Origin: the human T2T-CHM13v2.0 reference genome, Homo sapiens | NCBI RefSeq assembly: GCF_009914755.1 | Contig: NC_060925.1 | Strand: one strand, 5' to 3' | DNA: 64,000 bases | In this document: piece by piece, positions 1 through 64,000 of the stretch | Position numbering within the stretch: position 1 is the stretch's first letter | Layout of the letters: every line of letters starts with the position of its first letter | Translations under genes and position numbers: made by a program | Notes under the pieces: model-generated | What the model was told of the DNA's origin: nothing | What the model saw: only the letters and a program-made list of their open reading frames with translations | Database searches by the model: none

Positions 1-387
<387 letters not shown>

Positions 388-864
388 TCACTAGGCTATC
401 CCCTGCCCACCCAGACTCCATCATGAAATGAAAGGCAGGCATAGCACAATATTAGTCAGATAAGAGTCTCATATTATGTGGGAACCATGCCATTTTATTT
501 CTGAAACAGCAACTTCATTGTGAGGCTTAGAAATCCCTGAGCTTTGTGGCAACTGAAGACCTGTCACCGTCACCGTAGCTGGAGTAGTGAGCAACACGAG
601 GTGGTGGGACAAAAGCCATTCCTTTAAGTGTCCTCTGTACCTGACAAAAGAGGACATCACCAAAGACCTAGCATACAGTTGGTACTCATAAAGGTTGGCT
701 GAATTGAGGCTAATTTTCTAGCTGCAGCACCAGTCCTGTTTATAAAAACCGGTCAAATCAATCTTCTACAAGGAATTGAACTTCGAGCACTTTGAAGTTT
801 CTAAATGGAAGTCTGTATGTTTCATCAAGCTTAAAAAACAGTCCAAGGCATTGATGTAGCAAGG

Positions 865-1040
865 CGTTATGGTGTCATAGAAAGGAAACTGGACAAAGAG
901 TTAAAACAAAAACGGATTTGAATCATGGTCTGTCTCGATGCCTCAGTTTCCTAATGTGGAAAACAATTTTATTTTTCACAAGATTCTAAAAATCCAATAT
1001 AATTGCGTTAGGTGAAAAGCATTCTGTGTACGGTGACAAG
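865..1040 (+). mobile_element. MIR fragment
   Basis: MIR core-like GCCTCAGTTTCCT and TTTGAATC motifs. Confidence 0.5.
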
Positions 1041-1059
1041 TTATACAAGTATAAATAAT

Positions 1060-1340
1060 CAATATCATTACTAACAATTACATTATTATTAATTGAATGA
1101 GTGTATTCACCCATTAATCATTACCAATCCATTATTACATGTGTATTATTAATGATTATTATTCAATTATTATATGTATTCATTTATTATACATGTAATA
1201 ATTGAGTAATAAATTATTCAATTATAATTAATAAATAATAGTTAATTATTACATGTGTAATAATTGAATACATGTACTAATTGAGTAATAATAACAAATA
1301 CACATGTAATAACTGGATACACTGAAGGAAGTGTATTCAC
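1060..1340. repeat. AT-rich low-complexity block with internal direct and inverted repeats
   Basis: Recurrent TACATGT, ATTATT and TAATTGA words; 1127-1147 is nearly the reverse complement of 1297-1318. Confidence 0.85.
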
Positions 1341-1444
1341 TTATGGTTTATAAACATTCCAACATCAGATATGTAATATTTGCCTCTTTGTCATTTAGAA
1401 TAATCTGTATCACTAGTCAAGTGTTTGTATCCAAAACCCAGGAA

Positions 1445-1607
1445 CAGGGTCGACTTCGTGGGTGTGTCACCTGAGAGGTGACACACGGTTCCAAGCTTAA
1501 AGGGCCTTGTGCTTGGTTTAATGCTCTGCTGTTTCCATCCTGAAATTCTTATTAGCGTATGCATTTTTATTTTGTGCTGGACCTCATAAATTATGTAGCC
1601 AGTCCTG
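1445..1607 (+). mobile_element. MER91A-like hAT-Tip100 DNA transposon
   Basis: CAGGGTCGACTTCGTGGG start, CTTGGTTTAATGCTCTGCTG core, AAATTATGTAGCCAGTCCTG end. Confidence 0.8.
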
Positions 1608-2619
1608 TGGTGTGAATAAAAGCTGAATCTGAAGCTGCCAGGGTAGGAGAGTTGGAGGAAAAGGTGGGCTTACAGGAGGAAGCTCCTAGCTGTCTGCACA
1701 GGAGGGTAGTACTCAGTTGCATCTGACTGCAGCACTGAATAAGAATCTCAGGGACCTTGGATATCATTCAGACCCATCTCTCATTTCAATTGAAGAAATC
1801 AAGAGTCCCAGATTTTCGGCCATTTGCCCGAGGTGCCCACCTCACCAGCAGGGTGTCCTCTACATTCTGTCTAATGAATGAATGGCCTGCCCTGGAACAT
1901 AAGTAGGGCTTCCGCGTTGTTGTAGGACAGCTTTGTGTTCCAGATCACAGATGTCTCTTTCATAAGCCACACCTCCTCCCACTGCTGTGTGGGCCACAGC
2001 TCCGGTTAGATGATAACTCTTTGACTTTTTCTCAAAGTCCCTGAAATCAGTCACAGAGAAAATGGACTGATCCTTTACATCAATCTGAGTGTCCTTGTGC
2101 GTGTGTTTCATTTTGCTTTCTATTCATCCTCAATGATTGCCAACCTGCTTGTGAGATGTACCTGAGAATAACCTTCAGACAAACGCAGTGGGCTCTGCAT
2201 TGATGGTGCTGATTCAGAACACATTTGGGGTGTTGTGTCATCTGTCTATTAGAATGCTTCCAAAGGATGACGACTCACTGATAGATAATGTTTTGTTTAC
2301 AAGCATGTCCTTGGGTATGAGACTTTGTAGTGTCATGACTGACCGTAAATCTCACTGGCAGTAGCACAGCATATGAAACACCTTCTGCTCTAGTCATTAC
2401 TTTATGTTCATCACAAACAAATCAGAACAAATTCTGAATGCGAATCTCCTTTCAAGTTAGCTGACTCAGGCTGTCGGAACTCATGTAAAAGCGAACCAAA
2501 TATGACAGGAGGTGAAAGCTGGCCGTAGAACTGGAAACGGCAGAACGTCATTGAAGTCTGCCTAAGAACTAGTCAGCATCCCACCTGCTTGCTCACAGTC
2601 ACACTCAACATCTCTGTGG

Positions 2620-5010
<2,391 letters not shown>

Positions 5011-5105
5011 ATTGGTTTAATGTGTAACCATGAGTGAACAAAATTGTTTTCAAAAAATAGACAAACCTCACTGAACCTCAATGAACACTGAAAAGTAAGA
5101 ATAAA

Positions 5106-5476
<371 letters not shown>

Positions 5477-5719
5477 TTAAAATATACCTGATTTGGTACT
5501 GAATGATTGTAACTAAGTTTTTAAACAGTGTTCATGGCGTGACTGTAAACCCAGCTCACTTTTAGAAAAACGTTTTTACCAACCCAAACAGTATCCTACT
5601 CAACACCAGTTATATTTGTGGGAAGAGAGATAGAGTTTTCTGGGGAAAGGCCCACTCTTCTAAGAAAATATATGGTTTTCTTTGCATTACTTTTCCTTCT
5701 TTATTCCCTATTCACGCTA

Positions 5720-6116
5720 TTGAACATGTCTATCCCAACCCTTTTTTCTGGTCACATAATCCAGGTCTGACCACTTGGCCTTCTTCTTCTCAATGTAATT
5801 GATTTAGGAATGAGTTTGTGGCCCAAACAAATGGAAAGAGATATAATCCTGGGAATCTGAATGAAATAATTGGTAAGATAAAGTTTTCTTTTCACTGAGG
5901 TAGACAGTAGAATATAAACTTGGAACTGGTATGGCCATCTTGTCATCTCTTGAAGACAGCCTGCCTAAGAATGAAAATCAATGCTGAGAAATATAGGACA
6001 GAGTCCTGACAATGTCAGTTAAACCTGAATCCAGCAACTCTGATAGCTATCCCTGATTGCTTAGTTATTTGAGCCATTTCATTATTGTTAATTGCCCTTA
6101 CAGCATTTTCAGCTGA
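5720..6116 (+). mobile_element. Old MaLR LTR (MLT1K/L-like), interrupted by MLT1A
   Basis: GCCATCTTG...AGCCTGCCTAAGAATGAA...GAGTCCTGAC motifs typical of MLT1J-L. Confidence 0.55.
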
Positions 6117-6121
6117 GTTGG

Positions 6122-6518
6122 TGTTGTAGAATGAACATTTGTGTCCTACCACAAATTCATATGTTGAAGTTCTAACCTCCAGTGTGGCTGTATTTGGACA
6201 CAGGGCCTTTAGGGAAGTAATGGAGGTTAAATGAGGTCATAGGGGTGGGGCCCTGATCCAATAGGATTGGTGTCCTTATAGGAAGAGCCACTGAGCTTGC
6301 TTTCTCTCTCCAGGTGCACATATTGAGGAAAGGCCATGTGAGGATATAGTGAGCAGGCCACCTGCTATGAGCCAGGAAGGGACCCCCTCACCAGAAACAG
6401 AATTTTCTGGCTCCTTGATTATGGACTTCTAGGTTTCAGAACTGTGAGAAAATAAATGTCTGTTGTTGAAGCTACCCAACCTGTGGTTTTTGCTGTGGCA
6501 GCTGAGCAGACTAATTCA
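6122..6518 (+). mobile_element. MLT1A-type MaLR solo LTR
   Basis: TG...CA termini, AAATTCATATGTTGAAG, CAGAACTGTGAGAAAATAAA; perfect 5-bp TSD GTTGG (6117-6121 / 6519-6523). Confidence 0.9.
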
Positions 6519-7322
6519 GTTGGGGTCACTTAAAACTATGAGTCTCCAGTCATCCAGGAAGTAGGGGTGCAAAGGCAGATTTGTACTGTGACCCTGTCAT
6601 GGCAATTCATTCTACTGGCAAAAATTTCCCTCAATTAAAACCCAAATGATTTCAAAACACCCCATAATAGGATCAGCAAGAGACTCCACCAAGACTGAAA
6701 ATCCACTGTGCCAACAAAAGCCTTCTAAATGCACGTTTTAGACTTTCCTTTTACCTTTTCAAGTGGCTCACTGGCAAAAATCAAGGTTCTAATTAAATCT
6801 AAAGGGCTATCCAATCACACGGTTGGCACCAATTACTCATTTAACTATGTATGTGTTAAGCATAAGCTAATTGCCTTTCTCTCAAACCAGAGCCAGTTCA
6901 GATCAGGCCATTCAAGAGCATTTAAACTTGGCACAAGAGGGTAGCACTGAAAACTGACAATAAAGAATTCTCTCTTGCAGGAGAACCTTTCAGGAGGCTT
7001 TCAATCAATTTTTGCAAGTTCCAAAACTCAAAGAAGCAAAGCTAACTATGTAGCTGGTGTATTTCTTTCTAGATCTTGAAGCATTAATAAAAAGATGGAC
7101 TCATCTGAGAATCAAATATCTGGTGAAACTATACATAAATAGATATATTTGTGTGTCTGTGTTCATGTGTGTGCATGTGGATATGTGTGTGTGTGTATAA
7201 TTGCATGATGTTCTTCCTCACCTTCAAATTCTGACAGATTCTAAGGAGGAAGGGCACAGATGTGTTTCCTGCAAAAGAGCCCCGAGTATCTTTTTTCACC
7301 TCCCTTCCTTCCCTTTGTCCAG

Positions 7323-7492
7323 ATGAGAATCTTTGTTTTAGGGGAAATGGAATTTAATATGTAAAATTTATTCTCAGTGAGTTTCACCAAAATAGGAACC
7401 ATATCTCTAACCTTATATTATTATTATCTGTACAATACCTGTCAAACGGAGCCCCCAGTAAATGCTGAAAGCACTTCACATCCATTGGGAAG
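7323..7492 (+). other. Candidate non-coding cassette exon (170 nt)
   Basis: Long pyrimidine tract ending TGTCCAG before 7323; donor AAG|GTGAGT after 7492; stop codons in all three frames. Confidence 0.3.
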
Positions 7493-7605
7493 GTGAGTGC
7501 ATTTCCCTAACGTATTTTAGAGTATAATTAACACACAGTGCCTAACAGAGAAAATCATTTTTGTGTGTTCAGCTAAACACTCAACTCCACATAAGTTGCA
7601 TTTGA

Positions 7606-8069
<464 letters not shown>

Positions 8070-8259
8070 GCTAAGAAGCTATAGGACAAGAGAGGCAGCT
8101 TGCCAGCAGGAAAGGCATTAAGTGCTCTGCTTTCTGGGGGAGTTTTGCAGTAGTTCACCCACTGTCAGGAGCTACAAGGCTCACATCCAGCTGGTGTGAG
8201 GGCATCATGACTTAAAAGCTACATGCCTCACATCTCTTGTAATAACTTCATAGACATAG

Positions 8260-8616
8260 TGATGCGGTTTGGCTGTGTCCCCACCCAAATCTCATCTTGG
8301 ATTTCCACATGTTGTGGGAGGGACTCAGTGGGAGGTAACTGAATCATGAGGGCAAGTTTTTCCCATGCTGTTCCTGTGGTAGTGAATAAGTCTCATTAGA
8401 TCTGATGGTTTTAAAAAGAGGAGTTTCCCTGCACGAGCTCTCTCTCTTTGCCTGCTGCCATCCATATAAGACGTGACGTGATCCTCCTTGCCTTCTGCCA
8501 TGATTGTGAGGATTTCCCAGTCACATGGAACTGTAAGTCCAATTAAACCTCTTTCTTTTGTAAATTGCCCAGCCTCAGGTGTGTCTTTATCAGCAGCATG
8601 AAAACAGACGAATACA
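8260..8616 (+). mobile_element. THE1-family (THE1B/C-like) MaLR solo LTR
   Basis: TGAT.CGGTTTGGCTGTGTCCCCACCCAAATCTCATCTTG start, ATTAAA signal, AATACA end; TSD CATAG/CAGAG. Confidence 0.95.
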
Positions 8617-9424
8617 CAGAGCTTGCAGGGACCCCACTAGAGATGTGCCAGTTACCCGAGTCACAGTCTGAGATGGTCAGAGTTATGGCTTCCTTTCAGG
8701 TATTTACAGGTCACCCAGTACAGGAATGACACCCATTAGTACCAATCAGGGATCACTTTACAATGTTGCCTAGTGACAAAGTTGAAACATACCACCTTTG
8801 TATGTTTGCAGAGAAACAGAGCTAGAAAGATAAGATCAAATTTTCATGCAGAAGGGGAAAGAAAGCATTCCTTTGTTAAGCCTTTATTCACAAGGTACAT
8901 ATCTTTACTCACATTATGCCCCTATTTTAAAAGCTTAAGAAATGTAAACATTATGTCAAAAATTTTTCATTCTTGGTTTAGCTGAATCTCAAAGCCACCA
9001 GTTGGAAGGATCATGCCAATCAAGGAAGCAGATGGCTTGCTTTGGGCTTCTTCAACAAAATCACCTAGATCCTAAATTGCTGTTTCTGTGACAATCCATA
9101 TTGTCTGTTTCTGTTGCACATGATACCACAGGATTTGCTAATCTCTAACCTAATTTGTAAATAGGAAGTAAATTTCTACTTCAGAGCTTCTATCATCTAG
9201 TTTTTCTTCACCTGACTGCTATATGGTCTGCTTCATTTTGTTATGTTGCTTACTTGAAAAGACCATGGAGAAAATGTATTTGTTATTTAAATAAATACCC
9301 AAATTTGCAACTCCAGATCTTAACTCTGCTAATAAAAGAAACTTTTAAAAGAAACAATCTTGGCCTAAGTAAGGAATTCTTACCCTTGTTACATAAACCT
9401 AGAGATCTAAAGAAGTAATTATTA

Positions 9425-9585
9425 GCCCTGGTTGCATTCACTTAAAGATCTTTTTAAAAATACTGACGCCTGAACCATACTGCAGGCCAATTAAATCACA
9501 ATGTCTAGAGAGATAGGGTCCAGGCACAGAATGTTCTTAAAGCTCCCCAGATAATTCTAATGTAGAGCCAGCGTTAAGAACTTTT
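9425..9585. mobile_element. MER5A/B fragment
   Basis: CCAATTAAATCA...CCAGGCA...AAAGCTCCCCAGATAATTCTAATGT...TTAAGAAC. Confidence 0.7.
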
Positions 9586-9868
9586 GAAACTAAAGTCTAT
9601 CACTGAGAGAAAATTATTTTTCCTTCCTGTCACCCTTCCTCCCCTTCTCCTTTTTTTTAAGAAAGAAAATACTGGGAAAGAAATCCTAGGCTGTAATTAT
9701 GTGGGTTGGTTACAGCTTTCTTTACAAACACTCCTGGGTTATCAGAAGAACTGCTCTAACCTTGGGGCAGGTGGACTCTTCCTATAATGACATGTAATTA
9801 TTAGTATTATTAATACTTTTGCAATCATATTAATAATTAAGGTTCTTTTGCAATAAAAAAGAGACATG

Positions 9869-10015
9869 GGCCAGGCAGGTTGGCTCATGCCTATAATCCC
9901 AGCACTTTGGGAGGCTGATGCAGGAAGACTGGCTTGAGCTAAGAAGTTTGAGGCCGCAGTGAGCTATGTTTGCACCACTGCACTCCAGCCTGGGTGACAG
10001 ACAGAGAGAGAGAGA
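9869..10015 (+). mobile_element. Monomeric Alu (FRAM/FAM-like)
   Basis: Single ~140-bp arm running from GGCCAGGC to CACTCCAGCCTGGGTGACAG; TSD AAAAAGAGACATG encloses the monomer and its purine tail. Confidence 0.85.
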
Positions 10016-10155
10016 TGAAAGGAAGAAAGGAAAGGAAGAAAGGAAGAAAGGAAGGAAGGAAGAAGCAAGGAAGGAAGGAAGGAAGGAAGGAAGGAAGGAA
10101 GGAAGGAAGGAAGAGAGAGAGAAAGGAAGGAAGGAAGGAAGGAAGGAAGGAAGGA

Positions 10156-10188
<33 letters not shown>

Positions 10189-10325
10189 AAGGAAGGAAGG
10201 AAGGAAGAAAGGAAGGAAGGAAGGAAGGAAGGGAGGGAAAGAAAGAAAGAAAGAAAAGAAAAAAGAAAACAAAAGAAGGAAGGAAGGGGAAAAAAGAAAG
10301 AGAGAAAGAAAGAGAAAGAAAGAAA
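10002..10325. repeat. Compound (GGAA)n/(GAAA)n/(GA)n polypurine microsatellite
   Basis: 11 consecutive GGAA at 10069-10112, 8 at 10125-10156, plus GAAA and GA runs. Confidence 0.98.
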
Positions 10326-10461
10326 AAGAGACATGAATCTAAGCTAAAAAATTAGACAAAGATTAGGTTCTGCACTTCAGTTTAAAAAAGAAGAAATAAG
10401 TACGCAAATCTATCATTTAATGAGAGCAAATATTTATGTCTCCATGTCTTAAAAATGCAGA

Positions 10462-11323
10462 TGTGGCATAGACTGGCGAGATGCTCACCCACCTGTTTCC
10501 TTTCTTCCTGAGCATGTGCCTGAACATTTCCCAGCTTCCTTTGTCCATGGATATAGTGACGTGACTGAGAATAGTCAGTGGAATACGGGCAGATGTAAAT
10601 ATCACATCCAGAGCTGGTCAATGAAGCCTACCCATACATGACTGTGATAGTTACTTTTATGTGTCAGCTTGGCTGGGCGACAACGCCCAGATAAGTAGTT
10701 AAACATTATTCTGGACGTTTCTGTGAAGGTACTTTTGAATGAGATTAACATTCACATCAGTGGGCTTTGAATAAAACAGATTGCCTACAAGAATGTGCCT
10801 CATCCAATCAGTTAAAGGCCTGTATATAACAAAAGACTGACCACCCCCAACTGAAAAAAGAATTCTGTAGGAGATGGCCTTCGAACTTGAATGGAAACAT
10901 CTACTCTTCTCTGGGTTTCCAAAGTTCTGGCCTATTCTATAAATTATAGACTTGCTAGCCTCCATAAACATAAGCCAATTCCTTAAAATAAATCTTTCTT
11001 TCCTTTCTCTCTCTCTCTCTCTTTATACACACACACATACATTTTATACTCACACATATACACTTTATACACACACACATAGACATACCCGTATTCTATT
11101 GGTTCTGTTTTTCTGGAGAACCCTGACTAATACAATGAATTTCTAGGAAGAACTCTTAAGAATGAAGAAAGAATTTGGGTTTCTTTGTTGGAAGTCCTCT
11201 TGCCAACCAGGGACATCCACATGGACTTAGCATGAATGGGAAATAAACTTTCATTGTGTTAAGCTACTGAAATTTGTGGTTGTGATTGTTATAGCTGCCA
11301 GCATTACTTGATCTAACTAATAT
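10462..11323 (+). mobile_element. Old MLT1 (I/J-like) LTR interrupted by MLT2
   Basis: TTTCCTTTCTTCCTG...CATTTCCCAGCTTCC 5' part; GAAATAAACTTTCATTGTGTTAAGCTACTGA...CTAACTAATA 3' part. Confidence 0.65.
10643..11134 (+). mobile_element. MLT2 (C/D-like) ERVL solo LTR with internal (TC)/(CA) repeat
   Basis: TGTGATAGTTACTTTTATGTGTCAGCTTGGCTGG start; CTGGAGAACCCTGACTAATACA end; TSD ATGAC/ATGAA. Confidence 0.9.
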
Positions 11324-11378
11324 AGCAGATGGTGAATGAGATGGTTGTTAATTTCCCTTTATCGCTGACATTCTAAAG

Positions 11379-11555
11379 CAGTGGTTCTCAAACTCAGCTG
11401 TGCATAAAAAAATCTTAAAGCTTTGAGAAAGTACTCATACTTGGTCTTTACCCCGAAATTACGATTTCTTTGGTTTCTGAGGTATAGCCCAGGCACTGGA
11501 ATTTCTAAATTCTCTCCAGGTGATTCTAATATGTCAATAATTTGAAGAACTACTG
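11379..11555. mobile_element. MER5 (A/B) DNA transposon
   Basis: CAGTGGTTCTCAAACT left TIR; CCAGGTGATTCTAAT...GAACTACTG right end. Confidence 0.75.
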
Positions 11556-11694
11556 TTATACAGGATGACTGAGACCAGAGTTAAAAGTTCATGGATAAGA
11601 GAAACCAAGAGGGTTCTGTTGGTGAAAGGCTTCATCTGGATGAATGGTATGATTTTCTGGCCTCAAAGCAGAGCTCTTGAGCTATATAATTATC

Positions 11695-11880
11695 GTTATT
11701 ATTAATAGTACCAAGAGGATACATGCATTATCTTACTACCTTGCTAAATTCTCACAATAAAACTCTTCCATAAATATTATGATTCTCACATTTTAAATGA
11801 GAGAAGCAAAGCTCAAACAGAGATTAAGGTAACTTGCTCAAAGTCACACAGCTAAGGAGTAGAGCCCATGCTCCCAACTC
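11695..11880 (-). mobile_element. MIR
   Basis: CATTTTAAATGAG...AAGGTAACTTGCTCAAAGTCACACAGCTAAG. Confidence 0.7.
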
Positions 11881-11912
11881 TAACCTGTAATACCTCCCAT
11901 TATCCTAAAGAA

Positions 11913-12227
11913 AATGCTATCCCACCCCCAGCCCCCCACCCCCTGACAGGCCCTGGTGTGTGATGTTCCCCTCCCTATGTCCATGTGTTCTCATTGTTTA
12001 ACTCCCACTTATGGGTGAGAACATGCAGTGTTTGGTTTTCTGTTCTTGCAATAGTTTGCTGAGAATGACGGTTTCCAGCTTCATTCATGTCCCTGCAAAG
12101 GACATGAACTCATCCTTTTTGATGGCTGCATAGTATTCCAAGGTGTATATGTGGCACATTTTCTTTATCCAGTCTATTATTGATGGACATTTAAATAACA
12201 TATAGTTTCCCAAGCCATTTAGCAGGA
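11913..12227 (+). repeat. Direct local duplicate of 13344-13659 (L1PA piece plus its unique flank)
   Basis: About 94-95% identical to 13344-13659, including the L1 truncation point and ~35 bp of non-L1 flank (ATAACATATA.TTTCCCAAGCCATTT.GCAGGA). Confidence 0.95.
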
Positions 12228-12257
12228 GAACCTGCTATAGATCGAGAACCACTATAA

Positions 12258-12449
12258 TTGAGAACCACTGCTTTAGAATGTCAACGATAAAGGGAAATTA
12301 ACAACCATCTCATTCAACGTCTGCTATGTTAGTTACATCAAGTAATGCTGGCAGCTATAACAGTCACAACCACAAATTTCAGTAGCTTAACACAATGGAA
12401 GTTTATTTCCCATTCATGCTAAGGCCATGTGGATGTCCCTGGTTGGCAA
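12258..12449 (-). repeat. Inverted local duplicate of 11200-11391
   Basis: 192-bp reverse complement, 8 substitutions by manual count, spanning the MLT1 end, unique spacer and MER5 TIR. Confidence 0.97.
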
Positions 12450-12509
12450 ATGTCCTGATTTGCCAAGATTTGTCCTGATAAAGAAAATGTCCTGATCAAA
12501 ATAAGTAAG

Positions 12510-13096
12510 AATCACACTGTGCAACTTGCTGCTCAGATACCTGAAATATTGCATTCAATTCCCAGAGTCCCAGTTTAAAGAAGAAGATAGTAAAATTGTG
12601 TTCAGAGAGGAGCAAGTAGGTTGTTGGAAAGCCTGGCAAGCACGAATAAGTGGAAGAGAAAGGAAGGGTTAGATCCCAGAAAGGCAATGCTAAAAAAGAA
12701 GGAATGATTAAAGAAAGAGAACATAATAGCGCATTCAAATATTGTAAAGTTTGTCACGTGAAAGAGGAATTAGCCTGTTCTCCCTTTGTCCAGAGGGTTA
12801 AATCAGGATCATAAATTAGACATTGCAAAAAAAAAAAAAGAAAGAAAATTCTGTTTGGTATAAAGAAGACCTTCTAATAATTAGAGCTTTTCTGAAAACT
12901 AGCAGGGTTGCTAGGATTTAATGAGAAAATATGTTCTGTAAATGCGTATAAAACACTGAGTATTTTTGTTGCTATTATCATGTAGGTGAGTGTTCCATTC
13001 ATTGAAATGTGCAGGTACATACTGAAATGGTGGTTCTGCACAAGATAGGAATAAGTTAGATGGTCATTAAGGTCCATTCTAATCCTAAGATTTTAT
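12510..13096 (+). mobile_element. CR1/L3 LINE 3' fragment
   Basis: TTCAAATAT...TGTCACGTGAAAGAGGAATTAG, AAGACCTTCTAATAATTAGAGCT, and 3' end TAGATGGTCATTAAGGTCCATTCTAATCCTAAGATT. Confidence 0.65.
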
Positions 13097-13205
13097 CCTC
13101 ACATATCTTGGGTCCCTCCAAAAAAAAAAAAAAGTGTTTTATAAAATGTCTTGTCTAATGACTGGTTGACTGGTGACCAATATATATATATATACCATAT
13201 ATATA

Positions 13206-13624
13206 TTTCTTTAATTTATTTTTTAATTATACTTTAAGTTCTGGGGTACATGTGCAGAACATGCAGTTTTGTTACATAGTTATACACGTGCCTTGGTGGT
13301 TTGCTACACCCATCAACTCGTCACCTACATTAAATAATTCTCCAATGCTATCCCACCTCCCAGCCCCCCACCCCTCAACAGGCCCTGGTGTGTGATGTTC
13401 CCCTCCCTATGTCCACGTGTTCTCATTGTTCAACTCCCACTTATGGGTGAGAACATGTAGTGTTTGGTTTTCTGTTCTTGTGATAGTTTGCTGAGAATGA
13501 TGGCTTCCAGATGCATCCATGTCCCTGCAAAGGACATGAACTCATCCTTTTTGATGGCTGCATAGTATTCCAAGGTGTATATGTGGTACATTTTCTTTAT
13601 CCAGTCTATTATTGATGGACATTT
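13206..13624 (-). mobile_element. L1PA (L1PA7/8-like) 3' end, 5'-truncated
   Basis: TTATACTTTAAGTTCTGGGGTACATGTGCAG 3' UTR; ORF2 C-terminal peptide IDWIKKM.HIYT.EYYAAIKKDEFMSFAGTWM in minus ORF 13430-13684. Confidence 0.95.
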
Positions 13625-14101
13625 ATATAACATATATTTTCCCAAGCCATTTCGCAGGATATGCAGTCTATTTCTTCCCACCATAAAAGTTAAAGAAAAT
13701 CTACAGCAATAATTTGGTCAATTGTGGTTTACTGAAAACTTACTAGGAGGCTAACTTTGAGATATTCACTTTACTTGAATATAAATATCACGAAGTACAT
13801 ATAGTGGATAGAGTACTTCCTGAGACAGCACGAAGGCCCATGTCTGTCCCCTTTAGCTCCTCCCATAGTCAATCATTGTGTTGAGTTGTTCAGTCTGCAT
13901 TGTCTCATCTTCTCCATGGCAAGCTTTTCTGAACAGGTCCACTACGCTTTGGTATTCTCTCCACAGTATAGCTCAGTGATTGCCACACCACAGATGCTCA
14001 ACAAAAGTTTGATTTGGAGATGACCTAGACCCTACAAAAGTTGTCTGTGGTCCTGCACTCACAGCATGATAACTGAGGGATAATGTACAAGGAAAAATGT
14101 G

Positions 14102-14368
14102 TTTTTTTTTTCTTTTAAAAAAATTTTATATAAATGTAAGGGATACAAGTGTAGTTCTGTTACATGGATATATTGCCTAGTGATGAAGCCTGGGCTGTCA
14201 GTATACCCATCTCCCAAATAGTGGACATTGTATCCGTTAAGTAATTTCTCATTCCTCATCCCCCTTGTACCCTCCCACTTTTCCAAGTCTCCAATGACTA
14301 TTATTCCACTCTCTGAATCCATATGTACACATTATTTCACTCCCACTTATAAGTGAGAACATGTGGTA
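14102..14368 (-). mobile_element. L1PB/L1MA 3' end fragment
   Basis: GGATACAAGTGTAG...TGTTACATGGATATATTGC...CTCCCACTTATAAGTGAGAACATG. Confidence 0.85.
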
Positions 14369-14584
14369 AGCAAAATACATGTTAGATATATCTCTGTAAT
14401 GAAAGGAAAAGTAAAAGAATCAGTCTTAAACTACTGAAATAATTTATGCATTTCTCCCACATGTGGCAAATATATCAACTCTCTTTAGGTATAATATACC
14501 TGACCTCATTGCTGATAGCATAAGAGCTTTAAACAAATACTTATTCAATACTTAGCTTTTTCTCTCATAAAATGGAACAAGATA

Positions 14585-14697
14585 TACTAGGGTAGAGAGG
14601 ACGCTTCTCACGTTCACTGCTGTATCCTCAGCACTTGGTACATAGTGTTTGCATCACAAATACTGGCTGGATGAATCAGTGAATGAATGAATGAATG
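14585..14697 (+). mobile_element. L2 3' end
   Basis: GTTCACTGCTGTATCCTCAGCAC...TGAATGAATGAATG terminal repeat. Confidence 0.7.
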
Positions 14698-15589
14698 GGG
14701 AGGCTATGGATGTGAAATGTTTGATATGCCTTTTAGAGAGATATTACAGGCCTTTGAGTGACTATGATATTTCCACCAAGCTTCTCTTTTGAGCATATAA
14801 CTTAGTAAGTATCTTAAAGTTCATGTTGACAGAGAGGGTGAAAGTATGAATACTTTCTTGAGCTTGGTTATTTCTAACTTGTTAGGTACAGTTATCAACA
14901 GTGATAACAGTCCAGCCTGAGCTAGATATAAACAAGAACTGTATGCCAGCTTTCAAATTGCAGTTTCCATGATAAGCTGGCTCTGTTTTGCTGCCACTGA
15001 ATAGAGTGCCATTTAGCAGTGGTGAGAGTAAGAAAAAGTTGATCCTTTGGTACTAAACAGTTGAGACCTACTCAAGGGAGCTGACATTTTCAACACCACT
15101 TGAAACTTGGGCTTGGAGCCAGGAGAAAGTTTACACACAATCAAGAGGGCACTGCTGCATCTGCAAAAGCAGTTTCCTGTAGCTAGATCGTAAACCAAGA
15201 GTGATGGAGATGAGAGCACCCAAGTTCATAAAAATTCCCTAATATGTTCATTTGTAAAAGAAGAAAACAACATTGGCCAAAGAAAGATGTTCTCCTAGAA
15301 AAAGGAAAAGAAAAAAAGGAAATCCATCTTACCCTCTAGGTGAAAAACACAAATAAAATGTCCGCGGGAATATTAAATGCTTTTCCAAAATGTGCAAAAC
15401 AATAAGCTTCCTACTGTCCTGGTGTGCAACGTTTGAGAGGAGGCTGGAAGAAGGAGCATTCTTGTCTATGGGCACCTGCTTCTGCCATGCTGGAGAGAAG
15501 GCAAATCTCAAAGGGTCTGGTAGTTAGGATGATTGGATAGAGTGATATCTCTATCTCAGTCTAAAGGATTGGAAGTACTACACATTCTT

Positions 15590-15870
15590 CCTTCATACAG
15601 TCCACCTTTTCTGAGCACCTGTTAGCAGCCAGGCAGTGTAGTAGGAATGAGGAGATAATCAGTTAGCCAGACCACCCCTGCACTCATGGATCTTATACAA
15701 AAACAGAGGTAAAAGACAATCAACAATGGACTGATTCCATTACAATGATGGTGTTAGAAGAAGAAATAGTACTAGGAATTTACATAGTGGTGAAATCTGA
15801 CCTACTTCATTCCATGAGCAGGTGACACCGAGCTGAACATTGATGCATAAGCAGAAACTGACAAAAGGAA
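15590..15870 (-). mobile_element. L2 fragment
   Basis: CTGAGCACCT...GCCAGGCA...CCCCTGCACTCATGGA...GAGCAGGTGACA. Confidence 0.55.
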
Positions 15871-16579
15871 GCCATTGCCACCATTGATAGGAATAAGAAA
15901 TAACTATTTCCCAAATTCTTTATGTTATCAAATTATTCTCCACACAGGTGTTTTGGCTTTGCTTTTTTAAATTCTGAAGTCTGAAGTTTCAGAAACTACA
16001 TTGTAATTGAAAATAGGTACTCCCCTCTTTTTTTCTCTGATGCTTTCATTAAAAATTCTCATCATCTTTTTATGTTACTTATTCGGACCTTAAAATGTAT
16101 AAAAATATGTGTGGTTTTTGCTTTCAGAAGGCACACTTGGGATCTGAAGCAGCAATAATTATGAACTGACAATACGAAGGTTGGCTGGCTCTGATGAGGA
16201 ACTCCAAGGACCTTAAAATTCACTTATGTCAAGAGGGGAAAAGGAGGAATCTACCATAGCAAAATAAGACCCTTGTACAGGATACACCCACGTGCACACG
16301 TGCACTGAGAGAAAATGAGAGTTGTAGGGGGCTGTAGGATCCTGACTGTCTCATGCCTACAGTGAGAGGTTCATAGAGATTAAAGAGATTGCTCAGGTTG
16401 TCCAGCTTGGAAGTGACAAAGGCTGGGAGTGCTGAATACTGGAATGTAATGGAATCCATCTACAGGTAAAAAGCCTATGGCAACAATTAGAGGGAGAGGT
16501 AAAGTCTCTGAGGCGGCAGGCAATTGGTACGGAGCCTGAAAGCCCAGGACAAAGTTTTATTTGCTTTCAAGAGCGAATA

Positions 16580-16885
16580 GGCTCACACCTATAATCCTAG
16601 CGCTTTGAGAGGCTCAGATGGGAGGATGGTTTGAATTCAGAAGTTCAAAGCCAGCCTGGGACACACAGTGAGACTCTGTCTCTACCAAAAAAAAAAAAAA
16701 AAAAATAGAACAATTAGCTGGGCATGGTGGTGTGCACCTGTAGTCCTAGAAGCTGAGATGGGAGGTTTGCTTGAGCCCAGGAGGCTGAGGCTGCAGAGAG
16801 TGAGCCATGATTGCTCCACTACATTACACCGTACTCCTAGGTAACACAGCAAGACCTTGTGTCACCTCCAGAAAAAAAGAAAAAG
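16580..16885 (+). mobile_element. AluJ
   Basis: GGCTCACACCTATAATCC...GGGAGGATGGTTTGAA; right arm GCTTGAGCCCAGGAGG. Confidence 0.9.
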
Positions 16886-16976
16886 CCTTAACAAACAGAA
16901 GTGAAGGTACCCTGAGGGAATATTCTATTTGGCTGGGGACTCCTTATCATGATTTTACTTAGTGTTGCAGCATATT

Positions 16977-17562
16977 GTGTTTTCTGAAGGTAGGTGTTCC
17001 CCCTCAATCTTTCTCATCCCACCGGCCCTTCTCCAATGTGACCTTGCCATTCCTCCATCAAGAAGGGAACTCTAACTTGCCTCCCTCTTCAGATCTAGGC
17101 TACCTTATGAGTTGCTGGTAGCCAACAGGAGGTGGTGGTGAAAGTGACACTGAGTGACTTCTCAGGCTATGCCAGAAAAGCCATGGGGCTTGTGCTTGAT
17201 TCTCTTGGGACACTGGCTCTGGGGAAGCCACTGACCATGGAGGTGACTGACTAGCCTGACGCTGCTATTTTGAAAAGGCCACATGTTGATGCTCTAGTCA
17301 ATAGAGTATCAGGTGAGCCCAGCGTTCTGTCCACCCCGGCCACAATGCCAAAACACGTGAATGAGGAAATCATTGTAGAAGTGATCTCCTCCCAGCCATT
17401 TACGTTTCCACCTGAGCCCCTAGAAATCATGGAGCTGAAATAACATGCCCTGTCTAAATTGCTAACACACAGAAACGGTACGCACAACAAAATCACATAA
17501 ATATAGATAAAATCCACTAGGTTAAAAGGAGTTTGTTACACATAAAAAAAATGACTGAAATA
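16977..17562 (+). mobile_element. MLT1 (F/G/H-like) MaLR LTR
   Basis: TGTGACCTTGCCATTCCTCCATCAAGA, AAGTGACACTG.GTGACTTC, GTTTGTTACACA...ACTGAAA end. Confidence 0.75.
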
Positions 17563-17984
17563 AATGTTATATTATCTATCTATAAAGACTACTATGGGCA
17601 TTGAGCCCGCTGAACAGATAAGAAACCCAAGGTACAGAGAGATAAACCCAACTAGATGATAGAATCATAAGTAGAATCTTATAAATGCAGCAATAAAATG
17701 ATCATAAAAGTACATGTGAGGACACTGAGTTTCATAGAAAAATGACTTGGATCCAGATGCACAGTTAATAAAGGCAGATCCAGGAAAAGAACTTAGATTT
17801 CCTGAAGAGTGCTGGAGTCTGAAGCTCTTTCCAAAATATTAGATCAAGCACGGGGTAGTTAAAAAAAAAAATCACATGCTTTGGCATCAGATCTGGGCTG
17901 ATTATATCCCTGAGGTAAGTTTACTTTATGCCTGGTTGCCCCTATCTTTAAATAGAAAGAAAACAGAGAAAGAAAAATATGAAT

Positions 17985-18190
17985 AAAACAATGAAATTTG
18001 GAACAGGCTTGTAGTTTAATAGGATCGTACTAACGTTAATTACCTGGTTTTGATTATTCAACTATGATTACATAAAATGCTAATAGCAGCAGCAGCTGAG
18101 TGAGGGGTAAATAGGAAACCTCTGCACTATTTTTGCAACTTTTTGTAAGTCTAAAATTAGATCAAAATAAAAAATTAAAAAAAAAAAAAA
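17985..18190 (+). mobile_element. L1MC/MD 3' end with A tail
   Basis: CCTCTGCACTATTTTTGCAACTTTTTGTAAGTCTAAAATT...AAAATAAAAA. Confidence 0.8.
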
Positions 18191-18764
18191 GAAGGAAAAA
18201 CCATACCTAACTTGTGGGGTTTTAAAAAACAAATTTGGAAAATGCAATGCCTGGTACTTTAAAAAGATTTCAGATATAATTCTCCTCTGCTTCCCTCATT
18301 CCAACTTTCTGATAAAGCCAGAACAGATGGCCCACGGACTTCTGGTTCAGACCTTGCTCCCCAAGAAAAAGTCCCCTCATACTGCAGGTATATGCCAGCA
18401 CTTTGCAGCTAGAACACCTCTCAGAAAATGAATCGAGGAAGCAGACGATGGGAAACTTCCCACGGTAGTGAAATCTCTAAACCTCTTCTCTGACCTTTGA
18501 ATTCTTGGCAGCCACAAGCTACGTTCTTGCCAAGAGTCCTCACGCGTGTAGCTTCCACATCTCCTCGCCCTCATTTAGAGGGTAGACTTCCTCCACACTC
18601 CAGTCATCCGGTGCCATCTGTCTGTGGCCATGAATTAGCTGAAAGCTCTCCGAAACCGCCTTCTCAAGCTAATTGAGCTGCTCTAAATATTTGAAGAGAC
18701 AGAAATGGGGTTATACCAGAGATGGTTTAATAAAATATTGAAAGAGCTTTTTTCTAACGGTGTA

Positions 18765-18900
18765 GTAGTCCACTTCCTTCTTTCCTCCCCCAGGGAAATA
18801 TGCATCTTATCAGTTTATCATCCGAAATGAACTTGACTGGTCTGGGAAATCGGCCACACCGTCAGGGGAGAGTGAAGGAGAAACTTCCGGGAAATGATCA
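18765..18900. promoter_or_regulatory. Candidate enhancer motif cluster (ETS/STAT composite, GATA, EBF-like)
   Basis: ACTTCCGGGAA at 18883-18893, CACTTCCT, two TTATC (GATA) sites and CCCCAGGGA in non-repetitive sequence. Confidence 0.3.
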
Positions 18901-19322
18901 GAACTATTTTAAAATCATTTTGCTAGTGCAAATCTTGAACATTCATAAAACTTATCTATGAAGATAAAGACTGAACATAAAGAATAGCAATGGGCTTGGC
19001 CTCCTACCTTAAAACCATAGAGATTGACTGTGTTAAAATATATTGTTGAGGATCTGTAACAGGAAACAGATAACCTCGGAAGTTCAGCGTGAAGGGCTAC
19101 TGCACCACAGTCAGCTTCTGGCTACAAGAGGAGGAGTCCATCAGTTCACAAAACCAATGACTTCCATCAATTTATATTTAAGTTTTTTTTTTTCACTGAA
19201 TAATTCTGTCCTTCTAATATAAATCTGACTTTTCTAACCTTGCCTTATACTTCTTGGAAATTCCTACTTAATATGAGTCCATATAATCAGAAAACATGAT
19301 GAATTTGGGGCACAAAAACTAA

Positions 19323-19629
19323 TTTTTATTTATTTATTTATTTATTTGAGACAGAGTCTTACTCCATAGCCCAGGCTGAAGTGCAGTGGTGTGATCTCGG
19401 CTCACTGAAAACTCCGCCTCCCAGGTTCAAGTGATTCTTGTGCCTCAGCCTCCTGAGTAGCTGGGACTACAGGTGTGTGCCACCACGCCTGACTAATTTT
19501 TGTATTTTTAGTAGAGAGAGGGTTTCGCCATGTTAGTCAGTCTGGTCCTGAACTCCTGACCTCAACTGATCTGCCCACCTTAGCCTCCCAAAGTTCTGGG
19601 ATTACTATCATGAGCCACCGCACCCGGCC
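19323..19629 (-). mobile_element. AluS, full length
   Basis: Antisense Alu with (TTTA)n tail; TSD GGGCACAAAAACTAATTTTT. Confidence 0.97.
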
Positions 19630-20540
19630 AGGGCACAAAAACTAATTTTTCTACTAACAGTTGCTGGGTATGCCATGGGGCCCATCAACAATGGAGCCCA
19701 CTTTGACTCACAGTTCTGTGCTCTGAGTGAGCAAAAACATTAACCTCAAGGCCTGTACAATGCCTGAGCATTTTCTGAATCATTAAGTACAATGACGCAG
19801 GGAAAGAGAGGACAGGAAGAAGGCTGGGACCAGGCCCCCTTCACCCTAGTGTTCTGTCCTAGGACCGTGAGTACAGCTGCAGTCTTAGGTGTGCTTGTAG
19901 ATCGGGAGGAGGCAGGAAGCTTGGGAAGGAAACAGACACTTTGGTTGTCCCCATATTGCTTCTGGACCCCTCATGGTGCTCTAAGAAGGAGAGAGCAAAT
20001 TTGTCTACTGAGAGGGACATTGTAGTGGACATCAAGATGCAAGTTAGTGCTTTATAAATTTATATTTCCTCATCTTTTCAAGTTTTACCTCTGATCATGA
20101 TAACTCTTTTGGTTGTTGGTCGTACTCCCTCCTGTTTCCCTTGACTAGTCTAGAAATCCCTCCTCCCTAAGTTCTCCACCCTTTTCTCCTTTTCTTCAGG
20201 CCAAAATGTTCTCAAGTTGCCTTTGATGAAACTAGATCTGAAATGACTTCTAGTTGATTAATTTGTTCATACAATATACTGTGAAACTGGGCAAGAGATG
20301 ATATAAACACTCCTTGAAGCTAGCTGGGGAGGACTCTGCCACTGTTTTTTCATTTTACAAATGAAAGAGCCTCTATTTATGGCTTTTGATGACATAGAAT
20401 AGTCTATTTGATAAAAATTAATAGTACCCCCTCTAGTTCTAATAAAAAATTTATTTATTATAACAATATCTTTATAAATGTGGAGTGTCTTCCTCTTAAT
20501 GATTTTCTGGAACTCTAGTGGTAAGATCACATTTTGATTA

Positions 20541-22085
<1,545 letters not shown>

Positions 22086-22234
22086 TTGGCTTATATAAAA
22101 AAAATCTTATAATCTTTTTACAGGAATCATATGGTGACATGAAAAGGGTTCCATAATATAGTCCCCACCTGCTACTCCAGCATCACTCCCCAGCACCCGT
22201 AAGTCAGAATGTATGTTTCCCTAGCACTGAACTT

Positions 22235-23110
22235 CTAAAAATTGATACATGTTAGATGTCCATGTGATAATTTCATACATTTACATAATCAAATCAAGGT
22301 AACTTGGATATCCGTCACCTTAATTATTTATCATTTCTTTATGCTAGGGACATTCAAATTATTATCTTCTAGTTATTTTGAAATGTCCAATCAGCTAATA
22401 TTAACTCTAGTAAATTTACTGATCTACGGAACACCAGGTGTTATGTCTTCTTTCAAGCTGTGTATCTGTACCCATTAATCAACTTCTCTTCCCTCCTCCA
22501 CACTGCCATTCGCAGCCTCTGGTAGCCACCACACTACTCTCTATCTTCATGAGATCCACTCGCTAGCTCTCACAGTCTCACATATGACTGAAATCATGGG
22601 ATATTTGTCTTTCTGTGCCTGACTCACTTCCCTTAACATAATGACCTCTAGTTCTATCCAAGTTGCTGCAAAGGACAGGATTTCATGCTTTTTTTATGGT
22701 TGGGTAATATTCCATTGTGTACATCTACCACATTTTTCTTATCCTTTCACCCATTGATGAACACTTAGATTGACTCCACATTTTGGCTATTGTGAGCACT
22801 GCTGCAAAGTACATGTGAGTGAGGATATCGCTTCAATATACTGATGTCATTTCTTTTGGATATATACTTAGTAGTGGGATTGCTGGATCATACGGTAGTT
22901 CTATTTTTTAGTTTAGTTTTTTTTTTTTTTTTTAAGGAAACTCCATACTGTTTTCCACAGTGGCTGTACTAATTTACATTCCTACTAGCAACGTATGAGG
23001 GTTCCCCTTTCTCCACATCCTCACCACCATCTGTCATTCCCTATCTTTTTATTTTAACTGGGATAAGATTATATCTCACTTTGGCTTTGATTTGCATTTC
23101 TTTAATCGTG
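22235..23110 (-). mobile_element. L1MA 3' fragment
   Basis: L1MA 3' UTR and ORF2 end; 12-bp TSD AGCACTGAACTT (22223-22234 / 23111-23122). Confidence 0.9.
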
Positions 23111-23359
23111 AGCACTGAACTTTCGACAGTACCCTGCAACCTTATGATGTTTTTACTTAAATTTAATTTCAACCTCAAGTCTCAGTTTATGCATTACCTC
23201 ATCCTAGAAGCCTTTCCCGTTTTCTCTCTACTTGCGCTACGCTGCATACACTGGGGAACGCATGTGTGCATGGACACTGTCATTTCTATACCAAATTTTA
23301 AACTATACTAAATTTTAACTAACTACTTACATGTTCATCTTGAGAAACCTGTGTCACCA

Positions 23360-23850
23360 TGTATAGCAAAACCTGCCAGTTGTTTATCGATATCCATCTT
23401 CTCTTTCCAAAACAATAGAACCCCTAATTTTTTGCTAGGCATAAAGCAAAAGAAATAAAGACCATATTTCTGGCCCCGCTTGCCATTAAATGCAGTGGTA
23501 CGATTATCTTGCATCCAGTGAGAGAAGCTCATCGGGCAGCTCCCAGAAACCTTCCCTCAAAAACAGCCAATGCATATCTTGTTTTTCTTTTTCTTTTTTT
23601 CTTTTTTTTTTTCTCCTTCTTGCCAGTTAAACCAGATCTGCTAAATGAGGCTAGACCAGCCACCCTGAGTGGATGAAGTGAAGTGACTGTGGGAACAGAG
23701 ACCCACATGGGGCAAAGCAACAATAGGAGGGGAGCCTGGGTCTCCATATCCCACCCTGGTCTGCCTACTTCTGGGCTTTCCATGAGAAAGACACACAATT
23801 CTCCCTGCTTTAGGCTGTTATTTCCTTGGGTCTCTCTTAACTGTTGCCAG
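23360..23850 (+). mobile_element. MLT1J-like LTR
   Basis: ATAGAACCCCTAATTTTTGCTAGGCA, GGAGCCTGGGTCTC, CTGCCTACTTCTGGGCTT...TGAGAAAGA. Confidence 0.65.
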
Positions 23851-24424
23851 ACTTAGTCGAAAGAGGTTTATACCACATCCTATTGCATCTTCAGTACCTG
23901 GTGCTGTGCCAAACACATAGTAGTTACTTAATTAATGTTTGCTAATTTACTGCAAAAGGATAGCAAAAGTTAAAAAAAAAAAGGAAAAAAAGCTTTATGG
24001 AATATTACCTTCAAATCCATCCTGCTCCACATGGTTACCAAATCTCTTTCCAGGATAATAAAATCTTAACATTTTAGGCATACAATTTGGCCTTCAAAGG
24101 CCTCTCAGCTTTTTAAATCTAATTTCTATTCTAATTTATTCATCATGATGTTAATAAGATGTTTGGTTTTTCATGTAGAAGGAAAAGCAAATTTATACAA
24201 TGATTCCATGGATAGTCAAGAGACAGAAGGCCTGTAATTGACTATAATAATAGATCTCACAAAATCATAAAACTGATAGTAACAATGGGGTTCAAGCAAT
24301 TAAACAATTTTGATTCCACAGATGAAAAAGCTGATGTTCAGAGAGGTGACACAACTAATTCCAGGCCACACAAACATTGAATGGCAGATCTGATGTCAGA
24401 ACCCAGATAATCTGACTTCCAACT

Positions 24425-24640
24425 TGGTACTCTCAGAATCAGTTAGAGTGTCTTTGGTTGTCAAGAGCAGACTAACTAACATAAGCAAAAATCCTTTTAA
24501 AATCTTAGAATTTACAGGATCCAAAGCTTGGAACAGGCAGGAACCAGGCAGCTCTGTTCCTGCCTGGTTTCCATGGCAACATCAGCTACAGAGCTCATAC
24601 TGATTTAGCTGACGGAATGAATGAATAAACTCCAACAACG
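24425..24640 (-). mobile_element. Old MLT1 (K/L-like) fragment
   Basis: TCTTTGGTTGTCAAGAGCAGA...CATAAGCAAAA...GCAGGAACCAGGCAGC. Confidence 0.45.
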
Positions 24641-24674
24641 GTTATTGTTCTGTTTTTCATTCTGATTGTAGAAT

Positions 24675-24866
24675 GCTTCTTTTTCTTTTCTTTTCTTTCT
24701 CTTTCTTTCTTCCTTTATTTTTCTTTCTTTCTTCCTTTCTTCTTTTCCCTTTCCTCTCTTCTTTTTTCTCATTCTCTTTCTTTCTCTTTCTCTCTTTCTT
24801 TCTCTCTTTCCTTCTCTCTCTCCCTTCCTTTCCTTTCCTTCTCTTTCTCTCTCTCTCTCTCTCTTC
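24675..24866. repeat. Polypyrimidine (TTTC/CT)n tract
   Basis: About 190 bp of almost pure C/T. Confidence 0.97.
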
Positions 24867-25014
24867 ACTCCTTTCCACCATTATTTTTGCTTACTGAATC
24901 TGCTTCCCAGAACAGTGGCTGATGAGAAGCCTAGGCACCAATTTTCTCATTCCCATTTCCCTCAACCTAATATAGGGAGTGAGATACAAGGGTGAACCCC
25001 TAGGAGATGCACTT

Positions 25015-25015
25015 T

Positions 25016-25069
<54 letters not shown>

Positions 25070-25090
25070 CAGAGACAGAGGAGAGGAGAC
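25015..25090. repeat. (GA)n microsatellite
   Basis: GAGAGA... run with GACA variants. Confidence 0.97.
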
Positions 25091-27659
25091 AGTAAGAGTT
25101 AGCTCTCTGGCTTTCCTGGCTTCCTCTCATTTTCTGTTTTTATATGCATTTTATTTGTTTACATGTTTTTAAAGTCTGCAGTTTGAGACCATGAGATGAC
25201 AAGGAGAGAACTGAAAGCCAAACTTTTGAGAATACTTAAGAGAAAGTTACCAAGTGCCTGAGTCTTCTATGATATCACTGAGCAAATGACGACCCCCCCC
25301 CCCCATATTTTAGAAACAAATAACTGAATGCATGAATACCATAAAGGAAGATGAGTACACACATGTAAGCACTTAGAGAAACGAGAAACCACCTTGTATT
25401 TTTATCTGGAAACTAATAAAAAGCAAAATGCATCCAGGAATATTATACGACATGCAATTTCGCAATTCAAGGTTTTTCTCTTTCAGTGTGTAGAGTTAGC
25501 CATAAAGCAAATTGACAGATACTGAATGACCTAGTTAAATCTTCCACGGATGCTAATATCTCCTGTTAACACCCTGCAGCTTGACCCTGAGGACTTCCGC
25601 GCACCCATCACATGTATAGTATGGTGTTTATTTCTTGATTTTATACTTTTAATATATAAACACATTGGTTATAGACAGGAAAGACCTTCTGTCTTATTAA
25701 ATGACTCACATGATTTGCCTCGAAACCACAAGCTAAGTCAAACTTGTGCTAAGCATGGTTTAATCTGACAGAATATAAAGATTCTAGGACAAATCAAACC
25801 CAAGTGAAAGTTTCCAGTTTTATTGCCACACTCAAGTTCGATAAAGAAGCAATATGAGCTTGAATTAAACTTGCAGCCGAGAAAGGTTACAACTTGAATA
25901 TAGTATTGAGCAGAAAGAAAACTTTCCATGGATCAAGGACTCAACATAATTCTAGGATCTATAAAAAAAAATCCATCTGATCTTCAATGTGTGTACATTC
26001 TAGGAGTAAAACCTATGCTTTGTTAATATTACAAAGTAAAGCAATCTTCTTTCTTCCCAACAGCATTGCTTTGCCCATTTTAGTCTGTTATGTAGCATTA
26101 TCCATGAAGAGCACGACAAGGGAAATGTACAGCGAGCCCTTGTTAATGGTCTTCGGAGAAAATGGTTTAATTGCACAGACAAATGCTGAGTCAAAGGTGA
26201 TTGTGCAAGCCAGAGAAGGAAGAAAAGAAAATATTTTTTAAAATTAGCCAATAATCCATTTATAAGGACAACAAACAATAGAAGCTTAATGACTTTTTGC
26301 CATATTACTAAAACATGTAAGAATTACACGTGACTTCTGGAACACAAAATTCTTAATCCCAGGTCAGAATAGTTAATTCAAAACTAATTTGTTTTCAGGG
26401 AACATATCTGAGAAATAATAAAATGTAGGGTCTCAGCTCACATCCACCCTTGCTCAGATGAATGATCATAAAAATGGTCCTAGGCAAGGCCACAGGGTCT
26501 GGCTGGCTGAGGACTTTGTGCACTGGACCATATACCACGAGCAGTGAGTTATTTCAAACTCCAGCTATGGGGCCAGAAACTCCTTAGGAGTCCGCACCAG
26601 AATGTCTAGAGGAGCACGTATATTAACAAGCATATTTTACACTTAAAAAAAAAATTAACCACAGAAACTGAGATTCCACCAGACTTCCTTGATAGGAAGA
26701 TAAATTGTAAAAGTTTTACTGAAGGACTTAATTTTTAAAATTAAGCCATTTAATTTAAAAAAATAAGACTTTTAAAACAATGTTGAGAAACACACCCTTC
26801 ACCAGAAGAAGAAAGGGGCGTGGCCAGGGAAGCAGAGCAGTTCCGCCTGTACCTGGTTTATGCAGTGCACTTCTGAATATTGCCTTCGAGGAAAGGTTAG
26901 GACAGGATAAAGCCTCCAGACACCACCGTTCGAGTATAATTTGAGCCAGGAAAGCTGTCAGTGCAGCTTTTTACTGTGTTCTAGAATCCTTTGGGAAAGA
27001 AATCTTTTCTTGGGTTCCTCTGAGAATTCCGACTGAGGCAAAACCAGATTTATCAGGGATTTTGCAGATATCCTGAAACAAACCGTCTCTCAGCGTGAGT
27101 CTAAAACTCCATCCACCAAGACCGTCGCTGGGACTAAGCCCTGAAGCTGAGTGATCACTTGCTTCCTCTGCTCCTCTCTCGTAAGAATTCCTTCCCTCAA
27201 AGGCCTCACAGGCTAGATAGGGAGGCAGACACACCAGAGAAACAACAGTGAAGCATGCAAAGTGCTGTGAGGAAGTGTTGTGCAGGTATTGTAGAAGCTC
27301 AGATTGGGAGTGCCTAGGGCTGACCGACCCAGACAGTCTTTTATACTGGGCATGTGTGTGTGTACATGCATATAGAAATTTGGGGAGGAGAAGAAAAAGA
27401 AATAAAAGGAAGTAATAGTGGCTGCAACTTCTGCCTACAGATACTATGACCTTGTATAGATAATGCTTTTGTGACTATGACTTGGCCTTGCTTGCAACCC
27501 ACCATCTGAGTCCTGCTAACCGAGGACCAACTATTTAGGAACAAGCTACACTGTGCCACCAAAACAGACATCAACAACACCTTTATTACATACACAATTG
27601 CCCCAAGAATTTTTATATATACTATTTTCCTTTGCAGCAACTTTACTCACCCTCTCTCT

Positions 27660-27826
27660 CTTTTTTCTTTTAAAATTTTTAGAGGAGTTTCACTCTGTCA
27701 CCCAGGGCTGGAGTGCAGTGGTACAATTATAGCTCACCGTAGCCTCGAACTCCTGGGGTCAAGTGATCCTCCTGCCTCGGCCTCCTGAGTGGCTAGGATT
27801 ACACATGTGTGTCACCAGGCCCGGCT
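27660..27826 (-). mobile_element. Alu right-arm monomer (FRAM or 5'-truncated AluJ)
   Basis: Single antisense arm; TSD TACT.ACCCTCTCT. Confidence 0.85.
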
Positions 27827-28054
27827 ACTAAGCTACTAACCCTCTCTTAAATACAAGCTACTAAATCTATTGAATGATCCGGGAAGAAACAATATGAAAA
27901 ATAAAAAGATAATTAAGAATTTCACAAAGCAAATATATGTATAATGTCTAGAAGAATCAAAGATGGAAAGATAATATGGTAATATGACACTAAAGAGCCT
28001 GATGAACTTTTTGATTTGTTATAAAACATTTAAAAATTTTCCTTCAATATTTAA

Positions 28055-28396
<342 letters not shown>

Positions 28397-28479
28397 ATCC
28401 CTCTCTCTAACTCTTAATCCACATTGCCATGCATTGGTTCCCTGCTATTAACCTCTTTGGTTCTAATCTAGATGATGGC

Positions 28480-28800
28480 ATCTGCTGGTCAGTGTCCTGG
28501 TCCAATGTGGATCCCATCCAGCATGCTCTCCACCCTACATGCAGAGCAGTCTTTGTAAATCACAAATCTCATCATGTCCCCCCTTCACTCAAATGCTTAG
28601 ATACAGCCTTTCAGGATAAAGTCCAAACTTTTTAGCCGTCTATAATCTGACTCTTTTCTTGTTACTTGCTCAATTTGGGACATGTACTCTGGACAAATGA
28701 ACTGTGTCATACCCCAAGCACGCCATGGTCTTGTGTGCCTTCATCTTTTTTACTCTCCACTCCTTACCAGGGATGAACTGCCTCCCATTCTCAGTCTAGA
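28480..28800 (+). mobile_element. L2 fragment
   Basis: CAAATCT.ATCATGTC...CTCAAA...TCAGGATAAAGTCCAAACT. Confidence 0.6.
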
Positions 28801-28803
28801 TCC

Positions 28804-28932
28804 GTGGTTCTCAAGGTTCTCAAGGGAACAGTGGCGACAGCAGCAAACGGGACATGTCAGAAATGCAAATGATCAGGCTTCATCTCAGATCTCCTGAGTC
28901 AGAAATTCTGGAGAATGGACCAGCAATCTGCA
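28804..28932. mobile_element. MER5A fragment
   Basis: GTGGTTCTCAA...CAGCAGCA...AGAAATGCAAAT...TCAGAAATTCTGG...CCAGCAATCTG. Confidence 0.75.
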
Positions 28933-30431
28933 AATAAGGACTATAGAAGATCTTATACCACAGAAAAGCTAGGCAGCGTGCAGAGAACTAGCGGGCCATC
29001 GATGACTTCTTTGCCTGCAGTTCAGCAAATACACAGCAGAAGTGAAGACCACTAGGTCACTTGGTCAAGCTATTCATAAAACAGAAGTGGCTCAAGGAGA
29101 ATAAATGGATTATACGCAGGGACCCCTGTAGCTTGAGGAGTCAGATAGACATTATAGAAACAGAGACTGTCAGTGTCCCAGGGGTCCAGGAGGTCAAATA
29201 GTCCAGTCTCATCATGTCACAGAGGATAAACAGGAGTCCTGGAAAGGTGAAATGACTTACTCAGTGTGAGACAGATGGCCAAGAGAACACTGAAACCAAA
29301 GTGTTTTAGAAGGAAAAAGCTGCATGGTAAAAACAGCTGAGTCATCTGATGGACACTGACACAGGCAAGTCCCTCGGTGGGCACCCAGGCAGAATGAGAA
29401 GCATGACATGTTTGTTCTTAATAACTCAGTGGGCTGATCCTGCAGTCTAGGCACCCTGCTGACGGGAAGAAGCAACGACTCAGTTAGACTCACGTGGATC
29501 TGTCCAGCACTGGACGTCAGCAGTAGATAGGTTTGATGGAGCTGGAAAGTTTATCCTTTAAAAATGGCCACAAATATTACACTTATAAATATGTATGTGT
29601 GTGGGTGTAGAAACATTACTTGTAAAAAATGAAACCTGTTAGATTAGATCAAACTAGGTTGCCGCTTCTAAGGTAGTGAACGTGTAAAAGAGTAAACCTC
29701 ATAGAAACATGAGGCTGCCCAATGCATGTGTACATGTTGGTGTTGTGTGCATATACTTCATCATATACATATAGTTAGAAATTGTATGTATAATTAAAAA
29801 TATAATCATTCAATCATAACATTAAACAGTGAAATTATTACATCATAATGTTAATCATAACATGGAGCAATTAAACTACAGTGTTTTATGACATATAGTT
29901 TTAAATTATAACATTAAAAATATAGGTAAACGGCTAGGATCGGGGAGCAAATATTAAAGTAAATAAATCCCTGCCCTACTCCCTGAGCCCTTTCTGCTCA
30001 TATTTTGCACTCTTCTGAGGACTGATGTTGGCCTCCCAGGCTTCAGGACAACCTGACATCAAGATGCCTTTAGGTTCTTTCTGACAGCTGCTGCTGCTTC
30101 TTCATCACAGAGAGTTCATTTGCTCTCCTCGGCAGGCCAGAGCTAATTAAGAAGAGAACAGCCCAGGTTCACCCTCCCAACCCTCCTCATCGGCTAGAAC
30201 TGCCTGTTTGCTGCCCTCCAGGTCTTCTGCAGTGAGACCCCCTGCTTTTCTCCAGAGAGTGAGGAAACCATCACTAGAGGGGTGGGGTCTCAACACAGAC
30301 ATATTTACCCAACAGGAGCAGAATGTTTCCATTTGACAATTCCACTACAAGAAGCAGGCCTTCTTGGACCTCTTGCCCAACTTCTGGCCTTCTGATTCTA
30401 AGTAGAAGTTGTCATTTTTCTATGACTACTA

Positions 30432-30509
30432 TTAGGTTGGTGCAAATGTAATTGTGGTTTTTGCAATGAAAAGTAATGACAAAAACCACAATTACTTTTG
30501 CACCAACTA
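30432..30509. mobile_element. MADE1 (Hsmar1-derived mariner MITE)
   Basis: TTAGGTTGGTGCAAA...TTTTGCACCAACTA inverted repeat, ~80 bp. Confidence 0.95.
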
Positions 30510-31069
30510 GTGCTAGCAATGCCTTAAAAAATAAATTGGGCTCAAGATTTCTTGGGGCATAAATTGTTTTGTGCTGTTTTCCGTTTCATCTCCATGTTCC
30601 ACGGGCTTAAACACCACAGAGCAAAGGCAGCACGTGTCTGTGGAGCTGCCCCCTTTCCAAGGAAGCTGCTTTGACCTTCACCTTCTGCCTCCTGGTAGTG
30701 TGTGATGATCACATGGAATAGTAACCAGAGCTGTGTCACACTTCACAAAACACCTTGGGGATTTTGTGACCTCAAAGTATTCTCTTCACCTGGCAGGTGG
30801 CATGAGCCATGGGAGATCCCGACACTCCCAACTTTGCTACCAATGACTCAGATAGAGGGACACATGTATACATGTGTCCGTGCACATTAATGGACCAGCA
30901 CTGGCCATGTTTCTATGAGGCCTTTTCTTTTACATGATTACCATTTAAGAAGCAGCAGGTGAATCTAACCTATTTTGTTTTCTTACAAGTAATACTGTGT
31001 TCGCTTTTTGAAATTTCTTTTCTGAACTTTAGTAAAACCATTTGCTACTCTTTCACTCTCTTTTTGTGT

Positions 31070-31435
31070 TTTTTTTTTAATTTTTAATTTTGATTTTCAT
31101 AGGTTTTGGGAAACAGGTGGTATTTGGTTACATGAGTAAGTTCTTTAGTGGTGATTCATGACATTTTGGTGCACCCATCACCCAAGCAGTATACACTGAA
31201 CCCAATTTGTAGTCTTTTATCCCCTACTGCCCCCCACCCTTTCCCCTGAGTCCCCAAAGTCCACTGTATCATTCTTAGGCCTTTGCGTCCTTATAGCTTA
31301 GCTCCCACTTAGAAGTAAGAACACACAATGTTCGGCTTTCCATCCCTCGGTTACTTTATTTAGAATATGGTCTCCAATACCATCCAGGTTGCTGCTGCTG
31401 CAAATGCCATTATTCCGTTCCTTTCTATGGATGAG

Positions 31436-31493
<58 letters not shown>

Positions 31494-32170
31494 CAATTTC
31501 TTTATCCACTTGTTGATTGATAGGCATTTGGGTTGGTTCCACATTTTTTGCAGTTGTGAACTGTGCTGCTATAAACATGTGTGTACAAGTATCTTTCTCG
31601 TATAATGACTTCTTTTCCTCTGGGTAGATAAGCAGTAGTAGGATTGCTGGATTCAATGGTAGTTCTACTTTTAGTTCTTTAAGGAATCTCCACACTGTTT
31701 TCCATAGTGGTTGTACTGGTTTACATTCCCACCAGTAGTGTAGAAGGTTTCCCTTTTTACCACATCCCTGCCAACATCTATTATTTTTTGATTTTCTGAT
31801 TATGGCCATTCTTGCAGAAGGAGTAAGGTGGTATCACACGGTGGCTCTGATTTGTATTTCCCTGATCATTAGTGATGTTGAGGATTTTTTTCATATGTTT
31901 CTTGGCCATTTTCACATCTTCTTTTGAGAATTGTCTATTCATGTCCTTAGTTCACTTTTTGATGAGATTGTTTGTTTTTTCTTCCTGATTTTTGGAGTTC
32001 CTTGTACATTCTGGATATTAGTCCTTTGTCAGATGTATAGATTATGAAGATTTTCTCCCACTCTGTGGGTTGTCTGTTTATACTGCTGATTATTTCTTCT
32101 GCTGGGCAGATTTTTTTAGTTTAATTAAGTCCCATCTATTTATCTCTGTTTTTATTGCATTTGCTTTTGT
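31070..32170 (-). mobile_element. L1PB 3' fragment
   Basis: GGTATTTGGTTACATGAGTAAGTTCTTTAGTGGTGAT 3' UTR; minus ORF 31360-31809 is L1 ORF2 C-terminus (NNRCWQGCG...HYWWECK.VQPLWK). Confidence 0.95.
31436..31493. repeat. (TAGA)n tetranucleotide STR, ~14 units
   Basis: Uninterrupted AGAT run inside the L1PB. Confidence 0.98.
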
Positions 32171-32424
32171 TTTTGTGTGTGTCTTTTGTTTTTCTCCTCT
32201 CCCACTCTTATCCCCAACCCAACTTTGATTTCTCTCTTTATTCTCTAGAACGTGAATTAACCAGCAGCCTGCATTTCACATTTAACTGAAGAAGCAGAAT
32301 TGATGAGTGTCACCTGAACTATCTTGAACATTTCATGTCACATTGCATGTCAGATATTTAATCTTGACACCTCCTCTCCGTCCAGAGCCAAAAAGTCACC
32401 AGGAATGAAGAATTCTTTCTTCAT

Positions 32425-32895
32425 CATATAGAATTTTGTAGGCCATGGAAAGCAATCTAGACATTATTCTAAGTGCTATAGAAAACTGTGTTTGAGTTTT
32501 GAGCAGGAAAGTGATATGATTTGAATTCTACTTAAAAACTCAGGCTGGGAAATAGAAGAATGAAAGCAAAGAGACCAGTAAGAGGATTTATTGCAAGAAT
32601 GAAAGGATCACATGACTATGGGGGAGAGAAATGGATGAATTTGGGATATATTTTGTGTGCAGCCAACAAGACAAAAATTAATGCTTGCAAGGAGGGGAAA
32701 AGAGGCATGAAGGGAAAGAGATGGATCAAAGAAGATTCATAGGCTTTTACTTGAGCAACTAAATCCTTGCAGCTGCCCTTTAACAAAATAGGGTACAGAG
32801 GGATAAAGGAAATTTGGAGAGAGAAGGAATAAAAAGTTCTATTTTGGCCACATTATGTTTCAGATACCTACTAAACACACAAATAGAAACGAAGG
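32425..32895 (-). mobile_element. L2 fragment
   Basis: TTTTGTAGGCCATGG...TTTTGAGCAGGAAAGTGA...TTGAGCAACT...GTTCTATTTTGGCCA. Confidence 0.7.
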
Positions 32896-33255
32896 AAAGT
32901 GGTCACCTTATTTTAATGGGAAGGCAGCAACCTGAAAACCTAGTCATCCTGGAGCATCCAGCAGAGAAAATTTCTATTGCAAGAAGTAAACACTTGATTT
33001 TGCCTTCCAGACAGATCATTTCATTATTCAAAGAACATTTTTTTTCAGAAGGACCATGAGATATGCAAATATATAGCAGAGATTTTTCAGGGTACACAGG
33101 TGTTAGAAGCTAAAAGTAGTGGAGCAAGGTGACAAAAAAGAGATCCTTTCTAGCGGGCAGTGAAATGCCTATATATTATTTTCTTTAGAGCAAGATTCCC
33201 TTTCCAAGTATGAACTTAAACTGACCTATCCAGGTACATATTATTATTTTCTTAG

Positions 33256-34256
<1,001 letters not shown>

Positions 34257-34292
34257 AAGAAAGTTGGACTTAAGAACTGTAAAAATGCAAGG

Positions 34293-34637
34293 TGATATAA
34301 TTTGGATTTGTGTCCCCACCCAAATCTCACATCAAATTATAATCCCCAGTATTGGAGGAGGGGCCTGGTGGGAGGTGATTGGATCATGGGGATGCTTTCT
34401 TATGGTTTCGCACTATCCCCCTAGTGCTGTCTTATGACAGAGTTCTCAAGAGATCTGCTTGTTTAAAAGTGTATAGCACCTCCCCACACCCCCCTCCTCT
34501 TGCTCCTGCCGTGTTAAGTGTGCTCACTTCCCCTTCGCCTTCCACCATGATTGTAAGTTTTGGTGATGCCTCCCCAGAAGCAGAAGCTTGCACAGCCTGC
34601 AGAACCATATGCCAATTAAACCTCTTTTCCTTATAAA
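34293..34637 (+). mobile_element. MST-type MaLR LTR, truncated at its poly(A) site and part of the L1 3' transduction
   Basis: TGATATAATTTGGATTTGTGTCCCCACCCAAATCTC start; ends ATTAAACCTCTTTTCCTTATAAA followed by poly-A; U5 end missing. Confidence 0.9.
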
Positions 34638-34668
34638 AAAAAAAAAAAAGAAAACGTGTGTGTGTTCA

Positions 34669-35322
<654 letters not shown>

Positions 35323-36548
35323 TCAAAGGCAATCAGAAATTGACATTCCCCCCAAAATCCAAAAATAGCAGGAAAGGTATGTAGGCCACAGAGTCTGCTT
35401 GAGGGTGAGATATAATTATAGAAGGGAAGGAAACCTGGACTGATAAATCTATCTGTCTTTTTCCACTTGTCATATATATACCAATGCTTCAGTACTAAGG
35501 TAGTGAACCGTGATAGAGCATGGTTGTGAAATTGAAATCCTGGGACCAGACCATGTCCCTGCGGGTAGAAGGTAAAATTCCTTCCAAAGGAAGTAGATAT
35601 TTTTACTGTCTGTGTTCCAATGGAGAGATCCATTCCAGTACTAATACGAAGTTTAAGAAGGCATGTGTTAAACTAGAAAAAACTGAAGATGAAAAGAACA
35701 CAGCTTCCTCCTAAGAGACTTAGAGGAAGCATGGCTCTGGATTTCGATTGAGTACTATCTACCTGTGAGTAGTCCTTCGGGGGTAGGCAAAGTGGATTCT
35801 GCAATAAGGCATTAGGCCAGAAGCTAAGGGTCTGGGTATGTTGGCTTTAATAGTTACCATATCTAGTTGCTATTATAAATTGTCCTCTTTGTTGTTTTTT
35901 CTTCTATTATTGAACACACTGTAAATCTTGTAGAATTAGAGGCCCATGCTTGGATGAAACATCATGGGGGAGAGCAGTAGCAGTCCAAAGGGAGCCATTT
36001 CAGGAAGTAGGGGATACATGAACGTCAGCTGTGGCCCTTGCGCAGAACTGAGAGTGCTGGCTAGCTGAGGAACACAGCAGCAAGGGAAGGAATTAGTTTA
36101 ACAGTTACCATCTCCTAGAAACTCCCAGAAATACACAGAAAGAAAATTTTGCAAAAGACTAAAATTACTGCATTCAAGCAGGAGGGAGGCTGGGACCATT
36201 GTACATATGTTCTTTAAAAGGGAATATGTTCTCATTTTATCTAAAAATGAGACACACCTGGCACATTTGTCTGTCTCCTTCTGTAGGCTATAAGCTCTTT
36301 CAAAACAAGGACCTATCATGTCAGAAAGACTTAATAATTATTTACAAACGAAAGAATAAGGGTATCCTTGAATCAAGCCTTTAATTTGAATAACTCGATT
36401 GGTTTTACAGTAGCACCAAGTTCTACTTCCTCATTTACACATTGTGAATTACAATGCTATTATTATTTGGAAGTAATGGCTTTTAAATGAGCCTGGAGTT
36501 GAAATCGTAGGAAGAAAGTAGTTCTGTGTATGTAAATTATTTGGTTGA

Positions 36549-36638
36549 TGAAGGGGGCCTGCCGCTCCACACCTGTGGGTATTTCTTGCAAGGTGGAGAC
36601 GAGAGACTGAGGGGAGTCTGATCTCTCTTTCCCCCACA
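36549..36638 (-). mobile_element. Internally deleted HERV-K(HML-2) LTR5-type solo LTR (90 bp)
   Basis: Minus strand starts TGTGGGGGAAAGAGAGATCAGACT and ends CTCAGTCTCTCGTC...AATACCCACAGGTGTGGAG...CCCCTTCA; perfect 6-bp TSD GGTTGA. Confidence 0.85.
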
Positions 36639-36959
36639 GGTTGAAAGAGATGGTTGCATGCTGTTGTTCTTTACCAATAATGCCAGGGATAACTAGCCAC
36701 GGAGGGTCAAAGGGTAGTAAGGCTTTGTAACAACTTTCTTAATGCAATGCAATCATACAGGTGGTATGCATGGCCACCAAGGAGATGCAGATTGGATTTA
36801 ACTAGAATAACCTGGGGACTAACCAAGGTTCCTTTTCTCAACTAAAAAAAAAAATAGGTATAGTGATGCTAAATCTCTAAATACTCTTAGAAAGATTAAG
36901 AAAATAATTATAAGATATATGTCCTCATGATGGAATTAAAAATGAATGTATTAATGTCT

Positions 36960-37875
36960 TGTATTGGTAGATTTGTTTTATGACCCAGCATGTAGGCTTT
37001 CCTGATAAATGCTTCACGTACACATAAAATGAGTATGTAATCTGCAGTAATTGGATGATGTAAATAACTCTCTATATGGTCAAGCTGATGGATAGTGTTT
37101 CTTGAGTTTTCTGTATCTTCACTAATGGTCCATCACTTGTTCTGTAAATTACTGAGAGAAGAATGTTAAAATGTCCAAATATCTTTGTGAAGGTATATCT
37201 TTCTCCCTTTCTGTCACTTTTTGCTTCATGGATACTGAAGGTATGTTATTAGGTGCATAAACATTTAGGATTGCGAATCATTATGATTTTACCCTTTTTA
37301 TGTCTAATAAGACTTCTTGTCTTGAAGCCTATTTTGATATTTATACAACCATGTGCACCTTCTTGTGGTTAGTGTTTGCAATGATGTGTATTTTTCCATG
37401 AATTTACTTTCAATTTTTTAATTGCTGTGCATCTTTATATTTAAATTATATATGTGCAGAATCCTATGGCTGGGTCCTGTTGTAGATATATATACATATA
37501 TATATATACGTATATATATGTATATATACATACATACATATGTATATATATATACATATATATATAATCAAATAATCTCTGCCTTTTGGAAAAATATATT
37601 TTGGTCGTTTACATTTAATGTAAGTATTGATATGACTGTGGTTCGGTCTCCCATCTTGCTGGCTTTTTTAATATTTGGCATCTCTGATCTTCGTTACTTT
37701 GTCCCTTATCTCTTCCTCATTTCCTGTGTTCTTTTGTGTGAAGCAGTATTTTTTTTAAAATTTCTTCTATCTCCTCCACTGCATTTTAAGCTACATCTCT
37801 TTGTATTTTTAAATTCATTCCTAGAGTGAACATATGCATCCTTAAAGTGTCACAATCTACTTTGAGCACCAATAC
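36960..37875 (-). mobile_element. Old L1M fragment with internal (TA)n repeat (37486-37566)
   Basis: TTTGTTTTATGACCCAGCAT, TACTGAGAGAAGAATGTTAAAA, TGTTATTAGGTGCATA. Confidence 0.75.
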
Positions 37876-38119
37876 TAAATGTTAGGGATTCAAACACGAG
37901 CAAGGCATATCCCTCCTTTTCGGATGAGTGGAGAAGGCAGACATGTAAGTAATAAATACAGCAAAACCTCTCACTATTCAGAGGACCTTTAACATGGCCA
38001 CAAGGCTCAAGCTTATCATTCGACGAACTTGCTACCAGTATTTCTTGGTTGTACAGATTATTTTTTCCTCTTCGCTCACTGGATTTCATATTTGTCTGAA
38101 AACATTTCACCCTGTTTTT

Positions 38120-38850
38120 AACTAAATTGTGTTGTCATTTGTATAGTCTATATACAAGTGCTTTGTTGGATATGTATTTTGAAAAGATTTTCTCCCAATC
38201 TATATCTTGTCTTTTCATCCTCTTCACAGGGTCTTCCACAGAGCAAAAGTTTCTAATTTTCGTGAGGTATAACTTATTGATTTTTTTTGGTTTATAGATC
38301 GTGCTTTTCATGTTGCATGCAGGAAAACTTTGTGAAACCTAAGGACTCTAAGATTTTCTTCTATAGTTTTATAGTTTCAGGTTTCGATTTTCACTATATG
38401 ATTCACTTTGAGTCAATTTTTGTATGTGGTTTATGGTAAAGGTCAAGATTTTTTTTTTTTTGGCATTTGACTATACCTAATTTATCCTTTCCCCATTGAA
38501 TTGTCCTAGCATTTTGTCAAAAGTCATTGCTCATATATGTCATCTATTTCTAGACTACTGTTCCCTTGAAATATTGGTCTATTTTTATGCCAATACTACA
38601 CTGTTTTGCTTACTTTACAATAAGTCCTGAAATCAGTAGTATAAATTCCTTAACTTTGACGTCTGTTTTCAAAATTATTTTGGCAATTCCAGACCTTTTT
38701 CATTTCCATATAAATTTTATAATCAATTTGTCAGGTTCTACGAAAAAGCCTGCTGAGATTTCAATTGAGATTGCAATGAATCTATAGATCTTTTGGGGGA
38801 GCACTGACATACTAATCATATCACCTCTTCTGAACATATGCATTCATTAT
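38120..38850 (-). mobile_element. L1M ORF2 fragment
   Basis: CCACAGAGCAAAAGTT...TTTTCAAAATTATTTTGGC...GATTGCAATGAATCTATAGATC. Confidence 0.8.
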
Positions 38851-38879
38851 GATCTAGCAATCTCTTTCTAAGTATGTCT

Positions 38880-39410
38880 TAGAAACTCTTGGACAAGTGA
38901 ACAAGGAAATATACACAAGGATGCTTCTAGTACTGCTGCTTGTAACAGAAAGACACCAGAACATTTTCCTTATCACTTGAGAAGATAGAAAAATGGTGGC
39001 ATATTTATACAGAAAAAAATTTTGGAATTTCATGTGGCAGTTAACAATGAATTGACTCATAAACATAACAGTTACATTTTAAAAAAGGAATATATATAGT
39101 ATTATCCTATCAATATTACATTAAGAAATATGTAAAACCAATGACATGTTGTTTGAGAAAGCAAATATATGTGTTAAGACTATACAGAAGAATTAGGAAA
39201 TTATAAATACAAAGTTCATAATAAAATTCATAATGAGCTTTTTACAGGATGGGGAAAGCAATAACCTTGGGAGGGCCACAAAGTTGTATTTCTTAATCTT
39301 GATGGTGAGTACACAGAATGTTATCAAAGTGTTATTCTATACAGCATATATGTATTTTAGTATATCCTTTTCTATTTAATATTTAATATCTAAATCATTT
39401 TTAAAAGGAA
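38880..39410 (+). mobile_element. L1ME-type 3' end
   Basis: GAAACTCTTG.ACA.GTG.ACAAGGA, ATTTCTTAATCTTGATGGTGAGTACAC. Confidence 0.6.
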
Positions 39411-40581
39411 AGACAGAGAATTTTATCGAGGGGGAGGAATCAGAGTAAACTTAAATCTTACACTAGTGAAACAGGGCACAAGCATTTATGGTTCAATTGT
39501 GTAATCGATTCTTCACTTATACTATTCCATTTGCAGCTTATGAACTGCAAAACAGCATCCTGAATAAATACTAGGAGTCGCCAATGTAAACCTGTTAATA
39601 TTGTGGGATTTTTTTTTTTTTGGACACTCACCTTCTGCAAAGTAACAAAAGCACTTTAAAATGTGAGAATAAATGTTGTTGATTGCAGAAGAATACCAGG
39701 GAAAATAGCACAGGCCATGCCTTTCTCTCTTACTCCTCCTATTGGGTCTGCAGGCCTTTCGCTTGCATGAGTCATCCATACTCAGGTAAGCACTGTGCCT
39801 TTATTCTTTATTGCACTAGGCCTCTTGACAAATGACTGTTTAAGGAGTGTTTGCACACCTGTCAATGGTTCCTGTCATTTGTCAAGTAACAAATATAAAA
39901 TCTGATAACTAAACAGGAGAAAACCTGTATAAACCAAGAAATATTGGTACCATAAGAAGTTCAACAGATGATAAGGCTAAGCCCTGTGGCTCTCTGGAAG
40001 CCCCTCCGAATAGTGAGTGGTTCTGCTGTATTTGTTATTTATGTGTTTGTCTCCTCTGCTCATTTAAAAAGTAGGGACTATGCCTTGCTCATCTTTAAAT
40101 CCCTAACACTTAGCATTGGTGCTCAGTAAGTGTCCTTAATTGATGGAAACTGATATCTGTTGATCCCAAATAAAAACAGGTCAAAGCCATCTTTCACGGC
40201 ATATTTTCAAACCTTCTGTTTTCGCATTAAATCGTGAACCTTTTGAAAGTATCTACACACTTTTAAAATATTTTGGAGGCATTATTCAAATAACTATTTT
40301 GATACTGAGAAAATACTACCAGTGGCATAGATACAAATTAACTCCTGGATGCTTTTAACTAATTTTTGTGTTTGGTGCTAATGAAAAAGTACCTGAAGCC
40401 TTTAACTTTGAAGCCCGGGCTTCAAAGACATGATTGCTCAGATGTCTTGCTTTATTGTTGCAGTTTAGCAAGACAAGAAACTCTCCCAAAATGTCTTACT
40501 ATTATGTACTCACTGTAGAGAAAATATGATTGTGAGGAAGAAAAGTAAAGAAGGAAAGCAGTGTGAGAGTTAAGCACTTGA

Positions 40582-41027
<446 letters not shown>

Positions 41028-41131
41028 TAAATCACTTTGGAGCTCTGTAAAGAGTAAAACAGCCCTCCGCAGCCACACACAGATTTGCATGGTGGGGCTG
41101 CGGAGCCTCGGAGTCCAAGCGTGACTTATAG

Positions 41132-41486
<355 letters not shown>

Positions 41487-43144
41487 TGACTTTCTTTCTC
41501 GATAACTGTAAAAGCAACTGAAACAGATGATGAAAGAAGAACTCACTACCATGAGCCAGAGCCCATAGTTCTCAATAACTCACCTTGCCCCTGAGCTGAC
41601 ACCCTCCCACACCCTGCAACAAATACATGTGGTTTTCTTTCTTTGAGAAACATCACTATATTTGGGCAACATGTCACACACAGCCCAGTGTATTCTCGGT
41701 TTCCCAAGTAACCTGTAGAGAAATTCTATGATGTGATGCCCTTTTTCCTGGAGGACCATAGAATTCAGAGGGAGAGGAGGCCTTGAGACCATCCTCAGGT
41801 CTCCTGCCTGAATGTTGCTAAGCCTCAGGACTCCCTCCACCCACATGCAACCACACATAGCTTTTACAAATAAATTAAGAGTAAGTCTTTTGCGGGTAGG
41901 TATTATGGCATTTTCACCTCCTCTAGGCAGAAGTAGTGTGGTGCATTTTTAAGGAAGGGGAGGTTGCTTTGCACAGGCCTGGAGGCAGAAGATCTAGTCA
42001 TCCATATCTCCCCAAAGCACACTGCCCCCCTTATCCTCGGACTTGCTTCTAAGATTTGCTGTCTTGCTGAGAAGTTAGCAGTACTCATCCTCTGAAGATG
42101 CTAGACTTTCCAGATATTTGGGGAAAGCCAATGTAATACATAGCACCCTAGGTCAGAAGTGTGCCTTGAGACAGAGTTCTACAGTGATTACATATTTTCT
42201 TCCTAGTCTGAGCAGCCACATATCAACTATCAAGAAGGTTTCTACCCTATTCTTGATGCTATGCCTATGCAGTTTAACTCCAGAATTTATGAAGACACAT
42301 AATACTGTTGACAGATTGGATGAGAACCATTATCATTTCCCCAGATTATCGACATGTAGCATGCTATTAGTAGGAGACAAGCAGTAGATTATGATGTCAG
42401 TCTGTTTATGTGTCTTCTCACTAAGAGAGGTGAGAAATAAAAGCCAGTGGGGATAGAAGACTGGTTTTGGTCTGGCTTAAACCTCCATACTGTGGGGTTT
42501 TATTCTACGTAGTTTGCTGTAAACGTGTGCCCACTTCTTCCTTCTTGAGGGCTCCCAGGTGGCCATAGATCTCTGTGACATGAAGCTTCTTTGGAGTATT
42601 CTGATGATAAAAGGGAGAATTTCAATTCCATTTGACAGGAAGAGTCACTCCCTCCTTGAAGTGGAAATGAAAATGGATCCCTAACTGTGCAAGAGGCAAC
42701 GATGAAATAGCTCTCCCTCTGACCCTCCATTAAATGACAGCAGGCAGTAGAATTATTATTTGGTACTTTATGCCCACCGTTGTGTCAGCTGTACACATGG
42801 GCCAACCACACATTTCTCTCCTTCCATAATTCTGACTCATGCTGCATGGGCTTGAGAACAATGTTGAAAAGTTCCCCCAGGGTTTCTGATTTACAGTCCC
42901 CTCCCTTTTCCCTGGTATTCAACTAATGATTTAGAAGCTGGAAGTAGAGGAGGCTCTTCTTATTTCTGTCAAAGAGACAGAAAAAGAGCAGTCAGAGACA
43001 GACTAAGAAATCATGATTCTAGGAATGGAATGTCCCATTCTAGAAGGACAGTGTTCAATGTGGTGAAGAAATTGAGGAGGAGAGCAGTAGGCAGAGGTTA
43101 TTGGTTTTGATGGTGATAGATTCTGTTAAGAAATTAGTGGTAAA

Positions 43145-43370
<226 letters not shown>

Positions 43371-43483
43371 TTAGTGGTGAAGCCATGCTGTAAAGGGGTT
43401 AGAAGAATATGGGAGTAGTTTGAAGATGTGGCAAGGTCATGTTTGTGAACAATGGAATTCACAGAGAAGAAATTTTCTTGAGC

Positions 43484-43812
43484 TGTGATTTAGTCAGATT
43501 GGGATGCTAGAATACCACAGACTGGGTGGCTTAAACAACAAAATTTATTTTTCACGGTTCTGGAGGCTGGAAAGTCCAAGGTCAAGGTGCCATCATGGCT
43601 CTTCCTGGTTTGCAAATGGCGTCTTCTTGTGGTGCCCTCACATGCTGGACAGACAAAGAGCTCTGGTTCCTTCATCTTCTAAGGATACTAATCCCATGAC
43701 CTCATCCAAACTCAATTACCTTCCAAAGGTCTTACCTCCAAATAACATCACCTCGGGGATAACGGTTTCAACATATAAATTTTGGAGGAGACACAAACAT
43801 TCAGTCCATAGA
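43484..43812 (-). mobile_element. MLT1A-type LTR
   Basis: ACCACAGACTGGGTGGCTTAAACAAC...GTTCTGGAGGCTGG...ACAAACATTCAGTCCATAG. Confidence 0.88.
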
Positions 43813-44069
43813 AAGATTTTTTTTGAGGTTTCAATTGTATAATTCTTATGAATAAGTTACAAGATGTCAACTATTTATTCTCAGAATAATGTTTAACTGA
43901 GTAAATTGCAAATCTATAATGATATAGTAAAAACCACATTGTCTGGGATTTTACCACCTGGAAAGTGCTAGATATCAACACTTCTGACATTTCCCAAGAA
44001 ATATTTAATTTATTCCTGAGGCTGATGCCAAAAGTCACCAACTCTATGCTGTAACACCCACTACATAGC

Positions 44070-44200
44070 ATCACAGAATTTCAGAACTGGGCAAGTATCC
44101 CATCCAACCAACTATCCTTCTACAGATGGAGAAACATAGGCCTCATGGAGAATAGAAGATGACTGTTGAAGTCCTTTCTAACCCTGAAGATATATAATCT
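44070..44200. mobile_element. MIR/MIR3 fragment
   Basis: CATCACAGAATTTCAGAACTGG...TACAGATGGAGAAAC...GTCCTTTCTAACCCTG. Confidence 0.55.
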
Positions 44201-45613
44201 CAGAAACTAGCTTGCTAAAGTTCATACTATTCTTTTAAATAAGTGAACACCATTCTCTGATCCTGATTATGTCATTACTAGTGGGCAACTATTGTTTTTT
44301 AATTCATCTGAGTGATAAATGTGAAATAGTACAAGCAGACTATCGCCAGTTCTGAATCAGCTGAGTCCTAATTTATGAGGTATAAATAAATGTATTTTGA
44401 GCTTCTCCTGGGAATGAGAGCCTATCTATAATGTTTCAATCCTGAAACCAGGTTTTATAGAAGAGAGACTGGCATTAATCATCACCTAAAATCCTTCCAA
44501 CTCATCATTGACAGGTGTAGTTAGTGATACCCATGGCTTTTACACAATGTTGTTTAACCAGGACCAAATAGAATTCTAGGAACTGATTGTCCATGACAGG
44601 AAATCCTACCTAAACAAAAGGCATTCTAAGCTCACACAGAAAAATGAGCAGGCCTGAACTTGAGGGAACACAAGAATGACAACAATTGCTACATTTAAAC
44701 CAAGTGAGGGGGGTAAAGAGAAACTGCTGTCAGCATTTAGGGAGCCCACCATCCTGGTTGAAGCAGACAGGGCTTGATTCCTGAGAGATCTGCAATGTGC
44801 TTCCTTCTTTAGATAAATGTGGAGAGAATTCTGCATTCATATGCAACTGGAATTCAGAGAATTCTGAATTCATATTCGACTGGAAATATGGTGGTTCCTA
44901 CCGCGATGTGCTTTTCTAAAACTCCCAAATGGGTGTTCACTAAGTAAACATGCATTTCAAAGAGAACTTAGGTAATTCCCTTAGCAAGAGAAACCAGAAA
45001 TTCTGACTGGGGCTCCACAATATGTTTATGAAAATAATCTATGTTTCCGGAAATTTTGGGACACCAGCGGTAAAGAAAGAAATAAGACTGAGAAGTCCTT
45101 GAAAATGACAAACTAAAAAGAAGAGAGATCTGGAACAATAATAAAACTGCACATAGATGAGGGAAAGTTTCAAGATCTTTTAAGATACCAGTTAACTAAT
45201 TGGGAATCCCTGTTCTGTAATTCTCTAGCCACACCTCCCCCAATAAAACAAATTCATTTCAGCAAGACTGAACCATCAATTTCTTATTTATGTAAGAGGA
45301 TATAGAAAATTAGGGTGTCAATATTTTAAAATTTATGCATAATTTAAAATTATACATTTTTTAAAAGGCTCTGGGTGGTTGTAAAAATTTAAATTCCCTC
45401 TCAAAAGATCTTTTTGGAAATTATTAAAAAGACTATGCTCTGAAAAAAATGTTTGTCAACACCTGGCATGATTTCAAAGAGTGATCCTGCACAGAAAAGT
45501 ACCAACCAGCTGATATCCACAGAAACACTTCACTGTCAATCATTGAGGATGAGGATCCACCATAACTGTGAGGTATTCCTGTTGGTCACTTATTTACAAT
45601 TTCTTCAAGCAAC

Positions 45614-45973
45614 TGTCATACTCAGGTCAGGTTGCCATAACAAGAATACCATAGACTGGGTGGCTGACACAACAGAAATTTATGTCTCACAGTTTTGAAG
45701 GCTGGAAATCCAAGATCAAGGTGTTGCCATATCTGGTGTGTGGTGAGGGGCCCCTTCCTAGCTGGCCAATGACTGCATTCTCGCTGTGTCTTCACGTGGT
45801 GGAGAGCACAGGGAGTGAGAACAAGGTCTTGTGTCTCTTCTTATAGGGGCACTAATCCCAACCAGGAGGGCTTCACACTCATGATCAATTTACCTCCCAA
45901 AGACCCTACTTCTTAATATCATCTCATTTTAACACATGAGTTTTGGGGAGGCACAAATGTTCAGTCCATAGCA
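45614..45973 (-). mobile_element. MLT1A-type LTR
   Basis: GCCATAACAAGAATACCATAGACTGGGTGGC...CCAAGATCAAGGTG...TTCAGTCCATAGCA. Confidence 0.9.
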
Positions 45974-46035
45974 AGGATATTTGTCAACTTCTCCCGTAGG
46001 CCAAGACCCCAGTTATTCTTAAACTACCACTAGAA

Positions 46036-46036
<1 letters not shown>

Positions 46037-46076
<40 letters not shown>

Positions 46077-46182
46077 TGTGTATCTATATATACATATTGT
46101 ATATATATGTGTATATATGTGTGTGTGTGTATACACTATATATATTGTGTATATATACAGTGTACATATATACACACACACA
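46037..46182. repeat. (CA)n followed by mixed (TG)/(TA) microsatellite
   Basis: About 17 CA units, then TG/TA dinucleotide mosaic. Confidence 0.97.
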
Positions 46183-46200
46183 TTGCTTTTCTAAGACTAC

Positions 46201-46544
46201 TGTCTTAGTCCATTTGGGCTGCTATAACAAAGTATCTGAAACCGGATAATTTATAAGCAACAGGAACTTATTTCTCATAGTCCTGGATGGTGGGAAGTCC
46301 GAGATCAAGGTGCCAGCAGATTCAGTGTCTGTTGAGGGTATGATCTCTACTTCATAGATGTCACCTCTTTCTGTATTCTCTGACAGAGTCCCCCAAACCC
46401 TTTTATAAGAAAATTAATGCCATTCATAAGGGTAGGGCCTTCATGATCTACTCACCACCTAAAGGCCCTACTTCTTAATATTATCATATTGGGGATCAAG
46501 TTTCAACATAAATTTTGGAGGGACATAAACATTTAAACCATAGA
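46201..46544 (-). mobile_element. MST/MLT1A-type LTR
   Basis: TGTCTTAGTCCATTTGGGCTGCTATAACAAA...GATCAAGGTGCCAGCAGATTCAGTGTCTG...AAACCATAG. Confidence 0.88.
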
Positions 46545-48483
46545 AATCACTGTCTCCTAACAGACACTTAGGAATACTTTCCAAAAAACTTAAACCAACC
46601 TAGATTGTGCCAAAATTAACCAGTCAATGAAATAAAAATTTGAAAAAATTTGCAACACTGTGCCCAAAATGTTTTTATCTAATTTAAGGGGAAACAATAC
46701 ATTTCCCTTTGGGGAATTAAATTCTGTCCAAAGTGTGAGTAAAACATCAAGTTTTAATTCAGAAGGCCAATGGTAAGGAGATTCTTTCTCCACCTTCTCT
46801 TTTCTCACCTCTCATTCTCCTACCCTCCTTGCAAGCACACACAAAGGAAAAAAAATGTGGTCTACATTGCCTCATAGATAAGGAACCAGAGGCACAGAGA
46901 ACTGAAATGCTTCACTGTATTTCATGCAGAAAGTGTTTGCTAGAATTAGAATTCACTTTTCACTCTACAAGACCAAACACGACATAGACTATATAGTTCC
47001 TTTATTGTCATTGAAGATTTAAAATCTATAACACAATGCAGGTAGAATGATGTAAATTATGTAAAGATACTCATATAGTATAAAGGTATTATAATATAGT
47101 ATGTAGACACTATGAATTCCAACCTCCTAAAAACTTAGCTCTCCTGAAAACCTCAGAGTAAAGAAAAGTCTATTGACTATGTAATGAGACTATCTCTGAT
47201 AATTCTTATATATAGTATTCTGGATTGGCAAGAAGTTTATTTCTTTTTTTATTTCATCACATTCATTTAGATTTATGGAAGCTGGAAAGATTTCCCTTCT
47301 CTTATGGAAATGGAATTAATTGCAGCACTTCAATAATCTCAGTGAAACCCATTTCCCCTGGGGAAATGAGGAAAGAGACCTAGACTTAATGTAGATAAAA
47401 CAAATTGACATGGGACGTGAATGGGAGAGAAATGAGAAAACCATTCTAGACTAAAGGTCTTACACATTTCAGGAACGAGAAGTAATAGAGGGATTTTTAT
47501 TGGCAGAACTTATTGAATCTCATAATTTATAATGTTTAAAGCTACTGGTGACCTTTTCAAAAGCAATTAATTCGGTTACATATTTATTGGGAGCTACATC
47601 AAGCTTTCAGGAGTCATGCACGCATACCAAGGTCTTTAAAGGAACAGAATTAAGTAGATAAAAGGAGGAAATCATAAAATGTAACATCCTTTCCCAGGTG
47701 GCCACAGCTTGTTCTTATTCTATGCTTCTATTAGTAAAGACCAAGGTCACACAAGTCAGACCACTTAGAGTCCTAACAAGGAACAGACACCCTTGCAGGT
47801 TCTAATTGAACTGATTTGGGCTAGAAACTCTGTGAACATCACTGAAGCCTGAATTTTAACAAGCAAAAATTCAGGAGGGAAAAACTATTCAGATGGTCTT
47901 CTACGGGAGGCAAAATACAAGGAAACTTTTCTACGCCAACGAACTTTGCCTAGCAACGTGATAATTCACAGAGTATTATCCTGCAGGCTTCAAAGACAAC
48001 AGACAATCAGCCTAAAAGTTACACCTTTGCTTTTAAATTTCTTCATATAACTAGGAATACTGGTGTAACAATGTCAATTACAGCAGGGGGCCATACTTCA
48101 CAAGCAGGAAAATTGTAGAGAGATACAGGTATGCGCCCCAGTTCCTGCCCCTCCCTTTCCCACAATGGAAAGACCACCTTTCACTTCTTCGCTCACTCCC
48201 CATACTTCCAGTTAATAGCATCAATTTCAAATACTACTACAACTTTCTCATGTTCCAAAAAATTGACAAGCACATGAACATCCGTTCAATTTTCTCTGGC
48301 AAATATTTATCAAGCAGCAAATAATGTGGCACTATACTAGCCGTGGTATTGATTAGGCATTATCCTATCTTCAAGAAGTTCACTAGTTAATGGACCTTTG
48401 GGTGTGGCATATAAAGGTATGATAAGTATAAGGGCCAAAAAGACACCACAAAGAACAAAATTAGGAACAAATTATGTATTACT

Positions 48484-48796
<313 letters not shown>

Positions 48797-49659
48797 TAAT
48801 TAAAATACCAATCTAACAGCAACAACAATATGTTTTGATGCTCAAGAACATGTCCAGGACAAAGCCTGCAGGACACAAGGTCCCTGTGCCACCTGCATCT
48901 GTCACTGCATCATTGGTTCTCATGACATGTTCCAGCCTCAACTGATGCCACTATACTTAATTGGCACAGTTTAAAATTATAAAATATTAGTAGTAAAAGG
49001 GACCTTAGTGACCATCTAGGCTTATTTCTTCATTTCAGAATCTAGCCTAGAGATTAAAATGTTGGTTTTTATCCCCATAATTAATTTGTTGAATCGTCAA
49101 GACCAGAATGAATGAAAGTCATTTACCTTCCAGTCCTATATTCTTTAGCTACACCACACTGTCTGCCATCCATATGGAATTTGTCCTATACCCACCCAAA
49201 TTCTTACTGCTTCGTCTCAGAAAGTCTTGCCTTCACCATGGAACTCTTCTAACCACTGTCTCTATTGATCTCACTCTTCTTTGAGCTCCTACAACACTCA
49301 CAGGCTAAGCCACAATTGTCCTATCAATTACTTTATTGCTTCTCGTAGGGAACTCTCCCAAGTACACAGTAGGTCACTTGAAGATAGAGACTGATCCTCA
49401 ATAGTATTCTTGTGATCCTAGCTTCTGTCGGGCACAGTCAAGGCAGCCCTAAATACCTGCTCAGTGGCTGAATCATCATTTAATGTAACCTCACCTCCAT
49501 TTACTATATTGGGTATATCAAATACTTGCTATTACATGAAAAAGCCATACCTGTCTTCAAACTGGCACACCTGCTTTACACAGGGCAGCCAATTTGTGCT
49601 TTAAAATTCTAAATAAATTTAGCTCAGGTGAAGATAAGGAAAAAGAGTAAGGTGTGATT

Positions 49660-49850
49660 CAGTTGCTTTTTTTCACATATTTGTTTCTCAGTTTTTGTGT
49701 GTAGACCTTGGATAAGGCATTTACCTTCACTGAATCTTGAACTCACCTTTACTATAAGGGTAATATTATCTACTTTACAAGTACACATGCTTATTGTGAA
49801 GATTAAAGAAAATTGTGAATGGCAAGAGCATATCACACTAATGCCCATGT
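49660..49850 (+). mobile_element. MIR
   Basis: GACCTTGGATAAG.CATTTA...TTGTGAAGATTAAA. Confidence 0.65.
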
Positions 49851-49991
49851 TTTCCATCCTACTGCTCTAGCCTCTAAAACCCAAATCCATCCTTTGTCTC
49901 ATTCTGCTAAATCCTGGGAAGGTGCTAGCAGATATCTAAGGAGTTGGTTAAAACAGACTTAAGGTGAGACTCCTCCCTAAGACAGTTTTTT

Positions 49992-50236
49992 CATGGACAC
50001 AGGAAGAGGAACATCACACTCTGGGGACTGTTGTGGGGTGGGGGGAGGGGGAAGGGATAGCATTGGGAGATATACCTAATGCTAGATGACGAGTTAGTGG
50101 GTGCAGCACACCAGCATGGCACATGTATACGTATGTAACTAACCTGCACAATGTGCACATGTACCCTAAAACTTAAAGTATAATAATTAAAAAAAAATTA
50201 AAACAAAACAAAACAAACAAAAAAAAACAAACAAAA
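49992..50236 (+). mobile_element. Young L1 (L1PA2-like) 3' UTR, ~200 bp plus A-rich tail
   Basis: GCATTGGGAG, GCTAGATGACGAGTTAGTGG, CACAATGTG diagnostics; GAG rather than the Ta-type ACA. Confidence 0.93.
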
Positions 50237-50454
50237 GGCAGTGTTTTTAACAAAAGGCTTCTTCGAACCTCAAAGGATTGCTGTTCTCACAGATTAGGAC
50301 AGGCACTGGGGAAGAGGGCCCTGCTGGTGCCTCAAGTCATCCCCAGAAGCAGTAGCCTCGGAGTGTCTTGGTAAGTGGATGCGGCTGGGAACAGAAGTGC
50401 ATGCAGCTGGGACTAGAAGCCCTGTGCTCTAGTTTCAGCTCTTGCTACATTTTA

Positions 50455-50802
<348 letters not shown>

Positions 50803-51931
50803 CTACTATCATATTCTACCCCTTCATACCAAGAAGACAGATGCTAAATAAGGATCAGGAGCCATAATGTTAATTTTAACCAAAAAACCCATATATATTC
50901 ATCTGGTGATACTAGAGCTGAAGAAAACCATGATGATTAGTAAAGCAAGAAATAAAAAATGTATTTCCCCGGATTTTTTATGGTTGGTTGTAGATAGAAA
51001 AATGGGGGAAATTTGCTGATTGAGATTAAAATAATAATAAATATGTATTACATATATACTTTGTGAGTGGCCCAGGAAAAACAGATTTTTTGTTTGTTCA
51101 TTTTTTAAGAACAGGTAGAAAAAAGGATTTTTTTAAGTGAAATGAAATTTTTATCAACAGGAAGACACAACTCATATGTATGTCCTCAAAGTCTCAATTT
51201 CAGACCCTCACATGAAAGGCTGGGACTGTTCCACCCTACCCCATTCCCCATTCCCCCTTGCAAGGTCTTGGCGATTCACAGTGTGCCAGGCAAGGAAGAG
51301 AAGAAGGCCTCTCTGTATGGGTCCCAAATACTGCAGAGGCTACAGAAGAGATCCATGTCTCTACAGCTAATACGCCATTGTTGCAGTTCTTAAAATAGGT
51401 AGGGTCCCATTTCAGCTGGTGGGGACCAAGGCATTCTGTGACACTTGGATGAGAATTGCAAAGTATCTCACTGTCAATCAAGTAAAGGAATATTTCATCT
51501 TCATAGCATCATATCCAAGGCAGCAACAGCTTTCAAGAAAAAAGATGCCAGAAGTTCATGGGCACTATCAACAATCTCAATAAGCCTCATGAGAAAGTTG
51601 TTTCACCTGTCCTTAATGCACAGTTATGTGGGAAGAGAGATTTGTTTGTGAGCTTTGAAGCAAAATGGAAAATTAGCTTAACCTCTGCATCAATAGTTCA
51701 GAATTGTGGCCACATCTCACATTGTTACTATTGTTCGTAGCAACATAATTATAAAATCGCAGAGTTTAAAATTTTGTGAAGACTCCCTAAGTGTTTATTT
51801 CCCAATTTCTAAACAGAGATACTGCACTTCTTCAAAAGAGTCATGGTTACGGGTAGTCTCTGCTTTTGGTGTTTCTACCTGCATTTCACTAAGAAAATAT
51901 CACAATACCTCATCTATTTAAAATATTATCA

Positions 51932-52433
<502 letters not shown>

Positions 52434-52729
52434 TTATAATGGGCACACTTCCTACAACTCCATCAATCTGCTTTCAGCCAACAGCCCTGTCTCTGGGGAA
52501 CATGTAGTGCCCGGTTAGGAACTTATATTTTGAACTGCAGTCGCTCCAAAGGGTACAACTATAGCATGGTGGATAAAACCAACAGGGCTCGTCTCTGGAG
52601 CTTCTCTGGCTTATTTTGGCAACAGGTGGACCTGTGTGGAAACCAGTACTTATTGCATTCATTATTCAGCAGGCATTTATTTACAGGGTGCCTGGCATAT
52701 GCAAAGTACTAAGGTTATAGCAGATAATA

Positions 52730-52877
52730 AATGATAAATGTATGAGGTGACAGACATGCTAAGTACCCTGACTTGATCATTATACACAATTTATATGCAT
52801 GAAAACATCAAATTGGATCCCATAAATATGTACAATTACAATGTGTCAACTTTAAAAATAATCAAATTTTTAAAAAA
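52730..52877 (+). mobile_element. L1MA 3' terminus
   Basis: TACCCTGACTTGATCATTATACA...CCCATAAATATGTACAATTA. Confidence 0.85.
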
Positions 52878-53293
52878 GAGTCCAAAATGCCGGCCTCATG
52901 AACCTTACATTTACCAAATTGTTGCATATCCTGACATTGCAAACTCTGGGGACCAGAAAGAGGGAACCAGGCCTGGGTGCTCTTATATCCCTGGAAACAC
53001 AGCAGGAACTACTCAGAAGTCACAGAACTTCATGCCAGTGATTATTCAAATAAATGGCGCCTCTGTGGTTTTAAATAGAAGGTAGGGAAATCACTGTCAT
53101 TTCCAAATTATAAGAAATAATTGATAATCCAGAAGTTGTTCATGTTGCTTAATAGTAACCACCGTGCACCACCCTGACTTACTAGAGCTCTTAAAACCTC
53201 ATCCAGTATATAGCACTATTCACTGAGCAATTAATATTCTAACTTATGTTTGAGTATTTTTTAAATTTCCAAATAATTTGAACAAATTTCTCA

Positions 53294-53667
<374 letters not shown>

Positions 53668-53948
53668 TCAAGAACACTCTTTCTGCTCATAACTAGCTAT
53701 GTGACTGGGCTCAGGGCATTCAATAACCTCAGCTTCCTCAGCTATGAAATGAATGTATTCAGGTGAATAATTATGAAGTCTCCAGTAAGCTACATGATCT
53801 TTTAATGCTAAATAGATCAGTGCAGTTGGTGTGGATTGACTCTGCCCCATGATGCAGTAAGAGATAGAAGGCTAAATGCAGTGGTTGGAGCAGAAAAGGA
53901 AGAGACAGACATAAACACACCAACAGGTCAGGAGATAGAGGGAGGACC

Positions 53949-54440
53949 TGTGGTATGAAGGCCTAAAATGAAGCCTCAATATGATATGTGCCTTGACATC
54001 TTGGAAAAAACAGGAGATCCTCCAGCGGCCTAACTGCAAGTTTCCCCCTCCATGGGGCTCCCATAGATCCTGGAGCCAAACAACCCTCCTTATTAAGAAG
54101 TGCAGGCCCAGTTTCTGCTTTTCTCTGAGTGGCGGCCTTCAGTTCCCTTCCAGCCCATGGAGTTATTCAAATAAGCCAGTCACATTCTCCCATGGAACCA
54201 GGGTTCAACCTCTTGTTACTACAAAGCCTACCTCCCACATCCCCTGATTGTTCACCGTGTTCCCAAGTGCAGCCTTTGTGTGGCTGTTCCTGCAGTGGCC
54301 TCCTCCTGTAGGCTGTGAATGTATGTGATTAATAAACTGCTGTCAATGTTATCTGTCCAGCGGCAGGTGCCATTTACTCGGCCATCTCCATAATCCCTCC
54401 CTCCTTCAACCAATGGGATGCAGAGAAGGCAATCAAAACA
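53949..54440 (+). mobile_element. ERV solo LTR (ERVL class, MER73/74/88-like; subfamily uncertain)
   Basis: TG...CA ends, GCCTTGACATC...GGCCTAACTGCAAGTT...AGCCAAACAACCCTCCTTAT, AATAAA at ~54331. Confidence 0.65.
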
Positions 54441-54853
54441 AACTTGTTCATGGGTCAACTTGACACACGCAGTTGATTCTGAGTATATAGAAAATAATAA
54501 GGTAAATGGCCTCCAAGTGAGTGCAAGGCAACAGAGAGACCAAGAAGATACAGAGGAAGGTTTTTCTGTAGGCAGGTGGAGGACAGCCACAGGAGGTGTA
54601 GGTAGCCAGAGGCAGTCTTATGAGATCCACATCTAACCACAGGATGCAGCCTCCAGGCAAGACGGCTGGGGCTGGGGACAGGGCTCCAAAGTTTACATAG
54701 GTCAGACAAGCAAACTAAAGGAAGGAGTTGGACCAATTATCCAGACAAAGACTGAGCCACAGAGGGCAGATACAAATGAGTCAATAGATGCTCAATCTAA
54801 GGAAAAAAACAGAACTTTGATTACTCAGATTGAATCATGGGATAAAATATTAG

Positions 54854-55251
<398 letters not shown>

Positions 55252-56449
55252 TAGAGCTGATCTGTCCAGGAAGTTTTAGAAGAGCTCAAGGGGAATTGTG
55301 AGTCACAAAAAAATCAGAACGAGGGCCACTTGCCATTTTCATCTCATTTTAATCATGTTATTTTTCCAAGGATTAACACCAAATTTTCAAGACTGTTATT
55401 CACCTATTTTTAAAACTATTTTGCAGCTTCTATGTGTAGCTCTGGCATCATGCCAGGTTTTTGTGATTTTCAAAATAATTGGGTGCCTCATTAAATCTGT
55501 TAGCTAACCCCCCTAAGATCATGGAGTTCGGTATTGCCAAGATCACACACTTATTCCATTCTTTAATTTTTGAAAGTGGCTTTTATCAGGATTATCTTGG
55601 TTCCATAATTGGCTAAATCTCTCCATTCTATTTCCTTTAATTTAAAATCTCTATCCAGTTCTTAGTCTCTATAGAACACATTCACTGCTTGAGCTTTTCC
55701 ATTTGGGGCCAGGCCTATTCCACTTGTATTACCTTTCCTCAATGTATTTTATAAAGATTTCTGGGAGGTCTTCCGTAGTCTTCCACACTTTGTAGGACTA
55801 AGATCCATATTTGAAATATTCATTCATTCAACTAACATTTACTTGTGGCACACCTAAAACTTGCTAAGCATTGGATAGAAACTTCAGGAACCTAGTGAAG
55901 AATGCAGTTTTATTTTACAGAGTGTAAATTTTCCTTTTGGATACAAAAATGTGACAAAAAAATCAAGGCAAATTCTTTTTCTTCCTTTCCCTAAAACCTC
56001 CTCGGATTCTGGATCTAGGATTGTACTTACAAGACCAATCCTATAATTCAGACATTTGGCCTCTGTATGTACCGTGATTAAGCAAGTAAAGTCTGGGTCT
56101 GCCCGAGTTAAAACCAGTGCTTTACTAGTCCTACAAATCCGGAAATCATTCAGATTCATTTTTCTTTCCTGGAGACCTCTGCCTTCTAACCACAGGTGGT
56201 CTGTACCTGTCCTCAGATGTGCCGTGAGATTGGGTGTCTTACTTCAGGATCCTAGCTCCGTCTCTCTCAGTTTCTCCCACTTCCCAGCGTCTTCCTCAAA
56301 AAAGGATGCATACAAGGTAGATTTAGGTGCTCCTGGCTGCCTGAGATGTCTTTGTTCCTTCCTCACCTTGCATGGAGGGGTCTGAGTAAGTGTAGAATCC
56401 TACTTTAGATGACTGCACCTGATTACTCCTTTGCTCTTCAGGACTCCGA

Positions 56450-58085
56450 AGGGACTACTCCGTTGCCTTCTAGGGTACCAGGATGCTGCAGAGAAGCTGG
56501 AGCCCATTCCTATTTCCAGTGCTTTGTTTGGACTTATTTTTTCTCTTCGATGTTCTAAAAATTCACAATAATTTGCCTTTTTTTCTCTCTCTTTCAATTT
56601 TTGGGGCTGGCTACTTGGCAGACCTTTCCCTCTGGAAGTGCATATTCTTTGGTTTGAGGAATTATTCTTGCATTGTTTCCACTGATTTCTCCCCCTTATT
56701 ATCTCTCTCTATACGTAGAACTTCCAGTGATCACATGCTAGAGCCCCCCATTTTCACATCTTTTCTCTACTCTCATCAATTTCTTTGCCTTTTATTTTAC
56801 TCTCCAGGCAATTTCAACTTTATTGTTAAATTCTTCTATGTATTTTTTTAGCACACATATTTTTAATTTCACATAGCACTATCCTGTCCTCTGATTTCTC
56901 TCTTTAGCATAGAATCAATGGAATCTTCCGTTATCTCTCCAAGGATATTAACTACGAGGTTTTTGAAGCATTCTTTTTTTCTATACTTTTTAATTTCCCT
57001 GTTTACACTTCTGAAAATTTAACTTCAGTTGGTTTATTTTAGAATATGCCTTTCCTTTTAGAGGTTGTTCTAAAATGTCTGATTCTAGAATGTTTCTAAA
57101 ACATTTGTATTTCTTGTCATTCGTGTTTAAAACAAAGCCATTAAAAAGCTGACCGGACCGTTGAGCACACTAGGGGTCTTGCTAGCTGGTGGACCTTAAG
57201 GTTGGATGACTGGGCAGTGAGAGCTTTTTTATTGGGACACACCCAAAGTCACTGTCTAGAGGACTTTTCTGCTTTCTGGTGGAAAAGAACTGCCCAAGCC
57301 CACCTGCCATTCAGCATTCTGGGAGCAGAGCCAGGAAGAGAGCTGAGGCTTCCATAATTCAGTGCGTAGACTTCAGCTTCCTCTCCTGCATTCAGCCCTG
57401 TCTGTCTCTTCACCCTAGAACAGGGTTTCTCAACCTCGGCACTATTGGCATCCTGGGCTCTAGCCCTGTGGGAGACTGTTCGGTGCATCGTAGGACGTTT
57501 AGCAGATCTCTGGCCTCTACCCACTACACGCCAGGAGCACCCCCCAAGTTGTGCCAATGAAAAATGTCTCTAGATATGGGCCAATGTTCCCTGGGGTGGG
57601 CTACTGCCCTGCAGGGTGCTTGGGCTCCCTGAGGTCTGAGTTCTTCCAACTGTTTCTCCAGTTACAAAGTTCTAAACTCTTCTAGAAGCAAAGGGTAGGT
57701 GTGGTTTCCTGAAGCTAGGAGATACGAGAGGGAAAGTGGGGATGTAAATGCCACATGTGAAGATTTTCTTGCAATTTTGCCTCGTGTTATCCTTGCTCTC
57801 TGTGGTATCTAGAGCCCCCAGTCATGTGTCATTATGGGACTCTAACAGTTGCTGCTCAATGATACCTGCAGACACTGAGTTCAGCTTTGTCCCTCCGCTG
57901 GATCAGTCTCCACTCCTCCAACCCCTACATATTCCAAAAATGTGTGGACACCTCTAGCCCACTCCTGACTCCTCACCTCTTCACTATTGACCTTGTCTTT
58001 TCTGTCTTTTACTGGCATTTACATGGACTTGTGGAAGGGGGCAGAGAGAAGCCACATGCCCAATGCCCCATGTTTAACTAGAAAC
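56450..58085 (-). mobile_element. Very old L1 5' region (L1ME/HAL1-like), degenerate
   Basis: T-rich antisense L1-like tracts (GATGCTGCAGAGAAG...CCATTCC.ATT, TTCTAAAATTCACAAT). Confidence 0.45.
57421..57600. mobile_element. MER20 (hAT-Charlie)
   Basis: CAGGGTTTCTCAACCTCGGCACTATTG...GGCCTCTACCCACTA...AAAAATGTCTC. Confidence 0.88.
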
Positions 58086-58423
58086 CTGTACTGTTACTTT
58101 ACAAATGTGATTCCTCATTTATTGGTTTAGTACGTGCATAATGAATTTCTTCAGTAGTTATTCTAGAGATTCTGATTAATTATACAGAGTGATATTGATC
58201 ACTTATATCATTTTTTCTTTTCCCAACTCAGATCAACTATCTCATGCTCCCAGATTAGTTTTAACAGTTTAAGAAGTATGGAAGAGTTGACAGACTCGTG
58301 GGTCTCTTTTTAAAAAAATCTCTTTTGTAACCAGCCTAGACGCCTTGGCTGAACACGATAGGAGGGCTGTGGAGGTGGCATAAGCTCTAGTCCAAGGCTC
58401 CCTTTTGTGGAAACGTGGGTAGA

Positions 58424-58436
58424 CGCCTCCTGGCGG
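58424..58436 (-). promoter_or_regulatory. Candidate CTCF site
   Basis: Minus strand CCGCCAGGAGGCG, close to the CTCF core CCRCYAGRKGGCR. Confidence 0.4.
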
Positions 58437-59873
58437 ATGCCTACAGCAATACCTGGAGCATGCCAGCAAGTAAAAATAAACCTGGAAGAGCACTGGGTTC
58501 AAGCCCACGTTCCGTCCATCCCAGAGGGCCCTCGAGCAAGGCCTCCTGCCCAATCACATGTTTTTATCATAATAGATTCTTCCAGGTGGTAAGAGCAGTA
58601 ATACAATCATCACACAGTTTGCCAAAGCATTTTCCAAGAATAATTGCCAGAAGTGTGCATTCAGCTTGTGTGTCCATATGCTCCTGGTAAGATTTAGAAA
58701 GCAGGGAAAAGGGATGAGAAAAGATTAAGTCAGGAAAATTGAAAAAGAAGGAGACAAATTGAAAAGGGAAGAAATCGAAAAAGAAAGAAAGGTGATTCCA
58801 CTGATGAGTGGGCGATCTGCTACTCTTTGAACCATAAATACATTTCCTCTAACTAAATGCATCATAGGTATTCTCAATTCGATGTATTGGTTTTCCACAA
58901 CCTAATCTATGAATTTTCAAGTGTAATTGTACACTGCTGTCTGAACAACACAAGAGCAAGTCCTTCAGCATTGTACATAGTGTAGCCATTTAGGACTGTG
59001 CACTCAAAATTGGTTGGCAAACATAGGGCATTATGAGGCTGAAATAACTGTAGCTCACTCTTCCTGAACCTCATTACTTTTGGCAGTGCCTCTACTGGTA
59101 AGTGAAATGAGTTGGATAGCACAGGAGCAGATATATGTTTTTAAGAATAAACTCAGGGACCTTGAGTATCACAAAATCTTAGTTAATCCACCTCTTTTCC
59201 TTTAGAACTCTGCTTAAGCCTCACCCCTCTGAAAGACCTGGTGCCAGCTCTGCCCGCCTCCACTGGCTCCATTTATCAATGCTGGCCCCTGCATCCCTGA
59301 TCCTCTCACTAATCCTAAGCTTAGAGTGGCTTTTCCTCTCCCATGGGGCCAATTCCTATTGAACTTCAGTTAGTCCAGGTGGAGTGGGGCTCTCGGTCTA
59401 GGATACAAGCAAGCTCATGCCCTTGGTCTGACTAACACTATATTTTAAAATTGGACCCAAGAACCAATAGAAATACATTCCTTCCATTTACCTTGGGATG
59501 CAGAAATACTCTCTTTTAATGATCTTGAGGTCATTTTGTTCCTTGCATTGCAAATCCTACAAGGATAAAACTTTTATCTTAAATCTACTTACTTAAACTT
59601 CTTTTTTTAACAAGACAAAATTTAAGCCATATTCCCATGGCTGACACAAAAACTGAAGCGGTTTTCTCCATCCTGATGTCCTTGGAAATTGTACTTGTAA
59701 TTCAGAGATCAAGTATCTGTCTTCGTTTAAAGAAAATAAGCACCAACTGGAGCTCTAGTAAGTTTTCTTTTCTCTCTCCAGGGGAGGTTGTTGCCCTATG
59801 TCATGAGAAACACAGAGGACCTGACATGTAGAATGACTATGAAGCAGTGTTCATAGAAATAAACCCCCCCCCC

Positions 59874-60149
59874 TTTTTTTTTTTCTTGAGACGGAGTCTC
59901 GCTCTGTCGCCCAGGCTGGAGTCCAGTTGGCGCCATCTTGGTTCACTGCAAGTTCCGCCTCCCGGGTTCACACCATTCTCCTGCCTCAGCCTCCCCAGTA
60001 GCTGGGGCTACAGGAGCCCACCACCACGCCCCGCTAATTTTTTGTATTTTTAGTAGAGATGGGGTTTCACCGTGTTAGCCAGGATGGTCTCAATCTCCTG
60101 ACCTCGTGATCCGCCCGTCTCAGCCTCCCAAAGTGCTGGGATTCCAGGT
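59874..60149 (-). mobile_element. AluY, slightly 5'-truncated
   Basis: GCAAG.TCCGCC, CACCGTGTTAGCCAGGATGG diagnostics. Confidence 0.93.
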
Positions 60150-60593
60150 CCCATCCCTTTTAATTTCTGCACGGGCCCTACTTTAAGTATCGCTGCAGTG
60201 GCGAAAGCATTCATCATTGCCGACCTGTGTGGAATGTGAACCTGAGTATTTTCTATTGGCGGGAACTTACGTGGCTAAAACGTCTCCTTTATAATGTGGA
60301 GCTAAACAGTTCAAAATCTTGAACAGATCTTATCACCCTTAAAGTATTATGTAATATGATCCTCACCCAAGAATGACCTCCAAGTTTCCTGACATACTTG
60401 ACGGGGGAGACTGGTGTCACATGAGGACCAGTAAAAAATCTGTACTGAACTGAAATTTTTATGCCTCAACATTTTTTTACAAAAGGAAATCAAATGTGAA
60501 AATTTATCTGGATGCTCCATACTTCAAACAATTCCCATTAAATGCATTAAGGCTTTCCAGTGGCCTCCCATAGCAGGATTCCTCCAACACTTC

Positions 60594-61401
<808 letters not shown>

Positions 61402-61729
61402 TGACTACTAGAATTTCTTATAATGGCCTACCCAAGGTCACATATGATCTCACTCCTGCAGACCTCCCCAAATTATTTCCTACAGCTTCCCCCTCCCCAG
61501 CTTCCTGCTGTCCTCAAACATGCCAGGATTACTACCAATTTAGGGCTTTTACACTTGTTTCTTAAGCCTAGAGTGCCTTCAACTATATTTTGTCATGGCT
61601 TTTGATTTCTGCTCAAATTATGGCATCTCATATGTGCTTTCCTTGAACAGCCAATCTGAAAAGAAGTTCCTAGCCCTATCTGTATCCAGGCTCCCTCTAG
61701 CTGTTTTTCCAGTGGTTGAGGTCTTTAAG

Positions 61730-63300
61730 TTTAATATCTCTCCAAATATTTCTTTCTTCTCAACTCCCATTTTCCTCTCTTCTAGACTCCAGTTACCTGT
61801 GATTAGATAATTTGATATTATCCACAGGTCTCAAGTAGCCTTTTTCATTTTTTCACTCTTTTCCTCTCTATTTTGCAAATTGGATAATTTCTATTCACTT
61901 GTTCAAATTTACTAATCCCTTCCTCTGCTATGCCATGTTTGCTATTAAACCCATCAAAAAAATTCTCCATTTCTGATATTGTACTTTTTTTTCCAGCACA
62001 GCTGTTTGATTCTCTATCATTTCTATCTCTCTAAGATTTCCTTTACTTTTTCACTTTTTCATTGTCCATTTTTCTGCTGATCTTTAACATATATACATAT
62101 GTATGTGTGTGTGTCTGTGTGTGTGTAATCTGTCCAATAATTCCATCTGGTCCATTCCTTGGTCTGCTTCTGTTGACTATTTTCTCTCTTGACTTTATGT
62201 TTCTTCACATAATTCATCAATTTTTATTGTGGTTCAGATATTATAGGTAAAGTATTATTACAGACTAAAGTAAATAATAATGAACCCCCCCCCCAAAGGA
62301 TACACTCCTTCTTCTCTCAAGGCTGAGTTAGCTAATCTGCAGCTGAGATGTGTCTGAACTTAGTCTAGCTTTAGTTAGATTCAGTTGACCACTAACTATA
62401 AGTTTGAAGACATGATAGGACTTTCTCTTTAGCAAGATTGGGTATCTGCACATTGTCAAGACTCTGAAAATATTGTTCTCCTTAACAGCCCAGCCACCAA
62501 ACTTCTAAGCTCTGGAAATCTCTATCTACTTGTCAGTCCATCTGTTAGCTTTTTTTTTTGAGGGAGATTTAGTTCTCAGGGAATTGTTTTTTGTTCATTT
62601 GTTTGTTTTGTTTGTTTGCTTGGTTTTGGTCTAGTACCACTTCTAGCTTTGTGTGCCTCCAAGTAGTGCTCTCTCTTAGCATTACTGTCTGACTGCCAGC
62701 CTTTAGGGTCTCTATGGTGTGTTCTGTGAAGACCAATATTACTTTGGTGGAATTATTCTCAGCTTTCCTGCCCAACTCTAGCCCTCATAGGACTTCTGCA
62801 GTGTACTTGGTGAGGCCTAAAGTGCCTCAAAGGGATTTCTTTCCTCTCTCCTGCTCTACCCCTAGACTTCAGCAGCCCTCTGCCTTGTCCTTAAAAAAAG
62901 TCCCTCATATCTCAGGGTAAATTAGTTCAGCAAAGCTGCTCTGATTCCATCATTTGGCACTGTACCCTGTGCATTTAGTGAAGGTCCCTGGAAAAGAGTG
63001 GGCAGACAGATGCAGACTTTTGTGTCTGGAGCTCCTTGAGATTCTAATCCTTCCTGCCAGCTCATATGCAGCCACCAAAAGTTGGGCTGGTTTCTCTTCT
63101 CCTATTAGTCCACCAAGAATAAAAGCAACTGTGGATCTCTTCTCTCATGGAAATGTCTTGCCACTTTCTGGAAATTAGTTAATTGTCTCTTTTTGCATAC
63201 TCAGCTCTGATGGGTTTGAGATGTTACAATGCTGTAGAGTGTCTGGCTTGATATTAAGGTTAGAGTGGAAGTGATAGTCTCTTGTACTTCCTACATCTAT
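61730..63300 (-). mobile_element. Old L1M 5' region, degenerate
   Basis: TTTGATATTATCCACAGGTC, TTGGATAATTTCTATT, TGCTATTAAACCCATC, TCTGCTTCTGTTGACT. Confidence 0.6.
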
Positions 63301-64000
63301 CCAGATAGAAAAGTTCCCACCACATCTTTGTCATCTTTATATTTTCAGCATTTGTACTGGTACTAGTACTTGGTAGTCACTCAATAAATTTTTTGTTGGA
63401 TATGTAAAAAGAGAACAGTGATATTAACTAGACACCTAATTGGTAGTATTAACCAGACACCTAACTGGTAAAAGATTAGTTAAACCTAAATATGCCCAGA
63501 ATTTTTTGAAGAGGCAAAGATTATACAAATAAAAGAATTTTTAAAGTAATTTATAGTAATGCTGCCACTCTAACACAACTATGTACATGGAACTAATATT
63601 ATTTATTACGATCTTATAACACTGATGCCTATCTGAATTGTGCAGATGAAGAAAAATAATATAATCTATGCAGATATAATTATGACATTAGCTGAGGCAG
63701 GAAAAGTAAACTCTAATGTATTTAAGTGGAAAACACACAAATTAAGTTAAAACAAATTTTTAATGGAAGAGTAGAACTGGTTCACTATTCACGACTTTTC
63801 CAGGTTTAAAATGAATACAATTATATTACTAGTAAAACCTCATTACGGCCCATGGAAATGCCCTGTGGTTACACTCAGTGTTTCCTCCCAATCTCATGAT
63901 TGACTATGGAAAACTGCAAATCTAGGTTTTCCCTGGTTCATATCAGCCTGAGAAATTAGACTGAATTATCTGTAACATCTCCCTTTTAAACATGTGCTTT

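What the first reader, a model, noticed from the sequence alone, without database searches (positions are those of the whole stretch)
11906..12489. Complex templated insertion built from two nearby DNA segments, with snap-back and re-priming scars
Seen: an 11-bp duplication TAAAGAAAATG (11906-11916 / 12479-12489) brackets about 570 bp made of four parts. (a) A direct copy of 13344-13659, entered via AATG microhomology. (b) A junction hairpin TAGCAGG-AGAA-CCTGCTA (12220-12237) and a stuttered GAGAACCACT (12244-12253, 12260-12269). (c) An inverted copy of 11200-11391. (d) A second hairpin TTGGCAAAT-GTCCTG-ATTTGCCAA (12443-12466) and three copies of TGTCCTGAT (12451, 12471, 12488). Copy (a) carries the L1 truncation junction plus unique flank, and it shares non-consensus bases with the source (TATGGGTGAG, TTTTTGATGG, TTCCAAGG). 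It is therefore a DNA-level copy, not a second retrotransposition. Inference: a single break was repaired by serial template switching (MMBIR/FoSTeS or polymerase-theta templated insertion) using donors ~0.5 kb upstream and ~0.9 kb downstream. Both copies are ~4-6% diverged from their sources, consistent with one old primate germline event. A repeat annotator would label the pieces as separate L1, MLT1 and MER5 hits and hide the event.
Basis: partly seen in the sequence, partly recalled or inferred. Interest (0 to 1): 0.8.

Follow-up and report, generated by a model that had tools for sequence, protein, structure and literature searches.

The report
Old patchwork insertion copied from neighbours
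A 573-base insertion in an intron of human RGS7 was stitched together long ago from copies of two nearby stretches of DNA, a well-preserved but ordinary example of a known kind of error-prone DNA repair.

Summary
An 11-mer (11906-11916 / 12479-12489) brackets an insert with four parts:
- a direct copy of 13344-13659 (17 substitutions and 1 indel in 315 nt);
- a 30-nt filler;
- an inverted copy of 11200-11391 (8 differences in 192 nt);
- a 29-nt filler.

Searches of the window's own genome show that both copies come from the local donors. The junction stretch matches only itself and the two donors. Only the local donor follows copy (a) 35 bp past the L1 truncation point. The two copies share 6 bases that 13-15 of 15 other L1 copies lack.

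The fillers are built of abortive re-copies of adjacent sequence and two hairpins, more than shuffles or window controls give.

Best reading (0.75): one old germline break or stalled fork, repaired by DNA-templated, microhomology-primed serial template switching. The short steps look like polymerase-theta end joining. The two long tracts are far longer and more distant than is typical for it, and fit MMBIR/FoSTeS better.

New here: the bracketing 11-mer is the exact reverse complement of a motif inside the copied L1 (chance about 0.001).

No primate orthologue could be examined, so "single event" and the age (roughly 15-35 Myr) stay inferred. It is a new member of a known kind; interest is modest.

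The parts
11906..11916 (+). Left copy of the bracketing 11-mer TAAAGAAAATG. Its last 4 nt (AATG) are shared with the start of donor A (junction J1 microhomology).
11913..12227 (+). Copy (a): direct copy of 13344-13659. It holds 281 nt of a 5'-truncated L1 plus 35 nt of the unique flank beyond the truncation point. 17 substitutions and 1 indel.
12228..12257 (+). Filler J2 (30 nt). It holds a partial re-copy GAGAACC (12226-12232), a 7-bp hairpin arm or 8-mer from donor C, a 10-nt re-copy GAGAACCACT (12244-12253) of the start of copy (c), and two 4-nt stretches of unknown origin.
   Evidence: no match elsewhere in the genome
12258..12449 (-). Copy (c): inverted copy of 11200-11391, 8 of 192 differ.
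12450..12478 (+). Filler J3 (29 nt). It holds a 12-nt re-copy of the right flank (12448-12459 = 12485-12496, AA shared), a 7-nt fold-back that completes a 9-bp hairpin (12443-12466), a GATTTG repeat, and a second TGTCCTGAT.
12479..12489 (+). Right copy of the 11-mer. With its neighbours (12477-12490) it is the reverse complement of 13588-13601 and of 12156-12169.
13344..13659 (+). Donor A, 855 bp downstream of the insertion point.
11200..11391 (+). Donor C. Its near end lies 515 bp upstream of the insertion point. Part of it is an old, diverged interspersed repeat.
13215..13624 (-). It has its own flanking repeats at 13190-13202 and 13625-13637.
   Evidence: (39 other hits cover query 1-410)
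13588..13601 (-). L1 motif whose reverse complement equals the target 12-mer and the 14-mer at 12477-12490. It is ancestral L1 sequence (13 of 15 other copies).

Best explanation
One ancient germline event. A DNA end (or a stalled nascent strand) at ...TAAAGAAAATG took the following steps:
(1) It annealed by 4 nt (AATG) 855 bp downstream and copied 13344-13659.
(2) It let go, made two abortive starts on the top strand near 11391 (GAGAACC, then GAGAACCACT), and then copied 11391 down to 11200. This gave the inverted piece.
(3) It let go again, annealed by AA to the far side of the break and copied 10 nt. It then folded back on itself for 7 nt and re-copied TGTCCTGAT.
(4) It finally resumed on the original template 11 nt upstream of where it had left. 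That left the 11-mer on both sides.

In end-joining terms, one 3' end used the other side of the break as template (direct copy) and its own resected tail as template (inverted copy).

What is shown and what is inferred:
- Shown: the copies, their donors, their orientation, the junction sequences, and the equal and symmetric divergence.
- Inferred: the order of steps, a single event, and the enzymes.

The short fillers look like polymerase-theta work. The 316-nt and 192-nt tracts taken from 0.5-0.9 kb away fit low-processivity MMBIR/FoSTeS-type synthesis better.

Side effects of the insertion: a 192-bp inverted repeat 866 bp apart and a 315-bp direct repeat 1432 bp apart, both in an RGS7 intron.
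For: Local DNA donors:
- The junction query 12170-12300 hits only itself, donor A and donor C (3 of 3 scored).
- The local donor is the best non-self hit for (a) and the only one that passes the L1 truncation point.
- The local donor is the best non-self hit for (c), at 96% against 90% or less for short pieces elsewhere.

Direction of copying:
- The donors sit in native repeat context. The L1 has its own flanking repeats.
- Copy (a) starts mid-element.

One age:
- Divergence is 5.4% for (a) and 4.2% for (c), Fisher p = 0.67.
- Private changes split 9 to 6.

Microhomology at the switch points: AATG, GA, AA, AT.

The fillers are made of nearby sequence and hairpins beyond shuffles and beyond most window controls.

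Literature:
- Iterated dissociation and re-annealing gives patchwork templated insertions (PMC12426944, passages).
- Pol theta alternates snap-back, in-trans and untemplated synthesis (PMC4912351, passages).
- Foldback and cross-junction classes are described (PMC11541566, passages).
- MMBIR gives serial switches at 2-5-bp microhomology with direct and inverted segments (PMC2621351, passages).
Against: - No outgroup or empty site was seen, so a single event is not shown.
- The tract lengths (192 and 316 nt) and template distances (515-855 bp) are far outside what the papers read here give for TMEJ. Those are generally under 25 bp (PMC12426944), and typically under 10 bp within about 20 bp of the breakpoint (PMC11541566).
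- A forward jump onto unreplicated duplex is awkward for a single-fork FoSTeS model.
- The pieces of J2 other than the 10-mer are at chance level: 7-8-mers with several equally good sources.
- Against real window sequence the filler statistics are only p of about 0.045 (J2) and 0.019 (J3).
- The same orientations are predicted by twin priming on an RGS7-sense RNA.
- The match between the 11-mer and the L1 motif is not explained by the simple model.
Confidence: 0.75

Rival explanations
1. RNA-templated insertion of the twin-priming type. A nick or staggered break at the A-rich target let two 3' ends prime reverse transcription on one RGS7 pre-mRNA (minus-strand sense). The top-strand end primed at AATG and ran towards the RNA 5' end, giving the direct copy of 13344-13659. 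The other cDNA gave the RNA-sense piece, which is the inverted copy of 11200-11391. The two joined at J2.
For: - Both donors lie in one transcription unit on the minus strand (hub annotation).
- Donor A is upstream of donor C in that RNA, and the orientations are exactly those twin priming predicts (my reasoning coordinates).
- The 11-bp flanking duplication is of retrotransposition size.
- The target reads CT/AAAG at the left edge, two steps from the recalled L1 endonuclease preference TT/AAAA.
- Twin priming is common at L1 insertions (1,047 cases in PMC12350158, passage).
Against: - There is no poly-A or A-rich tract where priming should have begun. J3 is instead made of re-copies of target DNA and a hairpin.
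- The two pieces lie about 1.4 kb apart in the presumed RNA, rather than adjoining.
- The RNA has an AAAGAAA match 14 nt beyond the end of (c) (11180-11186), which would have been the natural priming site, but it was not used.
- RGS7 intron RNA would have to be present in the germline (not tested).
Confidence: 0.1
2. Two or more separate events. For example, an inverted duplication of 11200-11391 inserted first, and a later dispersed duplication of 13344-13659 landed at its edge (or the reverse order).
For: - Small inverted duplications called as insertions are common in humans (277 events, median 284 bp; PMC12350158, passage).
- The point estimates of divergence differ (5.4% against 4.2%).
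Against: - The difference is not significant (p = 0.67).
- Only the composite is bracketed by the 11-mer, and neither piece has its own flanking repeat.
- The second event would have had to land exactly at the border of the first.
Confidence: 0.1
3. Assembly artefact, or independent insertions of repeat-family members that only look like copies.
For: The L1 part of (a) matches other L1 copies at 92-93%, almost as well as the local donor at 94%.
Against: - The copies differ from their donors by 4-6%, which a mis-assembly of one locus would not give.
- 35 bp of unique flank and 6 shared odd bases tie (a) to the local donor.
- Copy (c) is not a high-copy sequence.
Confidence: 0.02

Closest known systems
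FoSTeS / MMBIR complex rearrangements (Hastings et al. 2009, PMC2621351)
   Same: Serial template switches, 2-5-bp microhomology at the joins, nearby templates, segments in direct and inverted orientation, and return to the original template.
   Different: The described cases are mostly CNVs of kilobases to megabases with switches over tens to hundreds of kb. Here the whole event spans 2.5 kb and adds 573 bp. Replication dependence cannot be tested.
Polymerase-theta (TMEJ) templated insertions: foldback, cross-junction and patchwork classes (PMC12426944, PMC4912351, PMC11541566)
   Same: One 3' end copies the opposite flank (direct) and its own flank (inverted). Priming is by 1-4 nt. There are abortive re-copies, hairpins, and short stretches of unknown origin. 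Fillers J2 and J3 fit in size and distance.
   Different: The two main tracts are 192 and 316 nt and are taken from 515-855 bp away. Typical values are under 25 bp, from within tens of bp.
Small inverted duplications found as insertions in human long-read data (Schloissnig et al. 2025, PMC12350158)
   Same: Size (median 284 bp), 1-15-bp microhomology, and an inferred replicative origin. Copy (c) alone would be such a call.
   Different: Here a second, direct dispersed copy from the other side is joined to it in the same insert. The event is old, not a polymorphism as far as can be seen here.
Short-range template switch, four-point model (Loytynoja and Goldman 2017, PMC5453318)
   Same: Switch-and-return with a reverse-complement fragment that creates a new inverted repeat and a potential RNA hairpin.
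   Different: That model covers one switch-and-return over tens of bases, and its authors explicitly exclude multiple successive rounds. This event needs at least three long-range switches plus several abortive ones.
L1 twin priming
   Same: Flanking duplication of about 11 bp. An inverted 5' piece is joined to a direct 3' piece from one upstream-to-downstream template.
   Different: There is no poly-A. The pieces are not L1 in origin as such. The L1 fragment was copied together with its truncation junction and flank.

Membership tests
TMEJ templated insertion | Inserted bases are copies of sequence flanking the break, direct (cross-junction) or inverted (foldback). | tested here: met
   all long pieces and most of J3 map to the flanks.
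TMEJ templated insertion | Priming and resolving microhomologies of a few nt at each switch. | tested here: met
   AATG, GA, AA, AT/GAT.
TMEJ templated insertion | Small size (generally under 25 bp) and templates within tens of bp of the break. | tested here: not met
   The tracts are 316 and 192 nt, from 855 and 515 bp away. Only the fillers are within range. Size limits come from PMC12426944 and PMC11541566 (passages).
TMEJ templated insertion | Dependence on polymerase theta. | not testable with these tools
   A fixed ancient event.
FoSTeS/MMBIR | Two or more template switches giving discontinuous segments, some inverted. | tested here: met
   Three long-range joins plus abortive ones.
FoSTeS/MMBIR | Microhomology of 2-5 bp at the joins. 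| tested here: met
   4 nt at J1, and 2 nt at the first attempts of J2 and J3. Two joins carry 4 nt of unknown origin.
FoSTeS/MMBIR | Origin at a collapsed or stalled replication fork. | not testable with these tools
   None.
L1-mediated retrotransposition / twin priming | Poly-A tract next to one flanking duplication. | tested here: not met
   12450-12478 holds no A run.
L1-mediated retrotransposition / twin priming | Flanking duplication of about 7-20 bp at an endonuclease-like site. | tested here: inconclusive
   The 11-bp duplication is present. The site CT/AAAG is two steps from the recalled consensus.
Independent L1 insertion (for copy a) | Own 3' end, poly-A and flanking repeats; no shared flank with another copy. 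| tested here: not met
   Copy (a) starts about 130 bp inside the element and shares the truncation junction plus 35 bp of flank with 13344-13659.

The most novel reading that the evidence does not exclude
This is a fossil of a single repair episode in which TMEJ-style cis (snap-back on a tail resected by 0.7 kb or more) and trans templating ran for hundreds of nucleotides, interleaved with typical 5-12-nt abortive cycles. The final re-capture was made possible by snap-back on a 14-nt L1 motif in the freshly made copy, which happens to be the reverse complement of the target. That would make the flanking 'duplication' a templated product rather than a staggered cut. It would also place germline end joining and MMBIR on one continuum. 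As a by-product it created a 192-bp, 96%-paired non-Alu dsRNA stem in the pre-mRNA of brain-expressed RGS7.
Probability: 0.25. Interest if true: 0.45.

Novelty: new member of a known kind. Interest (0 to 1): 0.3.

Why it matters
This is a clean natural specimen. After about 5% divergence all three junctions can still be read base by base. They show short abortive priming cycles and long copied tracts in one insert.

Such cases help to calibrate how large and how distant templated insertions can be in the germline. They also show that repeat annotation alone hides these events: NCBI masks only the two L1 parts, according to the hub table.

The insertion has no evident function. It lies deep in an RGS7 intron, and no RefSeq functional element is listed there. 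Its possible later effects are:
- recombination between the new 315-bp direct repeats (a 1432-bp deletion);
- recombination between the 192-bp inverted repeats (an inversion);
- a long RNA duplex in the intron.

Tried and rejected
- No primate orthologue can be reached with these tools.
- I looked for paralogues of the flanks that could stand in for an empty site. 12490-12860 has no other match (1 candidate, itself). 11600-11916 has only 6 short old-repeat hits at 76-93%. No proxy was found.
- Repeat families (MLT1, MER5, MIR, L1 subfamily) could not be named, because no repeat library is on hand.
- My first Fisher test used a miscount of 18 substitutions. One search uses 17.
- I considered that the target held no 11-mer at all and that both copies came from the L1 motif. 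I rejected this as less parsimonious, because it needs two identical 10-11-nt copies. The 9-mer AAAGAAAAT after the A13 run at 12827-12839 also hints that the 11-mer beside 12490 is old target sequence. That hint is unconfirmed.
- I considered an inversion between the 192-bp arms after a simpler event. It gives no simpler ancestor.
- I considered hairpin-opening (P-nucleotide) palindromes. The stems have 4-6-nt loops, so they do not fit.
- Gene conversion between the copies: the longest identical run is 69 nt, which is not unusual for 18 differences in 315 nt (my reading).

Full report
**What is there.** Reading 11000-13900 and repeat finding show two long local repeats. One is direct, 11927-12226 vs 13359-13658 (94%). 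The other is inverted, 11200-11391 vs 12258-12449 (96%). Local alignment sets the limits at 11913-12227 = 13344-13659 and 12258-12449 = reverse complement of 11200-11391. Copy (a) differs from its donor by 17 substitutions and one 1-nt indel. Copy (c) differs by 8 substitutions. The 11-mer TAAAGAAAATG stands at 11906-11916 and 12479-12489. The insert plus one 11-mer is 573 bp. In the whole 64-kb window these two pairs are the only local repeats (within 5 kb, 100 nt or longer) above 90% identity. The other 7 direct families and 8 inverted pairs are multi-copy families at 60-90%.

**The copies come from the local donors, at the DNA level.** The window's own genome could be searched.
- The insert query gave 8518 first-look candidates, of which 40 were scored. 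After itself, the best hit is the local donor (94%, query 8-322). The other 38 hits are copies of the same high-copy element at 92-93% and all stop at query 285-288.
- The donor region 13215-13700 matches 39 other copies only over 13215-13624. So 13625-13659 is unique flank beyond a 5' truncation point, and copy (a) carries it.
- Copy (c) with its fillers gave 9 candidates, all scored: itself, the local donor (96% over 192 nt), and 7 hits at 79-90% over 42-76 nt of the query. The reciprocal search agrees.
- A query across J2 (12170-12300) hits only itself, donor A and donor C (3 of 3). Nothing matches the 30-nt filler.
- I aligned the two local copies with 15 distinct other copies of the element (17 loci, 2 duplicates dropped). 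At 6 columns both local copies share a base that 13-15 of the 15 others lack: 11924, 11977, 12014, 12121, 12141 and 12154. Three further shared columns are polymorphic among the others.
- The donor element has its own 13-bp flanking repeat (13190-13202 / 13625-13637, 12 of 13 identical). Copy (a) has only the right-hand one, starts about 130 bp inside the element, and has no poly-T beside it. The direction of copying is therefore donor to insert.

**One age.**
- Of the 15 differences in the L1 part, 9 are changes in the donor and 6 are changes in the copy. The 3 in the unique flank cannot be polarised.
- The two pieces are equally diverged: 17 of 315 against 8 of 192, Fisher p = 0.67. One search used a miscount.
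- Together there are 25 substitutions in 507 aligned sites: 17 transitions, 8 transversions, 4 in CpG context. K2P is 0.051, and the Poisson 95% range of the raw distance is 3.2-7.3%.
- With a recalled long-term primate rate of about 1e-9 per site per year, this is about 25 Myr (15-35). That is near or after the ape-Old World monkey split. This is inference from recall, not a test.
- As an internal yardstick, the two copies differ by 14 of 280 (5.0%) in the L1 part. The 15 other copies differ pairwise by 7.1% on average, and from either local copy by 8.0-8.2%. The copying is therefore younger than the element's own insertion.

**The junctions.**

J1: the target and donor A share AATG. The bases before it differ.

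J2 (12228-12257):
- The end of (a), ...CAGGA, overlaps by GA a first GAGAACC (12226-12232). That is the start of the inverted piece (reverse complement of 11383-11389).
- CCTGCTA follows. It is either the fold-back partner of TAGCAGG (a 7-bp stem, -6.7 kcal/mol, 0 of 200 shuffles as good) or part of the 8-mer CTGCTATA, which matches the inside of donor C.
- Then come GATC (origin unknown), a 10-nt GAGAACCACT that repeats the start of (c), and ATAA (origin unknown).

J3 (12450-12478):
- After ...GGCAA the strand reads ATGTCCTGAT. With the AA before it, this is a 12-nt copy of 12485-12496, the far side of the break.
- TTGCCAA follows and completes a 9-bp hairpin (-7.5 kcal/mol, 0 of 200).
- Then come a GATTTG repeat and TGTCCTGAT again, and then the right 11-mer.

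Statistics for the fillers:
- Shuffled fillers reach the observed 10-nt match in 11 of 2000 (J2) and 16 of 2000 (J3). They reach J3's coverage (25 of 29 nt) in 0 of 2000.
- Real 29-mers from the window reach the coverages of J2 and J3 in 126 and 54 of 2799.
- Hairpins of these stem lengths occur in 2.2% and 0.48% of 40-nt windows.
- J3 is clearly templated. In J2 only the 10-mer stands out.

**How it most likely arose.** The pattern is that of one 3' end that repeatedly anneals by a few bases, copies, and lets go. Read from the left end, the direct copy comes from the opposite side of the break and the inverted copy from the end's own side. These are the 'cross-junction' (in trans) and 'foldback' (in cis) classes of polymerase-theta insertions (passages of PMC11541566, PMC4912351 and PMC12426944). 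The fillers match those classes in size and distance. The two long tracts do not. The reviews give generally under 25 bp, and typically under 10 bp within about 20 bp of the break. The tracts here are 316 and 192 nt, taken from 855 and 515 bp away. Serial low-processivity synthesis with 2-5-bp microhomology and direct and inverted segments is what MMBIR/FoSTeS describes (PMC2621351, passages). I therefore read it as one break or stalled fork repaired by DNA-templated serial switching, with end-joining-like closure. The same product can be described as a tandem duplication of 11906-13659 that lacks 11917-13343 in its first copy and has the inverted piece at its junction. The number of switches is the same. 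The order and direction of synthesis cannot be fixed from the product.

The 11-mer has only four exact matches in the window. The other two are on the minus strand, inside donor A (13589-13599) and inside its copy (12157-12167). Expected by chance is 0.21, and 0 of 100 shuffles reach 4. With its next base the target is a 12-nt reverse complement of 13588-13599. The right-hand 11-mer with its neighbours (12477-12490) is a 14-nt reverse complement of 13588-13601. The motif is ancestral to the element (13 of 15 other copies). A rough chance that an independent match falls within the 316-bp donor is 0.21 x 316/64000, or about 0.001. A possible meaning is that the last TGTCCTGAT primed by GAT on this motif in the new copy (a) (snap-back) and made AAAGAAAATGT. 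That would give 12 nt of homology to re-engage the original template and so produce the 'duplication'. This is speculation. An empty-site orthologue would test it.

**Rivals.**
- Twin priming on an RGS7-sense RNA predicts the same orientations and a flanking duplication. However, there is no A-rich tract at J3, the pieces lie about 1.4 kb apart in that RNA, and a natural AAAGAAA priming site just beyond (c) was not used.
- Two separate events cannot be excluded without outgroups. Only the composite is bracketed, and the divergences agree.
- An artefact, or independent repeat insertions, is contradicted.

**Compared with what is known.** Small inverted duplications called as insertions are the commonest non-mobile-element inversion class in 1,019 long-read human genomes (277 events, median 284 bp, mostly 1-15-bp microhomology; PMC12350158, passages). 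Short template switches are documented between human and chimpanzee. The four-point model, however, excludes multiple successive rounds (PMC5453318, passages). For PMC7954356, PMC5120786 and PMC7615360 I saw only search listings and abstracts. I did not search the literature for this particular locus. The event is a new example of a known kind.

**Consequences.** The minus-strand (RGS7-sense) RNA of 11190-12460 folds with the two arms paired over about 190 bp (MFE -554 kcal/mol, no shuffle control at this length). Whether that duplex forms or matters was not tested.

Noticed in passing
13190-13202 and 13625-13637: The donor L1 fragment (13215-13624, minus orientation) has its own 13-bp flanking repeat, 12 of 13 identical. 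An AT-rich or TA-repeat remnant sits where its tail should be (13180-13214).
   Followed up: partly
12827-12849 and 12480-12488: An A13 run is followed by GAAAGAAAAT. The 9-mer AAAGAAAAT equals the core of the bracketing 11-mer that precedes 12490. The stretch 12490-12839 may be an older retroposed piece with these as its flanking repeats. It has no other match in the genome.
   Followed up: partly
11100-11143: A 33-43-nt stretch has many 93-100% identical matches on many chromosomes. It lies next to CA/TC-rich simple repeats with a 21-nt period at 11019-11084. The family was not identified.
   Followed up: no
11770-11863: The left flank of the insertion holds an old interspersed repeat (6 genomic hits at 76-93% over 39-91 nt). 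By recall it looks like a MIR element ending about 10 nt before the insertion point.
   Followed up: no
11190-12460, minus strand: The insertion created a 192-bp, 96%-complementary inverted repeat 866 nt apart inside an RGS7 intron. The RNA fold pairs the arms end to end. It is a possible non-Alu editing substrate.
   Followed up: partly
13691-13700: A 10-nt direct match to the bracketing 11-mer (TAAAGAAAAT) lies 32 bp beyond the end of donor A. It may be chance in A-rich sequence.
   Followed up: no
59928-60148 and 61160-61380: These are two members of a multi-copy family 1.2 kb apart at 90% identity. After the finding itself, this is the highest identity among local repeats in the window.
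   Followed up: no
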